From the IMG/VR virus record IMGVR_UViG_3300025161_000004, positions 1 to 64,000 of that record: DNA of 64,000 nucleotides. One strand, given 5' to 3'. Shown in pieces: positions 1 through 64,000 of the stretch. Position 1 is the stretch's first letter, and every line of letters begins with the position of its first letter. The notes beneath the pieces were generated by a model. It saw only the letters and a program-made list of their open reading frames with translations, had not been told where the DNA came from and searched no databases. A program made the position numbers and the translations under genes.

Positions 1-75
1 GCAGGTATCTTCTTCAATAAAATAACAAGCACAAGGGTAAAAATATGAAAAACCAAGAAATCTGCCCAAGCCCAT

Positions 76-133
76 CGCACAACAGCGGCTATACGCCATT
101 AAAAACGGCGCATAGCCGCAAAACGTTAGCAGT
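76..133 (+). repeat. attC-like hairpin (integron cassette-type recombination site)
   Basis: GCACAAC (77-83), stem GCGGCTAT-a-CGCC / GGCG-c-ATAGCCGC, then GTTAGCAGT (125-133). The reverse complement ACTGCTAAC occurs at 216-224, as expected at the other end of a cassette. Confidence 0.55.
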
Positions 134-468
134 GAACATTCGTTTTACAGATATGGTATTAGATACGGGAAAAATTTATATAGATGCAGTCATTGTGGAA
201 AAGAAAAAAGCAATTACTGCTAACAGTGGTGTAAGGGAAGCACGCCCTTTATATTCTCGATGGGTTTAAAATTTTTTGATTTACTTTGGGAGGGTTTCAG
301 GTCGCCTCCCATTTTTTTTAATGGTTTTGTATAATGTACATCTATTCATAGAATGTACGATTTTAAAATCAACTTTTATAGCTAAGAATATTAAACTTGC
401 CACAAGTAATAATCATATCTATTGAATCTTAGGTAATAAACAAATTTGAATATATCATTATATACTCA

Positions 469-497
469 TAACTATCAGTATCATATAATCGTATAAT
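469..497 (+). promoter_or_regulatory. putative phage ECF-sigma promoter TAAC-N17-CGTATAAT
   Basis: Exact motif with fixed spacing, seen 6 times in the window. This copy is upstream of ORF 674. Confidence 0.65.
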
Positions 498-673
498 ACA
501 ATATAAAGGATAAGAATTATTCACCACATCAGTTTCTGGATAAAGAATTAAACATGGTCACATTATAATTTAATTACTACAACACATTTCTGTTTTTTTG
601 ATATGAAAAGAAACCAATACATATCACACAAAATTAGCCAAGAATTCAATTAAACATAGAAACCATTTAAATC

Positions 674-1312
674 ATGACCCAAGAACAAATTATTGTAAAG
701 ATTAAGGATATCTATAACACAGAAAAGGGTAAAGGTTTCATTTCTCATCTCTTACGCAGTTTCTTCCCTGTTAATAAAGCCAAGTATGTATTAGATGATG
801 AGAATGATGGTATACCTAAAGTATTGAAATGCTGTATTACAGGAGTTCAGGTATACTCTAGAAATTCTATCCTACAGACGATGCTTCAAAATAGTCATGA
901 TCTTTTCAGGGAGATTATTGAATTTATTAGAGTTAATAATCAAGAAGGTGAAATTGTTCCGTTATCTGAGTCTGTATCAAATAACATAAGAGAAAAACTG
1001 AGTACCATGCCATTGGCAGTAGTTTCGGATGAGAGCGATAAAGTATTGTCCGAAAGCGCATTTCATGCACTTCAAGAATTCTATTTTACTGAACTCATCA
1101 ATGGTAATAAACATATTAACTGGATTGCCAATAATGAGATAGCGAAATGGATCACTAAATCAGCTAAACGGGATGGATTTAATTTAACGAATAAGGAAGA
1201 AAAAGTGATTCATAAGGCTATAGAACATTCTAAAATGTCACTTGGTGAACTGGATACCTTTAAAGATTTGATAAAAAAATTTAAATCAAATAAGGATACA
1301 GATGCTAATTAA
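674..1312 (+). CDS. hypothetical phage protein
   Basis: 212-aa ORF with plausible composition and an upstream promoter motif. Confidence 0.75.
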   Translation: MTQEQIIVKIKDIYNTEKGKGFISHLLRSFFPVNKAKYVLDDENDGIPKVLKCCITGVQVYSRNSILQTMLQNSHDLFREIIEFIRVNNQEGEIVPLSESVSNNIREKLSTMPLAVVSDESDKVLSESAFHALQEFYFTELINGNKHINWIANNEIAKWITKSAKRDGFNLTNKEEKVIHKAIEHSKMSLGELDTFKDLIKKFKSNKDTDAN

Positions 1313-1504
1313 AAATTAAAATGGAAAGTTAATCATCACCAAATAAATTAGTCATATGAAAGAAAAACTGAGTTTCATAGAATTGGTAGTGGTTTCTCAT
1401 GACGGATGGTAATGAAGTAATATCTGAAAAGACGTTCTATGTGCTCAGAGGGTAACAAAAAAATGGTACGGAATAACAAAATGTTTAACTTCTAATTAAG
1501 AGAT

Positions 1505-1963
1505 GTGATGAAAAAACTAACTAAAAAACAGGTTATCATTCGGTTACAGAAAACCGTAAAGAAATTGAAGGCTTTGCCTAATTATAAATTTAACTATGGT
1601 AGTTACGTATACAAATCAAAGGAACTTAAGGATGGATCTACTTGTGGTACTGTCTGCTGCACTGCTGGTTGGTATCCTCTTTGGTTTCCTGATGCGGGTT
1701 TGATCTGGAATAATCATAATTTAGAATCCAATACGAAATATGATATCGATAAAACTTTAGCTAGGTATCATGGTATTAATATTAGATTAGTTAATGTACT
1801 TTTCTTGGGTATGGAAGATTTCTTTGATAGTAAGAGGTATAAATTCATAAAATGCTATATTGGTTTCGAGAAAAACGTTTCTAACGTAAAAAGGGATGAA
1901 GTCATCCAACTTTTTGAAATGGTGATTAATCTTATTAAGAAAGATGAAATAGACTATTGTTAA
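1505..1963 (+). CDS. hypothetical phage protein (CGTxxCxAGW motif)
   Basis: 152-aa ORF containing CGTVCCTAGW, a motif typical of small phage proteins. Confidence 0.7.
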   Translation: MMKKLTKKQVIIRLQKTVKKLKALPNYKFNYGSYVYKSKELKDGSTCGTVCCTAGWYPLWFPDAGLIWNNHNLESNTKYDIDKTLARYHGINIRLVNVLFLGMEDFFDSKRYKFIKCYIGFEKNVSNVKRDEVIQLFEMVINLIKKDEIDYC

Positions 1964-2459
1964 AGTGATTATTAAGTATTAACACTAATAATATTAACTA
2001 CGTCAATATATTTACCACCAACAATGTACACATCTGAGACAGATATCAAATTACGATAATCAATAAGGTTGGTAACAAAATCGAAATTATCATAGAATGT
2101 ACGATTTCTGATAATTAATTATCATCCCATACTATGCAAAAGGCTATCTGGGAACGGATAGCCTTTTATTTTCTTATAATGTACATGATTATCTAACGTT
2201 ACATTATACGGGTTCAGATAATGCATTTTTCCCTTAATACATTGACCCATGAATGTACGACTTAAAGCATAATAATTAGCACATCATAGATTGTAAATCT
2301 CTCGTCCCATTTTTATCCTAAATTTGGGACGAATAATTTTAGTTAAGAATTATTTTATAACTATAAATGTAATTTTAGATAATAATAACAGTCACTAATA
2401 ACAACCTTCTATTACATCATGCGATATGAGATTATATTAATCCATAATTTATAATTAAG

Positions 2460-2524
2460 AATGGGTTTCTGATTTGTAAATATCAGAAATTTATAGTTAA
2501 GAATGGGTTTCTGATTTAGAATTG
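2460..2524 (+). repeat. direct repeat copy 1 (about 65 bp; copy 2 at 3069-3133)
   Basis: aatgggtttctgatttgtaaatatcagaaatttatagttaagaatgggtttctgatttagaattg occurs twice. Confidence 0.85.
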
Positions 2525-2895
2525 TTTGTATTCCAAATATTTGTCCTACCATAAAAGCATTTAACTACATTGTACACCTGATAATACCTTCATCTTATAT
2601 GAATGTACGATATTCTACAATGTACGAGTTCTGTATCATTCTGATTGATTTTGAAATCAATGGTTATTGGAATTTCTATTTAGAAATTTCTTTATTACAT
2701 ATTTATTTGGTTATTATATATTTCAAGGATGATTCAGATGGATTAACTATTAATCTTTCTGTGTTTTAAGCATAGGAAACATGTCTGCAATGGCTATTAT
2801 TAATGATTTCTGAGTTTGTGTTCTACTATCATACAGAGTTTCTAAATAAGAAAAAATAAGATGATTTATGGTTCGGTAATCCCTAATTACTCTTA

Positions 2896-2973
2896 TTAAG
2901 ATATGATTTTAAGATAATAATAGAACTTAATCGAGTTAAGATATGATTTTAAGATAATAATAGAACTTAATCG
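2896..2973 (+). repeat. tandem repeat, 40-bp period, 2 copies
   Basis: ttaagatatgattttaagataataatagaacttaatcg at 2896 and 2936. Confidence 0.9.
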
Positions 2974-3230
2974 TGAGAAAACGGATAGCTCCTTATTTTC
3001 TTATGATGTACATGATTATCTAACGTTGTATTATACGGGTTCAGATAAAGTATTTTCTTTCTTAATACAATGGGTTTCTGATTTGTAAATATCAGAAATT
3101 TATAGTTAAGAATGGGTTTCTGATTTAGAATTGCTTACATTCTAATTAGGAAACGTGACAGAATCAGAATTCTTGGTCGGGAAAAAAATTTTAATTAAAA
3201 AAAAATTCTCGTGTGGGCACTCCAAAAAAT

Positions 3231-3359
3231 ATCTAATTCTAACTATATCCGATTTTAATGACAAATCTAATTCTAACTATATCCGATTTTAATGACAAAT
3301 CTAATTCTAACTATATCCGATTTTAATGACAAATCTAATTCTAACTATATATATCCGAT
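3231..3359 (+). repeat. tandem repeat, 34-bp unit, 3 copies plus a partial copy
   Basis: atctaattctaactatatccgattttaatgacaa at 3231, 3265 and 3299, partial at 3333. Confidence 0.92.
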
Positions 3360-3725
3360 ATCTCTTTAAGGCATTTTTTTATGAGAAAAACGAATATTTA
3401 GGCATCCCATTCACAACACACGTCAATTTTCTGGTTTTTTTCATGTAAAAACGCAATTTTTTACTACTCTATAAAACACTAAAGCACACCTCAAAAGTAC
3501 CATTATGGTACATAAAAGTACATATAAAATACCCGATAATTTGATGCCTTAGAACGTGTAAAAACGAATCAACTTCATGTACCTATAATCTCAATTAATT
3601 TCTTTGCATCCCTTTTCATTAAGAATATCTTTCAATCAAAGAAAATGATTGTAATTATTTCTTATATCTTCCAAATTCTATCTTAGAATTATACCCACAA
3701 ATCTTTCAATATCATCAGTAAAGGA

Positions 3726-3935
3726 TTAGTCTCTATAATCACAACCACAGTAATACCCTGTCACCTGATATTCATCACTATTAATTTCTTTCCATCCCTT
3801 TTCATTAAGAATATCTTTCAATTCATTTTTTGTTGATGCAGCAACTGTTTCTTGGTGCATACACATGCAACATTCAAGTTGAATAAAATAGCCTTGATTG
3901 TATTCCTTTTGGCTTATTGATTTTAATCTTTCCAT
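3726..3935 (-). CDS. small Cys-rich hypothetical protein
   Basis: 69 aa with CCMC and CGC motifs. Confidence 0.55.
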   Translation of the reverse strand: MERLKSISQKEYNQGYFIQLECCMCMHQETVAASTKNELKDILNEKGWKEINSDEYQVTGYYCGCDYRD

Positions 3936-3950
3936 AATTATATGTGTTTT

Positions 3951-4047
3951 ATTCTGTATTATTCTATATTATTTTATTCTGTATTATTCTGTGTTATTTT
4001 ATTCTATATTATTCTGTATTATATTATATTATTCTGTATTATTCTAT
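3951..4047. repeat. degenerate 5-nt-unit microsatellite (attct/gtatt/atatt)
   Basis: Directly visible low-complexity array. Confidence 0.8.
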
Positions 4048-4135
4048 TTTCTTTAGATTTATCTTTCTTTATCCTTAGCATAATTAACATAAAAAATCTC
4101 ATATGAACTCAATTCATCTTTGATTTTCGATGCAA

Positions 4136-4372
4136 TCAGGGAAGATAAGATATATCATTATTAGTTGATGATTTTTTCATTATATCGATAACTGCATTAC
4201 CAAACTTTATTAGTTTAGATTCCACTTCCGCCATCGCATGAATCCCTCTTTCCTTCCAGAAATTATATCGTTCAATCCTCCTGTTTTGTATTTCCTGATA
4301 CTTTTCTAATGTTATCCCATTCTCAATCAATTCAGTCGCTGCTTCTAAGGGTGTTTGATTCCAGTGCGTCAT
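4136..4372 (-). CDS. hypothetical protein
   Basis: 78-aa ORF. Confidence 0.6.
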   Translation of the reverse strand: MTHWNQTPLEAATELIENGITLEKYQEIQNRRIERYNFWKERGIHAMAEVESKLIKFGNAVIDIMKKSSTNNDISYLP

Positions 4373-4575
4373 ATTCGAATTTTTATATGTAATTCAATAA
4401 ATTAAACCACCTCAATCCATAATATTCTGATGATTATTTAGATGATACATTATGGTAGTTAAATTTAGCTTTTTATTGGATTAATAATTTTACGACTTAC
4501 ATCTGCATTAGAATAATCGTAAATGAGATTCTTTATAAGAAACCAATGTAAATTTAGGTTTCTATTTTTTTCATT

Positions 4576-4708
4576 TGAGAGTATATTCTCTTAGCAGGAG
4601 TTATTCCGTTATTGCAATATTACCTCCATCCTTATCGGTGTTGTGTATATCATTTCAACAACACCGACCCTTTTCTGCCCCAGATTTACCAAGAGAAATA
4701 TACTCTCA
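4576..4708. ncRNA. candidate structured RNA or DNA element
   Basis: Outer stem tgagagtatattctctt (4576-4592) / aagagaaatatactctca (4691-4708) and inner stem tcggtgttg / caacaccga, in intergenic DNA. Confidence 0.4.
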
Positions 4709-5038
4709 TATGAACCGATTTAATGTTTACATAATTTTAATATGTTTATGGTAGTTTTAGCTTATTTTCTCCCTTTTATATCATCTAACCTCTAATTAGG
4801 AATGATACTGAGAGAAATCATCCGCTAATCGCTCCATCTCTTTAGTGTATGTTTCTTGAATCTCTCTACCTATAATTGATTTGATATTTGTCATCAAATC
4901 ATACGTTTTAGTTAAACTTTCTTGTACCGATACCGACAATGATTTCCACCACTCAATAGCTTTTACTCTTTTATCTATATTCTGTCTAAGTAATCAGTAT
5001 AAGTAATCCTTTTAATAAATAAAAAAACGTTACACAAT

Positions 5039-5067
5039 ATTATACGATATATCGCTTAATTTGGTTA
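5039..5067 (-). promoter_or_regulatory. putative phage ECF-sigma promoter TAAC-N17-CGTATAAT
   Basis: Exact motif with 17-nt spacer. Confidence 0.6.
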
Positions 5068-5142
5068 TAAAAAAGTAGAATTTAATAATAAGACACAAAC
5101 TTTTAAAATAGAAAAATTTAAATTTTTTAACTAAGAAAGATT

Positions 5143-5835
5143 CTATAAACAAATATTCAGTTTCTTTAATTGATTCGCCAGTATTTCTAAATCGCTTTTT
5201 AGATAACATCCAGATGTAATTTCGTTTAGAAACTCCTCACCGTTTCTTTGTGGTATTACCGATAAATGTGGGATATTAAAAATATCGTTATAGTCATCAG
5301 TAAGTTCTCTTTCAATGTATACGCCACATACAATTATTTGATTGGGATATATATAATTATTTATTACGTAAAAAGTTTTACCACGATCATCAGGAATACC
5401 ATCAGTAATGATGATCAACACCTTCTTCGTATCGTAATCGCTTTCATCCGAAAAAATATTACTTGCTTCCATAAAAGCATATTCCATTTTAGTTGTTCCA
5501 TAACCCTTTTGTTTTGAAAGATAATTGATACCTATTTTTATTGTATTCCTATCATTGGTTAATTTAAATATGATTCGAGATGTACTATTAAACATGATAA
5601 TAGATACCCTAATATCATTAATACCGATATCAAGATGATTAATGAAATCATCGATAGCAGAAATCACTTTGGACTCATTACCAATCATTGATGCCGAGTA
5701 ATCAGCAAGAATTATTATATCCATCTTACCACATTGTGGCTTATAGATAAATGATACCAGAATCAAAAATATGGTTATAAGTATTTTCATTAAATCATCT
5801 TTAAATAAGTTATGGTTTTGAAACTGTTTTCTCAT
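5143..5835 (-). CDS. von Willebrand factor A domain protein with N-terminal signal/TM segment
   Basis: MIDAS motif DIIILADYSASM and IIITDG. Real start is probably MKILITIF. Confidence 0.85.
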   Translation of the reverse strand: MRKQFQNHNLFKDDLMKILITIFLILVSFIYKPQCGKMDIIILADYSASMIGNESKVISAIDDFINHLDIGINDIRVSIIMFNSTSRIIFKLTNDRNTIKIGINYLSKQKGYGTTKMEYAFMEASNIFSDESDYDTKKVLIIITDGIPDDRGKTFYVINNYIYPNQIIVCGVYIERELTDDYNDIFNIPHLSVIPQRNGEEFLNEITSGCYLKSDLEILANQLKKLNICL

Positions 5836-6304
5836 TTATTATTGAAAAATATTTCACATGAGATGCTACTTTATCACCACTTAAACAATTAATGGTTAAA
5901 TATGAACCAACACCATCATTACAGCACATACTTAATAATTTAGGTGGACATACAGAATATATAATTAATGTATCAGTTTTACAATCCATAAAAACCACCT
6001 TAACAACGTATTGCTCTATCACTATGATACTTCGATTTTCCACAACCCAATACAAGAGCTACAATAACAAAAACTAAGAATAGATTTTTCATTGTTTTTA
6101 AAATTTAGATTAAGACATGTTACCAATACAGATTATATTAAATTTATCATCAGTATTCATTAATATATTTAATGCCACCCTACCAATATTTTTGGTTTTC
6201 ATCATTTTTAAATCATCACTACTAACTATCTTTCCAAAATAATTATCTTATTCATTTATTACATCCACAATATTTAGCACAATAAGTATCACATTTCGCT
6301 TATT

Positions 6305-6724
6305 TTATTTAATTACTGTCCACATTCTATTTTTTAATTTTTCATTTGCTTCCACACAAACTTTACATGCTGTTATTATCCATCCACTGGAACACATTAC
6401 ATTTTCAGTTGAACCACAAAACTCACATGTTTTACATGATAAATTTTCCGCATCTGAAACCATCTTATCTATTAGTTCATCTCCACCAAAATAATTAAAT
6501 CTAAGTTCACCGAATTTCTCCTTCACTTGTGTAATTTTAAACGAATTTATAAAATCCTTATCTTTTGTTTTAAGATATGTATCTATATCACTGAGAAGTT
6601 TATCCAGCAAATCATACCAACCAATCCCGCATTCAAAACCAAATATATATATGGGATATGTAGAATCGGTAATAAATAAATAAGAATATTTTTCTAATAG
6701 TTTATCATAATTTTTTTCTGACAT
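6305..6724 (-). CDS. conserved phage hypothetical protein (QVKEKFG family, C-terminal Zn ribbon)
   Basis: GFECGIGW, QVKEKFGELRF, CEFCG and CKVC motifs. Confidence 0.75.
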   Translation of the reverse strand: MSEKNYDKLLEKYSYLFITDSTYPIYIFGFECGIGWYDLLDKLLSDIDTYLKTKDKDFINSFKITQVKEKFGELRFNYFGGDELIDKMVSDAENLSCKTCEFCGSTENVMCSSGWIITACKVCVEANEKLKNRMWTVIK

Positions 6725-7058
6725 TTCAATAAATTCTTATTGTGATAATTTAATTTATTTATGTATTAATTTATGATATTCATAATTAATACATTCACCC
6801 TCTAAAACGAATTTGTCTATGTAATTATAATACACAATATCGTGACCATTCCAATTACTCACGTCATAGATGAAATATGTTCTACATAGCATATTATCAA
6901 TCTGATAATTCCTTATAAAAGTATTCAATACTGGATATTGAGTTATGTTGTTATTATAGGTAGCCATTTATGAACGTAAATATAAATATTAATTTTGAAT
7001 ATTAAAAAATACTTAAATTCATTTGGAATATTAATTTTTTTTATATATTTACTACTTT

Positions 7059-7594
7059 ATGAAAAAAATTTTATTACTAAAACCATCTGATTACGAAATT
7101 GAAATATGTAAACTTTTTTCGAATAATTGTGTAAAATCTAATAAAAATGAATATTATAGAAGAAATCAACAAAATCTTAGTAAATTAATCGATGATATTT
7201 ATTTGGGTAAAATTGCTGAAATATTAGTATATAATCATCTGAAGACTAATGGTGTCAATGTTACACCAGTTGATTTTATGATTTATGATAAAAAATATAA
7301 ATCATATGATGCTGATTTATTAATAATAAAAAAAATGTAGTGAACTTTCTACATGTTAAAGGCTGTGCTGAGAATGATAATTTTCCAAATAGTTGGGTTT
7401 TTCAGCCCAATGATCCATTACTAAAAAACCCAAACCCCAATGATTATCTGGCATTAGTTGTGTTCCCTAAAAACTATGAAAAAAATGCCTATTGTTATTT
7501 CATAAACCCCAAAAAAAAGAACTTGATTTATAGAGATCCAATAAATCCTAAAATTAAAAAAAAGGTTATTTACGAATCAGATTTAATCAATTAA
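7059..7594 (+). pseudogene. PD-(D/E)xK-like nuclease split by a frameshift at an A8 tract (7328-7335)
   Basis: ORF 7059-7340 carries GKIAE and DADL, and ORF 7340-7594 carries HVK. One extra A joins them as DADLLIIKKNVVNFLHVK. Confidence 0.6.
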
Positions 7595-8053
7595 CTCAAA
7601 CTCTGTAATGAAGGAATAATGTTTATCATATGCATAACCACGTAAAACGTGTTTAATACCCCTATATTCCGTTTCTTGTCCTGAATTGAATGATAATCTA
7701 TTTTTAAACCAAAAATATTTAAAACCTTCTCTATTAATAAAATCTTGCCATCCTTTGGGGTTGAAAGCAATTAGTTTACAATTAATATTTGAACAGGAGC
7801 AGTCAATACAAACCTTAATTGGTCTTGTATCAAATTTAATTACTTGCACCCATGCAGGAGATAATTTTATACCTTTAGTTGTGTCAAGTTTAATTTCTCC
7901 CGTAAACAAATTTCTGGATACGCTTACATGATGTGTATCATTATAATGAATAAAAAACATCCAAAACAATAATAGTATAGCAAAACCAGTAGCTATTTTT
8001 TTAGTTGCCGGTCGCTGTACTGTCAGTTTTAATATCGTAAGCATGTGACTCAT
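7583..8053 (-). CDS. membrane-anchored SPFH/band-7-like protein (paralog of the neighbouring gene)
   Basis: TM helix followed by FTGEI, DTRP and FNPKG, all shared with 8001-8477. Confidence 0.6.
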   Translation of the reverse strand: MSHMLTILKLTVQRPATKKIATGFAILLLFWMFFIHYNDTHHVSVSRNLFTGEIKLDTTKGIKLSPAWVQVIKFDTRPIKVCIDCSCSNINCKLIAFNPKGWQDFINREGFKYFWFKNRLSFNSGQETEYRGIKHVLRGYAYDKHYSFITEFELID

Positions 8054-8477
8054 TTTTCAATTCTTTTAACACAATCAAAAACGGATAATCATTTTGTGAA
8101 GGATCGAACGCATAACTGGTAAGTATAGGATCAAGTTTAATTTGATCATAATCACCTCTACCATGCCATGAAATGAATAGCTTATAGCCTTTAGGATTGA
8201 ACTGTACGAGCTTTGCATTGAGTACTCTATTATTTGCACTAACCTTTACCTGAAAAGGTCTGGTGTCAATAGTATGAATCTTAACGATAAATGGTGCTGA
8301 CCATATATATCCTTTTTGATTCACTTCTGTGATTTCACCAGTAAGCGCATCGAATCGATATCCAAATTCATGGTTATCTACAAAATTAATAAATGTCACT
8401 CGTATAAAGAGTGCTACTATTAATGCAACCACAATTAATGAACCTACACCTATTCCGATTTTTTCTAAATTATTCAT
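8001..8477 (-). CDS. membrane-anchored SPFH/band-7-like protein
   Basis: N-terminal TM, then VDNHEFG, GYIWSAPF and IDTRP, resembling the SPFH N-terminal region. Confidence 0.6.
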   Translation of the reverse strand: MNNLEKIGIGVGSLIVVALIVALFIRVTFINFVDNHEFGYRFDALTGEITEVNQKGYIWSAPFIVKIHTIDTRPFQVKVSANNRVLNAKLVQFNPKGYKLFISWHGRGDYDQIKLDPILTSYAFDPSQNDYPFLIVLKELKNESHAYDIKTDSTATGN

Positions 8478-8805
8478 AACTATTTTTTTTTTGATTAAGA
8501 TTTATAAAATGTTGATCATTCCTGTAGTTTATATGATTTCAGTTATCTTTAACCAGTATATTACTGGTAATAAAACCCCAAACATCGATAAACCTTTTAA
8601 AATAAAAAATACTATCCAAGACATTTTTTTCATTTCAGCTATTAGTATCAAGAATGATAAAATGAAACAAATTATGCTCATTGCCAGTATTAGTTTTTCC
8701 ATAAATTTATTAAATCAATTAGTAAAATAATTAAATTAAAATTTTTATTTTAAAACAGTAAAATTTTCCCCTTAAATTTTATTGTTCGTATTTTACTAAA
8801 GTAAA

Positions 8806-9309
8806 TCATCTATTCTTATCTAACCTAATTGGGTATGGTACTATCATTAGCCTAACTATCATTTTTGTGGTTAATTCAATACAGTCAGTATTTTCCCAAT
8901 CAAACCACATTTTCATAAAATCACTACGATATACTGAAATATTTTTATTTAGATATGGATCATACACGTGAACATATTTTTTATCAACACCTAAAACTAT
9001 TACTACATGTCCAGTTGGTGATGTTTCCAAAGTGCTCAAAAAAATGTCGGCAATCACAGGTACTTTATGCCGAGTCCAATACTCTAAATCATCAATAGTT
9101 GAATTCTTATAGATTCTTGCACCTATACCATAACTCTTAAGTGCTCTAACTATATCTTCATTGCTACATCCATATTCATATGAATGATTACAGCGTTTAG
9201 CTATCTCATCTTCAGTTTTATCAATACCATAATAGTAGAGTATAGTTTTAACAACAGCTACACCACATCTACTATCATCACTTTGTTTAAATCCAGTCAA
9301 TTCAATCAT
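8806..9309 (-). CDS. peptidase C39-like cysteine protease
   Basis: Q..CG (KQSDDSRCG), GHVV and VYDP catalytic motifs. Confidence 0.85.
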   Translation of the reverse strand: MIELTGFKQSDDSRCGVAVVKTILYYYGIDKTEDEIAKRCNHSYEYGCSNEDIVRALKSYGIGARIYKNSTIDDLEYWTRHKVPVIADIFLSTLETSPTGHVVIVLGVDKKYVHVYDPYLNKNISVYRSDFMKMWFDWENTDCIELTTKMIVRLMIVPYPIRLDKNR

Positions 9310-9670
9310 AGATCAGATTCTCAATTTAAACATTCACCCTCTGAAAAAGACTAATTAACAAGAACCAAATTTCATTTTTTTATTTGCAATATATATTAAT
9401 TTACGCAAATTTGCAAGCTATACATCACCATATGCAAATATTGCATATTCGTTATTCTAATGTTAGAATTGTGCGTCAATAATAAAAAGAAATTATTTTA
9501 TGTCGGTATATAAGCACCAAAGCAATGATAATTATTAAAATCTATATGAAATTGTAATTCAGTGTAAAATAGTTTTCAAGACTTAATGAACATATAATAA
9601 AACAGGTTTCATTGAACCTTATCTATTGATAAGTTTAAAGATCCATATACCATGAATTGGTATTTCATAA

Positions 9671-10627
9671 TTAATCTTCCCACTTAATTCCAGGGCAGTT
9701 GTTACGTTTCAATGTCACCAATAATTCCCACAAGAAAACTATACTATTTTTTATTTTAATAAAAGGATATGCAAATGCATCACCTAACACATTAAATATT
9801 TTATTAATTCTATAACGATTTTTTTCACATGGTACACAATATTTACCAAATACGCACCACAATTTAACTACTATTTTAATTAAAAATTTAAATGTGTGCC
9901 AAAATATAACACCTAAGATTCCAATAATCAATATTCCACCAATAATTATTCCAAATTTCTTAAGTATATTTAACCAATTCCAACCAGCCACAATTAAGAT
10001 AAGTTTATACAATAAAAATACTATAAGTAATAATGCTATAACTCCAAGAACCTTAACTATCACCTTAACTATGGGTAATACTTTAGCAATTTTTTGACGA
10101 TTATTTTTTTCTTTAGCAACCTTTAATTCACATAACTTATGTTCGATTTCACTTCTATTTTTACGTAACTCAGATCTTTTTTTATAATACAGATCTATCA
10201 AACATTCTTTCTTTTCCAAACTCAATTTATTATGGTAGAAATTATGAAATTTACTTTTCTTATCGTAATCAGCAACCATAATTTTATGAATTAACTCATA
10301 TTCTTCATCACTAATTTCACCTTTGAAAATAATATTGTTTAATTTGTCAAGATAACTATTATACCATCTTTCTCTTTTTTCATTACACATTTTCTCATAT
10401 GCTTTTGAAAGTGCATCAAGATGTGTTATTACAAAATCACTGATTTTTTTTACGATTAATACCACAACATCATATAATATGATGAATGGTGATATTAATA
10501 CATTAAACACCGTCAACCAGAAATAAGGACACATATTACTAAAATCGTAATAGTTCCAACCCCAAATTCTTTTCATTAACTTAGTATGCCAAGAATTCTT
10601 TTTTAGTACAAACACATCTTTAATCAT
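9671..10627 (-). CDS. multi-TM membrane protein
   Basis: 318 aa with several hydrophobic helices and a CPYFW motif. Confidence 0.75.
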   Translation of the reverse strand: MIKDVFVLKKNSWHTKLMKRIWGWNYYDFSNMCPYFWLTVFNVLISPFIILYDVVVLIVKKISDFVITHLDALSKAYEKMCNEKRERWYNSYLDKLNNIIFKGEISDEEYELIHKIMVADYDKKSKFHNFYHNKLSLEKKECLIDLYYKKRSELRKNRSEIEHKLCELKVAKEKNNRQKIAKVLPIVKVIVKVLGVIALLLIVFLLYKLILIVAGWNWLNILKKFGIIIGGILIIGILGVIFWHTFKFLIKIVVKLWCVFGKYCVPCEKNRYRINKIFNVLGDAFAYPFIKIKNSIVFLWELLVTLKRNNCPGIKWED

Positions 10628-11027
10628 AAACGTATAATTATTATAATTATGGATGTTAACATTTGCGACCCAAATTTAAACTAAATCTTTTTTAAATGGA
10701 AATCATAAGTGCTAGGAAATAAATCATCTCGAATCCTCTCTGAATTTACCAACTTTATATTTAAGTAAAGATTTTTAAGAATAATATGTATTAATGTTTT
10801 AATCACATACTATTTTAGTAACGACCAAATTATGATAATCACACACCCCCATCCAATTATACCATACAATATTTCAATTGTTCGTGGCAACTTTTTTAAT
10901 ATTTCTATAACGTCATTATTAAAGACCTTATTTCTAAATTGTTTGAGCGTTATCATTTTTTTTTGCTACAAAGCATATTAGAATATAACCAACAATAAAC
11001 TAACTTTACAAATCCAACCAATAATGT

Positions 11028-11267
11028 CTAAGATTTTAATTTTTTATCTTTTTTAAAGATTCCATTTTTTAGATATTTAGTCTTAATTACAGATTGTTTT
11101 TTTAGTTTAAAAAACTCACCAGACCCATTATAATCTACATCATCAAGTTCTTCTTCAATCTGCCTTTTTACTCTATTCTTTATAGATTTTTTATTAATTT
11201 TCTTACGTTTCTTAGTGAATTTTTCAACTACAAATTTTCCTTTCACCTTTCTTAATGTTTTAGTCAT
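11028..11267 (-). CDS. basic hypothetical protein
   Basis: 79 aa, preceded by a TATTTATA-type motif and the ECF-type motif. Confidence 0.6.
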   Translation of the reverse strand: MTKTLRKVKGKFVVEKFTKKRKKINKKSIKNRVKRQIEEELDDVDYNGSGEFFKLKKQSVIKTKYLKNGIFKKDKKLKS

Positions 11268-11281
11268 AGTATAAATATGTT

Positions 11282-11310
11282 ATTATACGAAATAATAATA
11301 AAAGTAGTTA
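11282..11310 (-). promoter_or_regulatory. putative phage ECF-sigma promoter TAAC-N17-CGTATAAT
   Basis: Exact motif immediately upstream of ORF 11267. Confidence 0.65.
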
Positions 11311-11377
11311 ATATTAACTATCAAATTATTTTTTTTTTAAATTCATTTACATAATAATTATTAATATAAAAAAATAG

Positions 11378-11665
11378 CTAAATGTCATGAAAATTATTAC
11401 CTGTTGGATCAATTCCATTAAGTTGTAATAAATTTAATAGTCTTCTATTTTCTTTTTTTAGATACTCTAATTTATTTTTAATCGTGTTATCAATCTCGAA
11501 TTGACATCCAGAATCATTCATGGCATTAATAATCTTTTGTAAAGATGTTTCGTCACCATCTTTTGTTATTAATGATATTTTATCATTTGTGATCTCATAA
11601 TAATTATCATAATCACCAGTACTATCAGCTTGATAAACATGCGGTATTAATTTCCAATTATTCAT
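11378..11665 (-). CDS. hypothetical protein
   Basis: 95-aa ORF. Confidence 0.6.
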   Translation of the reverse strand: MNNWKLIPHVYQADSTGDYDNYYEITNDKISLITKDGDETSLQKIINAMNDSGCQFEIDNTIKNKLEYLKKENRRLLNLLQLNGIDPTGNNFHDI

Positions 11666-11708
11666 ATTTTTTAGTGTATTACCTTAGATTTAATGGCACT
11701 CTTAATTA

Positions 11709-12023
11709 TCATTTATAATACATAAAAAGCCAATCTATAAAATCATCTAATTTTTCTACATTAAATGATTTACCATTTACATAAATAACTTTAGTCACAT
11801 CTTCATATATCCACCATGTTATATCATCATTAATTAATTGAATATTCTTATCGTTATTTGATATAATATATCCCAACGATTCGATTCTTAACGATGATGA
11901 TTCATCGTTAAATTCAATTAAATCAACACCTAATTTATGTAGGTCATGTATTATTTTATCGTATTTTTTAATTGTAAGTATTGATTTTTTTACAAATTCC
12001 TTTTTTAGCTTTATACTTATCAT
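11709..12023 (-). CDS. hypothetical protein
   Basis: 104-aa ORF with a WWIYE motif. Confidence 0.65.
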   Translation of the reverse strand: MISIKLKKEFVKKSILTIKKYDKIIHDLHKLGVDLIEFNDESSSLRIESLGYIISNNDKNIQLINDDITWWIYEDVTKVIYVNGKSFNVEKLDDFIDWLFMYYK

Positions 12024-12052
12024 TTAAAAGGGTTCAGTTATATTAAGTTTAA

Positions 12053-12334
12053 CTATTTAGTTTCACGTTCTGGAGCTCCATTAATTTCAATGCATGCAAC
12101 GCCTAATGCTGTCACTTTTCGTATCATTTCCATAATTTCCCTGTTACCATTAGTACCTTGTCTTTCATCCATAGTTGATGCCAAACTTCTGGCTTTTGAA
12201 AGATACTCCTCCATCCATAGAATAAACGATGATGGATTGTGAATTTCTTTATTCATATCGCCCCAAAGTTTTTCTTGATAGTCTCTTTCGGTATCTATTA
12301 TTCGATACGCTTCTTGTCTTGTCAGTGTTTTCAT
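12053..12334 (-). CDS. MazG-like all-alpha NTP pyrophosphohydrolase-like protein
   Basis: ERDYQEKLWG, MEEYL and IRKVTALGVACIE pattern. Confidence 0.55.
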   Translation of the reverse strand: MKTLTRQEAYRIIDTERDYQEKLWGDMNKEIHNPSSFILWMEEYLSKARSLASTMDERQGTNGNREIMEMIRKVTALGVACIEINGAPERETK

Positions 12335-12500
12335 AAAATTTATTTTTTTATTTATGGTAATTCAATAATTATAATATCAACACAATTCAAGAGAATTCAT
12401 TTATTCAAATTCAACATAATATGTCTAAAATTTTAACACTCACATTAGTGTGATATTATAATTAGTTAGTGAACTACCCACCCACGCCAAAGGCGATGGG

Positions 12501-13190
12501 TTAGGCTTCGGAAGTCATCACTCCAAGTAAATAATACCTACGTTTAATGTGAGATATTTTACCAGAACACAAACGAGAAATAGAACCAATGGAAACACTT
12601 AGTTTATCAGCAGCATCAACAACCCCGTCACAAACTAATTTCAAAGATTTTTCTTTGTCGAATATTTCTATTTGCTTTTTGTTCATTTTTCTCCCTTTCA
12701 TTATTCTTCTCATTTTTTCTGAATGTCCTTTTGGCATCTTTTTCCCTTTATTCCAAGATGGTTTCCCTCTATTAGCATCTCCTATTTTCTTTTTTGTTTC
12801 GTCAGATAACTTAAGCCCTTTATGTGACTCTATATTAGCAATTCTTTGCTTTTCTGTATATTTGCCTGTTCTTGATTTAGCAATCTTTTTCTTTGTAAGT
12901 TCTGACATTCTACCTTTGTTTGTGCCTCCTAAGTCTAAATTATACCCATTAGGTGATAAACAATCGTATTTTGATATAAAATCTCTTTCCAGTTCATTAA
13001 GTTTATCAAGACAACTAATGTTGTCAACTAAAATAGTTTTTACAAAGTTATCTTTGCCATATTTTTTCAATGCATTTTTAAAAGCAATTCCGCTTCCAAG
13101 ATATGTATTTCTATCTCTGTCATTTATACTTTGCCCAATATACTTTTTACCATTTACGAGGCAAGTTGTTAAATATATGTATCCTTTCAT
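12501..13190 (-). CDS. GIY-YIG homing endonuclease with NUMOD3 repeats and a C-terminal HTH (Seg-like)
   Basis: GYIY, YIGQS, YLGSG and GYNL. NUMOD3-like SELTKKKIAKS and SDETKKKIGDANRGKPSWNKG. Confidence 0.92.
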   Translation of the reverse strand: MKGYIYLTTCLVNGKKYIGQSINDRDRNTYLGSGIAFKNALKKYGKDNFVKTILVDNISCLDKLNELERDFISKYDCLSPNGYNLDLGGTNKGRMSELTKKKIAKSRTGKYTEKQRIANIESHKGLKLSDETKKKIGDANRGKPSWNKGKKMPKGHSEKMRRIMKGRKMNKKQIEIFDKEKSLKLVCDGVVDAADKLSVSIGSISRLCSGKISHIKRRYYLLGVMTSEA

Positions 13191-13195
13191 AGGTA

Positions 13196-13203
13196 CAAAT
13201 ATA
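13196..13203 (-). promoter_or_regulatory. Bacteroidetes-type -7 promoter box (TAnnTTTG)
   Basis: TATATTTG 5 nt upstream of the GIY-YIG ATG, inside the element. Confidence 0.5.
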
Positions 13204-13341
13204 CTAAAAATTAAGACGAGTTGCTAAATATTTGTTTAAATTTTCAAAATGTAAGCGTAAAGGGGTGTCGCTTACATCACACCCACACTTCGTGATGAGT
13301 GTGTTTTACGCTCGTCCGTATAAAAAAAGGGAGTTAGTAAC

Positions 13342-13713
13342 TCACCTTTTATTTAGTAACACTGATATTTTCTCAACCATCTTCCAACATCTTTCTTTTA
13401 GTATATCAAATCTTTCTGTGTGCTTAGTATAATTTTTCAAAAAGAGTTTATTTGCCTTTTTGGGGTTATTAGGATACTCTAATCTTGATGCCATTTCGTA
13501 CATCTCTCTAACATCCCTCATATCTTCACTTTCGGATAGTTCACCAAGATAAAAGAGGATACACATTACATCTTCGCATATATTTTCATATTCCGATCTA
13601 TTTTTTTGTTTATTATCTAATTTACTAAACCTTTTTTCGTTTTTTCGTATACATTCTTTTATTTTTTCTAATTCTTCACAAATAGTTTTTTCATCATAAG
13701 TCAGGTTTTGCAT
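13342..13713 (-). CDS. hypothetical protein
   Basis: 123-aa ORF. Confidence 0.65.
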   Translation of the reverse strand: MQNLTYDEKTICEELEKIKECIRKNEKRFSKLDNKQKNRSEYENICEDVMCILFYLGELSESEDMRDVREMYEMASRLEYPNNPKKANKLFLKNYTKHTERFDILKERCWKMVEKISVLLNKR

Positions 13714-13860
13714 GATAATTTGGGTTTAAAAACAAGGTTAAAATCATTAATATAAGATAGCGAGTTATATCTTAATTATTTAAAAGAACTAATGTAATCA
13801 CATTGGTTCTAATATTTTTACTCAATTAAAGAGTGTTGATTTAACATGTTTTATGATGGT

Positions 13861-15939
13861 CTAAAATTCGAATAATGGGATGCCTATAGTATAAGATTTC
13901 ATTTGATATGTGAAATCTTTTAGTATCTCATCAATATATTCACCAATCATCATTTCATCATATACACAAAGAGAATTATCATCTACATCTTTCCATTTAC
14001 CATGTAAAGTATGATCTCTTTCAATTATAGATGCTAATTTTGTTACTGCTTGCTCTCTTACTACAAGCCTGTTCACAAACTTGTGTGCGTGTTCATCTAA
14101 TTTACTCCACTCATATAGGTCGCAATAATACTTAGGTCTTAACTTGATTCTTTCAAGTTCTTCATGTAATAGTTTTTTTGCTATGTCGTTGTACATATTT
14201 ATTATATTTTTTTCTTTATCGTTAAGGTTGTTTAACGTTGCAATATATTTACTGTTAAATAAACTCGCAAATATTTTTTTAGAAAAATTTAATTCGTGTG
14301 CATCATTTTTAAAACCATAAAAAATATTACCTTTGAAGGTAGTCAGTTCAGATATTTTGATTTTATGATGAAATCTATTACTAGTGAAGTTAGTTGTTAG
14401 AACTGAGATGGTACTATTACTTTTTTTTAGAATTTTTTTTGTTATGTTTTTATTACAAAAAAATTCATCAGGAACTACAATATCATCGTACGCCTTAACA
14501 TGTACTTTTATGATATTTGTTAATTCATTAAAAAGTGCAATTATTTCATTCTCTATTGCAGAGGTTAATGACTTAACATCACAATTAACATGTTTCAAAT
14601 ATGCTATTATAATGTTATCTTTATTACTATAATCATATTTTGGTTTCAAAATATAGAAACATTCATATTTATGTTTCAGGTATGTTTGCTTAATTAGTTT
14701 ACTATTAAAGTTCAGTCCAGTACGGAAAATATTTTCTTTTGTTAGAATATCAAAATATGAACCATTAAAAATTGTCGAATTATTACTGAATTTGTTTGGT
14801 TTTATACCATATAATTTATAGCTATAAAATATGAGAACTAATGATTCATTTTTTATTGTTGATTTTATGTTATTATATGGAAATTTAGTTAGTGAAATTT
14901 TATCTTGATTACTGAATATTTTACCAAGAAATATTGAATTTGTTGGGGTAATTTTTAATTCAAATTGTTTTTGTTTGAATTTCAAATAATCAGTAATGGT
15001 TTTAATATCACCACATTGAGCAACATAAAGATCTATTAATTCTTGTCTAACTTCATGTAGTTTATTCTTTAAAAATTCAATTGTTTCATCGGAATATTCG
15101 ACTGCCTCTCTATTCATCGTAACATTGATATCGCCAATATTTGCTTTAATAGCAACAGGAACTTGCCAGTCAGGTGCGTATAAACCTAACGCATTATAAT
15201 CAATTGGATACGCTACGTGACCCAAACAAATGTGAATATTATCGTAAAGATCACTTCCACGGTATAAAAAGGTATTGCCATGATGAATGGTATAATTGTT
15301 GATATTTGGCATGTGATGGTCAAAACCTTCAAAAATAATATTATCAAAATAGTATAGTTGTTTCTTAATTTCACTCAAAAATCTCCCTAAATCGCCAGAA
15401 GCAATGGTAACTTTAACTTCAGTACCATTTCTTTCGGTGGTTTCGGTTTGTTTAATTAATTCGATTTCTGGTGATGTTTCTCCTGCGTAAATGTTGTAAA
15501 AATACTCGATACCATCAACTCTTGTTTTTACAAAAAATGATTGAGTATCGTATGCCAAGGGAGTTTTAGAACCGATACCAAATGCTCCGAATTGTTCATT
15601 GGTTTGTCGTTTAGTCGATTCAAACAGTACTCCATAAACCTCTTCTATTGTTTGAGGAGACATACCAGTACCCTTATCAATAAATGAAATTGTATATCCA
15701 GTAGACTCTTTATTAAGACGTATTATAATTGGATATTTCACTCCTGCAGCCACATGTGAATCATAGCAATTTGAGGTTAATTCTCTAATAATACTACCAA
15801 TGATGTTCGAATATAGGTTTTTTGTGTATGACCTAAAAATCATCATCTGGGCATTATCACTTAATCGAACTTTGATTTTTCTTTGAGTGTTAATAGATTG
15901 AATATCAGCAGTATTAAGTAAATCAGTTTCTAATTTCAT
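13861..15939 (-). CDS. rIIA: rIIA-like protein (N-terminal GHKL/HATPase domain)
   Basis: GHKL motifs LYSN..IRELTSNCYDSH, DKGTGMS, STK and GAFGIGSK, typical of phage rIIA. Confidence 0.78.
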   Translation of the reverse strand: MKLETDLLNTADIQSINTQRKIKVRLSDNAQMMIFRSYTKNLYSNIIGSIIRELTSNCYDSHVAAGVKYPIIIRLNKESTGYTISFIDKGTGMSPQTIEEVYGVLFESTKRQTNEQFGAFGIGSKTPLAYDTQSFFVKTRVDGIEYFYNIYAGETSPEIELIKQTETTERNGTEVKVTIASGDLGRFLSEIKKQLYYFDNIIFEGFDHHMPNINNYTIHHGNTFLYRGSDLYDNIHICLGHVAYPIDYNALGLYAPDWQVPVAIKANIGDINVTMNREAVEYSDETIEFLKNKLHEVRQELIDLYVAQCGDIKTITDYLKFKQKQFELKITPTNSIFLGKIFSNQDKISLTKFPYNNIKSTIKNESLVLIFYSYKLYGIKPNKFSNNSTIFNGSYFDILTKENIFRTGLNFNSKLIKQTYLKHKYECFYILKPKYDYSNKDNIIIAYLKHVNCDVKSLTSAIENEIIALFNELTNIIKVHVKAYDDIVVPDEFFCNKNITKKILKKSNSTISVLTTNFTSNRFHHKIKISELTTFKGNIFYGFKNDAHELNFSKKIFASLFNSKYIATLNNLNDKEKNIINMYNDIAKKLLHEELERIKLRPKYYCDLYEWSKLDEHAHKFVNRLVVREQAVTKLASIIERDHTLHGKWKDVDDNSLCVYDEMMIGEYIDEILKDFTYQMKSYTIGIPLFEF

Positions 15940-16094
15940 AATATTCTAAAATTATTTTATGTATATATTTTACGTTAAAAATATTGATTTTTTTATCAAA
16001 AATGTGCGTAATTAACATAAAAAACAAATATTTTTTTTATTTAATCGTTTTTAATTTTTAAAAAAAAGTATTTATTTGTGGCAAATTTTGACCT

Positions 16095-16832
16095 ATGCCT
16101 AGAAATAAAAAAATTATTCCAGAACCTAATTACAATATTGACCATACATTAAAAGCAAAATCCGAAGATCCATTATATCATTTGCACGAATATGACGTTG
16201 ATTTGAAATCAAATCATATATATTTAATGGGTATTGAAACATACAATCAAGGAAATGGTCTGGAAGGTAGTGAACCTGGGATTGAATATATTATTGCTAA
16301 TAGATTTATACGTAATTTCAATATGCTAATGCGAGTTAATCCAAATGTACCCATAGTAATACATATGAAAACATGTGGTGGTTCTTGGGAAGAAGGGATG
16401 GCTATTTACGATACAATAAAATCATGTCCTTGGTTTGTTACCATTTTAAATTATACTCATGCCAGATCAATGTCATCTATAATATTTCAAGCAGCAAATA
16501 AGCGTGTCATGATGCCTAATAGTTCATTTATGTTTCATGATGGCATTTTCAGCATTCATGGGACTTTAAAACAAGTTAAATCTGCAATTGCTTTCAACAA
16601 ACATGCCGATAAAACCATGCTTGATATATATGCTAATATGATGAATATTACTGGTGAGTTTAAAGGTCAAGGTATTAGTAAAATAAAATCTTGGTTAAGA
16701 AACCAAATGGATAAAAAGGAAGATGTATATTTAACTGCACCAGAAGCAGTTAGACTTGGACTTGCTGATGAAGTGTTTAATTACGACTGGTCAAGTCTTA
16801 CCTCATATAATGAAGAACAAAAGAGTAGGTAG
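16095..16832 (+). CDS. clpP: ClpP-like serine protease
   Basis: TCGGS..EG, ARSMSS (catalytic Ser), FMFHD and EAVRLGLADEV. Confidence 0.85.
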   Translation: MPRNKKIIPEPNYNIDHTLKAKSEDPLYHLHEYDVDLKSNHIYLMGIETYNQGNGLEGSEPGIEYIIANRFIRNFNMLMRVNPNVPIVIHMKTCGGSWEEGMAIYDTIKSCPWFVTILNYTHARSMSSIIFQAANKRVMMPNSSFMFHDGIFSIHGTLKQVKSAIAFNKHADKTMLDIYANMMNITGEFKGQGISKIKSWLRNQMDKKEDVYLTAPEAVRLGLADEVFNYDWSSLTSYNEEQKSR

Positions 16833-16833
16833 C

Positions 16834-17049
16834 TTATTCTGGAAGCTCAATTTCCTTCACAAATTTTGTCAATCTTTCAATCTTAAATTTGGATCTTACA
16901 ATAAGATCATGAGGTATATTTTTTTTCTTTGCGAATCGATAACACATTTCTCTCCATTTCATGGGTAGGTTAGTAAATGCGATAGTTTCGGTTAATTCTT
17001 CTTTCATTGATTTTGATTTCATTTCCTTTTGTGGTTTGAATTTGAGCAA
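16834..17049 (-). CDS. hypothetical protein
   Basis: Short ORF. Confidence 0.45.
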   Translation of the reverse strand: MLKFKPQKEMKSKSMKEELTETIAFTNLPMKWREMCYRFAKKKNIPHDLIVRSKFKIERLTKFVKEIELPE

Positions 17050-17228
17050 CTCTCATCATGTGTCATTGTAAAATACGCACCTCTTTTTGCGATAACATAG
17101 AGATGATTATTCCAAATTTTGGATGTGAAAGTAATTTCGTCTGGAGTATTATTCATTGATGTGAATATTACAATTGATAATATCCCTAATAATAGTAGTG
17201 TTAGTTTGTTTTTAAAGATAGTTTTCAT
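17019..17228 (-). CDS. small secreted or membrane protein
   Basis: MKTIFKNKLTLLLLG signal-like start. The in-frame extension to 17255 lies within the IS left end. Confidence 0.6.
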   Translation of the reverse strand: MKTIFKNKLTLLLLGILSIVIFTSMNNTPDEITFTSKIWNNHLYVIAKRGAYFTMTHDESCSNSNHKRK

Positions 17229-17299
17229 TTTTATATTTTGGAGCGTAAAACCCATCGGTCTTTAGCCGATGGGATATAAGCGACAAATGGAGTGATGAT

Positions 17300-17710
17300 T
17301 TAACCTTGATTTAATATATATTGACGTATGGTTTCTGGTGAAGCCTCACCAATTGAACAGGCAAAATAACCATCAGACCAAAATGTTTTCTCAACCCAAA
17401 ATTGATTTAGCAAGAACTGACGATGCATACGCCAGATGTGAAACGTTGACTCTTGTTTTAACTTACGAACAATGGAACTGATTGACAACCTTGGAATGTA
17501 TTTAATAAGGAAGTGAATATGATTTACATCAGACTCCATTATCTCAATCTCAAAATCTGACCCATCAGATATGTTTTGAAGAAGTTGCTTCATATCATCA
17601 TTTAATTGACCAACCAGAAGTGGTTTGCGATATTTAACAGCAAAGATGATATGTGCTTTTAAATAGTGTTTTGAGCGATTTGTTGATGTGTAATTTGATT
17701 TTTTTGGCAT
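17300..17710 (-). CDS. tnpA: IS200/IS605 Y1 (HUH) transposase
   Basis: HIIFAVKYRK, HUH motif NHIH, FWSDGYF and catalytic Y in IRQYILNQ. Confidence 0.95.
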   Translation of the reverse strand: MPKKSNYTSTNRSKHYLKAHIIFAVKYRKPLLVGQLNDDMKQLLQNISDGSDFEIEIMESDVNHIHFLIKYIPRLSISSIVRKLKQESTFHIWRMHRQFLLNQFWVEKTFWSDGYFACSIGEASPETIRQYILNQG

Positions 17711-17796
17711 AATTAAGATTTTTTGTAAAAGTTTCCACCAAAAACAAACTTTTACAAAAAATTCGACTTGAAATGTGGAAAAATCATTTTTTTTCT

Positions 17797-17807
17797 AAGT
17801 ATTTATA
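17797..17807 (+). promoter_or_regulatory. phage late-type promoter motif AAGTATTTATA inside the IS
   Basis: The same motif precedes many structural and lysis genes in the window. Confidence 0.6.
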
Positions 17808-17838
17808 GATATAACATTTCATCTATAATCGTAAAGGA

Positions 17839-18348
17839 GTGGATTTAAAAAAGTACATAAGAAAAATAATCAGAGAAGAGTTCTTGAAAGAAGATGTTGG
17901 TGGTTTGGTATTATACCATGCCTCAAATGAATTGTTTGATAAATTTGAACTTAAGAAAGGGTATAGAACACATCTTTTTTCGGTTGAATTGACCGATTCT
18001 TATGCAATATTTTTAACTCCAGATGTGGAGGCAGCAAAGCAGTTTGGTGAAAAATATCTATATAAATGTAAAATCCATCCAAAGAGAACATTGGATTGGA
18101 GAGAATATTTAGACGTGAGAAGTTATGAGTGGCTTAAAAAGCAATTTGGGAATATCATCCCTTGGAGTGCAAGTGAATATTGGATGCTCTTGGATGATAA
18201 ACGTGTAATTGATTATTTACATCATAGAGGAATAGATTGTGTTATAATTAGTGAGATAGGTGAACACGACCAATTTGATACATATGCAATGCTTAATCCA
18301 AATGATATTGAAATTATTGAGGTGATTGATTTGAAAAAAAAAATTTGA
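17839..18348 (+). CDS. ADP-ribosyltransferase-like (ART-PolyVal-like) cargo protein with a phage leader sequence
   Basis: LYHAS..FDKF, AIFLTPD..AAKQFG, YLYKC and YAMLNPNDI. N-terminal MDLKKYIRKIIREEFLKE. Confidence 0.6.
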   Translation: MDLKKYIRKIIREEFLKEDVGGLVLYHASNELFDKFELKKGYRTHLFSVELTDSYAIFLTPDVEAAKQFGEKYLYKCKIHPKRTLDWREYLDVRSYEWLKKQFGNIIPWSASEYWMLLDDKRVIDYLHHRGIDCVIISEIGEHDQFDTYAMLNPNDIEIIEVIDLKKKI

Positions 18349-18830
18349 GTGAAAATCAATCTTCATCAAATCAAGAATATATTGCATATCACTCAAGTAA
18401 TTCAAAAATTGATGAGTTTGATTTTGATAAAATTGAATTAAAACCAAATTCTTCTACAAGAATTGATGGAATATTTTTTAGCAACATCCCACAAACATCT
18501 TGGGGTGATTATATCTATAAAGTAAAATTAATTTCGCAAAATCCAGCAATATTTGATTTAAGTAAAAGTAGATTTGATAGTTTAGGTGTTCAAGAAGCAT
18601 TTGATGCATTATTACGTGGCGATACATCATATATTATTGAAGACTTGGTTGAATATGGTGGTATAGAACAGGAAGATGCTGAAAATTTAGCTGAAAAATG
18701 GAGACGTTCTGATTTGATTGTTATTACAAACCAAGTGTATGGAAAACATGATACTGAATATATTGTGCCAGACCCATATTACAATGGAAAGTCTGCTCAA
18801 ATAATTAATTTGGGTTTAATTGAAAAATAA
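18345..18830 (+). CDS. second ART-PolyVal-like cargo domain, possibly fused to the upstream ORF by a -1 frameshift
   Basis: AYHSS..IDEFDF, GIFFS, WGDYIYKVKL...NP and EYIV. TTG start immediately after an A10 tract. Confidence 0.6.
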   Translation: MSENQSSSNQEYIAYHSSNSKIDEFDFDKIELKPNSSTRIDGIFFSNIPQTSWGDYIYKVKLISQNPAIFDLSKSRFDSLGVQEAFDALLRGDTSYIIEDLVEYGGIEQEDAENLAEKWRRSDLIVITNQVYGKHDTEYIVPDPYYNGKSAQIINLGLIEK

Positions 18831-19979
18831 ATGTTAAAGGCATATAAATATCGCATATTTCCAACAGAAGAGCAACAAGGTCTTCTTGCCAACATATTTG
18901 GTCAAACCAGATTTGTTTACAATCTTGGGCTGGAAACCAAAATATCTGCTTATGCTGGAAACAAAACAAACATTGATTGCTTTGACCTAATTAAACAGGT
19001 GAAGGAGCTGAAAGATACCGAATGTCCTTGGCTCAAGGAAGCACCATCACAGGCTTTACAAATGGCACTCAGAAACCTTGATAATGCATACACCAACTTC
19101 TTTAAGGGAAAAGGATTTCCAAAGTTTAAGAACAAACATGGAAAACAATCATTTCAGTTGCCACAAGGTGTGTTCTTATCAGAAGATAACAAACAAATAT
19201 TCATTCCAAAGCTTAAATTCGTTGGAATTGATTTGCATAGAGAATTTAAAGGCGATATTAAAACAGTTACTGTAAGCAGAACAGTAACAAACAAATATTT
19301 CGTGTCAATTTTGGTTGACAACAAACAGGAATTACCAAAGAAGAAACCAATAACAGAACAATCTGCTGTTGGGATTGACCTTGGGATAAAAGATTTTGCA
19401 ATAACATCAGATGGAAAGAAATTCGAGAACAAAGATTTCTTTAAATCTACAATGCAAAAATTAAGAGTAGCACAACGCTCTCTCGCAAGAAAGCAAAAGG
19501 GAAGCAATTATTATAAACAACAAAAACTCGTTGTTGCCTTGCTTCATGAAAAGGTGAAGAATCAAAGACAAGATTATCTTCACAAGATAAGTAAATACCT
19601 TGTTGATAATTATGATACTATTTGTCTTGAGGACTTATCTGTGAAGAACATGGTTAAAAACCACTGCCTTGCAAGAGCAATAAGTGATATGGGTTGGAGA
19701 GAATTCAGAACAATGTTGGAATATAAAGCTGAGTGGCAAGGAAAAAATCTATCAGTAATTGGTAGATTCGAGCCATCAAGCAAGACTTGCAATTGTTGTG
19801 GATATATCAACAAAGAATTGACTCTTAATGATAGGGAGTGGACATGCAAAGGTTGTAATACCAAACATGACCGTGATGTTAATGCATCAATAAATATTAA
19901 AAATTTCGGGCTTAGGAACAAGTCCAGCGTTGCTCAAAGTGATGGGATACCATGTGCTTGCAACGTAGAAGCCCATTAG
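18831..19979 (+). CDS. tnpB: RNA-guided endonuclease TnpB
   Basis: KAYKYRIFPT HTH, RuvC-I GIDLG, RuvC-II CLEDL, Zn finger CNCCG..CKGC and RuvC-III DRDVNA, all intact. Confidence 0.97.
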   Translation: MLKAYKYRIFPTEEQQGLLANIFGQTRFVYNLGLETKISAYAGNKTNIDCFDLIKQVKELKDTECPWLKEAPSQALQMALRNLDNAYTNFFKGKGFPKFKNKHGKQSFQLPQGVFLSEDNKQIFIPKLKFVGIDLHREFKGDIKTVTVSRTVTNKYFVSILVDNKQELPKKKPITEQSAVGIDLGIKDFAITSDGKKFENKDFFKSTMQKLRVAQRSLARKQKGSNYYKQQKLVVALLHEKVKNQRQDYLHKISKYLVDNYDTICLEDLSVKNMVKNHCLARAISDMGWREFRTMLEYKAEWQGKNLSVIGRFEPSSKTCNCCGYINKELTLNDREWTCKGCNTKHDRDVNASINIKNFGLRNKSSVAQSDGIPCACNVEAH

Positions 19980-20020
19980 TCTTTAGCTAATGGGTAGTTC
20001 ACTGAGTTCATATTATGGTT
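19890..20020 (+). ncRNA. TnpB omega/reRNA scaffold plus guide (guide from the right flank, 20003 onward)
   Basis: Stems gggctt/aagtcc, cgttgc/gcaacg and the right-end hairpin ending TCAC. The 5' boundary is approximate. Confidence 0.6.
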
Positions 20021-20227
20021 TTAAGACAACATTAGATACTATCTTATTCGCTAGTTTTATCTTTTTTTTGTTTAAATTTTCTACTTTCTAGTTTGTTTTT
20101 TTGTTTCTTTTTATCAAGAACAATCATTGGTTTAACTTTATGGGTAGTTTCTCTCATGACCTTTCTCATCATCTTGAGTCTATCCATATTAGTTATTTTA
20201 TTTTTCTTTGATTTTGTCATACAGTAG

Positions 20228-20256
20228 ATTATACGAATTACTAATGTATTTGGTTA
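20228..20256 (-). promoter_or_regulatory. putative phage ECF-sigma promoter TAAC-N17-CGTATAAT
   Basis: Exact motif with 17-nt spacer. Confidence 0.6.
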
Positions 20257-20477
20257 GATCTTATGTATTTTTCTCTCAGATTATATATTTCAATAGTTAA
20301 TTTTCTAATTTCTTCATAAAGGTGCTCTAATCCAGAATCGTTATTTTTAATTAATATTGGCACTCTACGCTGAAGCGTCACTTTTAATTCCTCCTTTTCT
20401 TTTATTTGGTTTAATAGTGTGGTTATTTCTTTTTCACTCCTTTTCATCATTAACAAATTTAGTTTTTTTATTGACAT
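20241..20477 (-). CDS. hypothetical protein
   Basis: Short ORF in an operon-like run. Confidence 0.5.
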   Translation of the reverse strand: MSIKKLNLLMMKRSEKEITTLLNQIKEKEELKVTLQRRVPILIKNNDSGLEHLYEEIRKLTIEIYNLREKYIRSNQIH

Positions 20478-20664
20478 CCATATTGATGTAATCTAATTTA
20501 GATATTTTTTCACCTTCTCTTGTATCTCTTAAACTACCAACTCCAAAATGAAATTCATCACAAATTATTTTATTTGTAAATGTGTTCATATAAATTATTC
20601 TTCTACCATTATTTTGCCTAATAATGATTCGTTTATAATCATGATAATGATTTACTACAATCAT
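20434..20664 (-). CDS. hypothetical protein
   Basis: Short ORF, ATGA overlap with the upstream gene. Confidence 0.55.
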   Translation of the reverse strand: MIVVNHYHDYKRIIIRQNNGRRIIYMNTFTNKIICDEFHFGVGSLRDTREGEKISKLDYINMDVNKKTKFVNDEKE

Positions 20665-20927
20665 TTTTTTATTAATATATTATCTTTTGTCCATTCACAT
20701 TCATAAATGGGAACTAACTCCCATTCATTTGGATTTTCGATTAATCCCAATCGATATAATTTAAGCATTTTGTTTATGATTAAAAATCTATCATATACTT
20801 CATGATAATTGCACTGAGGTAAAATCCTACCAGTATGACGGTGGAATATCTGATAACCAATAATAGGATTTAATTGATTTTTATCCAAATCAAGAATTGT
20901 TTTACAGTCTGAAAGTGTTATCTTCAT
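20661..20927 (-). CDS. hypothetical protein
   Basis: 88-aa ORF. Confidence 0.6.
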   Translation of the reverse strand: MKITLSDCKTILDLDKNQLNPIIGYQIFHRHTGRILPQCNYHEVYDRFLIINKMLKLYRLGLIENPNEWELVPIYECEWTKDNILIKK

Positions 20928-20966
20928 ATTTATTTTTGTTTAATATTATTTTATAATTTCTATGAT

Positions 20967-21617
20967 TTATCTATATTTTTCTAAGGCTTTTTTGATTAGT
21001 TCAGCATCCTCAAAACGTTCTTCAGCAATTGCATTTATTAACTCAACTTGTAGTTGAGTTTCATTCATTGTATCGTATTTATTAATCTTTTCAGCTATTT
21101 TTAATTCAATATTAGATTTCTTCTTTTTATTATAAAATTCATCTGCTATTTCTTTAGTTAAATTTTGGCTATAGTAAATTGTTTCTGTGTCAAATAATAA
21201 ATGGTTAAGTAATTTAAATGGTAAAGCTAATGCAATTGGAATGATACATCCCATTATTGACATTAGGATAAAAAATAGTAACTCATAAAGTATAACTGTA
21301 TATTTTAGAATCTCATTTAATTTTATAATTGTGATTGAAAACAAAACTAATGATGATATAAAGTATATAACGTAAAACCAGTTATACTTAAAAAGAAATT
21401 GATAAACACCCATATAAAAACAAAAACAATATATTGGCGATAAAAAAATTATCGACCAGAAAGATAATTGATTGATATTTTCTTTGGCACTTAAAGACCA
21501 CACCGTAATAAAAGTTAGAAGTGTGATGACTAAAAATGACTTAGTGAATACTTCTCTTTTCTTAAAAAACTCAATATAATTAGAGTTTAATAATGGTGTA
21601 AAAAAATACTCTTTCAT
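20967..21617 (-). CDS. membrane protein with a C-terminal UVR (UvrB/UvrC) motif
   Basis: About 4 TM helices, then LINAIAEERFEDAELIK. Confidence 0.7.
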   Translation of the reverse strand: MKEYFFTPLLNSNYIEFFKKREVFTKSFLVITLLTFITVWSLSAKENINQLSFWSIIFLSPIYCFCFYMGVYQFLFKYNWFYVIYFISSLVLFSITIIKLNEILKYTVILYELLFFILMSIMGCIIPIALALPFKLLNHLLFDTETIYYSQNLTKEIADEFYNKKKKSNIELKIAEKINKYDTMNETQLQVELINAIAEERFEDAELIKKALEKYR

Positions 21618-21992
21618 ACATTATTGAAGTTTACCTGTTAAATCACTTATTTGTCTTCTAATATCTTCTATAGCCATATTCAGACCTTCCATCTTACCAC
21701 CATCTTTGTTTAACTTTACTTTCTTTCGGTAGTTCATTTATGATATCACTAATCTTCATAATCTTTGTTTTTTGGGTAAAAATAGTATTTTTTGTTAAAT
21801 TTAAAAAAAATATTCTTATTATTAAACCATAATATATAATTTTTCACTAATTTTGGTTAAAATTTTTTTATGAGATTTTATATTCATATTCATAATATAT
21901 AACTTAACTCAGAAAAAAAATATGGAATAGACATTTATTATTTCAGAAGACTTGTGGGTGAAATGGTAGGTGGATCGTTCCACAATACACCA

Positions 21993-22295
21993 CTACCGTA
22001 TAATATACCTTTCATCTCTGATTTGTTTTTGTATCTTATTAAGAATATCTAAGTGATATCGACTATGATATTTACAACCATCTATTGCTCTAAAGTATTC
22101 GATATACTTAGCAAGTAGACTCCAAGTATATCCTATAAACTTCTCTCTATTTATTAACAAGCTAACGTCATATTGTATGATTTCACCTTCCCATATAGGA
22201 AAAAATCTGTTTCTCTCATTTGTATTATAATAAAAAACATATGCATAAATAGTATATGCACTTTTGGTGGATCCGAATATTTGACAACCAATCAT
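21993..22295 (-). CDS. hypothetical protein
   Basis: 100-aa ORF. Confidence 0.55.
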   Translation of the reverse strand: MIGCQIFGSTKSAYTIYAYVFYYNTNERNRFFPIWEGEIIQYDVSLLINREKFIGYTWSLLAKYIEYFRAIDGCKYHSRYHLDILNKIQKQIRDERYIIR

Positions 22296-22336
22296 TGTCG
22301 AAATTTACATAAAAATTTTAAATAAAAAAAGGGATT

Positions 22337-22519
22337 TTAAAAAATCCCTTCATCATAATCACAATTGAAACTACTATCACCCTTCAATTCTAGTTCTTCC
22401 TTTTTGCAAAACTTACATTTACCTTCCTGAAGCTCAATGTTAGTTTTTAATGGAATCCCACATTCAGAGCAATAATACATTTCATCATCAACTTCTTCTA
22501 ATTGTTTTTTTCTTGCCAT
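22337..22519 (-). CDS. small Zn-finger protein
   Basis: CSECG and CKFC motifs, late-type motif upstream. Confidence 0.6.
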   Translation of the reverse strand: MARKKQLEEVDDEMYYCSECGIPLKTNIELQEGKCKFCKKEELELKGDSSFNCDYDEGIF

Positions 22520-23283
22520 GTCAGTAAAATTTTACTCAAATAAATACTGAAAATGACGTAAAAAACTTTTTTAATTAAAAAAATTAATTTCTTTTTTTAT
22601 GGATATTTGGAATCCTATTCTATCAATTATAGTGGTTGTATTTGTGGATACAATCTTAAACTAACTCTATTTACCTCATCATCCATTATGTGTGTAAATC
22701 TATGTTAGATAGATACTGTTTTTTTTTACCTCATTTACAATTGTTACACTTACATTTCTTACTCATATGTAATTATTTCACCGTCTAAAATATGTGTATT
22801 AGGAACATAAGAGTAATGATAACGCAATATTCCACCATAGTATATCTTCTCTATACATCTAAATACTCCATCGGAATAATGAACCCTGTTACTAAAATTA
22901 GTACCTTGAAAATAGGTATGCGTTATCCAATTATTATTCACAGTTGTTTCTTTAATCTTTATTTTTTTATTCAACATACTAGCAGTAAATATATACAATT
23001 ATTCATATAGTGTCAAATATCAATAAATCATATAAGAAAAATCATAATTAAAAGAATAACATAAATCTAAATATTTTTTATACATTATTCTATATGTTTA
23101 GTGATAGTTTTATTTCACAATTTTAAAATTTTTAAGTTAATAATCATTTCTATTAAGTCACACCAGAAATTTGCTTTGTGTTAACAATAAACTATAGTTA
23201 ATTGAGTTTACCATTTACATAACACTACAATATTTATAGACCTCAACAAGTATATTTTATGTTTCCATTCCTTTCTAAATAAA

Positions 23284-23308
23284 AAAAGGTCTATAATAAA
23301 TAGACCTT
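23284..23308 (-). terminator. intrinsic terminator-like hairpin
   Basis: aaggtctat / atagacctt inverted repeat with a T-tract on the minus strand, downstream of the gene ending at 23341. Confidence 0.55.
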
Positions 23309-23340
23309 CAATAAGAAAAAAATAATCTTATTATATCCTA

Positions 23341-23691
23341 TTAGTCACGAACTTTATCTAGTTCATTCTTGAATGGGTCATAATTAACTTGCACAATACG
23401 AACCCATACTCCTTCATCGAGAGTTACTGGTGCGTGTTCTTCATGAAGAACTACTGCCTCACCTTTAACCTCAAAGAAAAGTTGGTCTCTTGTTACATCA
23501 CCGAAATCCTTCTCGTTATCCGCAAATTCAATTATGGATGAATCGTTAATTGGAAAAATTTCGTGTGAATGACCACTCACTTCTCCGAGACCTACAACTA
23601 AACGTTCCGTGTTTTTTTTCATTAGAATCTCTGATTTTTCTACCTTGTAGAAAATCATGTCGCCTTGGCGTACCTTTCTTAAAATGTTCAT
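23341..23691 (-). CDS. conserved phage protein (RQGD/GHxH/HEEH, cupin-like)
   Basis: RQGD, GEVSGHSH and LHEEH motifs. Confidence 0.75.
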   Translation of the reverse strand: MNILRKVRQGDMIFYKVEKSEILMKKNTERLVVGLGEVSGHSHEIFPINDSSIIEFADNEKDFGDVTRDQLFFEVKGEAVVLHEEHAPVTLDEGVWVRIVQVNYDPFKNELDKVRD

Positions 23692-23723
23692 AGCTATGAT
23701 ATTAGAATTATTATTTATATGAA

Positions 23724-24395
23724 TTAAGATTCTTGCTCTATTGTGATATATTCTTCCCTTGTCAGAGGTGTTCCGTCAGGTTTCCTCATAGTCCAAGCAA
23801 TTGCATCTATCGCTTTTTGACATCTATGGTCTTTTGAATCAACGAACAAGAAAAATTTACGATCTGTAGATGGACAGTTACATTCTACAATGTAAATATC
23901 GTTTTGAGTGTTTAACTCACTCTTATCAATTTTATGCAATCTATAGGTATCTTTATATTCCACAAATTTCTCATCAAACATACTCTTAATAAACTTCTTA
24001 TTATTAATCGACTTCAAATCAGGCTTTAGAGTATGTTTTGGCTTTTCACCTATTAAAAAAATACGCTTTTGTTTTTTTATAATTGTTTCTTCATCTATAA
24101 GAGTAGATTTGAGATTTGTTAAGGCTGCTTCTGCACCTGCAATAGAAAAACAAGTCATCAGTATTTCAGAATTACCATGAAATTTCCGAATAAATTCTTT
24201 TGGTGTATATGCGACATTATTAGGGTCGTTCCAGAGTCTTTTTAACTCTTCAGGTTGAGTTGCGTCAGGATTATCAGGTTTATGGAAAATCCTTAATAGA
24301 TCATTCAATGTAAATTCAGGATCCATTCTGCGAATCCTAATGTAATCAATAATTGTTGGTACTTGTACACCATTCACAAAGTATGATTTTCTCAT
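23724..24395 (-). CDS. DUF6745-like phage protein
   Basis: C-terminal CPSTDRKFFLFV...AIAWT pattern. This family is usually paired with the RQGD protein. Confidence 0.6.
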   Translation of the reverse strand: MRKSYFVNGVQVPTIIDYIRIRRMDPEFTLNDLLRIFHKPDNPDATQPEELKRLWNDPNNVAYTPKEFIRKFHGNSEILMTCFSIAGAEAALTNLKSTLIDEETIIKKQKRIFLIGEKPKHTLKPDLKSINNKKFIKSMFDEKFVEYKDTYRLHKIDKSELNTQNDIYIVECNCPSTDRKFFLFVDSKDHRCQKAIDAIAWTMRKPDGTPLTREEYITIEQES

Positions 24396-24463
24396 AAAAC
24401 TATTATTTTATACGTCCAAATTTCCAATTTTCTTTTGAAAGAAACAAGTTTTTTTCAAAAAAA

Positions 24464-24589
24464 TTATTTCCGAAAATTTAATATCTTAATAGATAAATCA
24501 ACATGTTCAGAAGTAAGTCCTTTACTGAATGATGTATTGACGAAATTATTTCTTTGTTCGTATAAGATATCATCTTCGTCATCAAGAAT
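24464..24589 (-). pseudogene. C-terminal fragment of the HAD phosphatase that starts at 25661
   Basis: ILDDEDDILYEQRNNFVNTSFSKGLTSEHVDLSIKILN matches HAD motif IV and the tail of Swiss-army-knife HAD domains. Confidence 0.75.
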
Positions 24590-24668
24590 CAGATTGAGCC
24601 ATCGGGCGGACGTATTCCAAATTCCCCGCCTTCGGCAATACTTAGCGTTAGCCGTAATTGCTACGACA

Positions 24669-24878
24669 CTACTCATCATCATCTTCGACCTCATCTTCAT
24701 CTCCAAAATCAGCGACAATATCTCTACACAATTTAACCAGTTTGCGAATGTATTTTTTCTCATACTGATTTGCATTTTCTTCAACTTCTTTAATGCTTCC
24801 TGCTTCGGTTAAAGCATCGTAGCAATCTTGTAAATCTCTGTAGGTATTCTCAAACCTACAATAACTCATATTTCCCAT
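24669..24878 (-). CDS. small cassette-borne phage protein (MSYCRFENT family)
   Basis: MGNMSYCRFENTYRDLQDC. Confidence 0.7.
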   Translation of the reverse strand: MGNMSYCRFENTYRDLQDCYDALTEAGSIKEVEENANQYEKKYIRKLVKLCRDIVADFGDEDEVEDDDE

Positions 24879-24985
24879 TTTGTTTGAATTTATCCTTGAA
24901 CAACCGCAACTACGGCTAATAAACGGTAATACATGCCTTTGACTTCAAGGTATTTCATAATCAACTTTGTATATATACCATATTG

Positions 24986-25216
24986 TTAGCGGCTATGCCT
25001 ATCAGCACACTTCTGACAGACACCATATAATGTGCTGTGCAAACTGCCACTACTTACTACTATTGATTTTTGACTACTATAACGCAATTCACTTTCCCAA
25101 TGAAGTTCACCGCAGTTAGGGCAGTTTATAGCCCGTTCCTTTGGACGGCACAAGCCGCTAACAAGCGTTTTGCCGTCATGCTGCGGTTCGGTGGTATTAT
25201 CAAGTTTCGTTTCCAT
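24986..25216 (-). CDS. small cassette-borne Zn-ribbon protein
   Basis: CPNC and CQKC motifs. The stop codon TAA lies within the CGCTAAC box. Confidence 0.6.
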   Translation of the reverse strand: METKLDNTTEPQHDGKTLVSGLCRPKERAINCPNCGELHWESELRYSSQKSIVVSSGSLHSTLYGVCQKCADRHSR

Positions 25217-25277
25217 ATCAAAAAATGTTTTTAAGTGAAGCGTTCGGTTTCAAAATGCAGCACGAACGCAAAGCTGC

Positions 25278-25661
25278 TTATACGTTATAATCAATACCTA
25301 TTTTTTTATAATCATTACCATTATTGACAAAATTATTCATTAACCATTCTCTAATTTCACAACCTCTTGGGATAGAGGCATATCTATCTTTTCCAGAAAT
25401 GTATAATCTTGGGGTTACATCGATTATTCTTTCTGGATATAAAAATCCCCTAACCTTAAATATTTTCTTAAACTCATCTAAAGAAACGCCAATCCTCCAC
25501 GATGAACTTATAATTATGTCACAACCAGTAAGCCCCACAATTTTATTCAATGCATTTATTGATTCCTCATTAAATTTTTGATATCCATCATAAAGATAAT
25601 CTTTAAGGATATCAGCAGTTACCAATACACCATCAATATCTAAAAATAAGAACTTTCTCAT
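25278..25661 (-). pseudogene. N-terminal part of a HAD-family (Swiss-army-knife RNA-repair-like) phosphatase, truncated by the insertion
   Basis: FLFLDIDGVL, IIISSSWR, TP and RGCEIREWL are present, but the DD motif is missing and is found at 24464-24589. Confidence 0.78.
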
Positions 25662-26083
25662 GTGAATATAATATCATCAGACCTATCAATACGCTGTAAC
25701 AAAGTTACATGATATTTCATAATATCCTCACCATTCAATATTTTTTGGTAATCAATTTCATCAAGAATATTTTCAGACCAAGTTAACTCAAGACCAGCCC
25801 TTTGGCAATCAGTAATGAACTGATCGAGCGTCCTTGGATGAAATGGTATTGTATACGATTTATCTCTATTATAGATAGAATATCCCACAGGATAAGATTC
25901 GATAAAAATTCTACTGTCAATTTTATTGACATATGTTTGATATGAACCCTTATCTTTAAATTGCCAATTGGCAAATAATACCGTAATCATCTTAAAATCG
26001 AATTGTCTAAGCAAAAATTTTTTTGCTTCGTCCGAACAAGATGTTTCTATAAAAGATACGGTTCTGAGTTTTAATAAGCCCAT
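25658..26083 (-). CDS. hypothetical protein
   Basis: 141-aa ORF, ATGA overlap. Confidence 0.7.
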   Translation of the reverse strand: MGLLKLRTVSFIETSCSDEAKKFLLRQFDFKMITVLFANWQFKDKGSYQTYVNKIDSRIFIESYPVGYSIYNRDKSYTIPFHPRTLDQFITDCQRAGLELTWSENILDEIDYQKILNGEDIMKYHVTLLQRIDRSDDIIFT

Positions 26084-26127
26084 CTAATATATTAATGAAT
26101 GCCAATAATAAAAAAAATATCAATAAA

Positions 26128-26382
26128 TCAATTTAAAAATGTAATTACCATCAAATACATATCAATGTATTCGATTTTGAATTCAGAATACTTATTTAAA
26201 AGTATCATGAAAGTCTTTTTTCTCATGAATTCATTTGACTGCAGAATTAAATCTATTTCTTTGTTTGATAAAATATCAAACCCATAACGTAATTTTTCCA
26301 ATGTCTTTTCGAATGCAATTTTATTGTAAACAACAGGTAATGCGTAGCTATGTTTATAGGTATTAAAATTCTTAGATTCCAT
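26128..26382 (-). CDS. hypothetical protein
   Basis: 84-aa ORF. Confidence 0.55.
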   Translation of the reverse strand: MESKNFNTYKHSYALPVVYNKIAFEKTLEKLRYGFDILSNKEIDLILQSNEFMRKKTFMILLNKYSEFKIEYIDMYLMVITFLN

Positions 26383-26386
26383 AAAA

Positions 26387-26875
26387 TTACTTCAATGATT
26401 TTGTAAATAAACCACCCACAGGTTCATTATTAATATTGAATTTTTGAAATACAATACTATTACCATCAAATGATTTGATTCTATAAAATGCTTCCAATTC
26501 GTTGAAATCATTAAATTCACTTCTATGGAAAATTTTCATTGTGTTATTATCAACATTAACAATATAAACACCATGCAGGGCTTCAACTAAAATCATATAG
26601 TTTTTATCTAAAAAACGAACAGATAATATTTTATTAGGGCTTTTACTGTTAAGATCGGAAACAATATGCTCAAGATTCAACTTATATTCATACATATGAA
26701 TCAAATCATATTCACCAATACTTTTATAGACATTAATAATAGGATTTTCAAATAGAATACATTGAACTTCATATTCAACACCACTAAAATCCTTTCTATC
26801 ACGTTTTATATTCTCTTGAGCATATGTGGTGATTAAGGAAATAATTAACGCTGATATTAAGCCATTAATTTTCAT
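26387..26875 (-). CDS. secreted hypothetical protein
   Basis: Signal peptide ending TYA-Q. Confidence 0.65.
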   Translation of the reverse strand: MKINGLISALIISLITTYAQENIKRDRKDFSGVEYEVQCILFENPIINVYKSIGEYDLIHMYEYKLNLEHIVSDLNSKSPNKILSVRFLDKNYMILVEALHGVYIVNVDNNTMKIFHRSEFNDFNELEAFYRIKSFDGNSIVFQKFNINNEPVGGLFTKSLK

Positions 26876-26883
26876 TGTCTTTA

Positions 26884-27156
26884 TTATTTTATATTTCTAA
26901 AATACTCCCTAACCATTTTGTCTATCTCATCCATTTCACTCATTTCAATAAAGTAACCGTTTTCTTCTAATGCCTCTTCCACTTTCTTTATTTGTTTTGC
27001 ATATTTTTTATAATCTTTGCCTGATAAAATAATATCATTTCTCCATTTAGCTAACCTATGTAGTTCGTCATATTCGGCAATAATTTCTTTGATTGAACTA
27101 ATAGGATCGGTTGTTTTTAGAGCCTTTTTTAGCTTATTTATAATTAAGATTGTCAT
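26884..27156 (-). CDS. hypothetical protein
   Basis: 90-aa ORF preceded by both promoter motifs. Confidence 0.6.
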   Translation of the reverse strand: MTILIINKLKKALKTTDPISSIKEIIAEYDELHRLAKWRNDIILSGKDYKKYAKQIKKVEEALEENGYFIEMSEMDEIDKMVREYFRNIK

Positions 27157-27194
27157 AATTATAAATACTAAAAAAGGGTAGTCAAAACCACTAT

Positions 27195-27223
27195 ATTATA
27201 CGAAAATGGATGTTTTTTGGTTA
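27195..27223 (-). promoter_or_regulatory. putative phage ECF-sigma promoter TAAC-N17-CGTATAAT
   Basis: Exact motif with 17-nt spacer. Confidence 0.65.
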
Positions 27224-27241
27224 TTCACAAACGTTAATGTA

Positions 27242-27481
27242 TTAAGTTATTACCTGCTGATAATCAGCCGCCACTACAACAATGATTTTACCTATTTTGG
27301 ATAGATACTCAGCATCATATGTTTGACGCATGAGTTCCGTCACATAGTGATCAGTAAATAACTCACCAACATTCATCCAATCTCTATCTTTTATTTCAAA
27401 TAAAACTTTACCACTGGATGCTTGAACGAATTTAACGTTGAGTCTAGGTGTTTCTTTTACAAATTTAATTTTTCTACTCAT
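27242..27481 (-). CDS. hypothetical protein
   Basis: 79-aa ORF. Confidence 0.65.
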   Translation of the reverse strand: MSRKIKFVKETPRLNVKFVQASSGKVLFEIKDRDWMNVGELFTDHYVTELMRQTYDAEYLSKIGKIIVVVAADYQQVIT

Positions 27482-27711
27482 TTTTTTGGTTCGGATTTTA
27501 TATTGATACTATTATTAATTAGTATTCTTGATATAAATACCATAGCTATTCCCTGCCAATATGTTAATATTGGTAAATCAAATACTTCAGGAATTACATA
27601 ATTCCATGTAATAGTGAATACACATCCAAATACCACTGATACTATCATATTCAGATATATCGTAATTAGTGCTGTGTATATTAATGTAAATATCACCCTA
27701 AAAATATCCAT
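27478..27711 (-). CDS. small membrane protein
   Basis: WN..IP..F.LP.LTYWQ motif with 2 TM helices. Confidence 0.65.
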   Translation of the reverse strand: MDIFRVIFTLIYTALITIYLNMIVSVVFGCVFTITWNYVIPEVFDLPILTYWQGIAMVFISRILINNSINIKSEPKK

Positions 27712-28079
27712 TTTAATAGGTTTGTTAGTTTTGATATTATATAATTATGTATACTATATCTCTTTCTATAAAAGAGTTTAAAAATAATCTTGTTTTTTTT
27801 ATCAACATTAAATCTCAAAAAACCATCTTTTAATTTTATGTCGCTTAATTTAAGTATTTGCTTACCGTATATGTGTCTAATGATAATTTCTTTATTTTCT
27901 ATTTTAGAAATTATAACCCACTTACTAATTCTTTTCTCTTTAGAAGAATTTGGTGAATTAGTCTCATTGATGAAAAATAAATCACCAACATTCAAATCGT
28001 CAATTGATTTAACTTCCTTATAGTCATCATAGAAACACATTAAATATTTTTTTGAGTTAATAAACTTTTTATTAATCAA
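27693..28079 (-). CDS. hypothetical protein
   Basis: 128-aa ORF. Confidence 0.5.
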   Translation of the reverse strand: MINKKFINSKKYLMCFYDDYKEVKSIDDLNVGDLFFINETNSPNSSKEKRISKWVIISKIENKEIIIRHIYGKQILKLSDIKLKDGFLRFNVDKKNKIIFKLFYRKRYSIHNYIISKLTNLLKWIFLG

Positions 28080-28321
28080 AATATAACCACTTTTAAATAC
28101 CGCTATTTAAAGAAAATAAATTATTTACTTATCTTAATTTAAATTACAAATATAATAATTTTTTTGAAAAAATATTATCTCGTATAAATAATTTCTATAA
28201 CATCTCATGTATGGCATATCAATATCAATAATTTTGTGACAATCTTTTAACCATACCATCAAATCAACTACTTTAAGGTGAAAAACAAAGAACTAAAATC
28301 GAGATATTCACATATTTAAAT

Positions 28322-28359
28322 AAAATTGTGATGAATTGAATTTAATTCATCACAATTTT
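28322..28359. terminator. long inverted repeat, bidirectional terminator-like
   Basis: aaaattgtgatgaatt / aattcatcacaatttt. Confidence 0.55.
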
Positions 28360-28395
28360 AATTGTAAAAAATACAACATGACTAATCAAACAGAA

Positions 28396-29082
28396 TTAAA
28401 CATGTTCAAACAACTTCATGTAAACAATTAAGGATACACCATTACCATCATATTTTCTACATAACTTTCCGTATATGTAGAAATCATCCATAGAGCCATT
28501 GTTTTCAAGAAAATGAGAGACAGCATGTACACCAACCAAATGAGAACCTGCTAACATACCTTCAACAGTAATTCTTGTACCGTTAATTTTTTTTCCAACA
28601 TACCTATATAAATTTTTTTTCTTAATATAATTTAAATTATATAAAATGAGTGCATTTAATGTTTGTTCTTGTAGTAATGAATCATTTAAAAATACTTTTT
28701 CTCCATCCCTATCGATATCAAAATCAATCAATTTATTATCACGCAATGTTCTTAGTGCAGACTTACCAAATTGATATTTACCTGCATATCCATATCTATT
28801 AACCACCTGATACGGATTGGGGATGTTACCAGTTTCTTTTTTTGCAATAGACTCTTTGTATTGCAAAATATTAATCTTATCAATTAATGTTTCATCATCA
28901 ATTATATTGATAATCTCAATCATAGATAAATCTTCTAGTAGACTCTTAATGGATTTTCTTTCGAGGACAAATTCATCCAGTTGAACTGTTGAATGTGAAA
29001 ATTCAGCATGTGTACCTTGAATTAATCCATTAATATTAAGAGTCATAAGAATAATTATTAAAATCACCCTTTTCATATACAT
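28396..29082 (-). CDS. lysozyme-like / lytic transglycosylase protein with a signal anchor
   Basis: Catalytic-like KETG, YQVVN.YGYAGKYQFG and LAGSHLVG. Confidence 0.75.
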   Translation of the reverse strand: MYMKRVILIIILMTLNINGLIQGTHAEFSHSTVQLDEFVLERKSIKSLLEDLSMIEIINIIDDETLIDKINILQYKESIAKKETGNIPNPYQVVNRYGYAGKYQFGKSALRTLRDNKLIDFDIDRDGEKVFLNDSLLQEQTLNALILYNLNYIKKKNLYRYVGKKINGTRITVEGMLAGSHLVGVHAVSHFLENNGSMDDFYIYGKLCRKYDGNGVSLIVYMKLFEHV

Positions 29083-29142
29083 TTGTTTTTTATTAATGTT
29101 ATTTTTTAGGTGTTTTATTTTGTATTTTTTCTACATTTTTAT

Positions 29143-29171
29143 ATTATACGTATTTTCAAAATTAATAGTTA
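29143..29171 (-). promoter_or_regulatory. putative phage ECF-sigma promoter TAAC-N17-CGTATAAT
   Basis: Exact motif with 17-nt spacer. Confidence 0.65.
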
Positions 29172-29255
29172 TTTATGGAAAAAACAAAATAATACAACCC
29201 ATCCCTCTTCATTCATGTTTATAAAGAAGGTAATGTGTGCAATTTCTTTTATATT

Positions 29256-30239
29256 TTAGGCTTTATTTCTCTTATTCCTTGCATTAAATTTTATCACCCT
29301 ATTTTCATCAAATGCAGTCGAAAATCCTTCTTCCCACCATTGAGTCATGATTTTCTTATCAAAAACTAAACTATTGTTAGCTAATTTACGACCCAACCAA
29401 TATACATTTAAACTAACTCCTTTTGATTGTAGATTTTGAATGTTTTTCAATAATTCGCTTAACTCTATATCATATCTCATCGCATCGATGCTTCTTTCTA
29501 AGTTATGGATAATATCTTTCGTTCTTGATCTTTGTGGGATATATTTTGGTATTTCTCTATGAATAATAACATCTATTACATCACATTCCAATAAAACATC
29601 TAAATCATACGGACTTAAACTTAATAATTCAGTAAGTCCGCCATCTGTCCATTCACCTATAAATTTATTTCCATCCTTATCTATCCATTCCTTTTCAATT
29701 AAGGATGTAACTAATGGAGCATTTGCACTTGCCCATATCCAATCTTTAAAATCTTCAAACTCACAATTAAGAATATTGAAATGATGTACTTTAGATGGCT
29801 TCTCATTTATATTTTGGCATCCAACAATAACCGATATATTTCTTTCTCTAATTCTATCATAATGTTCTTTGGTTAAGAACTTGTCAATCAATTTTCTCAA
29901 CGAATTACTTGTTGCTAATGTGTTAGAACCAGTAATTAAAGCATATAACACAGACAACTTATTCAATGTACCATCCTTTTTAAATGGTAATGGTTTATAC
30001 CATTTCTTATCAAATATGTCACTATCAGTTACAGAAGTATATGCTTCCTTTAATAAATCCCATTCCTTTAATGCAACAAAGGATGACATTAGTGCTCCTG
30101 TGGAAATACCTATTACTAAATCATAATCTTGATTTAATGCCGCTAATGTTCCTGCACCATACGCACCATATGCACCACCACCACTAATAATAGCACCTCT
30201 TTTTATTTGTTTTTTTGATTTTTTCGTAGTTTTTGCCAT
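29256..30239 (-). CDS. patatin-like phospholipase
   Basis: SGGGAYG oxyanion loop, GISTG nucleophile and DGG. Confidence 0.92.
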   Translation of the reverse strand: MAKTTKKSKKQIKRGAIISGGGAYGAYGAGTLAALNQDYDLVIGISTGALMSSFVALKEWDLLKEAYTSVTDSDIFDKKWYKPLPFKKDGTLNKLSVLYALITGSNTLATSNSLRKLIDKFLTKEHYDRIRERNISVIVGCQNINEKPSKVHHFNILNCEFEDFKDWIWASANAPLVTSLIEKEWIDKDGNKFIGEWTDGGLTELLSLSPYDLDVLLECDVIDVIIHREIPKYIPQRSRTKDIIHNLERSIDAMRYDIELSELLKNIQNLQSKGVSLNVYWLGRKLANNSLVFDKKIMTQWWEEGFSTAFDENRVIKFNARNKRNKA

Positions 30240-30280
30240 GAAAACTCAAAATTTTATATACATAAATACCTTTTAGATGT

Positions 30281-30796
30281 TTAAAATACATTCACAAGAA
30301 TTTTCATGGTATGTGGTGCTGTTTTGTTACCACCAAAATATGGATATAAATAATAGTTAAAAAAGAACCAATCCTTACTCTTCTTTATAATTGCATTATA
30401 TTCTTTATCGATTATCTCATTATCTTTTATTTCTGAAACTTTAACATTGAATAAATATGCATCTTCGTTATCAATAATAACACATTCAAAATCAGTATTA
30501 ATATCTACTACACCTAAATAACTAACGTGTCGCTTACCTTTAACATATGCATATGCAAATAATTCGATTTCCCTTTTAGAATTACATCTCCATCCAATTC
30601 TAGCTGAATTTCTATGATGAAAAATCGATGTTGAAAATCCGAATAATTTATTAATATCATAATCGTCATTATCTTTAATATCATAAAGACAGCTTTCGAA
30701 AAACATCGCACTAAATCTTAGTGTTCGTTTGAAGGTAATTCCAAAGTGGAGTCCTGAACTATGTTTACCCTTTTTTATTGTATAAATTACATTCAT
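30281..30796 (-). CDS. conserved hypothetical beta-sandwich protein
   Basis: DINKLFG, SARIGW and YPYFGG..APH. Confidence 0.7.
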   Translation of the reverse strand: MNVIYTIKKGKHSSGLHFGITFKRTLRFSAMFFESCLYDIKDNDDYDINKLFGFSTSIFHHRNSARIGWRCNSKREIELFAYAYVKGKRHVSYLGVVDINTDFECVIIDNEDAYLFNVKVSEIKDNEIIDKEYNAIIKKSKDWFFFNYYLYPYFGGNKTAPHTMKILVNVF

Positions 30797-30946
30797 TTGT
30801 TTTTTTATTTCTTTGTAATCGATATTACTATTCCACTTAATTTAAAAACCAAATAAAAAATATGAATATAAAACTAATTAATAATCAATTTAATAGGTTC
30901 TCATCTGTCATGTGTTTATAACTTAATAATAAATACTTAAACTAAA

Positions 30947-31753
30947 CTATAATACATTTCTTAAATGAGAGTACACTTTAATTACTGCTTTAGTATGTGT
31001 TGAACAAATATTTGACATATGCTCATCTAATTCGATATCCATATTTCTCCCCTCTTTATATAAACTCCAATAATATTCCGACAAATTTTCTTTGTCAATA
31101 AAATCAATTTCTTTAATATCAAAATGATATAATAATTGTTTTAATGACGTATTGTAGTATGAACCAAATTTCATCACTTGCATTAAATCAAGTATTTTCA
31201 TCTCCCAAGGTTTTGAAATTAATTGTTCTGTAATCAATAAAGGAAAACTAGCATAAGAATCTTCACCATTATTGTTTTTAACTATAATTTTATTAAAATT
31301 AGAGCCTGCAAAAAATCTTTTTGTGTAGTATGGTATATGAAAATTTATTAAATTATAACCCGATAAAATTTTATCGGACTCATACATTTTATAAAATGAT
31401 GTCGTTATTTGTGATAATAACTCTTGTTCTGTTTTTGCAAAAAATTTTTTAATTACTGGTTTTTCATGATTATCTTTAGAGAACATGCCAGCAGAATATG
31501 CTACTAATTTAGAAAAGATCGGATTAAATGCTGATTTTTTATGATAGAATTCTTCTGGACTCATATTAGAGCTATCATCATTATCTTTATACGATTTAAC
31601 CCATAAATTAAATCCAACAGGATCATTTTTTTTAAATGTCTCAATATCAGGATGTTGAGTCACTGTTATAAATTCAATAAAAACGAGGCTATTTATAGCG
31701 GATTTGTTGAATAGGATATTTAAGCTCATAACAATTTTAATTATAATAGTCAA
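30947..31753 (-). CDS. PolB-type 3'-5' exonuclease-like protein, probably catalytically dead
   Basis: Fold cues GYNLINFHIPY, KPWE..ILDLM...KFG and SL. The ExoI DxE motif appears as FIEFIT and the ExoII D is replaced by H. Confidence 0.6.
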   Translation of the reverse strand: MTIIIKIVMSLNILFNKSAINSLVFIEFITVTQHPDIETFKKNDPVGFNLWVKSYKDNDDSSNMSPEEFYHKKSAFNPIFSKLVAYSAGMFSKDNHEKPVIKKFFAKTEQELLSQITTSFYKMYESDKILSGYNLINFHIPYYTKRFFAGSNFNKIIVKNNNGEDSYASFPLLITEQLISKPWEMKILDLMQVMKFGSYYNTSLKQLLYHFDIKEIDFIDKENLSEYYWSLYKEGRNMDIELDEHMSNICSTHTKAVIKVYSHLRNVL

Positions 31754-31805
31754 AATTATAGTATTTATATAAAATAATCAATAAAAAAAATAAAAAAATA
31801 AATTC

Positions 31806-32132
31806 ATGTATTTAATAATACGTAAGTTCCTTTATGATATTTTAAGAGAAAAGCATTCTCGTAAATTCAGTACAACTAAAACAATTGCACTAGCAGCAGC
31901 ATTTCATTTATTTATTGGATTCATTGTTGGACTTTTGGTAATGTATAAAAATAAAGAGATTGACCATATATTGATAGGTGAGATGAGTGCATTTATTTTA
32001 GTACTATTGGGATTTAAAAATTTTGGTACTAAAAATCAATTAGTTAGTGATGATACCGAATTAAATGATCAAAATAAAAGTACTATTATTATTGATAAAT
32101 CATCAGATTCAGATCAGGAAGGGGTTTTTTAG
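31806..32132 (+). CDS. putative holin (2 TM helices)
   Basis: Two TM helices, hydrophilic tail, late-type motif upstream. Confidence 0.45.
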   Translation: MYLIIRKFLYDILREKHSRKFSTTKTIALAAAFHLFIGFIVGLLVMYKNKEIDHILIGEMSAFILVLLGFKNFGTKNQLVSDDTELNDQNKSTIIIDKSSDSDQEGVF

Positions 32133-32515
32133 CATATTCCAGATATCAGATATGATTTATATAAATTATCATTCGTTCTACCAACCATAATGAACTGATA
32201 TTTTTGATCTATTAGTGCAGTAATATCTGTTAAACCATATTTTGTTATCCAATAAATTGTTGGATTACCAATTACTAAATTGTGTTCATCGATATTAATT
32301 TTTAAATCATTTAGTTTAAACAAGTAATTATAATTTATAAGATAATATTCGCCATCAACATTGATTTTGGCAGAAAATTTTGAATTAATGTTATTAGGGG
32401 AATATATAATCTCTTCTACACGACCAATCTTATTATTGATTGATAAGTTTTCTTTACCATATAGTCCTGCAATCAATACCAAATCATTTAACTGTATGTA
32501 ACCTATATTTTTCAA
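32129..32515 (-). CDS. hypothetical protein
   Basis: 128-aa ORF. Confidence 0.6.
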   Translation of the reverse strand: MKNIGYIQLNDLVLIAGLYGKENLSINNKIGRVEEIIYSPNNINSKFSAKINVDGEYYLINYNYLFKLNDLKINIDEHNLVIGNPTIYWITKYGLTDITALIDQKYQFIMVGRTNDNLYKSYLISGIC

Positions 32516-32952
32516 AGCCCAAATAAAAAGTCTATCAATTTTCTAAAAATCGATTTTTCTTTTTTTGTTAATTCATTTTTTCTTTTTTCTTCAATCTCAG
32601 CAACTAATAATTCTCCATTTTCAAAAATGTCATCAACATATTCTCTTTTTTTCTTTTCTTGTAAAACAATTTCTTCCTTGATTTGTTTTTCTAATTCTTT
32701 TAAATCTTTAATTTTTAGTTCGATTTCATTAGGGTCAGTGACATCTTGTTCATTAATCATTTTTAATTTAGCTGCGTAAGAATCAACAATATTTTCTTTT
32801 ATTTTTGTGGTTTTATTTATTACTCGTTTGTTATTTTTTTTTGCTTCATTTCTCAAATATTCATCATATTCCCTATATAATTCAGTTGTGGTTTTTAAAT
32901 CACTTGTTTCAGGAATAGGACTTATATTTGGTTTCTTTGTTCTTGAGGTCAT
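32512..32952 (-). CDS. coiled-coil hypothetical protein
   Basis: 146-aa ORF. Confidence 0.65.
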   Translation of the reverse strand: MTSRTKKPNISPIPETSDLKTTTELYREYDEYLRNEAKKNNKRVINKTTKIKENIVDSYAAKLKMINEQDVTDPNEIELKIKDLKELEKQIKEEIVLQEKKKREYVDDIFENGELLVAEIEEKRKNELTKKEKSIFRKLIDFLFGL

Positions 32953-32977
32953 GCTATTTATCTTTATCTTAAAATTA

Positions 32978-33448
32978 TTAAAGGCTTTTTAATTTTTCTT
33001 CAAGTTCTGTATGTGCATCATTTTCTTGTTGAATTAACTCATTGTTTAATTCACTAACCTTTTTTTCTATTTCATGGAATGATTTATCTTTCATCTCATC
33101 AAGCTCATCTAAGAAAGATCTTTGTTCTTGAATCAACTTTTCTTTCATTTCAATCATTTTTTTATCAAATTCCTCTTGCATTTTTTGAATTTTTTCATTT
33201 GTGTTAATGATAATTTTACAATATTCTATTAAATCATCAATAACGATTTTATCGTTTTTACCATATATCTTTAGGAGTGTACCCTTTTCAGTTGTAGCAA
33301 CAACTTCACATTCAATGACATTTGTTGCTTTATATGTCCAACTGGCAGGTATTCCTATATTAATGATATATGTTGAATTTTCTACATCACGTTCAACAGA
33401 AAGTAAATATCCGTCCAGTGGTGTTAATATTTCATTAATTGGTTTCAT
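32978..33448 (-). CDS. conserved phage hypothetical protein
   Basis: 156-aa ORF with a C-terminal coiled coil. Confidence 0.7.
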   Translation of the reverse strand: MKPINEILTPLDGYLLSVERDVENSTYIINIGIPASWTYKATNVIECEVVATTEKGTLLKIYGKNDKIVIDDLIEYCKIIINTNEKIQKMQEEFDKKMIEMKEKLIQEQRSFLDELDEMKDKSFHEIEKKVSELNNELIQQENDAHTELEEKLKSL

Positions 33449-33451
33449 AAA

Positions 33452-33649
33452 CTATAATAAATAACTAAATATTAATGCTATCGATAGGAAAAATATAGTT
33501 TTTTCAATCTTAGATAAATTAAAAACCACATCTTTATTTTCTACTGTTCTTGCATAGTATTTCGCAAAAAATATTATAATAATTTGAATAACGTTAAATA
33601 AAGATGCAAAAAATATAAATTGATAAAAATCATTTATAAAATCTATCAT
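33452..33649 (-). CDS. small membrane protein
   Basis: 2 TM helices. Confidence 0.55.
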   Translation of the reverse strand: MIDFINDFYQFIFFASLFNVIQIIIIFFAKYYARTVENKDVVFNLSKIEKTIFFLSIALIFSYLL

Positions 33650-33652
33650 AGA

Positions 33653-33889
33653 CTATTCATTTGGATTTTCTGCTGCTTCAGCTTCTTGTTTTTCTGGCAA
33701 CATCACATCAAGAATTTTTGCACATTGCACGATTTCATTTATTTTTATTAATTGCTTTTTCATTAAAGAAACTCTTATAGAATGAGGAATCGAATTATCA
33801 TCCAATAAACGATAAAATTCTGAATCTGCAAAATATTTTTCCGTTTGCAATATTGCTAAAATGTCATTTTTTACTTGTTTTGGCTGCAT
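33653..33889 (-). CDS. hypothetical protein
   Basis: 78-aa ORF, late-type motif upstream. Confidence 0.6.
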   Translation of the reverse strand: MQPKQVKNDILAILQTEKYFADSEFYRLLDDNSIPHSIRVSLMKKQLIKINEIVQCAKILDVMLPEKQEAEAAENPNE

Positions 33890-33970
33890 TTTAATAGTTT
33901 TTATATTTAATTATAATTTTCTATAAATACTCTCAAATATATGAAAATTATAAAAAAAAATCAAACAATT

Positions 33971-34456
33971 CTACATAAAAGTCTCATGACACTTATTTTT
34001 CATCATAAGACTCTTATCAAATATCTCATATAATTCAACCAATACCTCAAATGTTCTCTTATTTTTAGCTTTAATACCTGATTTTAAATCAAAAATCTGA
34101 TCCCAAAATTTTATATAATTACTAATATCAGGAATTTTTTCTAATTTATAAAATTGATTATAAAAATATAACAGAAAATACCCATAGAGTTCTTTATTAT
34201 CTCTAAATGAAATCTCTTCTTCTTCAAATTCTGATACTACTTTATAGAAACACCATTTATAATGTCCCTCGATATCCTCATCTGAGGATATATACTCATT
34301 ACCCAAATACGTGTCAAATATGTTATTAATCAAATTAATAACAAAATCTCTATATAGTTCAACTCGTTCAGGTAAAATATTATTATTTTTTAATTTTTTC
34401 ATCATTTCTAATTCACTTAGTAAATCGTTGATGTTTTCTATTGTAACTATTTTCAT
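33971..34456 (-). CDS. conserved phage hypothetical protein
   Basis: 161-aa ORF with TYLG and WC motifs. Confidence 0.7.
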   Translation of the reverse strand: MKIVTIENINDLLSELEMMKKLKNNNILPERVELYRDFVINLINNIFDTYLGNEYISSDEDIEGHYKWCFYKVVSEFEEEEISFRDNKELYGYFLLYFYNQFYKLEKIPDISNYIKFWDQIFDLKSGIKAKNKRTFEVLVELYEIFDKSLMMKNKCHETFM

Positions 34457-34503
34457 AAATAATTTATTTGGGAAATATAATCATTATGTAATCATATGTC
34501 AAA

Positions 34504-35409
34504 TTAGTCCATTAATCTTGCAGCAACATCCTTGAATGGGAATGCTGGAGATAAATCTTCTTTATCTAATCTAACATTTGCATGGTTATATATCCCTTCA
34601 TATTTATTTGAAAAAATTTCTTCAGGATTATATTCACAATTATCAATAAAATTACTTTTAATATTATATTCCCTACATAGATATTTTAATAACCATACAG
34701 TAGCATCTATTTGTTGTTTACTATACGGTGCAAAATAATAATAACCTCTCCATCCCTTTTCATAATAGAATGGCGTATCATTGATTCTGTTGTATGGTAT
34801 AGCGACTTTACCTGAATACCAAAAAAATTTATTACCAATTTTTTTCATTGAACCCTCATTACATAGTTCAATACCGATTGATTGTTTATCTAAAAAATTT
34901 TTTGATCTTCCCAATCCAAGATGGTATGCCCAATACTTAGGATCGAAATGCTGATATATATTCCCTGCATAATCGATACTAAATGCTGTTGACACTCTAC
35001 CATTCTTTGCGGTAAATTCCTCTGTATTTCTACTATTCCACCATCCAACATGATTCATGGACGGTTTATCTTTTGTTCCCTTAACTACAGTCCAGCCATT
35101 AGTATGATGTAATACTATATTCTTTTTCAAAAAGATTTCTTTATAATAAGAAAACTCATTAACTAAGTATGATGTAGTATTTATTGCGCTAACAAAATCT
35201 TCAACCTCATTATTTAATAATGCAGTCCAAGTCATCTTACCTACAATACCATCAGCTTTTAGTTTTGCTTTATTCTGAAAGTCAATTACTGCATCTTCAG
35301 TTTTATCGTCAAAAACACCATTAACATCAATCTTATATCCTCTTTGATTTAGAATTATTTGAAGTGTCCTAACTGAATCATTCTTAGCACCTATCCTTAA
35401 TACATCCAT
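34504..35409 (-). CDS. endolysin: peptidoglycan-binding domain plus N-acetylmuramoyl-L-alanine amidase
   Basis: ADGIVGKMTW PG-binding repeat, IVLHHT, WAYH, SIGIELCN and H...DKED. Confidence 0.9.
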   Translation of the reverse strand: MDVLRIGAKNDSVRTLQIILNQRGYKIDVNGVFDDKTEDAVIDFQNKAKLKADGIVGKMTWTALLNNEVEDFVSAINTTSYLVNEFSYYKEIFLKKNIVLHHTNGWTVVKGTKDKPSMNHVGWWNSRNTEEFTAKNGRVSTAFSIDYAGNIYQHFDPKYWAYHLGLGRSKNFLDKQSIGIELCNEGSMKKIGNKFFWYSGKVAIPYNRINDTPFYYEKGWRGYYYFAPYSKQQIDATVWLLKYLCREYNIKSNFIDNCEYNPEEIFSNKYEGIYNHANVRLDKEDLSPAFPFKDVAARLMD

Positions 35410-35449
35410 AAACCCGCTATTTATCTATAAATACTATTTTTTTAAAATA

Positions 35450-35477
35450 AAAAGGGAAAGCAATTACTTTCCCTTTT
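35450..35477. terminator. intrinsic terminator hairpin
   Basis: aaaagggaaag-caatta-ctttccctttt. Confidence 0.65.
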
Positions 35478-35513
35478 CTCAGTCATTTATGATATGAATA
35501 TATCAAATAATAA

Positions 35514-38500
35514 TTATTTTATTTTCTTGTTTTGAATATATTTTCTTGGGTCATATTTAATCAAATGCATCATTTTATCCATATTTTGTAACTTAGTTTC
35601 ATCATTTCTAACACTTTCGCTAATTACCTGAGTATTTTTAACTCTATAAAATTTACCATTTTTATGATATAAATTATAAGCACTTATAAAGTCTTTATAT
35701 GAGTGGTTTTCTTCAACCATAGAAGTATAACTATTACCCATACCATCTGTTAAAACTTTTTGGTATGATGAATCGATTTTATCTAGTTCAATACATTCAT
35801 TTAGCTTTATATCAACAAATTTATACTTCCCTAATTCATCGATATATTTACCAGATATAATCGATTCATTATTATACCCTTTCTTATATTTATTATTATC
35901 AAGTTTTTCTTTCCCTATTGAAGCAGGTTGTACATCTTTATTGTACATTGGTGCTTTAGATTTATACTCCATCTTTTTTTGACGCAATTCATAAATCGCA
36001 TCACCTAAATCCGCTTTCATTCTTTTTTCGAATTTTTCTGATGGTTTATTATCATAGACAATATCTTGCATACCATCACCTCTATTCATTGCTAATTCAA
36101 GCATTTCTTCTTTAGATAAATTCCTTTTAGGAATTTCATCACCTCCTTCATTGGCTGAATTACCAACATTCTTAAATGCTTCTCCCTTGGTTTTCTTTAG
36201 GGTCTCTTTTTCAATATCCTGTGCTAACTTATAAGGATTGTCTCCAACTTCTTGAGTTAACTCACTTGACTTTGGATATGATTCCAAATCAATTACATCA
36301 TTAAAGCTTGAATTTTTAATATCTGATTTAAAATTCTTTTCGTTTGCATCCTTTAATCTATCAAGATTAACTAATGCAGAGTGTCTTCTTTCTTCGTTAA
36401 CCATTTGATTTAATTTATTTAAGTGTTTTTTGTAAAATTCTAACTCTTTATTTATACTTTCTTCTAATGATTCACCAAAAGATGAAAATTGAGATGTTGA
36501 TGTTTGCTTAACCATTGAAGTATTATTACCACTAACCATAGATGGGTTTTGTGGTTCAATTATAGATTCTTTAACTGATTGTTTCCATTGTTTAGTATTA
36601 TCACCAGTCTTAACAGGTTTCGATTCTACTTTACCTTTTACTGGTTTATTAAAACCTGTCGATTCACCAACATACTTCTTTTTGTAATCTACTTTAGGAT
36701 TATATTCAATATTGTCAATTACTTTAACCATAGATATCGCATCACCATCACTTATTTCTCCATTAATCCATCTCCAATAAACATCCTCATTATTAAATGA
36801 TAGAAAATATTCCAAATTAGTTCTATCATATTTTTCTGATTCATTAACTTTTTCGGGTAAACCTTTATGTTCAGTCGATGCAAAATCCTCTACATCTGAA
36901 GGTTTCATAGATGCTGCAGCTTTAGCTACAGCAGGACTTGGATTTTTTAACAGACCTTTTTGGGCTGCTCTAACCATGCCCATAAATCTTTGTTGTTTTC
37001 GTGATACTGCTCTCTCATTTATATTTGACTTATCTACTATATCTTTCCATGACGTATCATCAGTCAAATAATGTATAATTTTATTTAGTAGCGAAATGTT
37101 TTCACGTGCTTCTGAATTAGAAGATGCCATCGCATGATTGTTCGCTCTAATCAGTTTCACAGTATCCAATAAATCTTCTTCGGATATATTATTTAATACA
37201 GTAAATTGATGGATAGCATCTTTAATTTCATGATAATTTTTAGCATGTTTCAGTTTATCACCTAAATTATATAATTGACTCAACTTAAGACCTTTAAATG
37301 ATTCATCGATATGTTTTGATTCAGAAATTCCCATTTCTGATTCGGCTGAATTATATAATGCATCAATTTCCGTATCTGTCATCGCTTCAAGATCTTTCTC
37401 AACTGTTGGAGATACATTATCTTGAAATACTTTGTCTTTATTTTGAAGTATAAATGCTATCTTATCTTCTTTAGTGTGTGCGTGATGTTCATTCATTGAC
37501 TTTAAAAATTGTGGATCTACTAAAGCACCCAATGTTTTCATTTGCTTAGTAATTCTTGGATCAACAATACTTCTATCCACAAGTAAAGAATATTGTGCTA
37601 ACAATGATACTAAATATTCAGCATTACCCTCTAAATCAGATAATATAGATTTTAATGGCACTCTACTGGAATTATCGATAAATTGAGTTATGAGACTTTC
37701 ATCATCCATGCTGCTGTGGAATTCTTTTTGTTTTCTAAATAGAGATTTTTTCGCATCTAAAATTTTAGATGTTTTATTTTTTAAATTTACTATACTATTT
37801 TTTGTTTGAAATAAATCATCAATCCAAGTTTCATGAATAATTTCTTCCTTAGTGGATTTACCGTTATCATCATTATGAGATGTCATACCTTCTGGTACAC
37901 AATTAGGAACTTTTTTACCATCTTTCTCCTTAAAACCAATCATTTCATACCCATCCCAACAAGGATCAGCATCCTCATTTAATGTATTTATGTATTCTTT
38001 AAATACACTAGAGTCAGTTAAATATGAACCGTCCTTTAAAGCATTTTCTAAAACTATACCACCCATCCACGCAGGTTTATTATTTGCTGGTTTACCATTT
38101 TTAGACCATACTACTGGCGTACTATATTGACCAGATGATGCAGATGTTGTCGTTTCATCTATTTTTTTATGTAATGATGGTGTATACGAACCTGCACTAG
38201 CAGAACCAGTAGTTTCTTCAACTTTATTCACATTATTTTGATTTTCTTCTTTATTTTCCTTTTCTATTGGTAGTTTTTTATTTTTTTTTATTTTTTCTTT
38301 TAATTGATTAATACCACTTTGATCCCTTCTTTTCTTTTTGACTGGTACTGTCATTTTATATTTTTGAAGATATTTCGGACTATTCAATACATAATCATTG
38401 AATATGATATTCATTAAGGTTTCGTTCCAGTGATACCCATATCTATCTTTACCTTCAATGGCTAATTTTTCATATACTGCGGAAAGTTTAGGGTCGCCAT

Positions 38501-38729
38501 GAACAAGAGCCTCCATTTTTGGAAGTTTAAATATTTTCCTTTTTAAACCTAACTCATTTTCATTTAAGGATAGATCAATTTCCTTTAAGACATCTGGGTT
38601 AACACCTCTACTATTAATCTGCTGTTTAAAATCAGTATCGATTTTTTTACCGATTTCGGTAGGCTTTTTAAGTGTATTTTTTAGTTTTAAATCCTCAAGT
38701 CCCATTTTTTTTATATTTCTTTTTTCCAA
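35514..38729 (-). CDS. large head-associated modular (poly)protein
   Basis: 1071 aa. Modules ETTGSASAG, PCWDGYEM..KVPNCVP and AVSRKQQRFMG..DFAST.HKGLP (DUF3008-like) are separated by [ILV]xE sites. Confidence 0.65.
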   Translation of the reverse strand: MEKRNIKKMGLEDLKLKNTLKKPTEIGKKIDTDFKQQINSRGVNPDVLKEIDLSLNENELGLKRKIFKLPKMEALVHGDPKLSAVYEKLAIEGKDRYGYHWNETLMNIIFNDYVLNSPKYLQKYKMTVPVKKKRRDQSGINQLKEKIKKNKKLPIEKENKEENQNNVNKVEETTGSASAGSYTPSLHKKIDETTTSASSGQYSTPVVWSKNGKPANNKPAWMGGIVLENALKDGSYLTDSSVFKEYINTLNEDADPCWDGYEMIGFKEKDGKKVPNCVPEGMTSHNDDNGKSTKEEIIHETWIDDLFQTKNSIVNLKNKTSKILDAKKSLFRKQKEFHSSMDDESLITQFIDNSSRVPLKSILSDLEGNAEYLVSLLAQYSLLVDRSIVDPRITKQMKTLGALVDPQFLKSMNEHHAHTKEDKIAFILQNKDKVFQDNVSPTVEKDLEAMTDTEIDALYNSAESEMGISESKHIDESFKGLKLSQLYNLGDKLKHAKNYHEIKDAIHQFTVLNNISEEDLLDTVKLIRANNHAMASSNSEARENISLLNKIIHYLTDDTSWKDIVDKSNINERAVSRKQQRFMGMVRAAQKGLLKNPSPAVAKAAASMKPSDVEDFASTEHKGLPEKVNESEKYDRTNLEYFLSFNNEDVYWRWINGEISDGDAISMVKVIDNIEYNPKVDYKKKYVGESTGFNKPVKGKVESKPVKTGDNTKQWKQSVKESIIEPQNPSMVSGNNTSMVKQTSTSQFSSFGESLEESINKELEFYKKHLNKLNQMVNEERRHSALVNLDRLKDANEKNFKSDIKNSSFNDVIDLESYPKSSELTQEVGDNPYKLAQDIEKETLKKTKGEAFKNVGNSANEGGDEIPKRNLSKEEMLELAMNRGDGMQDIVYDNKPSEKFEKRMKADLGDAIYELRQKKMEYKSKAPMYNKDVQPASIGKEKLDNNKYKKGYNNESIISGKYIDELGKYKFVDIKLNECIELDKIDSSYQKVLTDGMGNSYTSMVEENHSYKDFISAYNLYHKNGKFYRVKNTQVISESVRNDETKLQNMDKMMHLIKYDPRKYIQNKKIK

Positions 38730-38935
38730 ATCATTCTTTTTAGATATAATGTTTTAAATAAGGCTTCTAACGCATCCTTAGCTATATTCAAAGTTTCTTT
38801 ATTTGAACTCGAACTGTCTTTTTTTAAAAGACTACCTATTCTTTTATCGAGTTCAGAATCTAGAACTTCGTCAATTTGATCTCTAATTAGAGATTTTAGT
38901 TCAGTTTTAGTTAGATCCATAGAAACACTTATCAT
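38711..38935 (-). CDS. small late protein
   Basis: MDLTKTELKSLIRDQI leader, late-type motif upstream. Confidence 0.6.
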   Translation of the reverse strand: MISVSMDLTKTELKSLIRDQIDEVLDSELDKRIGSLLKKDSSSSNKETLNIAKDALEALFKTLYLKRMIWKKEI

Positions 38936-39009
38936 AAATAAATACTTATTAGGTGTTCAAAAACTATTAATTTTAAAATAGATAGAAAGTATTTATAAAA
39001 AAATGTAAA

Positions 39010-39555
39010 ATGGCACAAAATAAAGATTATATCGAAATGAGAGAACTCCTTAATAGAATTCGTCATGCCAATAAAGGTATCGAATACACTTCTAAAAAGT
39101 CAATGGAACATAATGAGAATAATGGGAATTTGACTATTCGTGAAATGAAAAGGAGAATCCAGAAATCAGAATACTTTAAAAATAATATTAGCGAAGCCGA
39201 CGAGAATGAATTAATGGGTGACAGGGAAGAAATTAGTTTTGAGGATGAAATAAAGGAACAAGAAAAACTAAAAAATTATTTAAGAAATAATAATGTCACA
39301 ATTAAATTCGAACCACTTGAAATATATCAAAATGGAGTATTTTGGGGTGGCACTATTGATGGTCAAATTATGTTTGCATATAGAGTGACACCCGAAGAGT
39401 CGACAAGTGGTATTGACATTGAATATCTTGAGGGTTTTGATCCTAATGATCCAGAAAACAATGAAATAATTGAGAAATTAAAACGTTACTACAATGACTT
39501 CTACAAATATTGGCGTGATTCAGAAATTTATTCAAAAGATCAAGATAGATTATAA
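39010..39555 (+). CDS. conserved phage late protein
   Basis: 181 aa, AAGTATTTATA at 38987-38997. Confidence 0.75.
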   Translation: MAQNKDYIEMRELLNRIRHANKGIEYTSKKSMEHNENNGNLTIREMKRRIQKSEYFKNNISEADENELMGDREEISFEDEIKEQEKLKNYLRNNNVTIKFEPLEIYQNGVFWGGTIDGQIMFAYRVTPEESTSGIDIEYLEGFDPNDPENNEIIEKLKRYYNDFYKYWRDSEIYSKDQDRL

Positions 39556-40300
39556 ATCCATACTAATAATAATTCTTATTTTATTAATAATTAGTGGTTA
39601 TAATTATCATATTTCTAAAATAAATAAATTAAAAGCTGATAAGGGTATTAGTGATAAACTCAACGCAGCATTAACAGACACATTAAGAGTTTATGTTAGT
39701 AAAAACAACACGCTTAAATATGAAAAACTCGCAATGCAAGCTGATATTAATCAACTAAAAAATAGTAATATTACTTTATCGAAGGAAAAACAAATTTTAC
39801 TAAATAAAGTAGAAAAAATAAATAAAGACAAAATCGTTTTAACTGCTACAATAATAAAACAAAAATTTGTTATTGATTCATTAACAAATATAATTAAAAG
39901 TGATGGTGGTTGGTTCGATTCTACCACAGTTCTTTTTAAGAAAGAAAATAATGATACCATCAATTATACAATTAGAATTGTTAATGTAGCACCAGTCGAT
40001 AATGAAACACCTCGAATGTTAATTGATTGGTTAGAAATACCTAATGATATTACAGTTGCATTTCATTGGGATAAAGATAAGAGAAGAAATTATCCTGTTA
40101 GTGTTAGTGTGGAAAACTCAAATCCGTTAATGAAAGTTAACAACATCGAAGCCTATGCTATTCCAGAACTTCAAAAGGAAGATGTTAAACCTACACTTTG
40201 GCAAAAAGTAAAAAGTGGAATAAAGAAATTTAAGGATGATATTATTGTTTTTGGTTTAGGATTTTTAGCAGGTGCTGGTTTTGCAACGGCTGGAAACTAA
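39494..40300 (+). CDS. membrane-anchored coiled-coil protein (spanin-like)
   Basis: N-terminal TM, coiled coil and C-terminal hydrophobic segment. Confidence 0.55.
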   Translation: MTSTNIGVIQKFIQKIKIDYKSILIIILILLIISGYNYHISKINKLKADKGISDKLNAALTDTLRVYVSKNNTLKYEKLAMQADINQLKNSNITLSKEKQILLNKVEKINKDKIVLTATIIKQKFVIDSLTNIIKSDGGWFDSTTVLFKKENNDTINYTIRIVNVAPVDNETPRMLIDWLEIPNDITVAFHWDKDKRRNYPVSVSVENSNPLMKVNNIEAYAIPELQKEDVKPTLWQKVKSGIKKFKDDIIVFGLGFLAGAGFATAGN

Positions 40301-40468
40301 ATACAGAATCTAAGATATTTTATATCTAATAAAATAGTGTGAGTATTAAATATTTCTACTAATTATTTTTTTATAAAAAATGTGTCTACACTAATTTATT
40401 GTATAGATTAAGTGGATTGAATTACTATAATCTAATACAAATAACAATGATTTAATTATTTTATTTTC

Positions 40469-41101
40469 TTATGATTTTTCTTGTAATGGAATATCTAATT
40501 CCTTTAGAAACTTTTTAAAATCGAAAGAAGGATTCAAATCAAAATAATCAATATCAAAATTACTTCTAGTAACAATACCTTTAAAATCTGCTGTATTTTC
40601 ATAGTGTGAATTATATCCAAGACAGTCCACTTTTATATTGAATTTATCACATAAATAACCACAAAGCATTACTGTCGAATTAAATTGTTCTTTAGTATAT
40701 GCTTCCCAATATCTATACCCTTTCCAATTTTTTTCAAATACATTATTTTCTGGACAAATATCATTACTCCAACTTAAAAAGTTATTTGATTCATAATCAA
40801 AATACACCATACCCATATTCTCAAGTACAATCGAAATTGATTTTTTATCAATTTCCTTCACACCCATAAAGTCACTATAATATTTTGGGTTATAATGCTC
40901 GTATATTTTACCATCTCTTGAAATAGTGTATGTGTTCCAACTCTTAGTAAGACCATAATCTTTTCTTTTAAGATGTACTATATGGTAGTTACTTTTTCTT
41001 AAACTACCTGCAAGTATGATTTGTGATTTTTCATACTCAATTTTATAGTAATTATTATCGGATATTTTATATTCTTCGGTATTAATTAACATCTGTATCA
41101 T
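40469..41101 (-). CDS. amidase_2-like protein with degenerate Zn ligands
   Basis: Paralogous to the endolysin catalytic domain (YTISRDGKIYEH, WKGYRYW, DLNPSF) but has IILAGS in place of IVLHHT. Confidence 0.7.
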   Translation of the reverse strand: MIQMLINTEEYKISDNNYYKIEYEKSQIILAGSLRKSNYHIVHLKRKDYGLTKSWNTYTISRDGKIYEHYNPKYYSDFMGVKEIDKKSISIVLENMGMVYFDYESNNFLSWSNDICPENNVFEKNWKGYRYWEAYTKEQFNSTVMLCGYLCDKFNIKVDCLGYNSHYENTADFKGIVTRSNFDIDYFDLNPSFDFKKFLKELDIPLQEKS

Positions 41102-42221
41102 GCAGTTTATCTAATAATCTGAGTGATTCATCGTATGACATGGCAGCATATCTTTTTTTCTGAACAATTTTAAAAACCCCTAAATGTGTCATTTCAGAAT
41201 AGAAATCTTCAATATTTTTGGGAGTAAAGAAACCAGAACCATATGCTACTTTAACTAAATCATATAAACGTGATGCACTAATAACCCTTTGGTCTTGATG
41301 TATCTCGCCTTTTTTGAATGCGTATTTAAGGAGTATTGAATATCTTTCTTTCTTTTTATATATCATTTCAAATTTAGGTTCATTTTCTTGAAATATCTTA
41401 TAGTTAAAAACCTCTCTATAGAAAATACCTACTACAATTAGTAACTCGATAACGGTAGTTATTGAGAAAAATATTAGGTATGATGATTTATCAGTTTCAA
41501 TATTTCTTTTTGATTCTTCCTCTTGTACTTTTTTTAATTCTAATATCTTAGAATTAAGTTCTTTATCTAATTTATTAATTTCATTATTATTAAATTCAAT
41601 TGTAGCTAAATTATCTTTAATTATCAAATTATAGTTATTAATTGTAGATCTATATGATGGTGGTAGTTGAGTTATTTTCTCCCTCAATTCAGTATTTGTA
41701 TTTCTTAGTCTCTCATTATCTGCCTGATATTGTTTTTTAAAATCAAAATATAACATATTTAGACTATCAATTTGTTTTTTAATATCAATCTTTACAATTT
41801 CATTTTTACTTTCACTTGATGTTGCTAATTTTAAAGCACCATTAATTGAAAAATAATAACTACAGGCAATTATAATCAACGAACCGATTGCAAATCCAAG
41901 CCCAGCACCAGTGATCTTGTTTCTATTGCTGACATAATCAGCTGAAAAGATTGCAAATACCTTCCTTTTTAGGATCTCAAATATACACAATACCCCAATA
42001 GTAACAATCAAAGATAACCATTCTACTATGGTTGAATTATCTATATATATTTCCAATTTACCTTTAAGTAATGGATGTATTAAAAAATATGCAAAAAATA
42101 TTGATGCTGCGTTTCCGAAAAATGAAAATCTGTATAACCATGAATCGACATCCTTATGCTTCTTTTCATAGTTCTTCACTTTAAATTTTTCTCTTAATTC
42201 TGTATACTTATTTAAATTCAT
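41082..42221 (-). CDS. membrane protein with coiled coil
   Basis: About 4 TM helices and a long coiled coil. Confidence 0.75.
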   Translation of the reverse strand: MNLNKYTELREKFKVKNYEKKHKDVDSWLYRFSFFGNAASIFFAYFLIHPLLKGKLEIYIDNSTIVEWLSLIVTIGVLCIFEILKRKVFAIFSADYVSNRNKITGAGLGFAIGSLIIIACSYYFSINGALKLATSSESKNEIVKIDIKKQIDSLNMLYFDFKKQYQADNERLRNTNTELREKITQLPPSYRSTINNYNLIIKDNLATIEFNNNEINKLDKELNSKILELKKVQEEESKRNIETDKSSYLIFFSITTVIELLIVVGIFYREVFNYKIFQENEPKFEMIYKKKERYSILLKYAFKKGEIHQDQRVISASRLYDLVKVAYGSGFFTPKNIEDFYSEMTHLGVFKIVQKKRYAAMSYDESLRLLDKLHDTDVN

Positions 42222-42233
42222 CTTTTTAGTGGT

Positions 42234-45200
42234 TTAATTAATCTCTAATTTAGAAATACCTCTATCATCTTTTGTTACTTCAATAATATGATCTGGAGAT
42301 ATCTCATATTTATGTTCAACTACAAGTACTTTTTTTGTTTTTTCCTTTATTTTATGTAGAATATCAACAAATTCTGTTACACTATCATCAGTTAATTTTC
42401 CCATTATTTCATCTAATAAAAATATTGATGGTTTTGACTTAGCATTAATTTGATTAAGAGCAAATTTTAAACAAATACTCGCAAAAGTTCTTTCCTTTCC
42501 ACTACCAGAAATAGCATTAATAATTGAATTCGGTGATGTATTATAAGCCATTTTTATCTTTAAATCGGATAGGTCGAACCAAACTTTGAAGTTGAGTTCC
42601 TCAAACAGTTTAGCTAATTCTCTATTAATTTTAGGGATAGCCATATTCTTTAATAAATAGGTAGGTATACCATCTCTGTGAATACATTCCTCATATACCT
42701 TAAATATATAGTCCCTTTTTTCCTGCTCATCAAATTTAGCTAATAAGTCATTGTTTGATACAATTAACTGCTTTTTATTGGCAATTCTCGATTTATAGTT
42801 TTCTATATCAGTTATATATGTGTGATACTCATTTTTAAGAGTAGTGAGTTTTTCTTTGGCTTTTTCAATTTTTACATCTATTTTTTTGTTCTCAAGTATC
42901 TTATCCTGAAGATCGTAATAGTCCCTCAATAATCTCTTTTTATTTTCATATGTTAATTTAATATTATCAATTTTAGTAGGAATGGTACTTAATTCTAATG
43001 ATAATTTATCTCTTCGTTCTACTTCATTCTTATCATTAGTAATCATACCGATTTCCTTTAATTCCTTCTCCATTTGAAGATTATTTTCATCGATTTTAAT
43101 CTTCAACTCATTAATTTCATGTAATAAATTTGATATTTCAGTCTCTATAGGAATCTTGCTTGATTCTTTATCAGCAATATCTCCATTTAATTCACTAATT
43201 TCCTTATAAATAGATTCAATTTTTTGTTGAATATGTGATTGTTTATCTTTTTGTACTGGTTGTCCACACGTAGGACATATTTTACTATTCTTTAATTGAA
43301 TTATTTCATTTTCGTATTTAGTGATAGTCTTCTTAATTAAAAGAATTTCGCCGTTAATTCTTTCGATATTATTTCTTTTCAAGTTGATACTATTATTCAA
43401 ATCCTTTATTTTAGTATTCAACATATAGTGAATATTCTTATTTTCATCCTTTTTTTTCATTAAAAATTCTAGTCTTTCAGAATCATAACTATTTTTTAAA
43501 TGTGATATTAACGATTTTATTTTTACCATCTCATTCTCATACTCTTTTATCTTCTCTGGATAGATTAATAATTCTTGTTCAAGTGCCTTAAAATCCAAAG
43601 ATTGTAATTCAGGGTCAATTTTATGAATCATTCTATTTAATTGACTAATATAATCTTCACCCTTTTCTATCCTTTCTTTCACCTGAGGAATTAATATAGT
43701 ATTAGTCTCAACAATTAACTTATTAAGTTCATTAATTTCATTATCGAGTGTTTCATTTTGTTTCTTTATTGCTTCACGATCACATGATATTCTATTAGTT
43801 GAATACATTTCTTTTTTATAATTCTTAAACGCTTTTAGTTTAATATCAAATATATCTAAACCGCTATCAAATAAAATTGAATCAATAAAAACAGATTCAT
43901 CACTTGACAATATATTATTCAGAGTATCTGATGTGGTCATCACAACTCTATTGAAATTTTCAAAAGTGCCAATAACCTTCTGAATAATTTTTTCTGTTTT
44001 GGCTTTTCTATCACTATCTAATGTCTCAATTGAATAGGTATCTTCAAATAATGAGTCAATATCTGGTAATAGATAATATGATACTTCTGTAGTGCAATCT
44101 TTTATCTCACCATCTTTGGTTTTTTTTACTGTCGTTCTTCTTTTAATACCGTAGTATTGACCGTTAACAGATAACACTAAACCACCTTCACAAAAGTTAG
44201 CACCATTCTTATTATTCAAAAATCTTGAATCACCAAATTTTTGTCTCTTTTCTGTCTCAAGTGTCTTGTTATAAAGAATGTATGTAATTAATTTCATTAT
44301 TGTGGTTTTGCCTGCTGTATTAAGACCTGTTATCTGAAATAATCCATCTTTATCTCTCCAATCAATATTAATGTCTTCATATGACATAAAGTTAGTCCCC
44401 CAAAATCTTTCAATCGACCATTGAATATTAGTAAATTCTTCTATCGATATTCTTGAGGTTATTTCATTATCTAATCTTATAATCTCTTCGATGTCTTCTG
44501 GTTTAGTGCCAATCTTAGTAAGATGTTCTCTAAATATTGCTTGTTGTACTGGCTTATCTAAAATATTTTCAACACTTAATTCAGAATCAATTTCCATTTT
44601 CTCATCCACAATATAATTTGCCTTGTGTGATATCGATAATGGTCTATACTTTTTAAGTAAGTAATCCCTTACCTTACGTTCATTTTCAATAGTATGTTTT
44701 TCAGGCTCGGTTTTCCATAGCACTCTAAGACGCATATAGTCTGTAGGATTTTCAATTTCGATATCAAGATTATCGAAATCAGTAAACATATTAACACCAA
44801 TAGTCTTAAATGAATAATTATTTTTAATTGGTATTTCTTTTGCTTTTTTATTTTCAATATCCCAAAGAAGATAACCATGAAATTCATCATCACCCTCACC
44901 AAAGTCTTGTGCAATCAGTGAGCCACAATATGCTTTTGTTTTTTTTCTGTCAAGATATTGCATTTTATGTATGTCACCAAACATGCCAATATCGCCCTTA
45001 AATTGTTTAATATCCCTGTAAATCCTCTCATGAAATTCTTTACCTGTTGAACTTATAGCACCATTTATAGGATCATGAAATAAATCAATTGAAATGTTTT
45101 CAAGTTTATAATCTAAATCAAGTTCCCAAGGATTATTTTTCTTTTCACCATGCTTCCATACAACCCAATTAACGTTTTCATCTTCGTATATGCCAGTTTC

Positions 45201-45536
45201 ATTATAATAAACAATATTAGGATTGTTTATTGTTTTTATTATCGCTTCAATACTATCTGTTCTTTTAAGTGCTTTCTTTAGGATATCATGATTACCTCTA
45301 ACTATAATAGTTTTAGCAATAGATGCCAGCATATTCAAAAATTCACCTGCAAGTATTATTTGCTCACCCTGCATATCAATATAGTCATGCTGTAAATCAC
45401 CAACTATAACAATTCTATCTGGTTTATTTTCTCTTAATGATTTTTCTAATCTGGAAAACACTTCTCTATATTCTTTATGTCTTGTAGGTGATTTACGAAT
45501 ATGAATATCACTAATATGTGCTACTAATTTTATCAT
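42234..45536 (-). CDS. fused Mre11/SbcD nuclease - Rad50/SbcC ATPase (gp47-gp46-like)
   Basis: HISDIH, VGD, GNHD and GDIH. Walker A GLNTAGKTT, Zn hook CPTCG, signature SGSGKE and Walker B IFLLDE. Confidence 0.92.
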   Translation of the reverse strand: MIKLVAHISDIHIRKSPTRHKEYREVFSRLEKSLRENKPDRIVIVGDLQHDYIDMQGEQIILAGEFLNMLASIAKTIIVRGNHDILKKALKRTDSIEAIIKTINNPNIVYYNETGIYEDENVNWVVWKHGEKKNNPWELDLDYKLENISIDLFHDPINGAISSTGKEFHERIYRDIKQFKGDIGMFGDIHKMQYLDRKKTKAYCGSLIAQDFGEGDDEFHGYLLWDIENKKAKEIPIKNNYSFKTIGVNMFTDFDNLDIEIENPTDYMRLRVLWKTEPEKHTIENERKVRDYLLKKYRPLSISHKANYIVDEKMEIDSELSVENILDKPVQQAIFREHLTKIGTKPEDIEEIIRLDNEITSRISIEEFTNIQWSIERFWGTNFMSYEDINIDWRDKDGLFQITGLNTAGKTTIMKLITYILYNKTLETEKRQKFGDSRFLNNKNGANFCEGGLVLSVNGQYYGIKRRTTVKKTKDGEIKDCTTEVSYYLLPDIDSLFEDTYSIETLDSDRKAKTEKIIQKVIGTFENFNRVVMTTSDTLNNILSSDESVFIDSILFDSGLDIFDIKLKAFKNYKKEMYSTNRISCDREAIKKQNETLDNEINELNKLIVETNTILIPQVKERIEKGEDYISQLNRMIHKIDPELQSLDFKALEQELLIYPEKIKEYENEMVKIKSLISHLKNSYDSERLEFLMKKKDENKNIHYMLNTKIKDLNNSINLKRNNIERINGEILLIKKTITKYENEIIQLKNSKICPTCGQPVQKDKQSHIQQKIESIYKEISELNGDIADKESSKIPIETEISNLLHEINELKIKIDENNLQMEKELKEIGMITNDKNEVERRDKLSLELSTIPTKIDNIKLTYENKKRLLRDYYDLQDKILENKKIDVKIEKAKEKLTTLKNEYHTYITDIENYKSRIANKKQLIVSNNDLLAKFDEQEKRDYIFKVYEECIHRDGIPTYLLKNMAIPKINRELAKLFEELNFKVWFDLSDLKIKMAYNTSPNSIINAISGSGKERTFASICLKFALNQINAKSKPSIFLLDEIMGKLTDDSVTEFVDILHKIKEKTKKVLVVEHKYEISPDHIIEVTKDDRGISKLEIN

Positions 45537-45869
45537 ATATATTAATTTAATTTTAATGGATTCTTCTAATTCTCATTTATTTGAAATAATGTTTACAAGC
45601 CACTCTTTATTATTAAACTATACTATAAAAGTAGATTTTTTATTATATAAAATTATCGATTCTTCATGTACTTCATGATTCAATAAAATTTATCAAATAT
45701 CCTTATGTATGAACATTTTTATATTCATTATGTCAATTTGACTTCTTTTAGCATTAAATATATTATTTCCACTGTCAATATTTCCTAATTATTTTTTGGT
45801 ATAAAATTTATTATGGGTGAATTTAAACTATTAATAACATTAATAATAATCAAACTAAAAAATAGAACT

Positions 45870-46262
45870 ATGTTGACCATGTACAAACCTTTCAGCGACT
45901 TTTTGTTTGAATTAGAAAATGACTTTATGAATGGGAGTTCGATTGATTTTTTCACCCCAAAGAATGATATTATAGAATCTGATAAGGAATATAGAGTCGA
46001 TTTATACGTACCAGCATTCAAAAAAGAAAATTTCAAAATTTCTGTTGACGGTAGATTATTAACTGTTGAAGGTGAGAGAACTCTTGACAGGGAACTAAAA
46101 TATAATGTGAAAGAAAGTTTCTTTGGTAAATTTAAAAAGACATATACATTACCTAAAAATAGTAACAGCGATGAAATCACATCTACATATGTAGATGGTG
46201 TCTTACAAATTATTATTCCAAAAAAAGAAACCATGAGTACAAAATTAATAGAAATTAAATAA
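45870..46262 (+). CDS. small heat-shock protein (Hsp20/alpha-crystallin)
   Basis: DIIE...Y, LTVEGER, FGKFKKTYTLP and YVDGVLQI.IPK. The ORF track start at 45813 is probably too far upstream. Confidence 0.9.
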   Translation: MLTMYKPFSDFLFELENDFMNGSSIDFFTPKNDIIESDKEYRVDLYVPAFKKENFKISVDGRLLTVEGERTLDRELKYNVKESFFGKFKKTYTLPKNSNSDEITSTYVDGVLQIIIPKKETMSTKLIEIK

Positions 46263-46288
46263 TGGAGTTAACCTCCATTATTTTTTTT
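46260..46288. terminator. bidirectional terminator between Hsp20 and the sigma factor
   Basis: taatggag-ttaac-ctccatta followed by a T-tract. Confidence 0.65.
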
Positions 46289-46938
46289 TAGTATATTTTA
46301 TCTTTATTTTTTTGAATTTTACTTTTTAAGTAGTTAACCCTATTACATATTTTATCTTTATTTTCAGAGTATATATTACTCAAATCATCATAACTATATC
46401 CATCAACGTATTTTAGTTTCAACATCTCAAAATCTTTATCGTTAATCATAGATGATATTAACATTAATGTTGATGCATTATCTATGCTATTAATCGTTGT
46501 CGAATCACTAATGGAATATGCTAAACTACCTTCGATTGTAGTGCTTATTTTATTGTAGTTTGAATTTATACTATTATAGTAAGTATTATCTGAATTTGAG
46601 TAATTATATTTAATCGATTCTGAAGTAGTATATGAAACAGTACGTATATTATTTGCGTGAATTTTAGACTTATTTATAATATGATTATTAATTATTGTTA
46701 TAACCCAAGTACTAAATGCTGACTTGCTTGAGTCATACTTATCTATTTGAGTAAATATTTTTATCAGGATTTCAGATACACAATCATCTAAATCAAAGTT
46801 ATTATAGCGTTTATATCTAAGGTATCTTGTAATGATTTGCTTATACTTATTATAAAGTATTTCCTCAGCTTTTTTACTACCATTTCTAATTTGATTAATT
46901 AATTCAATATCGTTATTTTTAAATATTTTTATGTTCAT
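46288..46938 (-). CDS. ECF-type sigma-70 factor
   Basis: Region 2 (AEEILYNKY, DDCVSEILIKIF, FSTWVITI..N) and region 4 (LKYVDGYSYDDLS). Confidence 0.85.
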   Translation of the reverse strand: MNIKIFKNNDIELINQIRNGSKKAEEILYNKYKQIITRYLRYKRYNNFDLDDCVSEILIKIFTQIDKYDSSKSAFSTWVITIINNHIINKSKIHANNIRTVSYTTSESIKYNYSNSDNTYYNSINSNYNKISTTIEGSLAYSISDSTTINSIDNASTLMLISSMINDKDFEMLKLKYVDGYSYDDLSNIYSENKDKICNRVNYLKSKIQKNKDKIY

Positions 46939-46973
46939 TTACTTTTTTAAAAATAAAATAAAGTTATTCCTTA

Positions 46974-48008
46974 TTAAAGAATATTAATCCAATCCCATTT
47001 CTTTTTATTATTACCAATAATAGTGCTAGCTCTAATTAAATCAATATCCGTTGGCTCTTTCGCTTTTCTTATTTGATTAATAACTTCACGTTTACCTTTT
47101 AATCTTCTAATTTCATCTAAATCATTGTCACCATCTAAAGTTACATATCTAACTTTTTCGGGACAATCAGAATATAAAAGTTTTATTTCATGATATAATT
47201 TTAAATTTTCTTTAAATGCATCAGGATCGAGTACAATAATAACATTAGGTTTTTTTTCTTTAAGAACCCTAGATAAGGTTTTATTCAATGATTTACCAAG
47301 CAATGGTATTGTGTTAATAGGAAAACTTAGAGCATCAAATGCACCTTCTACAAGGTAGACCGTACTATCCCAATTAATAATTCCCTCATTAAAAATGATA
47401 AGATTTTTATTTACAACTGGATTTAAATATGTTGGTTTAACCCCTTTTAGATACGTTCTACCAACAAAATAATTCACGTCACCAAATTTATTATATGATG
47501 GTATTATAATTCTGTTAGCATACTTACCTTCGACACAAAAACCAATTCTAAATTTGAATATTATATCTCTACTAATTTTTCTTGTATTAATGAGATATTG
47601 ATACGCTTCTATGTGTCTTTTATTGTTTATATCCATGTTAGAAAACAATATCATCTCATTAGGAAGTCTTACAGGTGCAATGTATTTCTCAATATCCTCA
47701 TCATTATTCTTTGAATTAAAGAAATCTACCCCAGAATATGATATATATTCATCATAATCATATTTACTACCATATAATCTTATTAAACGAGATACATTAC
47801 CATAAAATCTAGGTTCATCACATTTCCAACAATGAAATTTCTTTATTGCAGTATTAATTTCAAGATTAAATTTACCATCAGGTTCTGGTAAACCATCCCT
47901 CTCTTGACATTTTGGACAGTTGACTTGTATCTGTTCTCTACCGTAATTTTTTACCTCTCCAAAAATACGTCTAATGATGTGCTGATATTCAATACCTCTT
48001 ACATTCAT
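46974..48008 (-). CDS. DnaG-type primase (Zn finger plus TOPRIM)
   Basis: CPKC, HCWKC, RIIIPSY, YFVGR, LVEGAFDA and LDPDA. Confidence 0.88.
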   Translation of the reverse strand: MNVRGIEYQHIIRRIFGEVKNYGREQIQVNCPKCQERDGLPEPDGKFNLEINTAIKKFHCWKCDEPRFYGNVSRLIRLYGSKYDYDEYISYSGVDFFNSKNNDEDIEKYIAPVRLPNEMILFSNMDINNKRHIEAYQYLINTRKISRDIIFKFRIGFCVEGKYANRIIIPSYNKFGDVNYFVGRTYLKGVKPTYLNPVVNKNLIIFNEGIINWDSTVYLVEGAFDALSFPINTIPLLGKSLNKTLSRVLKEKKPNVIIVLDPDAFKENLKLYHEIKLLYSDCPEKVRYVTLDGDNDLDEIRRLKGKREVINQIRKAKEPTDIDLIRASTIIGNNKKKWDWINIL

Positions 48009-48267
48009 TTTATATATAAAAATATCCCAAATTTAAACAAAAAAAGGGATAAAAGCAATCACTTTTACCCCCAAAAAATATAACAGCAACTCAACAACTA
48101 CTTTTTATATTGATATTTATATGTTAAATCATAGGAATTATATCGTCTATCATTTAATTAAAGATATCGATTATTCTGTACTGATTTATTTTTTTTATTT
48201 AACATATCAAATATTTCAAATATATATATCTCAAAACATTTTCATATTAAAATCTTTTGAAATTTTT

Positions 48268-48768
48268 CTATTTTTTATTTTTTAAAATATCACCAAATGC
48301 TTTTATAAATTCATCTAATACACCAGTATTATATGGAGGATTGACTAGTTTAACATGTGTATATCTTTCGCCTGTGGGGTTCTTACCTAAATATGCGTTT
48401 TCGAATTTAGTAAACAATTCTATAATTTTTTGCTTCAACTCACTATCGGATGGAGAAACTGACACTTTCCTTTTATATTCCATAAAATCTGCAGATAATT
48501 TTTTGAAGCTATCTTTAGCATCTTGTAGTTCTTTTTCTAATTGTTCATTTCTTTCTGATAATTTGTGTATTTGTTCTTCTAACCAATTTTTACTTCTCTT
48601 AGCTTCATTGGTAATTATCCCATCATCCTCTTCTTCTTTATCTGTGGTTGTAGAATCAGCCTTAGATATAATATCTACGTCAGCAAGTAGCTGTTCAACT
48701 CTCTGTCTCGCAATAATATCTTTATCTTTTATTTCGGTACTTTGTTCTTTTTTTGTTCTTTTAGCCAT
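48268..48768 (-). CDS. coiled-coil hypothetical protein
   Basis: 166 aa, late-type motif upstream. Confidence 0.7.
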   Translation of the reverse strand: MAKRTKKEQSTEIKDKDIIARQRVEQLLADVDIISKADSTTTDKEEEDDGIITNEAKRSKNWLEEQIHKLSERNEQLEKELQDAKDSFKKLSADFMEYKRKVSVSPSDSELKQKIIELFTKFENAYLGKNPTGERYTHVKLVNPPYNTGVLDEFIKAFGDILKNKK

Positions 48769-48828
48769 AATCTATATTTTCTATATAAATACTCTACTTT
48801 ATAAAAAAGTATAGAATTATATATTTTT

Positions 48829-49059
48829 TTACAGACGTTGAGATAATTTTGATATCAATTCATTTAGTTCTGTTTGTTTTTTAGCTAAAAAAATTAAAGA
48901 TTCTTTTTTAGTATGAATATTGCCACCATATACTTCATCTATATCTTGATAATGCCAATACATCTTTATAAATCTTTTTAATTTACCAAGACGTTTTTTG
49001 ATTTGCCTACGTTCAGTACCGCTTATAACAAAAATAGGAGAATTATTCATTTTAATCAT
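48829..49059 (-). CDS. hypothetical protein
   Basis: 76-aa ORF. Confidence 0.5.
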   Translation of the reverse strand: MIKMNNSPIFVISGTERRQIKKRLGKLKRFIKMYWHYQDIDEVYGGNIHTKKESLIFLAKKQTELNELISKLSQRL

Positions 49060-49394
49060 ACCAATTATATTTATTTTAAAATTTAGTCATTAATTCAGCA
49101 ATAATATAAAAATCATTAAATGACTCTTGATAGTAAATTTTATTTCAAAAAAGAATAAATGTATTATGTGAATATTCTAAATCATCGCACCGATTAATTT
49201 TATTAAAAGAAAAAATGTTTCATCGTATATGGTGTAATCATTACATTGTTTATTTTTATGTAATAAATTAAAACCTTAATTAAGTAATTTATTCACTTTA
49301 ATGACATCCTCCCTTTTTATGGAAAGATTTATTAATTCAATTCTATAAAAATCTATATCCTCATCAGATAAAAATATGTGTATTTTATTATTTT

Positions 49395-50822
49395 TCATAA
49401 CACATTATGGTTGAATTCAGCAACTAAACCATTATTCTTATCATATAAGAATGCAACAGCAGATTTCATTGAACGATAACCTTTTGAATGATGCCAAGCA
49501 TCTGTGCCGGACAATGAAGGTAATATTCTTACCTTAACACCTCTATTCTCATCTAAATCAACAAAAGATATTGTTTTTTTCTTATGAAAATGTCCCAAAT
49601 GAAATTCTCTATATGATGTTTCTGCCCAATCAGACTTTCTTTCTTCTGACATCAAATACGGTAAATCTAAATGCTTCTCCTGATCACCATGAGTAAATCC
49701 AATTAGATTTGTACCATAACGATGATATTTTCTTAATGATGCAGAATTATCAACACTAACACGACTATTTTTATTATACCACGCCTGAAGAACTTCACCT
49801 AAATAAAATACTGTTTGATAATCATGATTCCCTGAAACCATCACTATCTTAACTGGTGCTATTGTAGCTAATTTATCTATAGTCACTAACATCAAATCTT
49901 TAGTTTTTCTGAACATCTGTTGCCATCGTGAATCTACGTGTTGTGGTGTACCTGCAGTTGTCATATTGTTCTTATTATCAATATTAAACAAATCATTACC
50001 AACAGGTAGAAGAATTTCATTAATTTGATCTTTATAGTGAGATATATGATTTAATAAGGATGCGACGGCATCATTATATCTCTTGATCGCAATTTTTGTA
50101 TCGTAATTTTCGCCAGATTCCTCATCCCACGATAATTTACCAACATGTAAATCAGGAAGTGATAGTTCCAGTAAATATTTCTCTTTACCAGTTTTTTTAA
50201 ATTCATTCAATCCAGAATAATCGGGCGCATATGTCCTAATTGTTTTTAAAAATTCATTCCACAGTTTCTTTTCATATTCTGTTTTATTTCTTTCAAGTGT
50301 TGCCTTAACTTGAAAATTTTCTTTTGTAACTAACTTATTTTCAATTAAAGCAGTGACATCCCATTTGTTTAAAACAAAATGTTTTACATTCCATTCATTT
50401 TTATCCACACCACATTTTTCCAGTAATTGATCTAAGGTTTTGATATGACTTGGATTTTCAACAAAATATTTGTTAAAAATATCGGCTGGAGCTTCATAAT
50501 TTATGCTCATCTCGGTTGCATCTTCATTAATTGTTTTATCAATTTTTTCACTTTTTATAATATCGGTTCTCTTTTCTTCAATTACATTTGTTGTTTTATT
50601 ACCTCTCACTTTTCTAAAAAGATCATATTTTTTGATAAAAAGATCATACTCTTCTTTAGATTTATTATTATGTTTAATTTTTGTGACTAGATCGGCTTTT
50701 ACATTTTTCACATAAGTATCGCTTACACCAAATATTTTACATGATTCTCTTAGAGATACGTCATTATTAATAGAATAATTTAAAATATCGATTGCTTTTT
50801 TTACACGGTCTCTCACTTTCAT
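49395..50822 (-). CDS. calcineurin-like metallophosphoesterase with an N-terminal HTH
   Basis: PDLHVG, GND, SGNHD, THGD and GHFH. Confidence 0.88.
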   Translation of the reverse strand: MKVRDRVKKAIDILNYSINNDVSLRESCKIFGVSDTYVKNVKADLVTKIKHNNKSKEEYDLFIKKYDLFRKVRGNKTTNVIEEKRTDIIKSEKIDKTINEDATEMSINYEAPADIFNKYFVENPSHIKTLDQLLEKCGVDKNEWNVKHFVLNKWDVTALIENKLVTKENFQVKATLERNKTEYEKKLWNEFLKTIRTYAPDYSGLNEFKKTGKEKYLLELSLPDLHVGKLSWDEESGENYDTKIAIKRYNDAVASLLNHISHYKDQINEILLPVGNDLFNIDNKNNMTTAGTPQHVDSRWQQMFRKTKDLMLVTIDKLATIAPVKIVMVSGNHDYQTVFYLGEVLQAWYNKNSRVSVDNSASLRKYHRYGTNLIGFTHGDQEKHLDLPYLMSEERKSDWAETSYREFHLGHFHKKKTISFVDLDENRGVKVRILPSLSGTDAWHHSKGYRSMKSAVAFLYDKNNGLVAEFNHNVL

Positions 50823-51158
50823 TTTTTTTGGTTTAAAATTAGCTCACAATTTATATGTTATAAATTAACCTGTCAAGTAATTAAATTAATTATTTTTTAT
50901 TTTTCATCATCCATGTCACAATTAGTTTAATTTATATAGTTTATTCAATGTATTCAAATGAAACATACACCTCCCACATTAACATGATAGTGTTATGAAT
51001 ATGATATTTAGATTTTACTATATATTGAAGTTTTTGGAATGGTGGTATTAAAACTATTCAATCTTTTAGATATAAACTAACCAACATAAATCATGATATT
51101 TATATTATTCTTAGTTTAAACCATAAATAAAAAAAATTGATTATATTTCATCTAACAT

Positions 51159-51791
51159 TTATTTTATAATTCCCATAACCTTTAAACCAGCGTAGCCGAC
51201 AGTATATGCATCACTTAAATCAAAGGATAAATCCTTTAGCTCTTTTTCACCAGTGACTTTATTTTTTTTATAAAACCATTCAACATTTGGTTCTAACTTA
51301 GCTACTTTACTCCAAATATATAATTTCTTATCTATATCTTTAGGAAATGATAGTATTTCTTTCACTGTACCACTAACTACTTTTTTATGTACTAATTCAG
51401 GACAAAATAATTTTCTAGATTGATATACAGTAATTAAGTATGGCTCAACACCAAAAACTTCGTTTAATATATAACAAGCAATACCATTAAAAGCAAGTAA
51501 TTTTGCAGTAGTATTAATATTAACTGGTGTATTTGATAGCGGTGCTTCAACAAAAATATTTTTTATTTCGCACTCATATGTTGTAGCAATAATCTCTTTA
51601 TATTTTTTTATGTGCTCCTTAAAAAGTTTAGCTTTATATAGATATCTATTTTCTTCAGGTACACTGTTATCTACCTTTAATTGGAGATGCTTCAATTCTA
51701 CAAGTTTACCTTTTTCATCCCATAATGCCATGCCAACATTAGTTGTTGAGATGTCCAACGACCAAGAAAATTCTTTCAGCATAGATCCCAT
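51159..51791 (-). CDS. RuvC-like Holliday junction resolvase
   Basis: LDISTT..G, FVEAP and DLSDAY acidic residues. Confidence 0.8.
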   Translation of the reverse strand: MGSMLKEFSWSLDISTTNVGMALWDEKGKLVELKHLQLKVDNSVPEENRYLYKAKLFKEHIKKYKEIIATTYECEIKNIFVEAPLSNTPVNINTTAKLLAFNGIACYILNEVFGVEPYLITVYQSRKLFCPELVHKKVVSGTVKEILSFPKDIDKKLYIWSKVAKLEPNVEWFYKKNKVTGEKELKDLSFDLSDAYTVGYAGLKVMGIIK

Positions 51792-51991
51792 TACTTTTCA
51801 CCATGACCTTTATGTTCATCAATTAATTTTTGAAATCCTTTTGGATTATTTAAGTAAACCAAGATAAGGTCTTCAATAACCCCACCGATTTTCAAACTTT
51901 TTTCTTTACAAAACTCTTTGAATTTGTTATGGATATCACCATCGATTATTACCGACTTTGATTTTGTTTTTGTCATAACTTCATTTCCCAT
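51791..51991 (-). CDS. ribbon-helix-helix DNA-binding protein
   Basis: KSVIIDGDIHNKFKEFCKE..LKIG. Confidence 0.6.
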   Translation of the reverse strand: MGNEVMTKTKSKSVIIDGDIHNKFKEFCKEKSLKIGGVIEDLILVYLNNPKGFQKLIDEHKGHGEK

Positions 51992-52070
51992 TGTAATCCT
52001 TATTTATTATCTATAAATACTTTGGATTTTATAAAAAAATAGAGAAAATTGTATTTTTTTATAAAGCAAA

Positions 52071-52799
52071 TTAGAAGTCTAAACTAAACAAAATCGTTCT
52101 AAACTTGGTGGAATCCTTCTGTACAGGATAATTGAATTTACCTACAGCTAAAAGCTCATTATTATCGTTAAATAAACCAACTTCGCTAATGTATACACTT
52201 GAGACACCATCCCATGTAGGATTGGTTGTGGAATTATATTCCCCCAATGGTAATTGGATTGCAATGTCTGTAGTATAAACTGTAGCTCCAATATCAGTTT
52301 TAACATTACCAAAAAAGAATACTTCTTCACCAAAACCCAATTTATTGGTATCACCAGATAGTGATGAGGGAATATTTAAATAATCCAAATTATAAATTGG
52401 TGATGTATTAATTTGTGCAGATGTTATTTTAAAAACAGTTCTTTCTAATGAATTTTTTGTGATAGCAGCACCTACTGTATGATCAACTAATTGATTAGTA
52501 ACATCGATTTTTTTCCAGAATTGAGATGGTGCTGTTACAGTACTACCAGTACCATCAACAACTTGCACTATGGCATTTATCTTTGTAGCAGTCCACCCAG
52601 TTCCACTAGTACTATCCATATCATTTAAAAATGGAAATGAGTTCACTGGAAAGAAAAAATTCAAATCTTTACCATTTAAAGTATCAGTTTCTAGTTTCTG
52701 AATATAATTACAATGTAAAGATTCGTTTAGTCCTAAACTAGTTCCACCAGAAAATGGTGCTCCCTCAAAATTATACGTTAAAAATACTGTTTTAGCCAT
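52071..52799 (-). CDS. baseplate/tail structural protein
   Basis: C-terminal YISEVGLFND..ELLAVGK...PVQK, typical of tail-collar/baseplate domains. Confidence 0.7.
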   Translation of the reverse strand: MAKTVFLTYNFEGAPFSGGTSLGLNESLHCNYIQKLETDTLNGKDLNFFFPVNSFPFLNDMDSTSGTGWTATKINAIVQVVDGTGSTVTAPSQFWKKIDVTNQLVDHTVGAAITKNSLERTVFKITSAQINTSPIYNLDYLNIPSSLSGDTNKLGFGEEVFFFGNVKTDIGATVYTTDIAIQLPLGEYNSTTNPTWDGVSSVYISEVGLFNDNNELLAVGKFNYPVQKDSTKFRTILFSLDF

Positions 52800-52820
52800 A
52801 TTTTATAAATACATCATCAA

Positions 52821-54059
52821 TTAAATTAGTGGTGTCCTTTGTGCCTTAATATCCCAAAAATGATTAGGATACACTAATGAAGTATTACCAGCAAAATTCC
52901 AAGTATCACCTGCATCAGTAGTAACCAATGTTTTTGTTAAACCATCAAAACTAAATAATGGTATTATACCATGTTGATTATCAAAAAAATCCATCACCTT
53001 ACCTTTGTAGATTGAAACCGATATAAAACCATTACCTGATGTATTAATATTGGTAGTTGTCCATGAAATACCACCATTTATAGATTTAGCTATCTTATTA
53101 ATAGTATTAGCACCGTTTGTACCTGCAATAATAACAATATTCTCAGATAACGCTTTAACTGCTGAAACTATCATATCTGAAGGAATTGTTACAATGCTCC
53201 ATGATGTTCCACCATTAATTGTTTTATATAGAAAAGTATCACCCACAACATAACCAATATTATTAAAGAATGATATATCAAGATACGATCTATATATAGG
53301 CATTACTGTTGGTGCTGTTATATTTGACCAAGTTAAACCACCATTAATGGTTTTAGCAATAACAGCACCACCACCAATAGCTGGGAACGTATTTATTGTA
53401 TAACCAGTATTAGCATTAACAAATTCAAATTTAGACATTGTCATATAAACACCTTTAGGAATTGGGCTATATAACAAGCCACCATTAATACTTCTATAAA
53501 GATATGTATCTGTTATTGGTGAACCTATTATTGATGTTGTTTCATTTATAGCAAAAATGGTGTTGTTATTTGCTTCTGCTATGAATGATATTGATGACGA
53601 TATGTTCGTCCATGTACTACCTCCATCTATCGTTTTATATAGTGTTCCGTTATTTCCAAGAACATATCCAACATTATTAACAAATGAGCTAGAAATTAAT
53701 GTGCGTGATGGTAATGTGGGTGCGGATAATACATTATTCCATGTACTACCGCCATTATTTGTCTTGTCTATCTTAGATGAAGCACCAACAATATAGTATG
53801 TTTTAGGTGCTATTGTTGTTGTCATGGCAGTTGTGGTTGTTGGTAACGCTGCCACATTTACTGGATACGTTACAGTTCTATTAGTATTATCACTAACAAC
53901 AATAAAATAATTACCAGAATTAACATTAGTGAATTCTGTTAATCCAGATGCGCTTAAATTAACAGTCTGTACAATATCACCATCGACAGTTGATTCTCTT
54001 AAATCTGCAATAAATGGTGGTTTGTTCCCTCTTATTTTAAATCGTATTATCGATGACAT
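52821..54059 (-). CDS. virion accessory protein: Ig-like domain, Thr-rich linker and BNR/Asp-box beta-propeller
   Basis: Repeated (K/S)TxxGGxTW motifs and a PTTTTAMTTT linker. Confidence 0.75.
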   Translation of the reverse strand: MSSIIRFKIRGNKPPFIADLRESTVDGDIVQTVNLSASGLTEFTNVNSGNYFIVVSDNTNRTVTYPVNVAALPTTTTAMTTTIAPKTYYIVGASSKIDKTNNGGSTWNNVLSAPTLPSRTLISSSFVNNVGYVLGNNGTLYKTIDGGSTWTNISSSISFIAEANNNTIFAINETTSIIGSPITDTYLYRSINGGLLYSPIPKGVYMTMSKFEFVNANTGYTINTFPAIGGGAVIAKTINGGLTWSNITAPTVMPIYRSYLDISFFNNIGYVVGDTFLYKTINGGTSWSIVTIPSDMIVSAVKALSENIVIIAGTNGANTINKIAKSINGGISWTTTNINTSGNGFISVSIYKGKVMDFFDNQHGIIPLFSFDGLTKTLVTTDAGDTWNFAGNTSLVYPNHFWDIKAQRTPLI

Positions 54060-54063
54060 TATA

Positions 54064-55614
54064 TCACGAAATTACTTTTATCACTGGTTCTGTCTGACAT
54101 TCAGGTGTACCAGTATCTATAACTGTTATTTGATATGTATCGGCAGATAATCCAGTAAATACATTACTTTCTTGTATGATATTTACTGAACCACTTGTTA
54201 ATTTATAGAACAGCGAGCCAATATTACCTGTAACACCATTTACTATTATAGTGTTACCACTAACAATAACTTGATCATCATCAATTTCAATACTACATGT
54301 TGGACATAACGTAAAGTTAAATCCTGCGATAGGCTCTGGTAAAGTCCAATTTCTATTGGATTTATATGTCATTGCGAATAACAATTCCTGATCTTCTATA
54401 ACAAAAATTTTTAAATCATTAAAAACTTTGCCTACAACATTACCATCCTGATCAACCAAATTATGATAGACAGTATTTAAATTTGGTAAAATATCTCTCG
54501 ATGATGCATCCGATGTTAATGTTAGACCAATATTACCATCGGTTCTTTTATGCCACATTATTGTTGGTAATTCTAAAACTGGTGTTGATTCATATAATAA
54601 CTCACCATATTGATTTGATGGTGAATTATTAGTATAATGTATAATACCAATCTTCTTTATTTCTGGATTTAATTGCTGAATATACTGTATAAACCCACCA
54701 AAAGCACTGCTATAGTACTGTGAAATATTCCTATTCCCAACTTGTACACCAGCAATTTCTTCTGTAAACACTATACTCATATTCCATACAGGAACATCAA
54801 CAGTAGAACAATTACAGTTCTCAAGAAAAGTCAATACACTTTCATCTACAAAATCAGTAATATATGGCTTACCATAATAATTCTGAATCGAATCTCCAGA
54901 TACTAATCTGTTATTGCTATTTGGGTAAATAAATACACTTGAATATATTGGTGATCCTACATAATTATTAAAGTTCGGTAGATTTCTATCTACCTTTATT
55001 AATAGATTATTGTTGGCAAGTGTCCCACTTATAATATCTTCAATTTTATACCATAATGTTGCAACATTTTCAACTTTAAAATTAACAGTACCAGCACTTA
55101 TATTGGGATTAGCCCATTTAACTAAAATATAATCACCAATTTGTGGCTCATTAATATTTGCCACATAATTTGGTGATTTAATTAATGTCATATAATACCC
55201 ACCATTAATAGTACTAATATCAACCATAGCATCAGGTTGCTTAACGATAGTAAAATCATTCTTAAATGTAAAAGTGCTACCTGAACTATTAAAGAAACCT
55301 CTCTCAGTTGCAGTGTTTACAATAACACTTGTTACTGATGGTACACTATTTAATGGTGTATATATTGTATCTCCAGATTCACTGAATTCATTTCTTTTAA
55401 TAAAATGAATAAAATTTGGGTTAGCATCTTTGGGTCTTAAAATATTGGCAAAAAATGGATTAAAATTAATACTATTGTAAAAGCTATAATCTATCTCACT
55501 ATCCCCAATAGCCCATTTTGTAAAATTAAGTCTACCTTCAGCCAATGCTTTTCTACCTGCATTGGTTAGTTTTATATTAATGATTGTTGGATTGTTTTTT
55601 AATATAAACGACAT
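54064..55614 (-). CDS. baseplate/tail structural protein
   Basis: KLTNAGRKALAEG...WAIGDSEIDY N-terminus, typical of tail-collar domains. Confidence 0.72.
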   Translation of the reverse strand: MSFILKNNPTIINIKLTNAGRKALAEGRLNFTKWAIGDSEIDYSFYNSINFNPFFANILRPKDANPNFIHFIKRNEFSESGDTIYTPLNSVPSVTSVIVNTATERGFFNSSGSTFTFKNDFTIVKQPDAMVDISTINGGYYMTLIKSPNYVANINEPQIGDYILVKWANPNISAGTVNFKVENVATLWYKIEDIISGTLANNNLLIKVDRNLPNFNNYVGSPIYSSVFIYPNSNNRLVSGDSIQNYYGKPYITDFVDESVLTFLENCNCSTVDVPVWNMSIVFTEEIAGVQVGNRNISQYYSSAFGGFIQYIQQLNPEIKKIGIIHYTNNSPSNQYGELLYESTPVLELPTIMWHKRTDGNIGLTLTSDASSRDILPNLNTVYHNLVDQDGNVVGKVFNDLKIFVIEDQELLFAMTYKSNRNWTLPEPIAGFNFTLCPTCSIEIDDDQVIVSGNTIIVNGVTGNIGSLFYKLTSGSVNIIQESNVFTGLSADTYQITVIDTGTPECQTEPVIKVIS

Positions 55615-55649
55615 CGTACAATATTTTAACTATAAATACAATCTAAAAT

Positions 55650-56579
55650 TTATTTATAAAAATCTTTTAGGTGTGATAATTCATTAATTATTTGAACATA
55701 ATTATAATTGCATGTACCCCCTTTTATTTTAGAAAAATCCTCACCAAATGGCATCTTGTTGGTGTATTTTCCTTTGTAGAATTCACCTTTGCTATCGGAA
55801 ACTACTCCAGCGTTATGATAGATTTTCACTCTTTTCCAGTCATCAATACCCCAATTACACCATGCAAATTCCATATCTCTATGTACTACAGTTTCAATGC
55901 CATATAACCATAAATTCCATAGTAATGCCCACATATCTGCAGTCCATGCCTGTATGGGATGATTTGGACTATAAATATTTGATGTTTTTTTCATTAATTT
56001 ATATAAGGTAATCGAATCCTTTTCGCACTTTTCGAATAGTTCATAGTTTAATGAATTTTTTGGTAAAATATATTGTGCACCACCACTATTCATCTCATTA
56101 TTTTTAACCATATCAATATCGATACCAACAACATCACACATTAATTGTAATAATTCTGGTGATTTACTTTCAATATACTTTGCACCAATATAAGATATAG
56201 TATCTGAAACATATGCAGTATTTGGTTTTTCAATTATTGATTCCCAATCAAATTTTTTAGTGAAAACAATGTCGGAATCATGATAAAATATATCATGTCC
56301 ATCAATTAAATGATAGTGGTTCTTATATAAATCATATAAACCATAAAATCTCAGTGATGGTATATATGTTGTTTTATCATTTCTTTTATCTTTAATTAAT
56401 ATAACTCTATTACTATTTTTTATAATATATTTTTTCACATTTTTACTGACTTTACCAGTAATTAAAAACATAACATATGAATCACTTATATTATATCCAC
56501 ACTTTATAAATTGGTGGTCAAACACTTCGTGTTGCCATATAAAATATTCTGTTGCTGGTTGTATTGATAAAAATTTCAT
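55650..56579 (-). CDS. GT-A fold glycosyltransferase
   Basis: DxD motif FYHDSDIVF, GGAQY, WTADMWA and HNAG. Confidence 0.7.
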   Translation of the reverse strand: MKFLSIQPATEYFIWQHEVFDHQFIKCGYNISDSYVMFLITGKVSKNVKKYIIKNSNRVILIKDKRNDKTTYIPSLRFYGLYDLYKNHYHLIDGHDIFYHDSDIVFTKKFDWESIIEKPNTAYVSDTISYIGAKYIESKSPELLQLMCDVVGIDIDMVKNNEMNSGGAQYILPKNSLNYELFEKCEKDSITLYKLMKKTSNIYSPNHPIQAWTADMWALLWNLWLYGIETVVHRDMEFAWCNWGIDDWKRVKIYHNAGVVSDSKGEFYKGKYTNKMPFGEDFSKIKGGTCNYNYVQIINELSHLKDFYK

Positions 56580-56666
56580 TTACTTAAAAAATTTAAATAC
56601 ATGTAAGCAATACACTAGTATCATATGGTGTATAATTTATTGTTGTATAGTTCAAGATTCTATATC

Positions 56667-56927
56667 TCATATGTCTGGTGGTTCTGTTGTTGTAGGCTCT
56701 TCAGTTGTTGTAGGTTCAACACAGTTAACTATAACTGGCTGATTGTATACATTACCAAAACCATCAGTTACTTTAATGTAATAGCTCCCGTTTTCAACAC
56801 CATAAAAAAAATATGAACCAATTGTTGAAGTAGTTCCACTCTGAACTATTTCATTTAGAACATTAAATAATTCATATGTATAATTAGGTATTCCTTTAAT
56901 GATTGTAAATGATATTGTAGCTGCCAT
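56667..56927 (-). CDS. small Ig-like virion protein with a PTTTE tail
   Basis: G.PNYTY and Y.IKVTD..G, C-terminal EPTTTEEPTTTEPP. Confidence 0.65.
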   Translation of the reverse strand: MAATISFTIIKGIPNYTYELFNVLNEIVQSGTTSTIGSYFFYGVENGSYYIKVTDGFGNVYNQPVIVNCVEPTTTEEPTTTEPPDI

Positions 56928-56944
56928 AATTTAACTATTTTTTA

Positions 56945-57571
56945 TTAAATACAAGGTACATCCTCACAATTAGAGTAACTAGTAACTCCAATAATAGAAT
57001 GTGTGGGTGACGAATATGTATCTTTTGCTATTATTAGACAAACCTCACCACTATACAGTGGATAGTACCCGCCTATAACTCTCGGTACACTTCCATCAAC
57101 AATACCAAATCCGTATGGTATACAAGATCCACAAAAATACAATTCAACACTATAATTCAATAATGGTGGTTCTGTTGTTGTAGGTGCTTCTGTAGTTGTT
57201 GTTGGTGCTTCAGTTGTTGTAGGTGGTTCTGTTGTTGTTGGTGCTTCAGTTGTTGTAGGTTCAACAATAGGATCACAAGTCACATTCACATTTATAATTT
57301 GAACAGGTTCGATACAAGTAGGATCAAAAAATGTTGAATCAAAAATTAATTGATTTTTTATGTCTAAATCAATAGTACCAATAAAATCTATAAAATCATT
57401 AAGTCTTTGAAGATATTCACTATCACTTAACTCAGATAATTGTATCGGAGTTAATGCCGAATAAGTATCAAATGAATCTAATAAGTTATACTCAGTAGTA
57501 GCTGTTACTGTAGTAATACCACTTGGTCTTATCTCAACACATTGTATAATATATCTTCTTTTATTATTCAT
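56945..57571 (-). CDS. virion protein with a mucin-like PTTTE(A/P) repeat linker
   Basis: EPTTTEAPTTTEPPTTTEAPTTTTEAPTTTEPP. Confidence 0.7.
   Translation of the reverse strand: MNNKRRYIIQCVEIRPSGITTVTATTEYNLLDSFDTYSALTPIQLSELSDSEYLQRLNDFIDFIGTIDLDIKNQLIFDSTFFDPTCIEPVQIINVNVTCDPIVEPTTTEAPTTTEPPTTTEAPTTTTEAPTTTEPPLLNYSVELYFCGSCIPYGFGIVDGSVPRVIGGYYPLYSGEVCLIIAKDTYSSPTHSIIGVTSYSNCEDVPCI
57168..57265 (-). repeat. coding 18-bp tandem repeat (PTTTE[AP])
   Basis: About 5 imperfect copies of ccaacaacaacagaacca-like units. Confidence 0.8.
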
Positions 57572-57582
57572 TTCTTATAAAA

Positions 57583-60500
57583 TTAGCTTGAAGTTATAAC
57601 TTCAACATCCTCAATAAATAGTATTGGTTGACTCACACAAACACTCGCATCTGCCCAGCTATAAATTGTTTTTGCTTGTTTAGTTTTAAATTCGCTACCA
57701 TCATCACCTAACCATTCTAATGATGGATCAAAATTTACACCTCTCTTGTACGTAAATTTTTGTCTAGTAAATGATGTATTTCTAATTAAAGTACCACCCT
57801 TTCTTAAAATTACAGTTGCAGGTAAAAGATCTGTAATGAATCTTTCAAAGAAAGTACTGAATTTTGCTATAAATGGAAATACATTGCTAAATGTATAACC
57901 ATTACTATGATAAAAATTATTTTCGGGTAAAAAACTAACTTTTAAATATTCTTCATATATTTTTAATACCGTAGGATAAAATCCACCATTATTATCTGTT
58001 ATAATTTTTCTTGTTTTAGCATTTATTAATTTTCTTGTAACCAATTCAAGATATTCCAAGAAACTTAATTCGCTTACATTTGGGAATATTAAATTTGATG
58101 GTAAAAATGAAGATTGTGTTCCTTCACCAACAACATAATATACGCCAATAACATCACCATAGTTTAGTGAAGCTGGTAAAAATATTTGGTATTTATTACC
58201 CGAATTAAGTGTAAAATCAGTCCCATTTTGAAGTGTTATACCATTAATTGTGACTTTTATTGATGCAATATCAATTGCTTCATAATTCATATTATATATG
58301 AACTTATTTATACCTGCGTTAAATGATAACTTATTAGATGAAAATGAATCAACTCTATGTACTTCAAACTTTTTATTTAAACCTTCATTATTAAGTTGTT
58401 CTATATATGATATCATTACAGTTGGATTTGACTGTAAATAAGTAACTAACGATGCGTTTTGAACTACAATTTTATCTTTTGTCGGTGCAATTATATAATC
58501 ACCAGTAAACAATGAAGTGCTTTTTGTTAGAGAAATACCATTTATAGTCAATTGGATATCACCACTATCACTGAGTGTGTAATTAGGTGGTAATGGTATC
58601 TCAACACCACTAGGTAATGCTGTGATAGTTGTAACGATATATTGAATTGAAGAATAATCACCACTCAAACCATTATATCTATCATGTAGATATGTTAATG
58701 TAATAACATCTTTTGAGCCATTACTATGCTTTCTCGCATATTCATTAATCAATTGTACAGTTGTGTTACTTAATTGTACATAATCAACACCCTTTTCTAA
58801 TGTTATACCATTAAAATTAACCTGAATATCTCCCAACGCTGTTTCGCCATTAATAACTGTAAACGTATTAGCTGACTCGCCATAAGTGAATGGGATATTA
58901 ATATATAAGTATGGTTTAGTAACTCCAGTAGTACTAATTGGATAATTAGTTAACTTATTATAAGTATATACATCGTATTCAATACCTCTTGCAGTATCAA
59001 GAGTGGCATCAATTTCTTTTGTATTAATAATTAATTTACTATCACGCTGAAAGTATGCAGGTGATGAATAATGTTTTCTCTCAACAAAACCTGCTTCTTC
59101 CCATGATTTTTTATTATCTACTATTCTATTAACTGAAAATCCAACTCTTCTGAATAAATTAATATATTCCTGACCACCATCAGTATCACCACTGATTTGG
59201 AAAAAAAAATCATTATTTTCTTTCGGAGCTATAGGATAACCCTGACTATTATATGGTAATGATGGTGCACCGATATCTTCTAGTGTTAAATTAACCCTAT
59301 TAGGATTTATTCTACCATCAACAGTATAAACATATTCTGTTATGTCAACAAATGGTTCAGGAATACCAATAAGTCTAAGCATTGATTTTAATGCTGCTCT
59401 AGTACCTTTTGATTTCCAATAATAATTTGTATTAATTATTATTCTTCTCCATAATTCAATATCAATTTCATATGGTAATCTAATTTGATTCTCTTCGGTT
59501 TCAAATTCTGAAAAAAATGCATTTTCTAAGTCTTCATCCGAAACTAAATTAACTGTATTCCACCCTAATGTTTTAGCTAGATTTTTAACTAATGTATCTG
59601 ATAAATTATTTTTCTTATTATAGGTTACAGTATTTGCATATGCAATTGCATCGATATATTGTCTGATATTATCAAATTCTCTACCATATATTCTAAGTAA
59701 TTTAGACATTTTCATCTCATCAGTCTGATCATATACTTTCAGAGATGTTGTTGTTAACAATCTATAAACTAAATCTGTTTTGAAACTATCATATAACTCA
59801 CCTAAATTCATTAAACTAACCAAATATTGTGAATATTGTGAGCTATCAATATCTATATTATACTGATCAAATGTTGTCCATATAAACGATCTCTCAGTAA
59901 AGATTGTATTACCATCATCAAGCAATACTGGTTCTTTAAATTCAGTAATAAAACCACTATTATCATCAGTTCTTCTTGATAATAAATGTTTCTGTAGTGG
60001 CTCTAATTTGGAATAGAATAAATTATATTGTCTCGGATTAGGTTTTATGTGATAATTAATGCTTGCAGTACTTGCAGTATTACCACTAATTTCAGGGAAG
60101 GGATTACCATTAACTTTGAATCTTAAAATTGGATCTTGTATAGTGTCACCAGTATATCCTAAAATATAATGTTTGTTATTATCAGGGTCACTACCTTTCC
60201 ATATAACATAATTCTGATATGATAAATTTAAATTACGTATCTCAGAATTATCTGGTGTTGCAAAATTATTTCTTGCAGTTACTATACCGAATTTATTATC
60301 AATATATTGTTTCGGTACTTCAAATGTGCTTATATTCGTTACTGGATCATAAATAAAATTAGCTATAGTGAAATTACCGTTTACAGTAATATTTTTATAG
60401 GCAAATAAACTCGCAGGGAATTTTTTTATAATTTCTTGAACAGCTACTCTTAGTATTTCTTTAGTTGATCCAAATTTAGCATAGGATTTTAAATCCGATT

Positions 60501-60759
60501 TGTCAAGATTTAAAACTACATTCGATGTTAATGATACAATTTGATTAGATTCATTTTCAGTTAACTTAAGATTTTCAAGAGTTATTGGTGTAACAAAAGA
60601 AGTGATTTTATTTTCATATTTGGTTATTTTTCTACCAGTAAAATTTGACTGAACAGAAAAAGCACCAAGACTAAAAATAGTTTGTGACGCATCATTAGTG
60701 AAATTACCACCAATTAAATCTGCATTTTGTCTTTTATTAATAACCTTTATCTTTGCCAT
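57583..60759 (-). CDS. baseplate/tail structural protein (baseplate I/gp7-like region)
   Basis: LAKTLGW and ELWRRI..N..Y.WKSKGTR.AL..MLRLIG, repeated NGITL..G.D[YF] domains. Confidence 0.75.
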   Translation of the reverse strand: MAKIKVINKRQNADLIGGNFTNDASQTIFSLGAFSVQSNFTGRKITKYENKITSFVTPITLENLKLTENESNQIVSLTSNVVLNLDKSDLKSYAKFGSTKEILRVAVQEIIKKFPASLFAYKNITVNGNFTIANFIYDPVTNISTFEVPKQYIDNKFGIVTARNNFATPDNSEIRNLNLSYQNYVIWKGSDPDNNKHYILGYTGDTIQDPILRFKVNGNPFPEISGNTASTASINYHIKPNPRQYNLFYSKLEPLQKHLLSRRTDDNSGFITEFKEPVLLDDGNTIFTERSFIWTTFDQYNIDIDSSQYSQYLVSLMNLGELYDSFKTDLVYRLLTTTSLKVYDQTDEMKMSKLLRIYGREFDNIRQYIDAIAYANTVTYNKKNNLSDTLVKNLAKTLGWNTVNLVSDEDLENAFFSEFETEENQIRLPYEIDIELWRRIIINTNYYWKSKGTRAALKSMLRLIGIPEPFVDITEYVYTVDGRINPNRVNLTLEDIGAPSLPYNSQGYPIAPKENNDFFFQISGDTDGGQEYINLFRRVGFSVNRIVDNKKSWEEAGFVERKHYSSPAYFQRDSKLIINTKEIDATLDTARGIEYDVYTYNKLTNYPISTTGVTKPYLYINIPFTYGESANTFTVINGETALGDIQVNFNGITLEKGVDYVQLSNTTVQLINEYARKHSNGSKDVITLTYLHDRYNGLSGDYSSIQYIVTTITALPSGVEIPLPPNYTLSDSGDIQLTINGISLTKSTSLFTGDYIIAPTKDKIVVQNASLVTYLQSNPTVMISYIEQLNNEGLNKKFEVHRVDSFSSNKLSFNAGINKFIYNMNYEAIDIASIKVTINGITLQNGTDFTLNSGNKYQIFLPASLNYGDVIGVYYVVGEGTQSSFLPSNLIFPNVSELSFLEYLELVTRKLINAKTRKIITDNNGGFYPTVLKIYEEYLKVSFLPENNFYHSNGYTFSNVFPFIAKFSTFFERFITDLLPATVILRKGGTLIRNTSFTRQKFTYKRGVNFDPSLEWLGDDGSEFKTKQAKTIYSWADASVCVSQPILFIEDVEVITSS

Positions 60760-60770
60760 CTATAAAAATT

Positions 60771-61682
60771 TTAAGATACTTCTGATGTTATAGCATCAAA
60801 GTCTTGTGTCAAATCTAAATTGGTTCTTCTTTGCTTAACTTCATATAGTGAGGTTGAATCTATATCTTCTTTGATTTCATATAAATCAAATTGTCTTAAG
60901 ATATTTCTGTTTTCATCATACAATGTTAATATACCATTATCTACATCTTTAATTTGTTCACCTGCAACCATACTTACTAATGTATCCAAAGTATTTTCAA
61001 CAAATTCAACTTCAATAGCTAAAGGATTAACATTTGTATTTGACATTAAAATTGTCTGATTAGGATTACCAATAAATGGCGTAACATTCGGTTTTACACT
61101 CGATGCTGAACTTGGTGTGACCTGTAAAAATAATAATGTACCGTTATCATCGAATCTATATCTAATTGCTGTTTGATTAGTATTACCAATATTTTCAGTT
61201 ACAGGTACTACCTTATTTGAGGATACAACATATCTAACGGTATTTCTTAATTTAGTACCATCTGAATTAATATATTCAATTCTATAACCCTGTAACGCAT
61301 TATTTGCTAATAACGAAGCATCAAAATCATCAAGCTCATTACCATCAATAATAATACCCTTTACTGTAGGTAATGCCGATAAAACCCCACAATCGACTAT
61401 CCTTAATCTCAATACCTTAGGTCTAATATAGATTGTATAAATACCAATACTATTAAAAATATTGGCAGGTAATTTGAGATTATACAAACCCTCTAATAAA
61501 TTCTCTTCTAAATCAACCTGTTCATCTTGGGGTAAACGTAGTTCGGTTAATACATCTGTAGGATTTAGTCTAAAGACCTGAGTTGGTTCTTGTTCTCTTG
61601 TTGATACAAATGTGTAGAATACATCCAAATCAGTGACTCTGATATCCGATGCTCTTATTCCTGAGTAAGTTCCTGTTGCCAT
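60771..61682 (-). CDS. phage structural protein
   Basis: 303 aa, located in the tail module. Confidence 0.72.
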   Translation of the reverse strand: MATGTYSGIRASDIRVTDLDVFYTFVSTREQEPTQVFRLNPTDVLTELRLPQDEQVDLEENLLEGLYNLKLPANIFNSIGIYTIYIRPKVLRLRIVDCGVLSALPTVKGIIIDGNELDDFDASLLANNALQGYRIEYINSDGTKLRNTVRYVVSSNKVVPVTENIGNTNQTAIRYRFDDNGTLLFLQVTPSSASSVKPNVTPFIGNPNQTILMSNTNVNPLAIEVEFVENTLDTLVSMVAGEQIKDVDNGILTLYDENRNILRQFDLYEIKEDIDSTSLYEVKQRRTNLDLTQDFDAITSEVS

Positions 61683-61691
61683 ATATATCTA

Positions 61692-62321
61692 TTATACATT
61701 ATCAATTATCTTAAAATAGCTACCACCAGCATAGCTAAGTAAATCAAAAAGTTTATTTATTTCTTTTAATCTATAATTATTTTCAAAAACAGACAAACTT
61801 TGTCTTTCAATAAATACGTCTGGATCAATTCTTGGTTGTTCATTAATATTTAGTAATGTTTCATCTTTATAAATCGCATAATTATCAAAATTAGGTGAGT
61901 TATATCCAACACCAGTGAATTTAAAAGTAGTAAAAGCTGTGATTCCAGTATCTGACGGTATTATATCATTGTATGTTATACCACCAATATAATATACTAG
62001 TGTAGTACCAGTTGTTGATGCTGTGACTGATCGAGTTATGTCAAGACCATCTATTGATGGATTATTTGATTGTCTATACTTAACTGAGTACGAATTATTT
62101 AATGTATATTTTTTTAACTCGAATAATCTACTTGTACATAAACCAGTTACTTCATACGTTATATTATCAATAGTAACTCCCGATAAACCAGTATATGTAT
62201 TAAAAAATCCCCAATCTATGTTATTTGAAGTTAGAAGTATATTCATCGTATACGCAGAGTACGCAGGTGTACCTGTAGTGCCAGATGTTACTAATTTGAA
62301 TGTTTTTTTTATTAACTCCAT
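61692..62321 (-). CDS. phage structural protein
   Basis: 209 aa with a DVFIER motif, located in the tail module. Confidence 0.7.
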   Translation of the reverse strand: MELIKKTFKLVTSGTTGTPAYSAYTMNILLTSNNIDWGFFNTYTGLSGVTIDNITYEVTGLCTSRLFELKKYTLNNSYSVKYRQSNNPSIDGLDITRSVTASTTGTTLVYYIGGITYNDIIPSDTGITAFTTFKFTGVGYNSPNFDNYAIYKDETLLNINEQPRIDPDVFIERQSLSVFENNYRLKEINKLFDLLSYAGGSYFKIIDNV

Positions 62322-62327
62322 TATCCA

Positions 62328-64000
62328 TTAAACTCTTAAATCAGTTCTTTTTCTTAAGTATACTTTTATGTCTCTTTCAGGATATTTAATTTCAAACATT
62401 GAATCTGGTGTACTATAAATTGTATTATTAATCAATTTAATTTCTCCAGTAGTTTCATTTGCAAACTCCTGTTCAATAGGATTTAATGAATATCCATTTC
62501 CAACTTTATTATAAATTTTCATTGAAATTATATTTATAACACCATCTATATCATTAATTGAATTTTGTAATGGTGCTAAAAAAATGTCCTCATTCATTTT
62601 TTTATTTTTAATATTGAAATAATTAGTGATGGTACTAATAATATTATTTGCTATTTGACTATCATTTCTTTCTTCAACATAAACATCAATATCGATAGCT
62701 ATATTGAATATTCTACCATCCCTTACCTCAATATAATCATTGACCATTCTATATTCACTTAACCACTCAGTAATATTATTTTTTAAAAGTGTATTGCTAG
62801 TATTTGTTAATTTACCATTAGAGTCTATACCTAATATAACAATTACTACTTTATTATTTTCTTTAAATGCATTTGATCTAAATGGTGAACCATAACGCCC
62901 TGGCATTCTGTTCACCATAGTTAGGTAATCATTTATTGTTACGGCTCTATATTGGCTTGAGTAGTTATATGATATAAGATTTCTTATTTCTTCTATGGAT
63001 AATCCATCATTACCTCCAATAGCTGGAATTGGGTTTGTCACCCTTAAACTTCTTTGTACACTATTATTTAAATCTTGACGAGCACCATTAACGCTCATTC
63101 TGAACTGACCCATTTGTGTAAGAACGTTACTACCTAAATTAGAATCACTCCCACCACCAACACGATATCTAACATATAACGTCCCTCTTTTTAGTTTCTC
63201 GCCTAATGAAGTGTTTTCTAAAAAATTCTGTAAGAATATATCATTACTAATACCAACTTTTGCAAAACCCTCTTTTAAAAGATCGAAATCAGAATTACCA
63301 CTACCAAATGTTAGTACACACAACCCATTTGCAGTATATTCCTTAATAAATTTTCTAGTCACATCAACCCATTTGCCGGCTTTAATTCCTGTACTTCCTG
63401 TAGTTGCATTTGTATTACCAGCATCCACATCCTCTAAAAATATTCTTTGTTGTGCTAAATAATCTACTTCATAATAACGAATATCTCGATTATAGAATAA
63501 TTCATCAGGTGGATTTGAACCAGCATTTTGATTTTGAACCAAAATAACACTATCTATGGATATGACATTATTATCTGGTAATGTTAATTCATAAAATGGC
63601 ACAATTTCTTGATCTGTAATAACCTTACGATAAATCTTAGTACTACCATTAATTACTATTTCTCTTTTAGTTATAAGATACGATGTGATAATACCATTCG
63701 AATCGAGAACAGGTATCTGACTTCTATTTGGATACCCTAAATTACTTACTGGTGAGGCAAAATCAATCACATCTTCTGTCTCAAAAACTTTTCCTCCACC
63801 AACTACTTGTGATTGTGGAAATAATACTGGATAATATGACGCATCTGGTTTATCACCCTTAACTGGTATCTGTACCGTAAAGTCAACTACTGTCACTGAT
63901 GGTCTTTTATTGGGTATATTAAATCCTAAGTTTTTAGCGATATTTAGGATTGATGCTCTTTGCTGTGCGTATTGTAATTGAGTTTCCTGAAACGCTCTAT
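62328..64000 (-). CDS. baseplate wedge subunit (gp6/baseplate J-like), 5'-truncated by the window edge
   Basis: The frame stays open to the window end (RAFQETQLQYAQQRASILNIAKNLG). Motifs LTFG.G, YRVGGG..SN, AIGG.D and RAVT.NDY. Confidence 0.85.
   Translation of the reverse strand, partial: RAFQETQLQYAQQRASILNIAKNLGFNIPNKRPSVTVVDFTVQIPVKGDKPDASYYPVLFPQSQVVGGGKVFETEDVIDFASPVSNLGYPNRSQIPVLDSNGIITSYLITKREIVINGSTKIYRKVITDQEIVPFYELTLPDNNVISIDSVILVQNQNAGSNPPDELFYNRDIRYYEVDYLAQQRIFLEDVDAGNTNATTGSTGIKAGKWVDVTRKFIKEYTANGLCVLTFGSGNSDFDLLKEGFAKVGISNDIFLQNFLENTSLGEKLKRGTLYVRYRVGGGSDSNLGSNVLTQMGQFRMSVNGARQDLNNSVQRSLRVTNPIPAIGGNDGLSIEEIRNLISYNYSSQYRAVTINDYLTMVNRMPGRYGSPFRSNAFKENNKVVIVILGIDSNGKLTNTSNTLLKNNITEWLSEYRMVNDYIEVRDGRIFNIAIDIDVYVEERNDSQIANNIISTITNYFNIKNKKMNEDIFLAPLQNSINDIDGVINIISMKIYNKVGNGYSLNPIEQEFANETTGEIKLINNTIYSTPDSMFEIKYPERDIKVYLRKRTDLRV

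What the first reader, a model, noticed from the sequence alone, without database searches (positions are those of the whole stretch)
52821..57571. Glycosyltransferase embedded among mucin-like tail proteins: possible virion O-glycosylation
Seen in sequence: a DxD glycosyltransferase (55650-56579; HDSD, WTADMW) interrupts the tail module. It directly follows two genes with PTTTE repeats (56667-56927, 56945-57571) and lies near a beta-propeller with a PTTTTAMTTT linker. The WxxDMW segment resembles the WxxEMY motif of plant peptidyl Hyp/Ser O-glycosyltransferases (recalled, not searched). Inference: the enzyme glycosylates Thr-rich linkers on virion decoration proteins.
Basis: inference. Interest (0 to 1): 0.6.

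Follow-up and report, generated by a model that had tools for sequence, protein, structure and literature searches.

The report
Phage enzyme paired with poly-threonine virion proteins
A jumbo phage carries an uncharacterised sugar-transferring enzyme that, across hundreds of unrelated phages, sits directly after capsid, tail or baseplate genes carrying threonine runs, which suggests that many phages sugar-coat their particles.

Summary
ORF 55650-56579(-) is a confidently modelled GT-A glycosyltransferase (pLDDT 97.6) with an invariant DxD. It has no Pfam, NCBIfam or PDB sequence match and belongs to phrog_4417 (function unknown). The two genes upstream and a beta-propeller gene two genes downstream hold the genome's only Pro-flanked Thr tracts (P=3e-5). 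They lie in one operon with gp25- and gp6-like baseplate genes.

In 80 viral contigs the gene just upstream of the GT carries a Thr tract in 72%, against 6% at other positions (p=3e-41). This holds after de-duplication and in 80 bacterial-genome loci (p=2e-20). In Bacillota prophages the tracts are C-terminal tails on the major head and major tail proteins. Five phages with homologous tail proteins but no GT lack the tail.

Solved structures place the fold nearest retaining GT8-like enzymes. Predicted structures place it nearer plant/algal HPAT (GT95; TM 0.75), but the HPAT model does not match, so membership is not shown.

Best reading (confidence about 0.68): a cytoplasmic enzyme O-glycosylates Thr tracts of virion proteins. 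It resembles mycobacteriophage virion glycosylation but uses an unrelated enzyme. Glycoproteomics is needed.

The parts
55650..56579 (-). Glycosyltransferase, 309 aa. GT-A fold, member of phrog_4417, soluble (no transmembrane or signal segment).
   Evidence: phrog_4417 E 4e-67. No Pfam, NCBIfam or PDB sequence hit. AF2 pLDDT 97.6. Glycogenin Z 14.8, LgtC 14.3, UGGT 14.2, GlyE 13.2. HPAT-type predicted models TM 0.75. Maximum hydropathy 1.0.
56271..56279 (-). DxD motif (D101-S-D103), the presumed metal and nucleotide-sugar binding site.
   Evidence: Both Asp are invariant in 50 homologs. The motif follows a beta strand (residues 97-99) in the model.
55929..55946 (-). WTADMW block inside the conserved PIQxWTADMWAxLWNLW helix. 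H255 (55815-55817), in the YHNAGV block, is a candidate third metal ligand (inference).
   Evidence: Q210, M216, W221 and H255 are invariant; W212 and W217 are at least 90% conserved.
56667..56927 (-). Gene -1: an 86-aa small beta-sandwich protein ending in a C-terminal Thr tract (56676-56717). Proposed acceptor.
   Evidence: Sequence. Weak Ig-like hits: SdrD_B E 1.5e-4, CarboxypepD_reg, SpaA; T9SS-CTD-like E 2e-3. 6 Thr in a 10-residue window.
56945..57571 (-). Gene -2: a 208-aa two-domain protein with a 33-residue (PTTTE/A)n linker (57164-57262) and a Cys-rich C-terminal domain. Proposed acceptor.
   Evidence: Sequence. The ortholog in L216 keeps a Thr tract at the same position, but as a run of about 20 Thr.
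52821..54059 (-). Gene +2: a 412-aa protein with an Ig-like N-domain, a Thr linker (53805-53843) and a BNR beta-propeller. Proposed acceptor.
   Evidence: PF14870 E 1e-16, PF15902 E 4e-9. The ortholog in L217 has AAA-T11-LSP at the same linker position.
54064..55614 (-). Gene +1: a 516-aa protein of unknown function, syntenic in the closest relatives, with no Thr tract.
   Evidence: No family hit. Present next to the GT in L216, L217 and a third relative.
52071..52799 (-). Last gene of the operon, 242 aa, function unknown.
   Evidence: A 242-aa gene is conserved at the same position in L217.
57583..60759 (-). A 1058-aa protein between the baseplate wedge genes and the Thr-tract genes. Likely a baseplate or fibre component (inference from position only).
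   Evidence: No phage or family match. A syntenic 1059-aa gene is present in L216.
62328..64000 (-). gp6-like baseplate wedge subunit. It runs on to 64178, beyond the window, and is preceded by a gp25-like gene at G000 64196-64636.
   Evidence: phrog_219 E 1e-29. PF04965 E 1.3e-11, above the curated cut-off.

Best explanation
ORF 55650-56579 encodes a soluble, metal-dependent (DxD) GT-A glycosyltransferase of an uncharacterised phage family (phrog_4417). The family is structurally related to the retaining GT8-like enzymes and to plant/algal hydroxyproline O-arabinosyltransferases.

Proposed mechanism. During late infection the enzyme acts in the host cytoplasm on newly made phage structural proteins. 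It transfers a sugar from a nucleotide sugar onto the hydroxyl groups of Thr in extended Pro/Thr tracts. In this phage the acceptors are the inter-domain linkers and the C-terminal tail of three baseplate-module proteins encoded at positions -2, -1 and +2. In many other phages they are C-terminal poly-Thr tails on the major capsid and tail-tube subunits. The result would be short, stiff, protease-resistant, hydrophilic glycopeptide segments on the virion surface. A GT-B enzyme encoded 9 kb away in the same module may extend the glycan.

Shown: the fold, the conserved catalytic-type motifs, the operon context and the family-wide association with Thr-tract virion genes.

Inferred: that the acceptor is Thr in those tracts, the retaining chemistry, the donor sugar, and the biological benefit.
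For: 1. Enzyme. GT-A fold at pLDDT 97.6. Best solved matches are glycogenin, LgtC, UGGT, WbbM, AgtA, LARGE1 and GlyE at Z 13-15; several of these act on proteins or on protein-bound glycans. Invariant DxD and His. No transmembrane segment. TM 0.75 to HPAT-family models, which are peptide O-glycosyltransferases acting on Pro-rich tracts (PMC4908140).

2. Position-specific association. In 80 IMG/VR loci, gene -1 has a Thr tract in 57/79 against 53/825 at other positions (OR 38, p 3e-41). After clustering at 60% identity it is 13/25 against 22/333 (p 2e-8), and 19/26 clusters have a tract within 3 genes.

3. Independent replicate. In 80 bacterial-genome loci it is 38/79 against 61/911 (p 2e-20), and 37/50 for single-domain enzymes.

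4. Six of six isolate phages examined show the pattern: phiFL1A, Semele, SA2, phiCTP1, PLE3 and MA9V-3.

5. The partners are virion proteins. They include major head protein phrog_10 (E 1e-47), major tail proteins phrog_88, phrog_6686 and phrog_1407, and a crAss muzzle-like protein.

6. Joint presence and absence. Five phages with 50-60% identical tail proteins but no GT lack the poly-Thr tail, and the positive control was 5/5.

7. Converse test. In 5/63 poly-Thr10 loci the GT is present, each time immediately downstream on the same strand.

8. Orthologous tracts keep their position and Thr content but not their sequence or length.

9. Within this genome the tracts cluster at the GT (P 3.4e-5).
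Against: - No glycan, mass shift or enzyme activity has been observed for any member.
- The window's tracts are short and interrupted (three or four Thr per repeat), unlike the runs of 8-20 Thr typical elsewhere.
- About a quarter of viral loci have no tract at -1, and 29 long Bacteroidota fusion homologs have none, so the family is not tied to Thr tracts throughout.
- About 90% of viral poly-Thr genes have no member of this family beside them.
- Co-folding of the GT with the 86-aa protein gave no verdict.
- The window's acceptor proteins have no recognisable structural-protein homology.
- Gene adjacency can also reflect co-transfer of a cassette rather than an enzyme-substrate relation.
Confidence: 0.68

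Rival explanations
1. The enzyme modifies virion proteins, but not as proposed. One version: the Thr tract is only a flexible docking or spacer element and the sugar goes elsewhere. Another version: the enzyme transfers a sugar-1-phosphate (Stealth/GlcNAc-1-phosphotransferase-like phosphoglycosylation) rather than a plain sugar.
For: GlcNAc-1-phosphotransferase and CpsY-type Stealth enzymes appear among the fold matches (Z 9.2-9.8). Two of 50 members give weak Stealth_CR2 hits (E 0.02). The association data show linkage to tract-bearing genes, not to a particular residue.
Against: GT8-like retaining glycosyltransferases score much higher (Z 13-15), and HPAT models align over the full length. 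Thr content is the only feature of the tracts conserved between orthologs. Many acceptors are bare C-terminal Thr runs with nothing else nearby to modify.
Confidence: 0.12
2. The enzyme acts on a host envelope polymer (teichoic acid, LPS, capsule or the phage receptor), for example to block superinfection. It sits in the structural module only because that is a tolerated insertion site for accessory genes.
For: Phage-encoded glycosyltransferases that alter host surface glycans are well known (reviewed in the passage quoted in PMC12619734). Several fold relatives (LgtC, WbbM) build LPS. Long fusion homologs in Bacteroidota chromosomes have no Thr-tract neighbour.
Against: This does not explain why gene -1 in particular carries a Thr tract in 72% and 74% of loci across hosts as different as Bacteroidota and Bacillota. 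It also does not explain why the tail and the GT are present or absent together. The enzyme has no membrane segment. It occurs in lytic and temperate phages alike.
Confidence: 0.07
3. The protein is not a working transferase. It would be a GT-fold chaperone or assembly factor that binds poly-Thr segments of structural proteins.
For: It is placed between the major tail protein and the tail chaperones in siphophages. No activity has been shown.
Against: The DxD, a His and about 20 other positions, including an NSGG block, are invariant or nearly so across more than 500 relatives. That is the pattern of a conserved active site.
Confidence: 0.05
4. The enzyme glycosylates hydroxymethylated bases in phage DNA to evade restriction.
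For: Phage GT-A enzymes that hypermodify DNA exist and also resemble capsid-glycosylating GTs in fold (bioRxiv 10.1101/2023.12.21.572611).
Against: Those enzymes cluster with C5-methyltransferase, 5mYOX or ThyS genes. This 247 kb record has no ThyA-family or C5-methyltransferase gene, and both searches had working controls. The neighbours here and in relatives are structural genes.
Confidence: 0.03

Closest known systems
Mycobacteriophage virion glycosylation (Che8, Corndog, Myrna; Freeman et al. 2023, as described in PMC12619734, PMC12363180 and PMC11256854)
   Same: Phage-encoded glycosyltransferases modify the phage's own structural proteins in the cytoplasm. Glycans are reported at the C-termini of capsid and tail-tube subunits. 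Those are the proteins that carry poly-Thr tails next to this GT family in Bacillota prophages.
   Different: The enzyme family is unrelated at sequence level: no Mycobacterium phage is among the 75 phage records with a homolog. The mycobacteriophage GT genes lie near the 3' end of the genome (PMC11256854), whereas this GT is embedded directly after its presumed substrate gene. The hosts differ (Bacteroidota and Bacillota). In this window the tracts are inter-domain linkers of baseplate-module proteins rather than capsid or tube tails. Glycosylation is proven there and only inferred here.
Plant/algal hydroxyproline O-arabinosyltransferases (HPAT, CAZy GT95, Pfam PF23452) and the related Ser alpha-galactosyltransferase SGT1 (GT96)
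   Same: These are peptide O-glycosyltransferases acting on hydroxyl groups in extended Pro-rich tracts (extensins). Predicted structures align over the whole protein (TM 0.75, 286 residues). Close viral sister clusters partly carry the HPAT Pfam domain. GT95 is described as related to GT8 (PMC4908140), is predicted to be GT-A-like (PMC8476585) and is related to GT96 (PMC8012813).
   Different: The PF23452 model does not match this protein or its relatives. HPATs are Golgi type II membrane proteins (PMC8012813), whereas this protein is soluble. The acceptor would be Thr rather than Hyp or Ser. The donor is unknown.
Retaining GT8-like GT-A enzymes (glycogenin, LgtC, GlyE, LARGE1 xylosyltransferase domain; also UGGT/GT24 and AgtA/GT77)
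   Same: These are the best solved-structure matches (Z 13-15, 210-248 residues aligned). They share the DxD and a likely distal His ligand. GlyE, glycogenin, UGGT and AgtA act on proteins or on protein-bound glycans.
   Different: About 10% identity. No hit to PF01501 or to any PDB sequence, even with a family profile. Foldseek TM by query is only about 0.5.
PBCV-1 A64R and other giant-virus capsid glycosyltransferases
   Same: A virus-encoded GT-A enzyme that glycosylates the major capsid protein in the cytoplasm. It is a structural match (2p6w, Z 11.5).
   Different: It ranks lower than the GT8-like enzymes, comes from a eukaryotic virus, and has no poly-Thr acceptor signature.

Membership tests
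GT-A fold glycosyltransferase superfamily | A single Rossmann-like alpha/beta/alpha domain with a DxD motif after a central beta strand. | tested here: met
   AF2 model pLDDT 97.6. 82 PDB representatives at Z >= 8, nearly all GT-A enzymes. D101 and D103 invariant.
phrog_4417 (phage protein family, function unknown) | Full-length match to the family profile. | tested here: met
   E 4.2e-67, residues 1-301 on profile positions 1-291 of 293.
CAZy GT8 / Pfam PF01501 | Sequence match to the family model. | tested here: not met
   No Pfam hit at E <= 0.1 for the protein. PF01501 is absent from the hits of 50 relatives at E <= 1. A family profile finds no PDB GT8 chain.
CAZy GT8 / Pfam PF01501 | Closest three-dimensional similarity among solved structures. 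| tested here: met
   Glycogenin Z 14.8, LgtC 14.3, GlyE 13.2, a GT8 protein from Anaerococcus 13.2.
CAZy GT95 / Pfam PF23452 (HPAT) | Match to the HPAT model above its gathering score (23.9 bits). | tested here: not met
   No hit for the protein. 1 of 50 relatives at E 0.35. 0 of 5 phage records, but that search had no positive control.
CAZy GT95 / Pfam PF23452 (HPAT) | Whole-domain structural similarity to HPAT proteins. | tested here: met
   TM 0.75-0.77 by query over residues 1-309 to Chlorophyta clusters in which 99-100% of members carry PF23452. Both sides are predicted models.
CAZy GT95 / Pfam PF23452 (HPAT) | Type II membrane anchor (Golgi enzyme). | tested here: not met
   The highest 19-residue hydropathy is 1.0, and the model is globular from residue 1.
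CAZy GT96 (SGT1) and the recalled WxxEMY motif | Sequence or motif match to peptidyl-Ser alpha-galactosyltransferase. | not testable with these tools
   No GT96 model or sequence was available. Only the literature statement that GT95 and GT96 are related is available (PMC8012813).
Phage virion glycosylation system (mycobacteriophage type) | Glycan covalently attached to virion proteins. | not testable with these tools
   This needs glycoproteomics. No published data were found for any carrier of this family (10 literature searches).
Phage virion glycosylation system (mycobacteriophage type) | Homology of the transferase to Che8/Corndog/Myrna enzymes. | tested here: not met
   75 phage records hold a homolog and none is a Mycobacterium phage.
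Phage virion glycosylation system (mycobacteriophage type) | Acceptor segments at the C-termini of the major capsid and tail-tube subunits. | tested here: inconclusive
   Met in Bacillota prophage relatives and in phiFL1A, SA2, phiCTP1 and PLE3. In the window itself the tracts are internal linkers and the tail of an 86-aa protein in the baseplate module.
Phage DNA-hypermodifying GT-A enzymes | Clustering with C5-methyltransferase, 5mYOX or ThyS genes. | tested here: not met
   No PF00303 or PF00145 in the genome, with controls positive. PF12851 was not found, but that search had no control. The neighbours are structural genes.

The most novel reading that the evidence does not exclude
phrog_4417 would be a large, cross-phylum family of phage peptide O-glycosyltransferases, homologous to the plant/algal extensin-glycosylating HPAT (GT95) enzymes. 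It would read a genetically encoded poly-Thr 'glyco-tag'. By adding such a tag to capsid, tail-tube, baseplate or fibre proteins and carrying the GT immediately downstream, phages of Bacillota and Bacteroidota would coat their virions with mucin-like glycopeptide brushes. The carriers include Enterococcus, Staphylococcus and Lactobacillus phages. Virion glycosylation would then be common rather than a mycobacteriophage peculiarity, and the tag-plus-enzyme pair would be a portable two-gene cassette usable for glyco-engineering of phage particles.
Probability: 0.4. Interest if true: 0.85.

Novelty: new variant of a known kind. Interest (0 to 1): 0.74.

Why it matters
Phage particles are generally assumed to be unglycosylated ("Bacteriophages are not typically glycosylated", PMC11256854). 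The one documented exception, in mycobacteriophages, reportedly shields virions from antibody binding (described in PMC12363180).

If this family does what its genomic context implies, virion glycosylation extends to hundreds of phage lineages infecting Bacteroidota and Bacillota. These include isolates of Enterococcus, Staphylococcus, Lactobacillus, Lactococcus and Clostridium phages that are cultured and can be tested at once.

It would:
- assign a function to a sizeable family of unknown function;
- explain the poly-Thr tails seen here on several head and tail proteins;
- give a simple predictor (Thr tract plus GT) of glycosylated virion proteins;
- bear on phage stability, immunogenicity and surface interactions.

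The structural link to plant extensin glycosyltransferases would also be of evolutionary interest.

Tried and rejected
- Co-folding of the GT with the 86-aa Thr-tailed protein: score 0.00, no verdict. This is not evidence either way.
- Sequence searches of the PDB with the protein and with a 50-sequence profile: only chance-level hits.
- Pfam, NCBIfam and PADLOC-independent family scans of the GT and of six isolate homologs: nothing.
- HPAT model searched in five phage records: nothing, but no positive control rang.
- tblastn of the 1058-aa neighbour against phages: no match.
- Ten literature searches for glycosylated Thr-rich phage structural proteins, for this family, for DUF7164 and for GT95 in phages: no description of this family found. 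The library holds open-access papers only. Freeman et al. 2023 could not be read and is cited through papers that describe it.
- The idea that all poly-Thr genes in viruses depend on this family was rejected: only about 10% have it alongside.
- The long (500-590 aa) Bacteroidota fusion proteins were separated out as a different, probably cellular, subtype.

Not used, because the protein was no longer open: the large representative-protein search, the reads tools, the second structure job and the remaining homolog searches.

Full report
**Setting.** The window is the first 64 kb of a 246,768-bp linear IMG/VR virus record, estimated 79% complete, with about 28% G+C. It is a jumbo phage. The finding covers the distal end of a long minus-strand operon whose genes are 4-87 bp apart.

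**Observation.**
- ORF 55650-56579 (309 aa) has HDSD at residues 100-103 and WTADMW at 212-217.
- The two genes upstream in transcription carry Pro/Thr/Glu repeats. The 208-aa product of 56945-57571 has a 33-residue (PTTTE/A)n linker between two domains. The 86-aa product of 56667-56927 is a small beta-sandwich (weak SdrD_B, CarboxypepD_reg and SpaA hits) that ends in EPTTTEEPTTTEPPDI.
- Two genes downstream, the 412-aa product of 52821-54059 joins an Ig-like N-domain to a BNR/Ycf48/sortilin-type propeller (PF14870 E 1e-16) through LPTTTTAMTTTIAP.
- Among 341 called genes in the genome, only eight have at least 6 Thr in a 10-residue window. The only three Pro-flanked tracts are these three genes. 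The chance of three of the four flanking genes being hits is 3.4e-5.

**Is it a tail module?** None of the flanking proteins matched a structural family. However, the operon begins with a gp25-like gene (PF04965 E 1.3e-11, above cut-off; G000 64196-64636) and a gp6-like baseplate wedge gene (phrog_219 E 1e-29; 62328-64178). The context is therefore baseplate and distal tail. That the Thr-tract proteins are virion components is an inference from operon position.

**What the enzyme is.**
- It has no hit in Pfam, NCBIfam or PDB sequences, even with a 50-member family profile. It matches phrog_4417, of unknown function, end to end (E 4e-67).
- The word search found 594 relatives. Their alignment shows 23 invariant positions, including D101 and D103, and blocks such as NSGGAQY, PIQxWTADMWAxLWNLW and YHNAGV.
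- AlphaFold2 gave a model with pLDDT 97.6 and pTM 0.93. Foldseek and an exhaustive VIA search agree on a GT-A fold nearest the retaining GT8-like enzymes: glycogenin Z 14.8, LgtC 14.3, UGGT catalytic domain 14.2, WbbM 14.1, AgtA 13.9, LARGE1 13.7 and GlyE 13.2. PBCV-1 A64R scores 11.5.
- There is no hydrophobic segment, so it is a soluble cytoplasmic enzyme.

**The recalled plant connection.**
- The ESM Atlas, by language-model features and by structure, and a repeat search with my own model place the protein next to HPAT (PF23452, GT95). TM is 0.75-0.77 by query over the full length to green-algal clusters in which 99-100% of members carry HPAT. Eighteen of the 30 nearest named clusters are viral clusters in which about 10% of members carry that domain. 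This is closer than any solved structure (Foldseek TM by query about 0.5).
[quoted passage not shown] GT95 is predicted to be GT-A-like (PMC8476585) and is related to GT96 (PMC8012813).
- The HPAT model itself does not match. There is no hit for this protein, one hit in 50 relatives at E 0.35, and none in five phage records (without a positive control).
- I therefore treat HPAT kinship as a well-founded structural resemblance, not as shown membership. GT96 and the WxxEMY motif could not be tested.

**The acceptor: comparative evidence.** The key result came from the neighbours of homologs.

(a) Isolate phages. The family occurs in 75 phage records: Lactobacillus, Enterococcus, Staphylococcus, Lactococcus, Clostridium, Chryseobacterium and others, but none from Mycobacterium. 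In all six I examined, the gene immediately upstream carries a poly-Thr tract. The tracts are at the C-terminus of the major tail protein of phiFL1A, SA2 and phiCTP1, in a small Thr-repeat protein of Semele and PLE3, and in a 429-aa protein of Chryseobacterium phage MA9V-3.

(b) Viral contigs. In 80 IMG/VR loci (out of at least 582 with the family), gene -1 has at least 6 Thr in 10 residues in 57/79 cases. At positions -8 to +8 otherwise it is 53/825 (odds ratio 38, p 3e-41). With one representative per 60%-identity cluster it is 13/25 against 22/333 (p 2e-8), and 19/26 clusters have a tract within three genes.

(c) Bacterial and archaeal genomes. In 80 loci (124 matches in about 185,000 species genomes; Bacteroidota and Bacillota), gene -1 scores 38/79 against 61/911 (p 2e-20).
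- Splitting by length separates two types. Single-domain enzymes score 37/50 at -1. Fusions of 500-590 aa in Chitinophaga, Pedobacter, Sphingobacterium and relatives score 1/29.
- The single-domain loci also peak at -6 and -5. There the major head protein (phrog_10, E 1e-47) and a small phrog_749 protein end in poly-Thr, as does the major tail protein at -1 (phrog_88 E 3e-49, phrog_6686 E 2e-69).

(d) Partner identity in viral contigs. Where it can be named, the partner is a virion protein: three tail-tube proteins with Thr-linked extensions and one crAss muzzle-like structural protein.

(e) Natural experiment. The phiFL1A tail protein has 50-60% identical homologs in Streptococcus, Lactobacillus and Pediococcus phages. 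Five of these records lack the GT (positive control 5/5). Their tail proteins stop shortly after the conserved RPGE-x-G core with no Thr run, and the chaperone gene follows directly. phiFL1A adds a 27-residue Thr/Ser tail and the GT.

(f) Converse test. Of 63 viral loci with an in-frame run of 10 or more Thr, five hold this GT, each time immediately downstream on the same strand. That is 4 of 40 loci with enough downstream sequence.

(g) Close relatives. Contigs with 46-76% identical GTs keep the arrangement. Orthologs of the window's 208-aa and 412-aa proteins keep a Thr tract at the same linker position, but with quite different length and sequence. Examples are about 20 consecutive Thr, or AAA-T11-LSP. 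Composition is conserved rather than sequence, as expected of an O-glycosylation acceptor.

**Mechanism proposed.** A cytoplasmic, DxD-dependent GT-A enzyme transfers a sugar to Thr hydroxyls in extended Pro/Thr tracts of structural proteins before or during assembly. The transfer is probably with retention, by analogy with its fold relatives.
- In this phage the acceptors would be two inter-domain linkers and one C-terminal tail in baseplate-module proteins.
- O-glycosylation of Pro/Thr linkers is known from my own knowledge of cellulase linkers to stiffen them and protect them from proteolysis. A similar benefit is plausible here.
- For capsid and tube tails in other phages, a glycan coat like that reported for mycobacteriophages is the natural analogy (PMC12619734, PMC12363180).
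- A GT-B enzyme (phrog_7162 E 1e-36) at G000 65577-66974 could extend the glycan. Tandem paralogs of the GT-A occur in some relatives.
- The donor sugar, the linkage and the benefit are not known.

**Rivals.**
- Host-surface modification fails to explain the position-specific link to Thr-tract genes across two phyla, the joint presence and absence of tail and GT, and the lack of a membrane segment.
- DNA glycosylation is unlikely. The known DNA-modifying GT-As cluster with C5-methyltransferase, 5mYOX or ThyS genes, and this genome has no ThyA-family or C5-methyltransferase gene with controls positive.
- A non-catalytic chaperone role is hard to square with an invariant active-site-like constellation.
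- A variant chemistry (sugar-phosphate transfer) or another target residue on the same proteins remains possible.

**Limits.**
- No experiment supports glycosylation for any member.
- Gene calling and the Thr-tract criterion are my own simple rules.
- Loci within a data set are related, though de-duplication and two further data sets give the same answer.
- The association is not universal in either direction.
- The co-folding test gave no verdict.
- The search for homologous proteins could not have seen the long fusions. Those came from the Atlas and the genome scan.

**Novelty and verdict.** Virion glycosylation by phage-encoded enzymes is known for mycobacteriophages. Here the enzyme family is different and uncharacterised, the acceptor signature (poly-Thr) is explicit, the enzyme gene sits directly after its presumed substrate gene, and the hosts are different phyla. 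Ten literature searches found no description of it. I rate it a new variant of a known kind, of high interest because it is widespread and directly testable in cultured phages.

Noticed in passing
G000 65577-66974 (L088:3577-4974, minus strand; just outside the window): A second glycosyltransferase, 465 aa and GT-B/GT4-like (phrog_7162 E 1e-36; weak Glyco_transf_4 and Glyco_trans_1_4 hits). It lies two genes upstream of the gp25-like baseplate gene in the same operon and could extend the proposed glycan.
   Followed up: partly
L239, L244, L252, L254, L259-L261, L264, L282 and others (Bacillota genome loci): In prophages of halophilic Bacillaceae, Staphylococcus and Enterococcus, three structural-module proteins all end in C-terminal poly-Thr tails. 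They are the major head protein, a roughly 105-aa phrog_749 protein and the major tail protein. The GT follows the tail gene.
   Followed up: yes
L234, L236, L241, L243, L253, L256, L262, L265, L266 and others (Chitinophaga, Pedobacter, Sphingobacterium, Mucilaginibacter): Chromosomal proteins of 500-590 aa fuse this GT domain (TM 0.92) to a second GT domain (Glyco_transf_7C in the Atlas cluster). They have no Thr-tract neighbour, so they are probably a cellular subtype with another acceptor.
   Followed up: partly
L008 (genes 8 and 9) and L093:6070-6999 with 7001-7936: Tandem paralogs of the GT in two large viral contigs (363 kb and 173 kb), with Thr-tract genes on both sides.
   Followed up: partly
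G000 68263-74284 (L088:6263-12284): An RNA-repair-like cluster next to the baseplate genes. It holds a HAD_SAK_1 domain protein, a tRNA-ligase CPD-like protein and a 999-aa protein with a tRNA nucleotidyltransferase domain (phrog_2244 E 8e-67).
   Followed up: no
window 56667-56927 and 52821-54059; 54064-55614 (C-terminus): Small beta-sandwich modules with weak T9SS C-terminal-domain, SdrD_B and CarboxypepD_reg similarity recur in these proteins. The nearest isolate homolog is from a Chryseobacterium phage and the nearest genome hits are Cytophagales and Flavobacteriaceae MAGs. Together with about 28% G+C, this hints at a Bacteroidota host.
   Followed up: partly
L005:5117-5930 (Staphylococcus phage SA2): The major tail protein ends in a run of Thr. 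An overlapping ORF annotated as hypothetical encodes about 60 more residues, mostly Thr and Ser. This looks like a frameshift extension of the tail protein made almost wholly of acceptor sequence.
   Followed up: no
G000 87192-89051 and 93889-95928 (L089): Two paralogous large proteins with head-decoration or Ig-like structural domains (phrog_2647 E 1e-17 to 1e-23) lie about 30 kb from the GT. They have Thr-rich but not Pro-flanked segments.
   Followed up: no
L090 and L092 (33-kb contigs with portal and integrase genes): The closest GT relatives outside the jumbo-phage lineage (54-58% identity) sit in small, probably temperate phages. The GT-plus-Thr-tract pair therefore appears to move between very different phage types.
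   Followed up: partly
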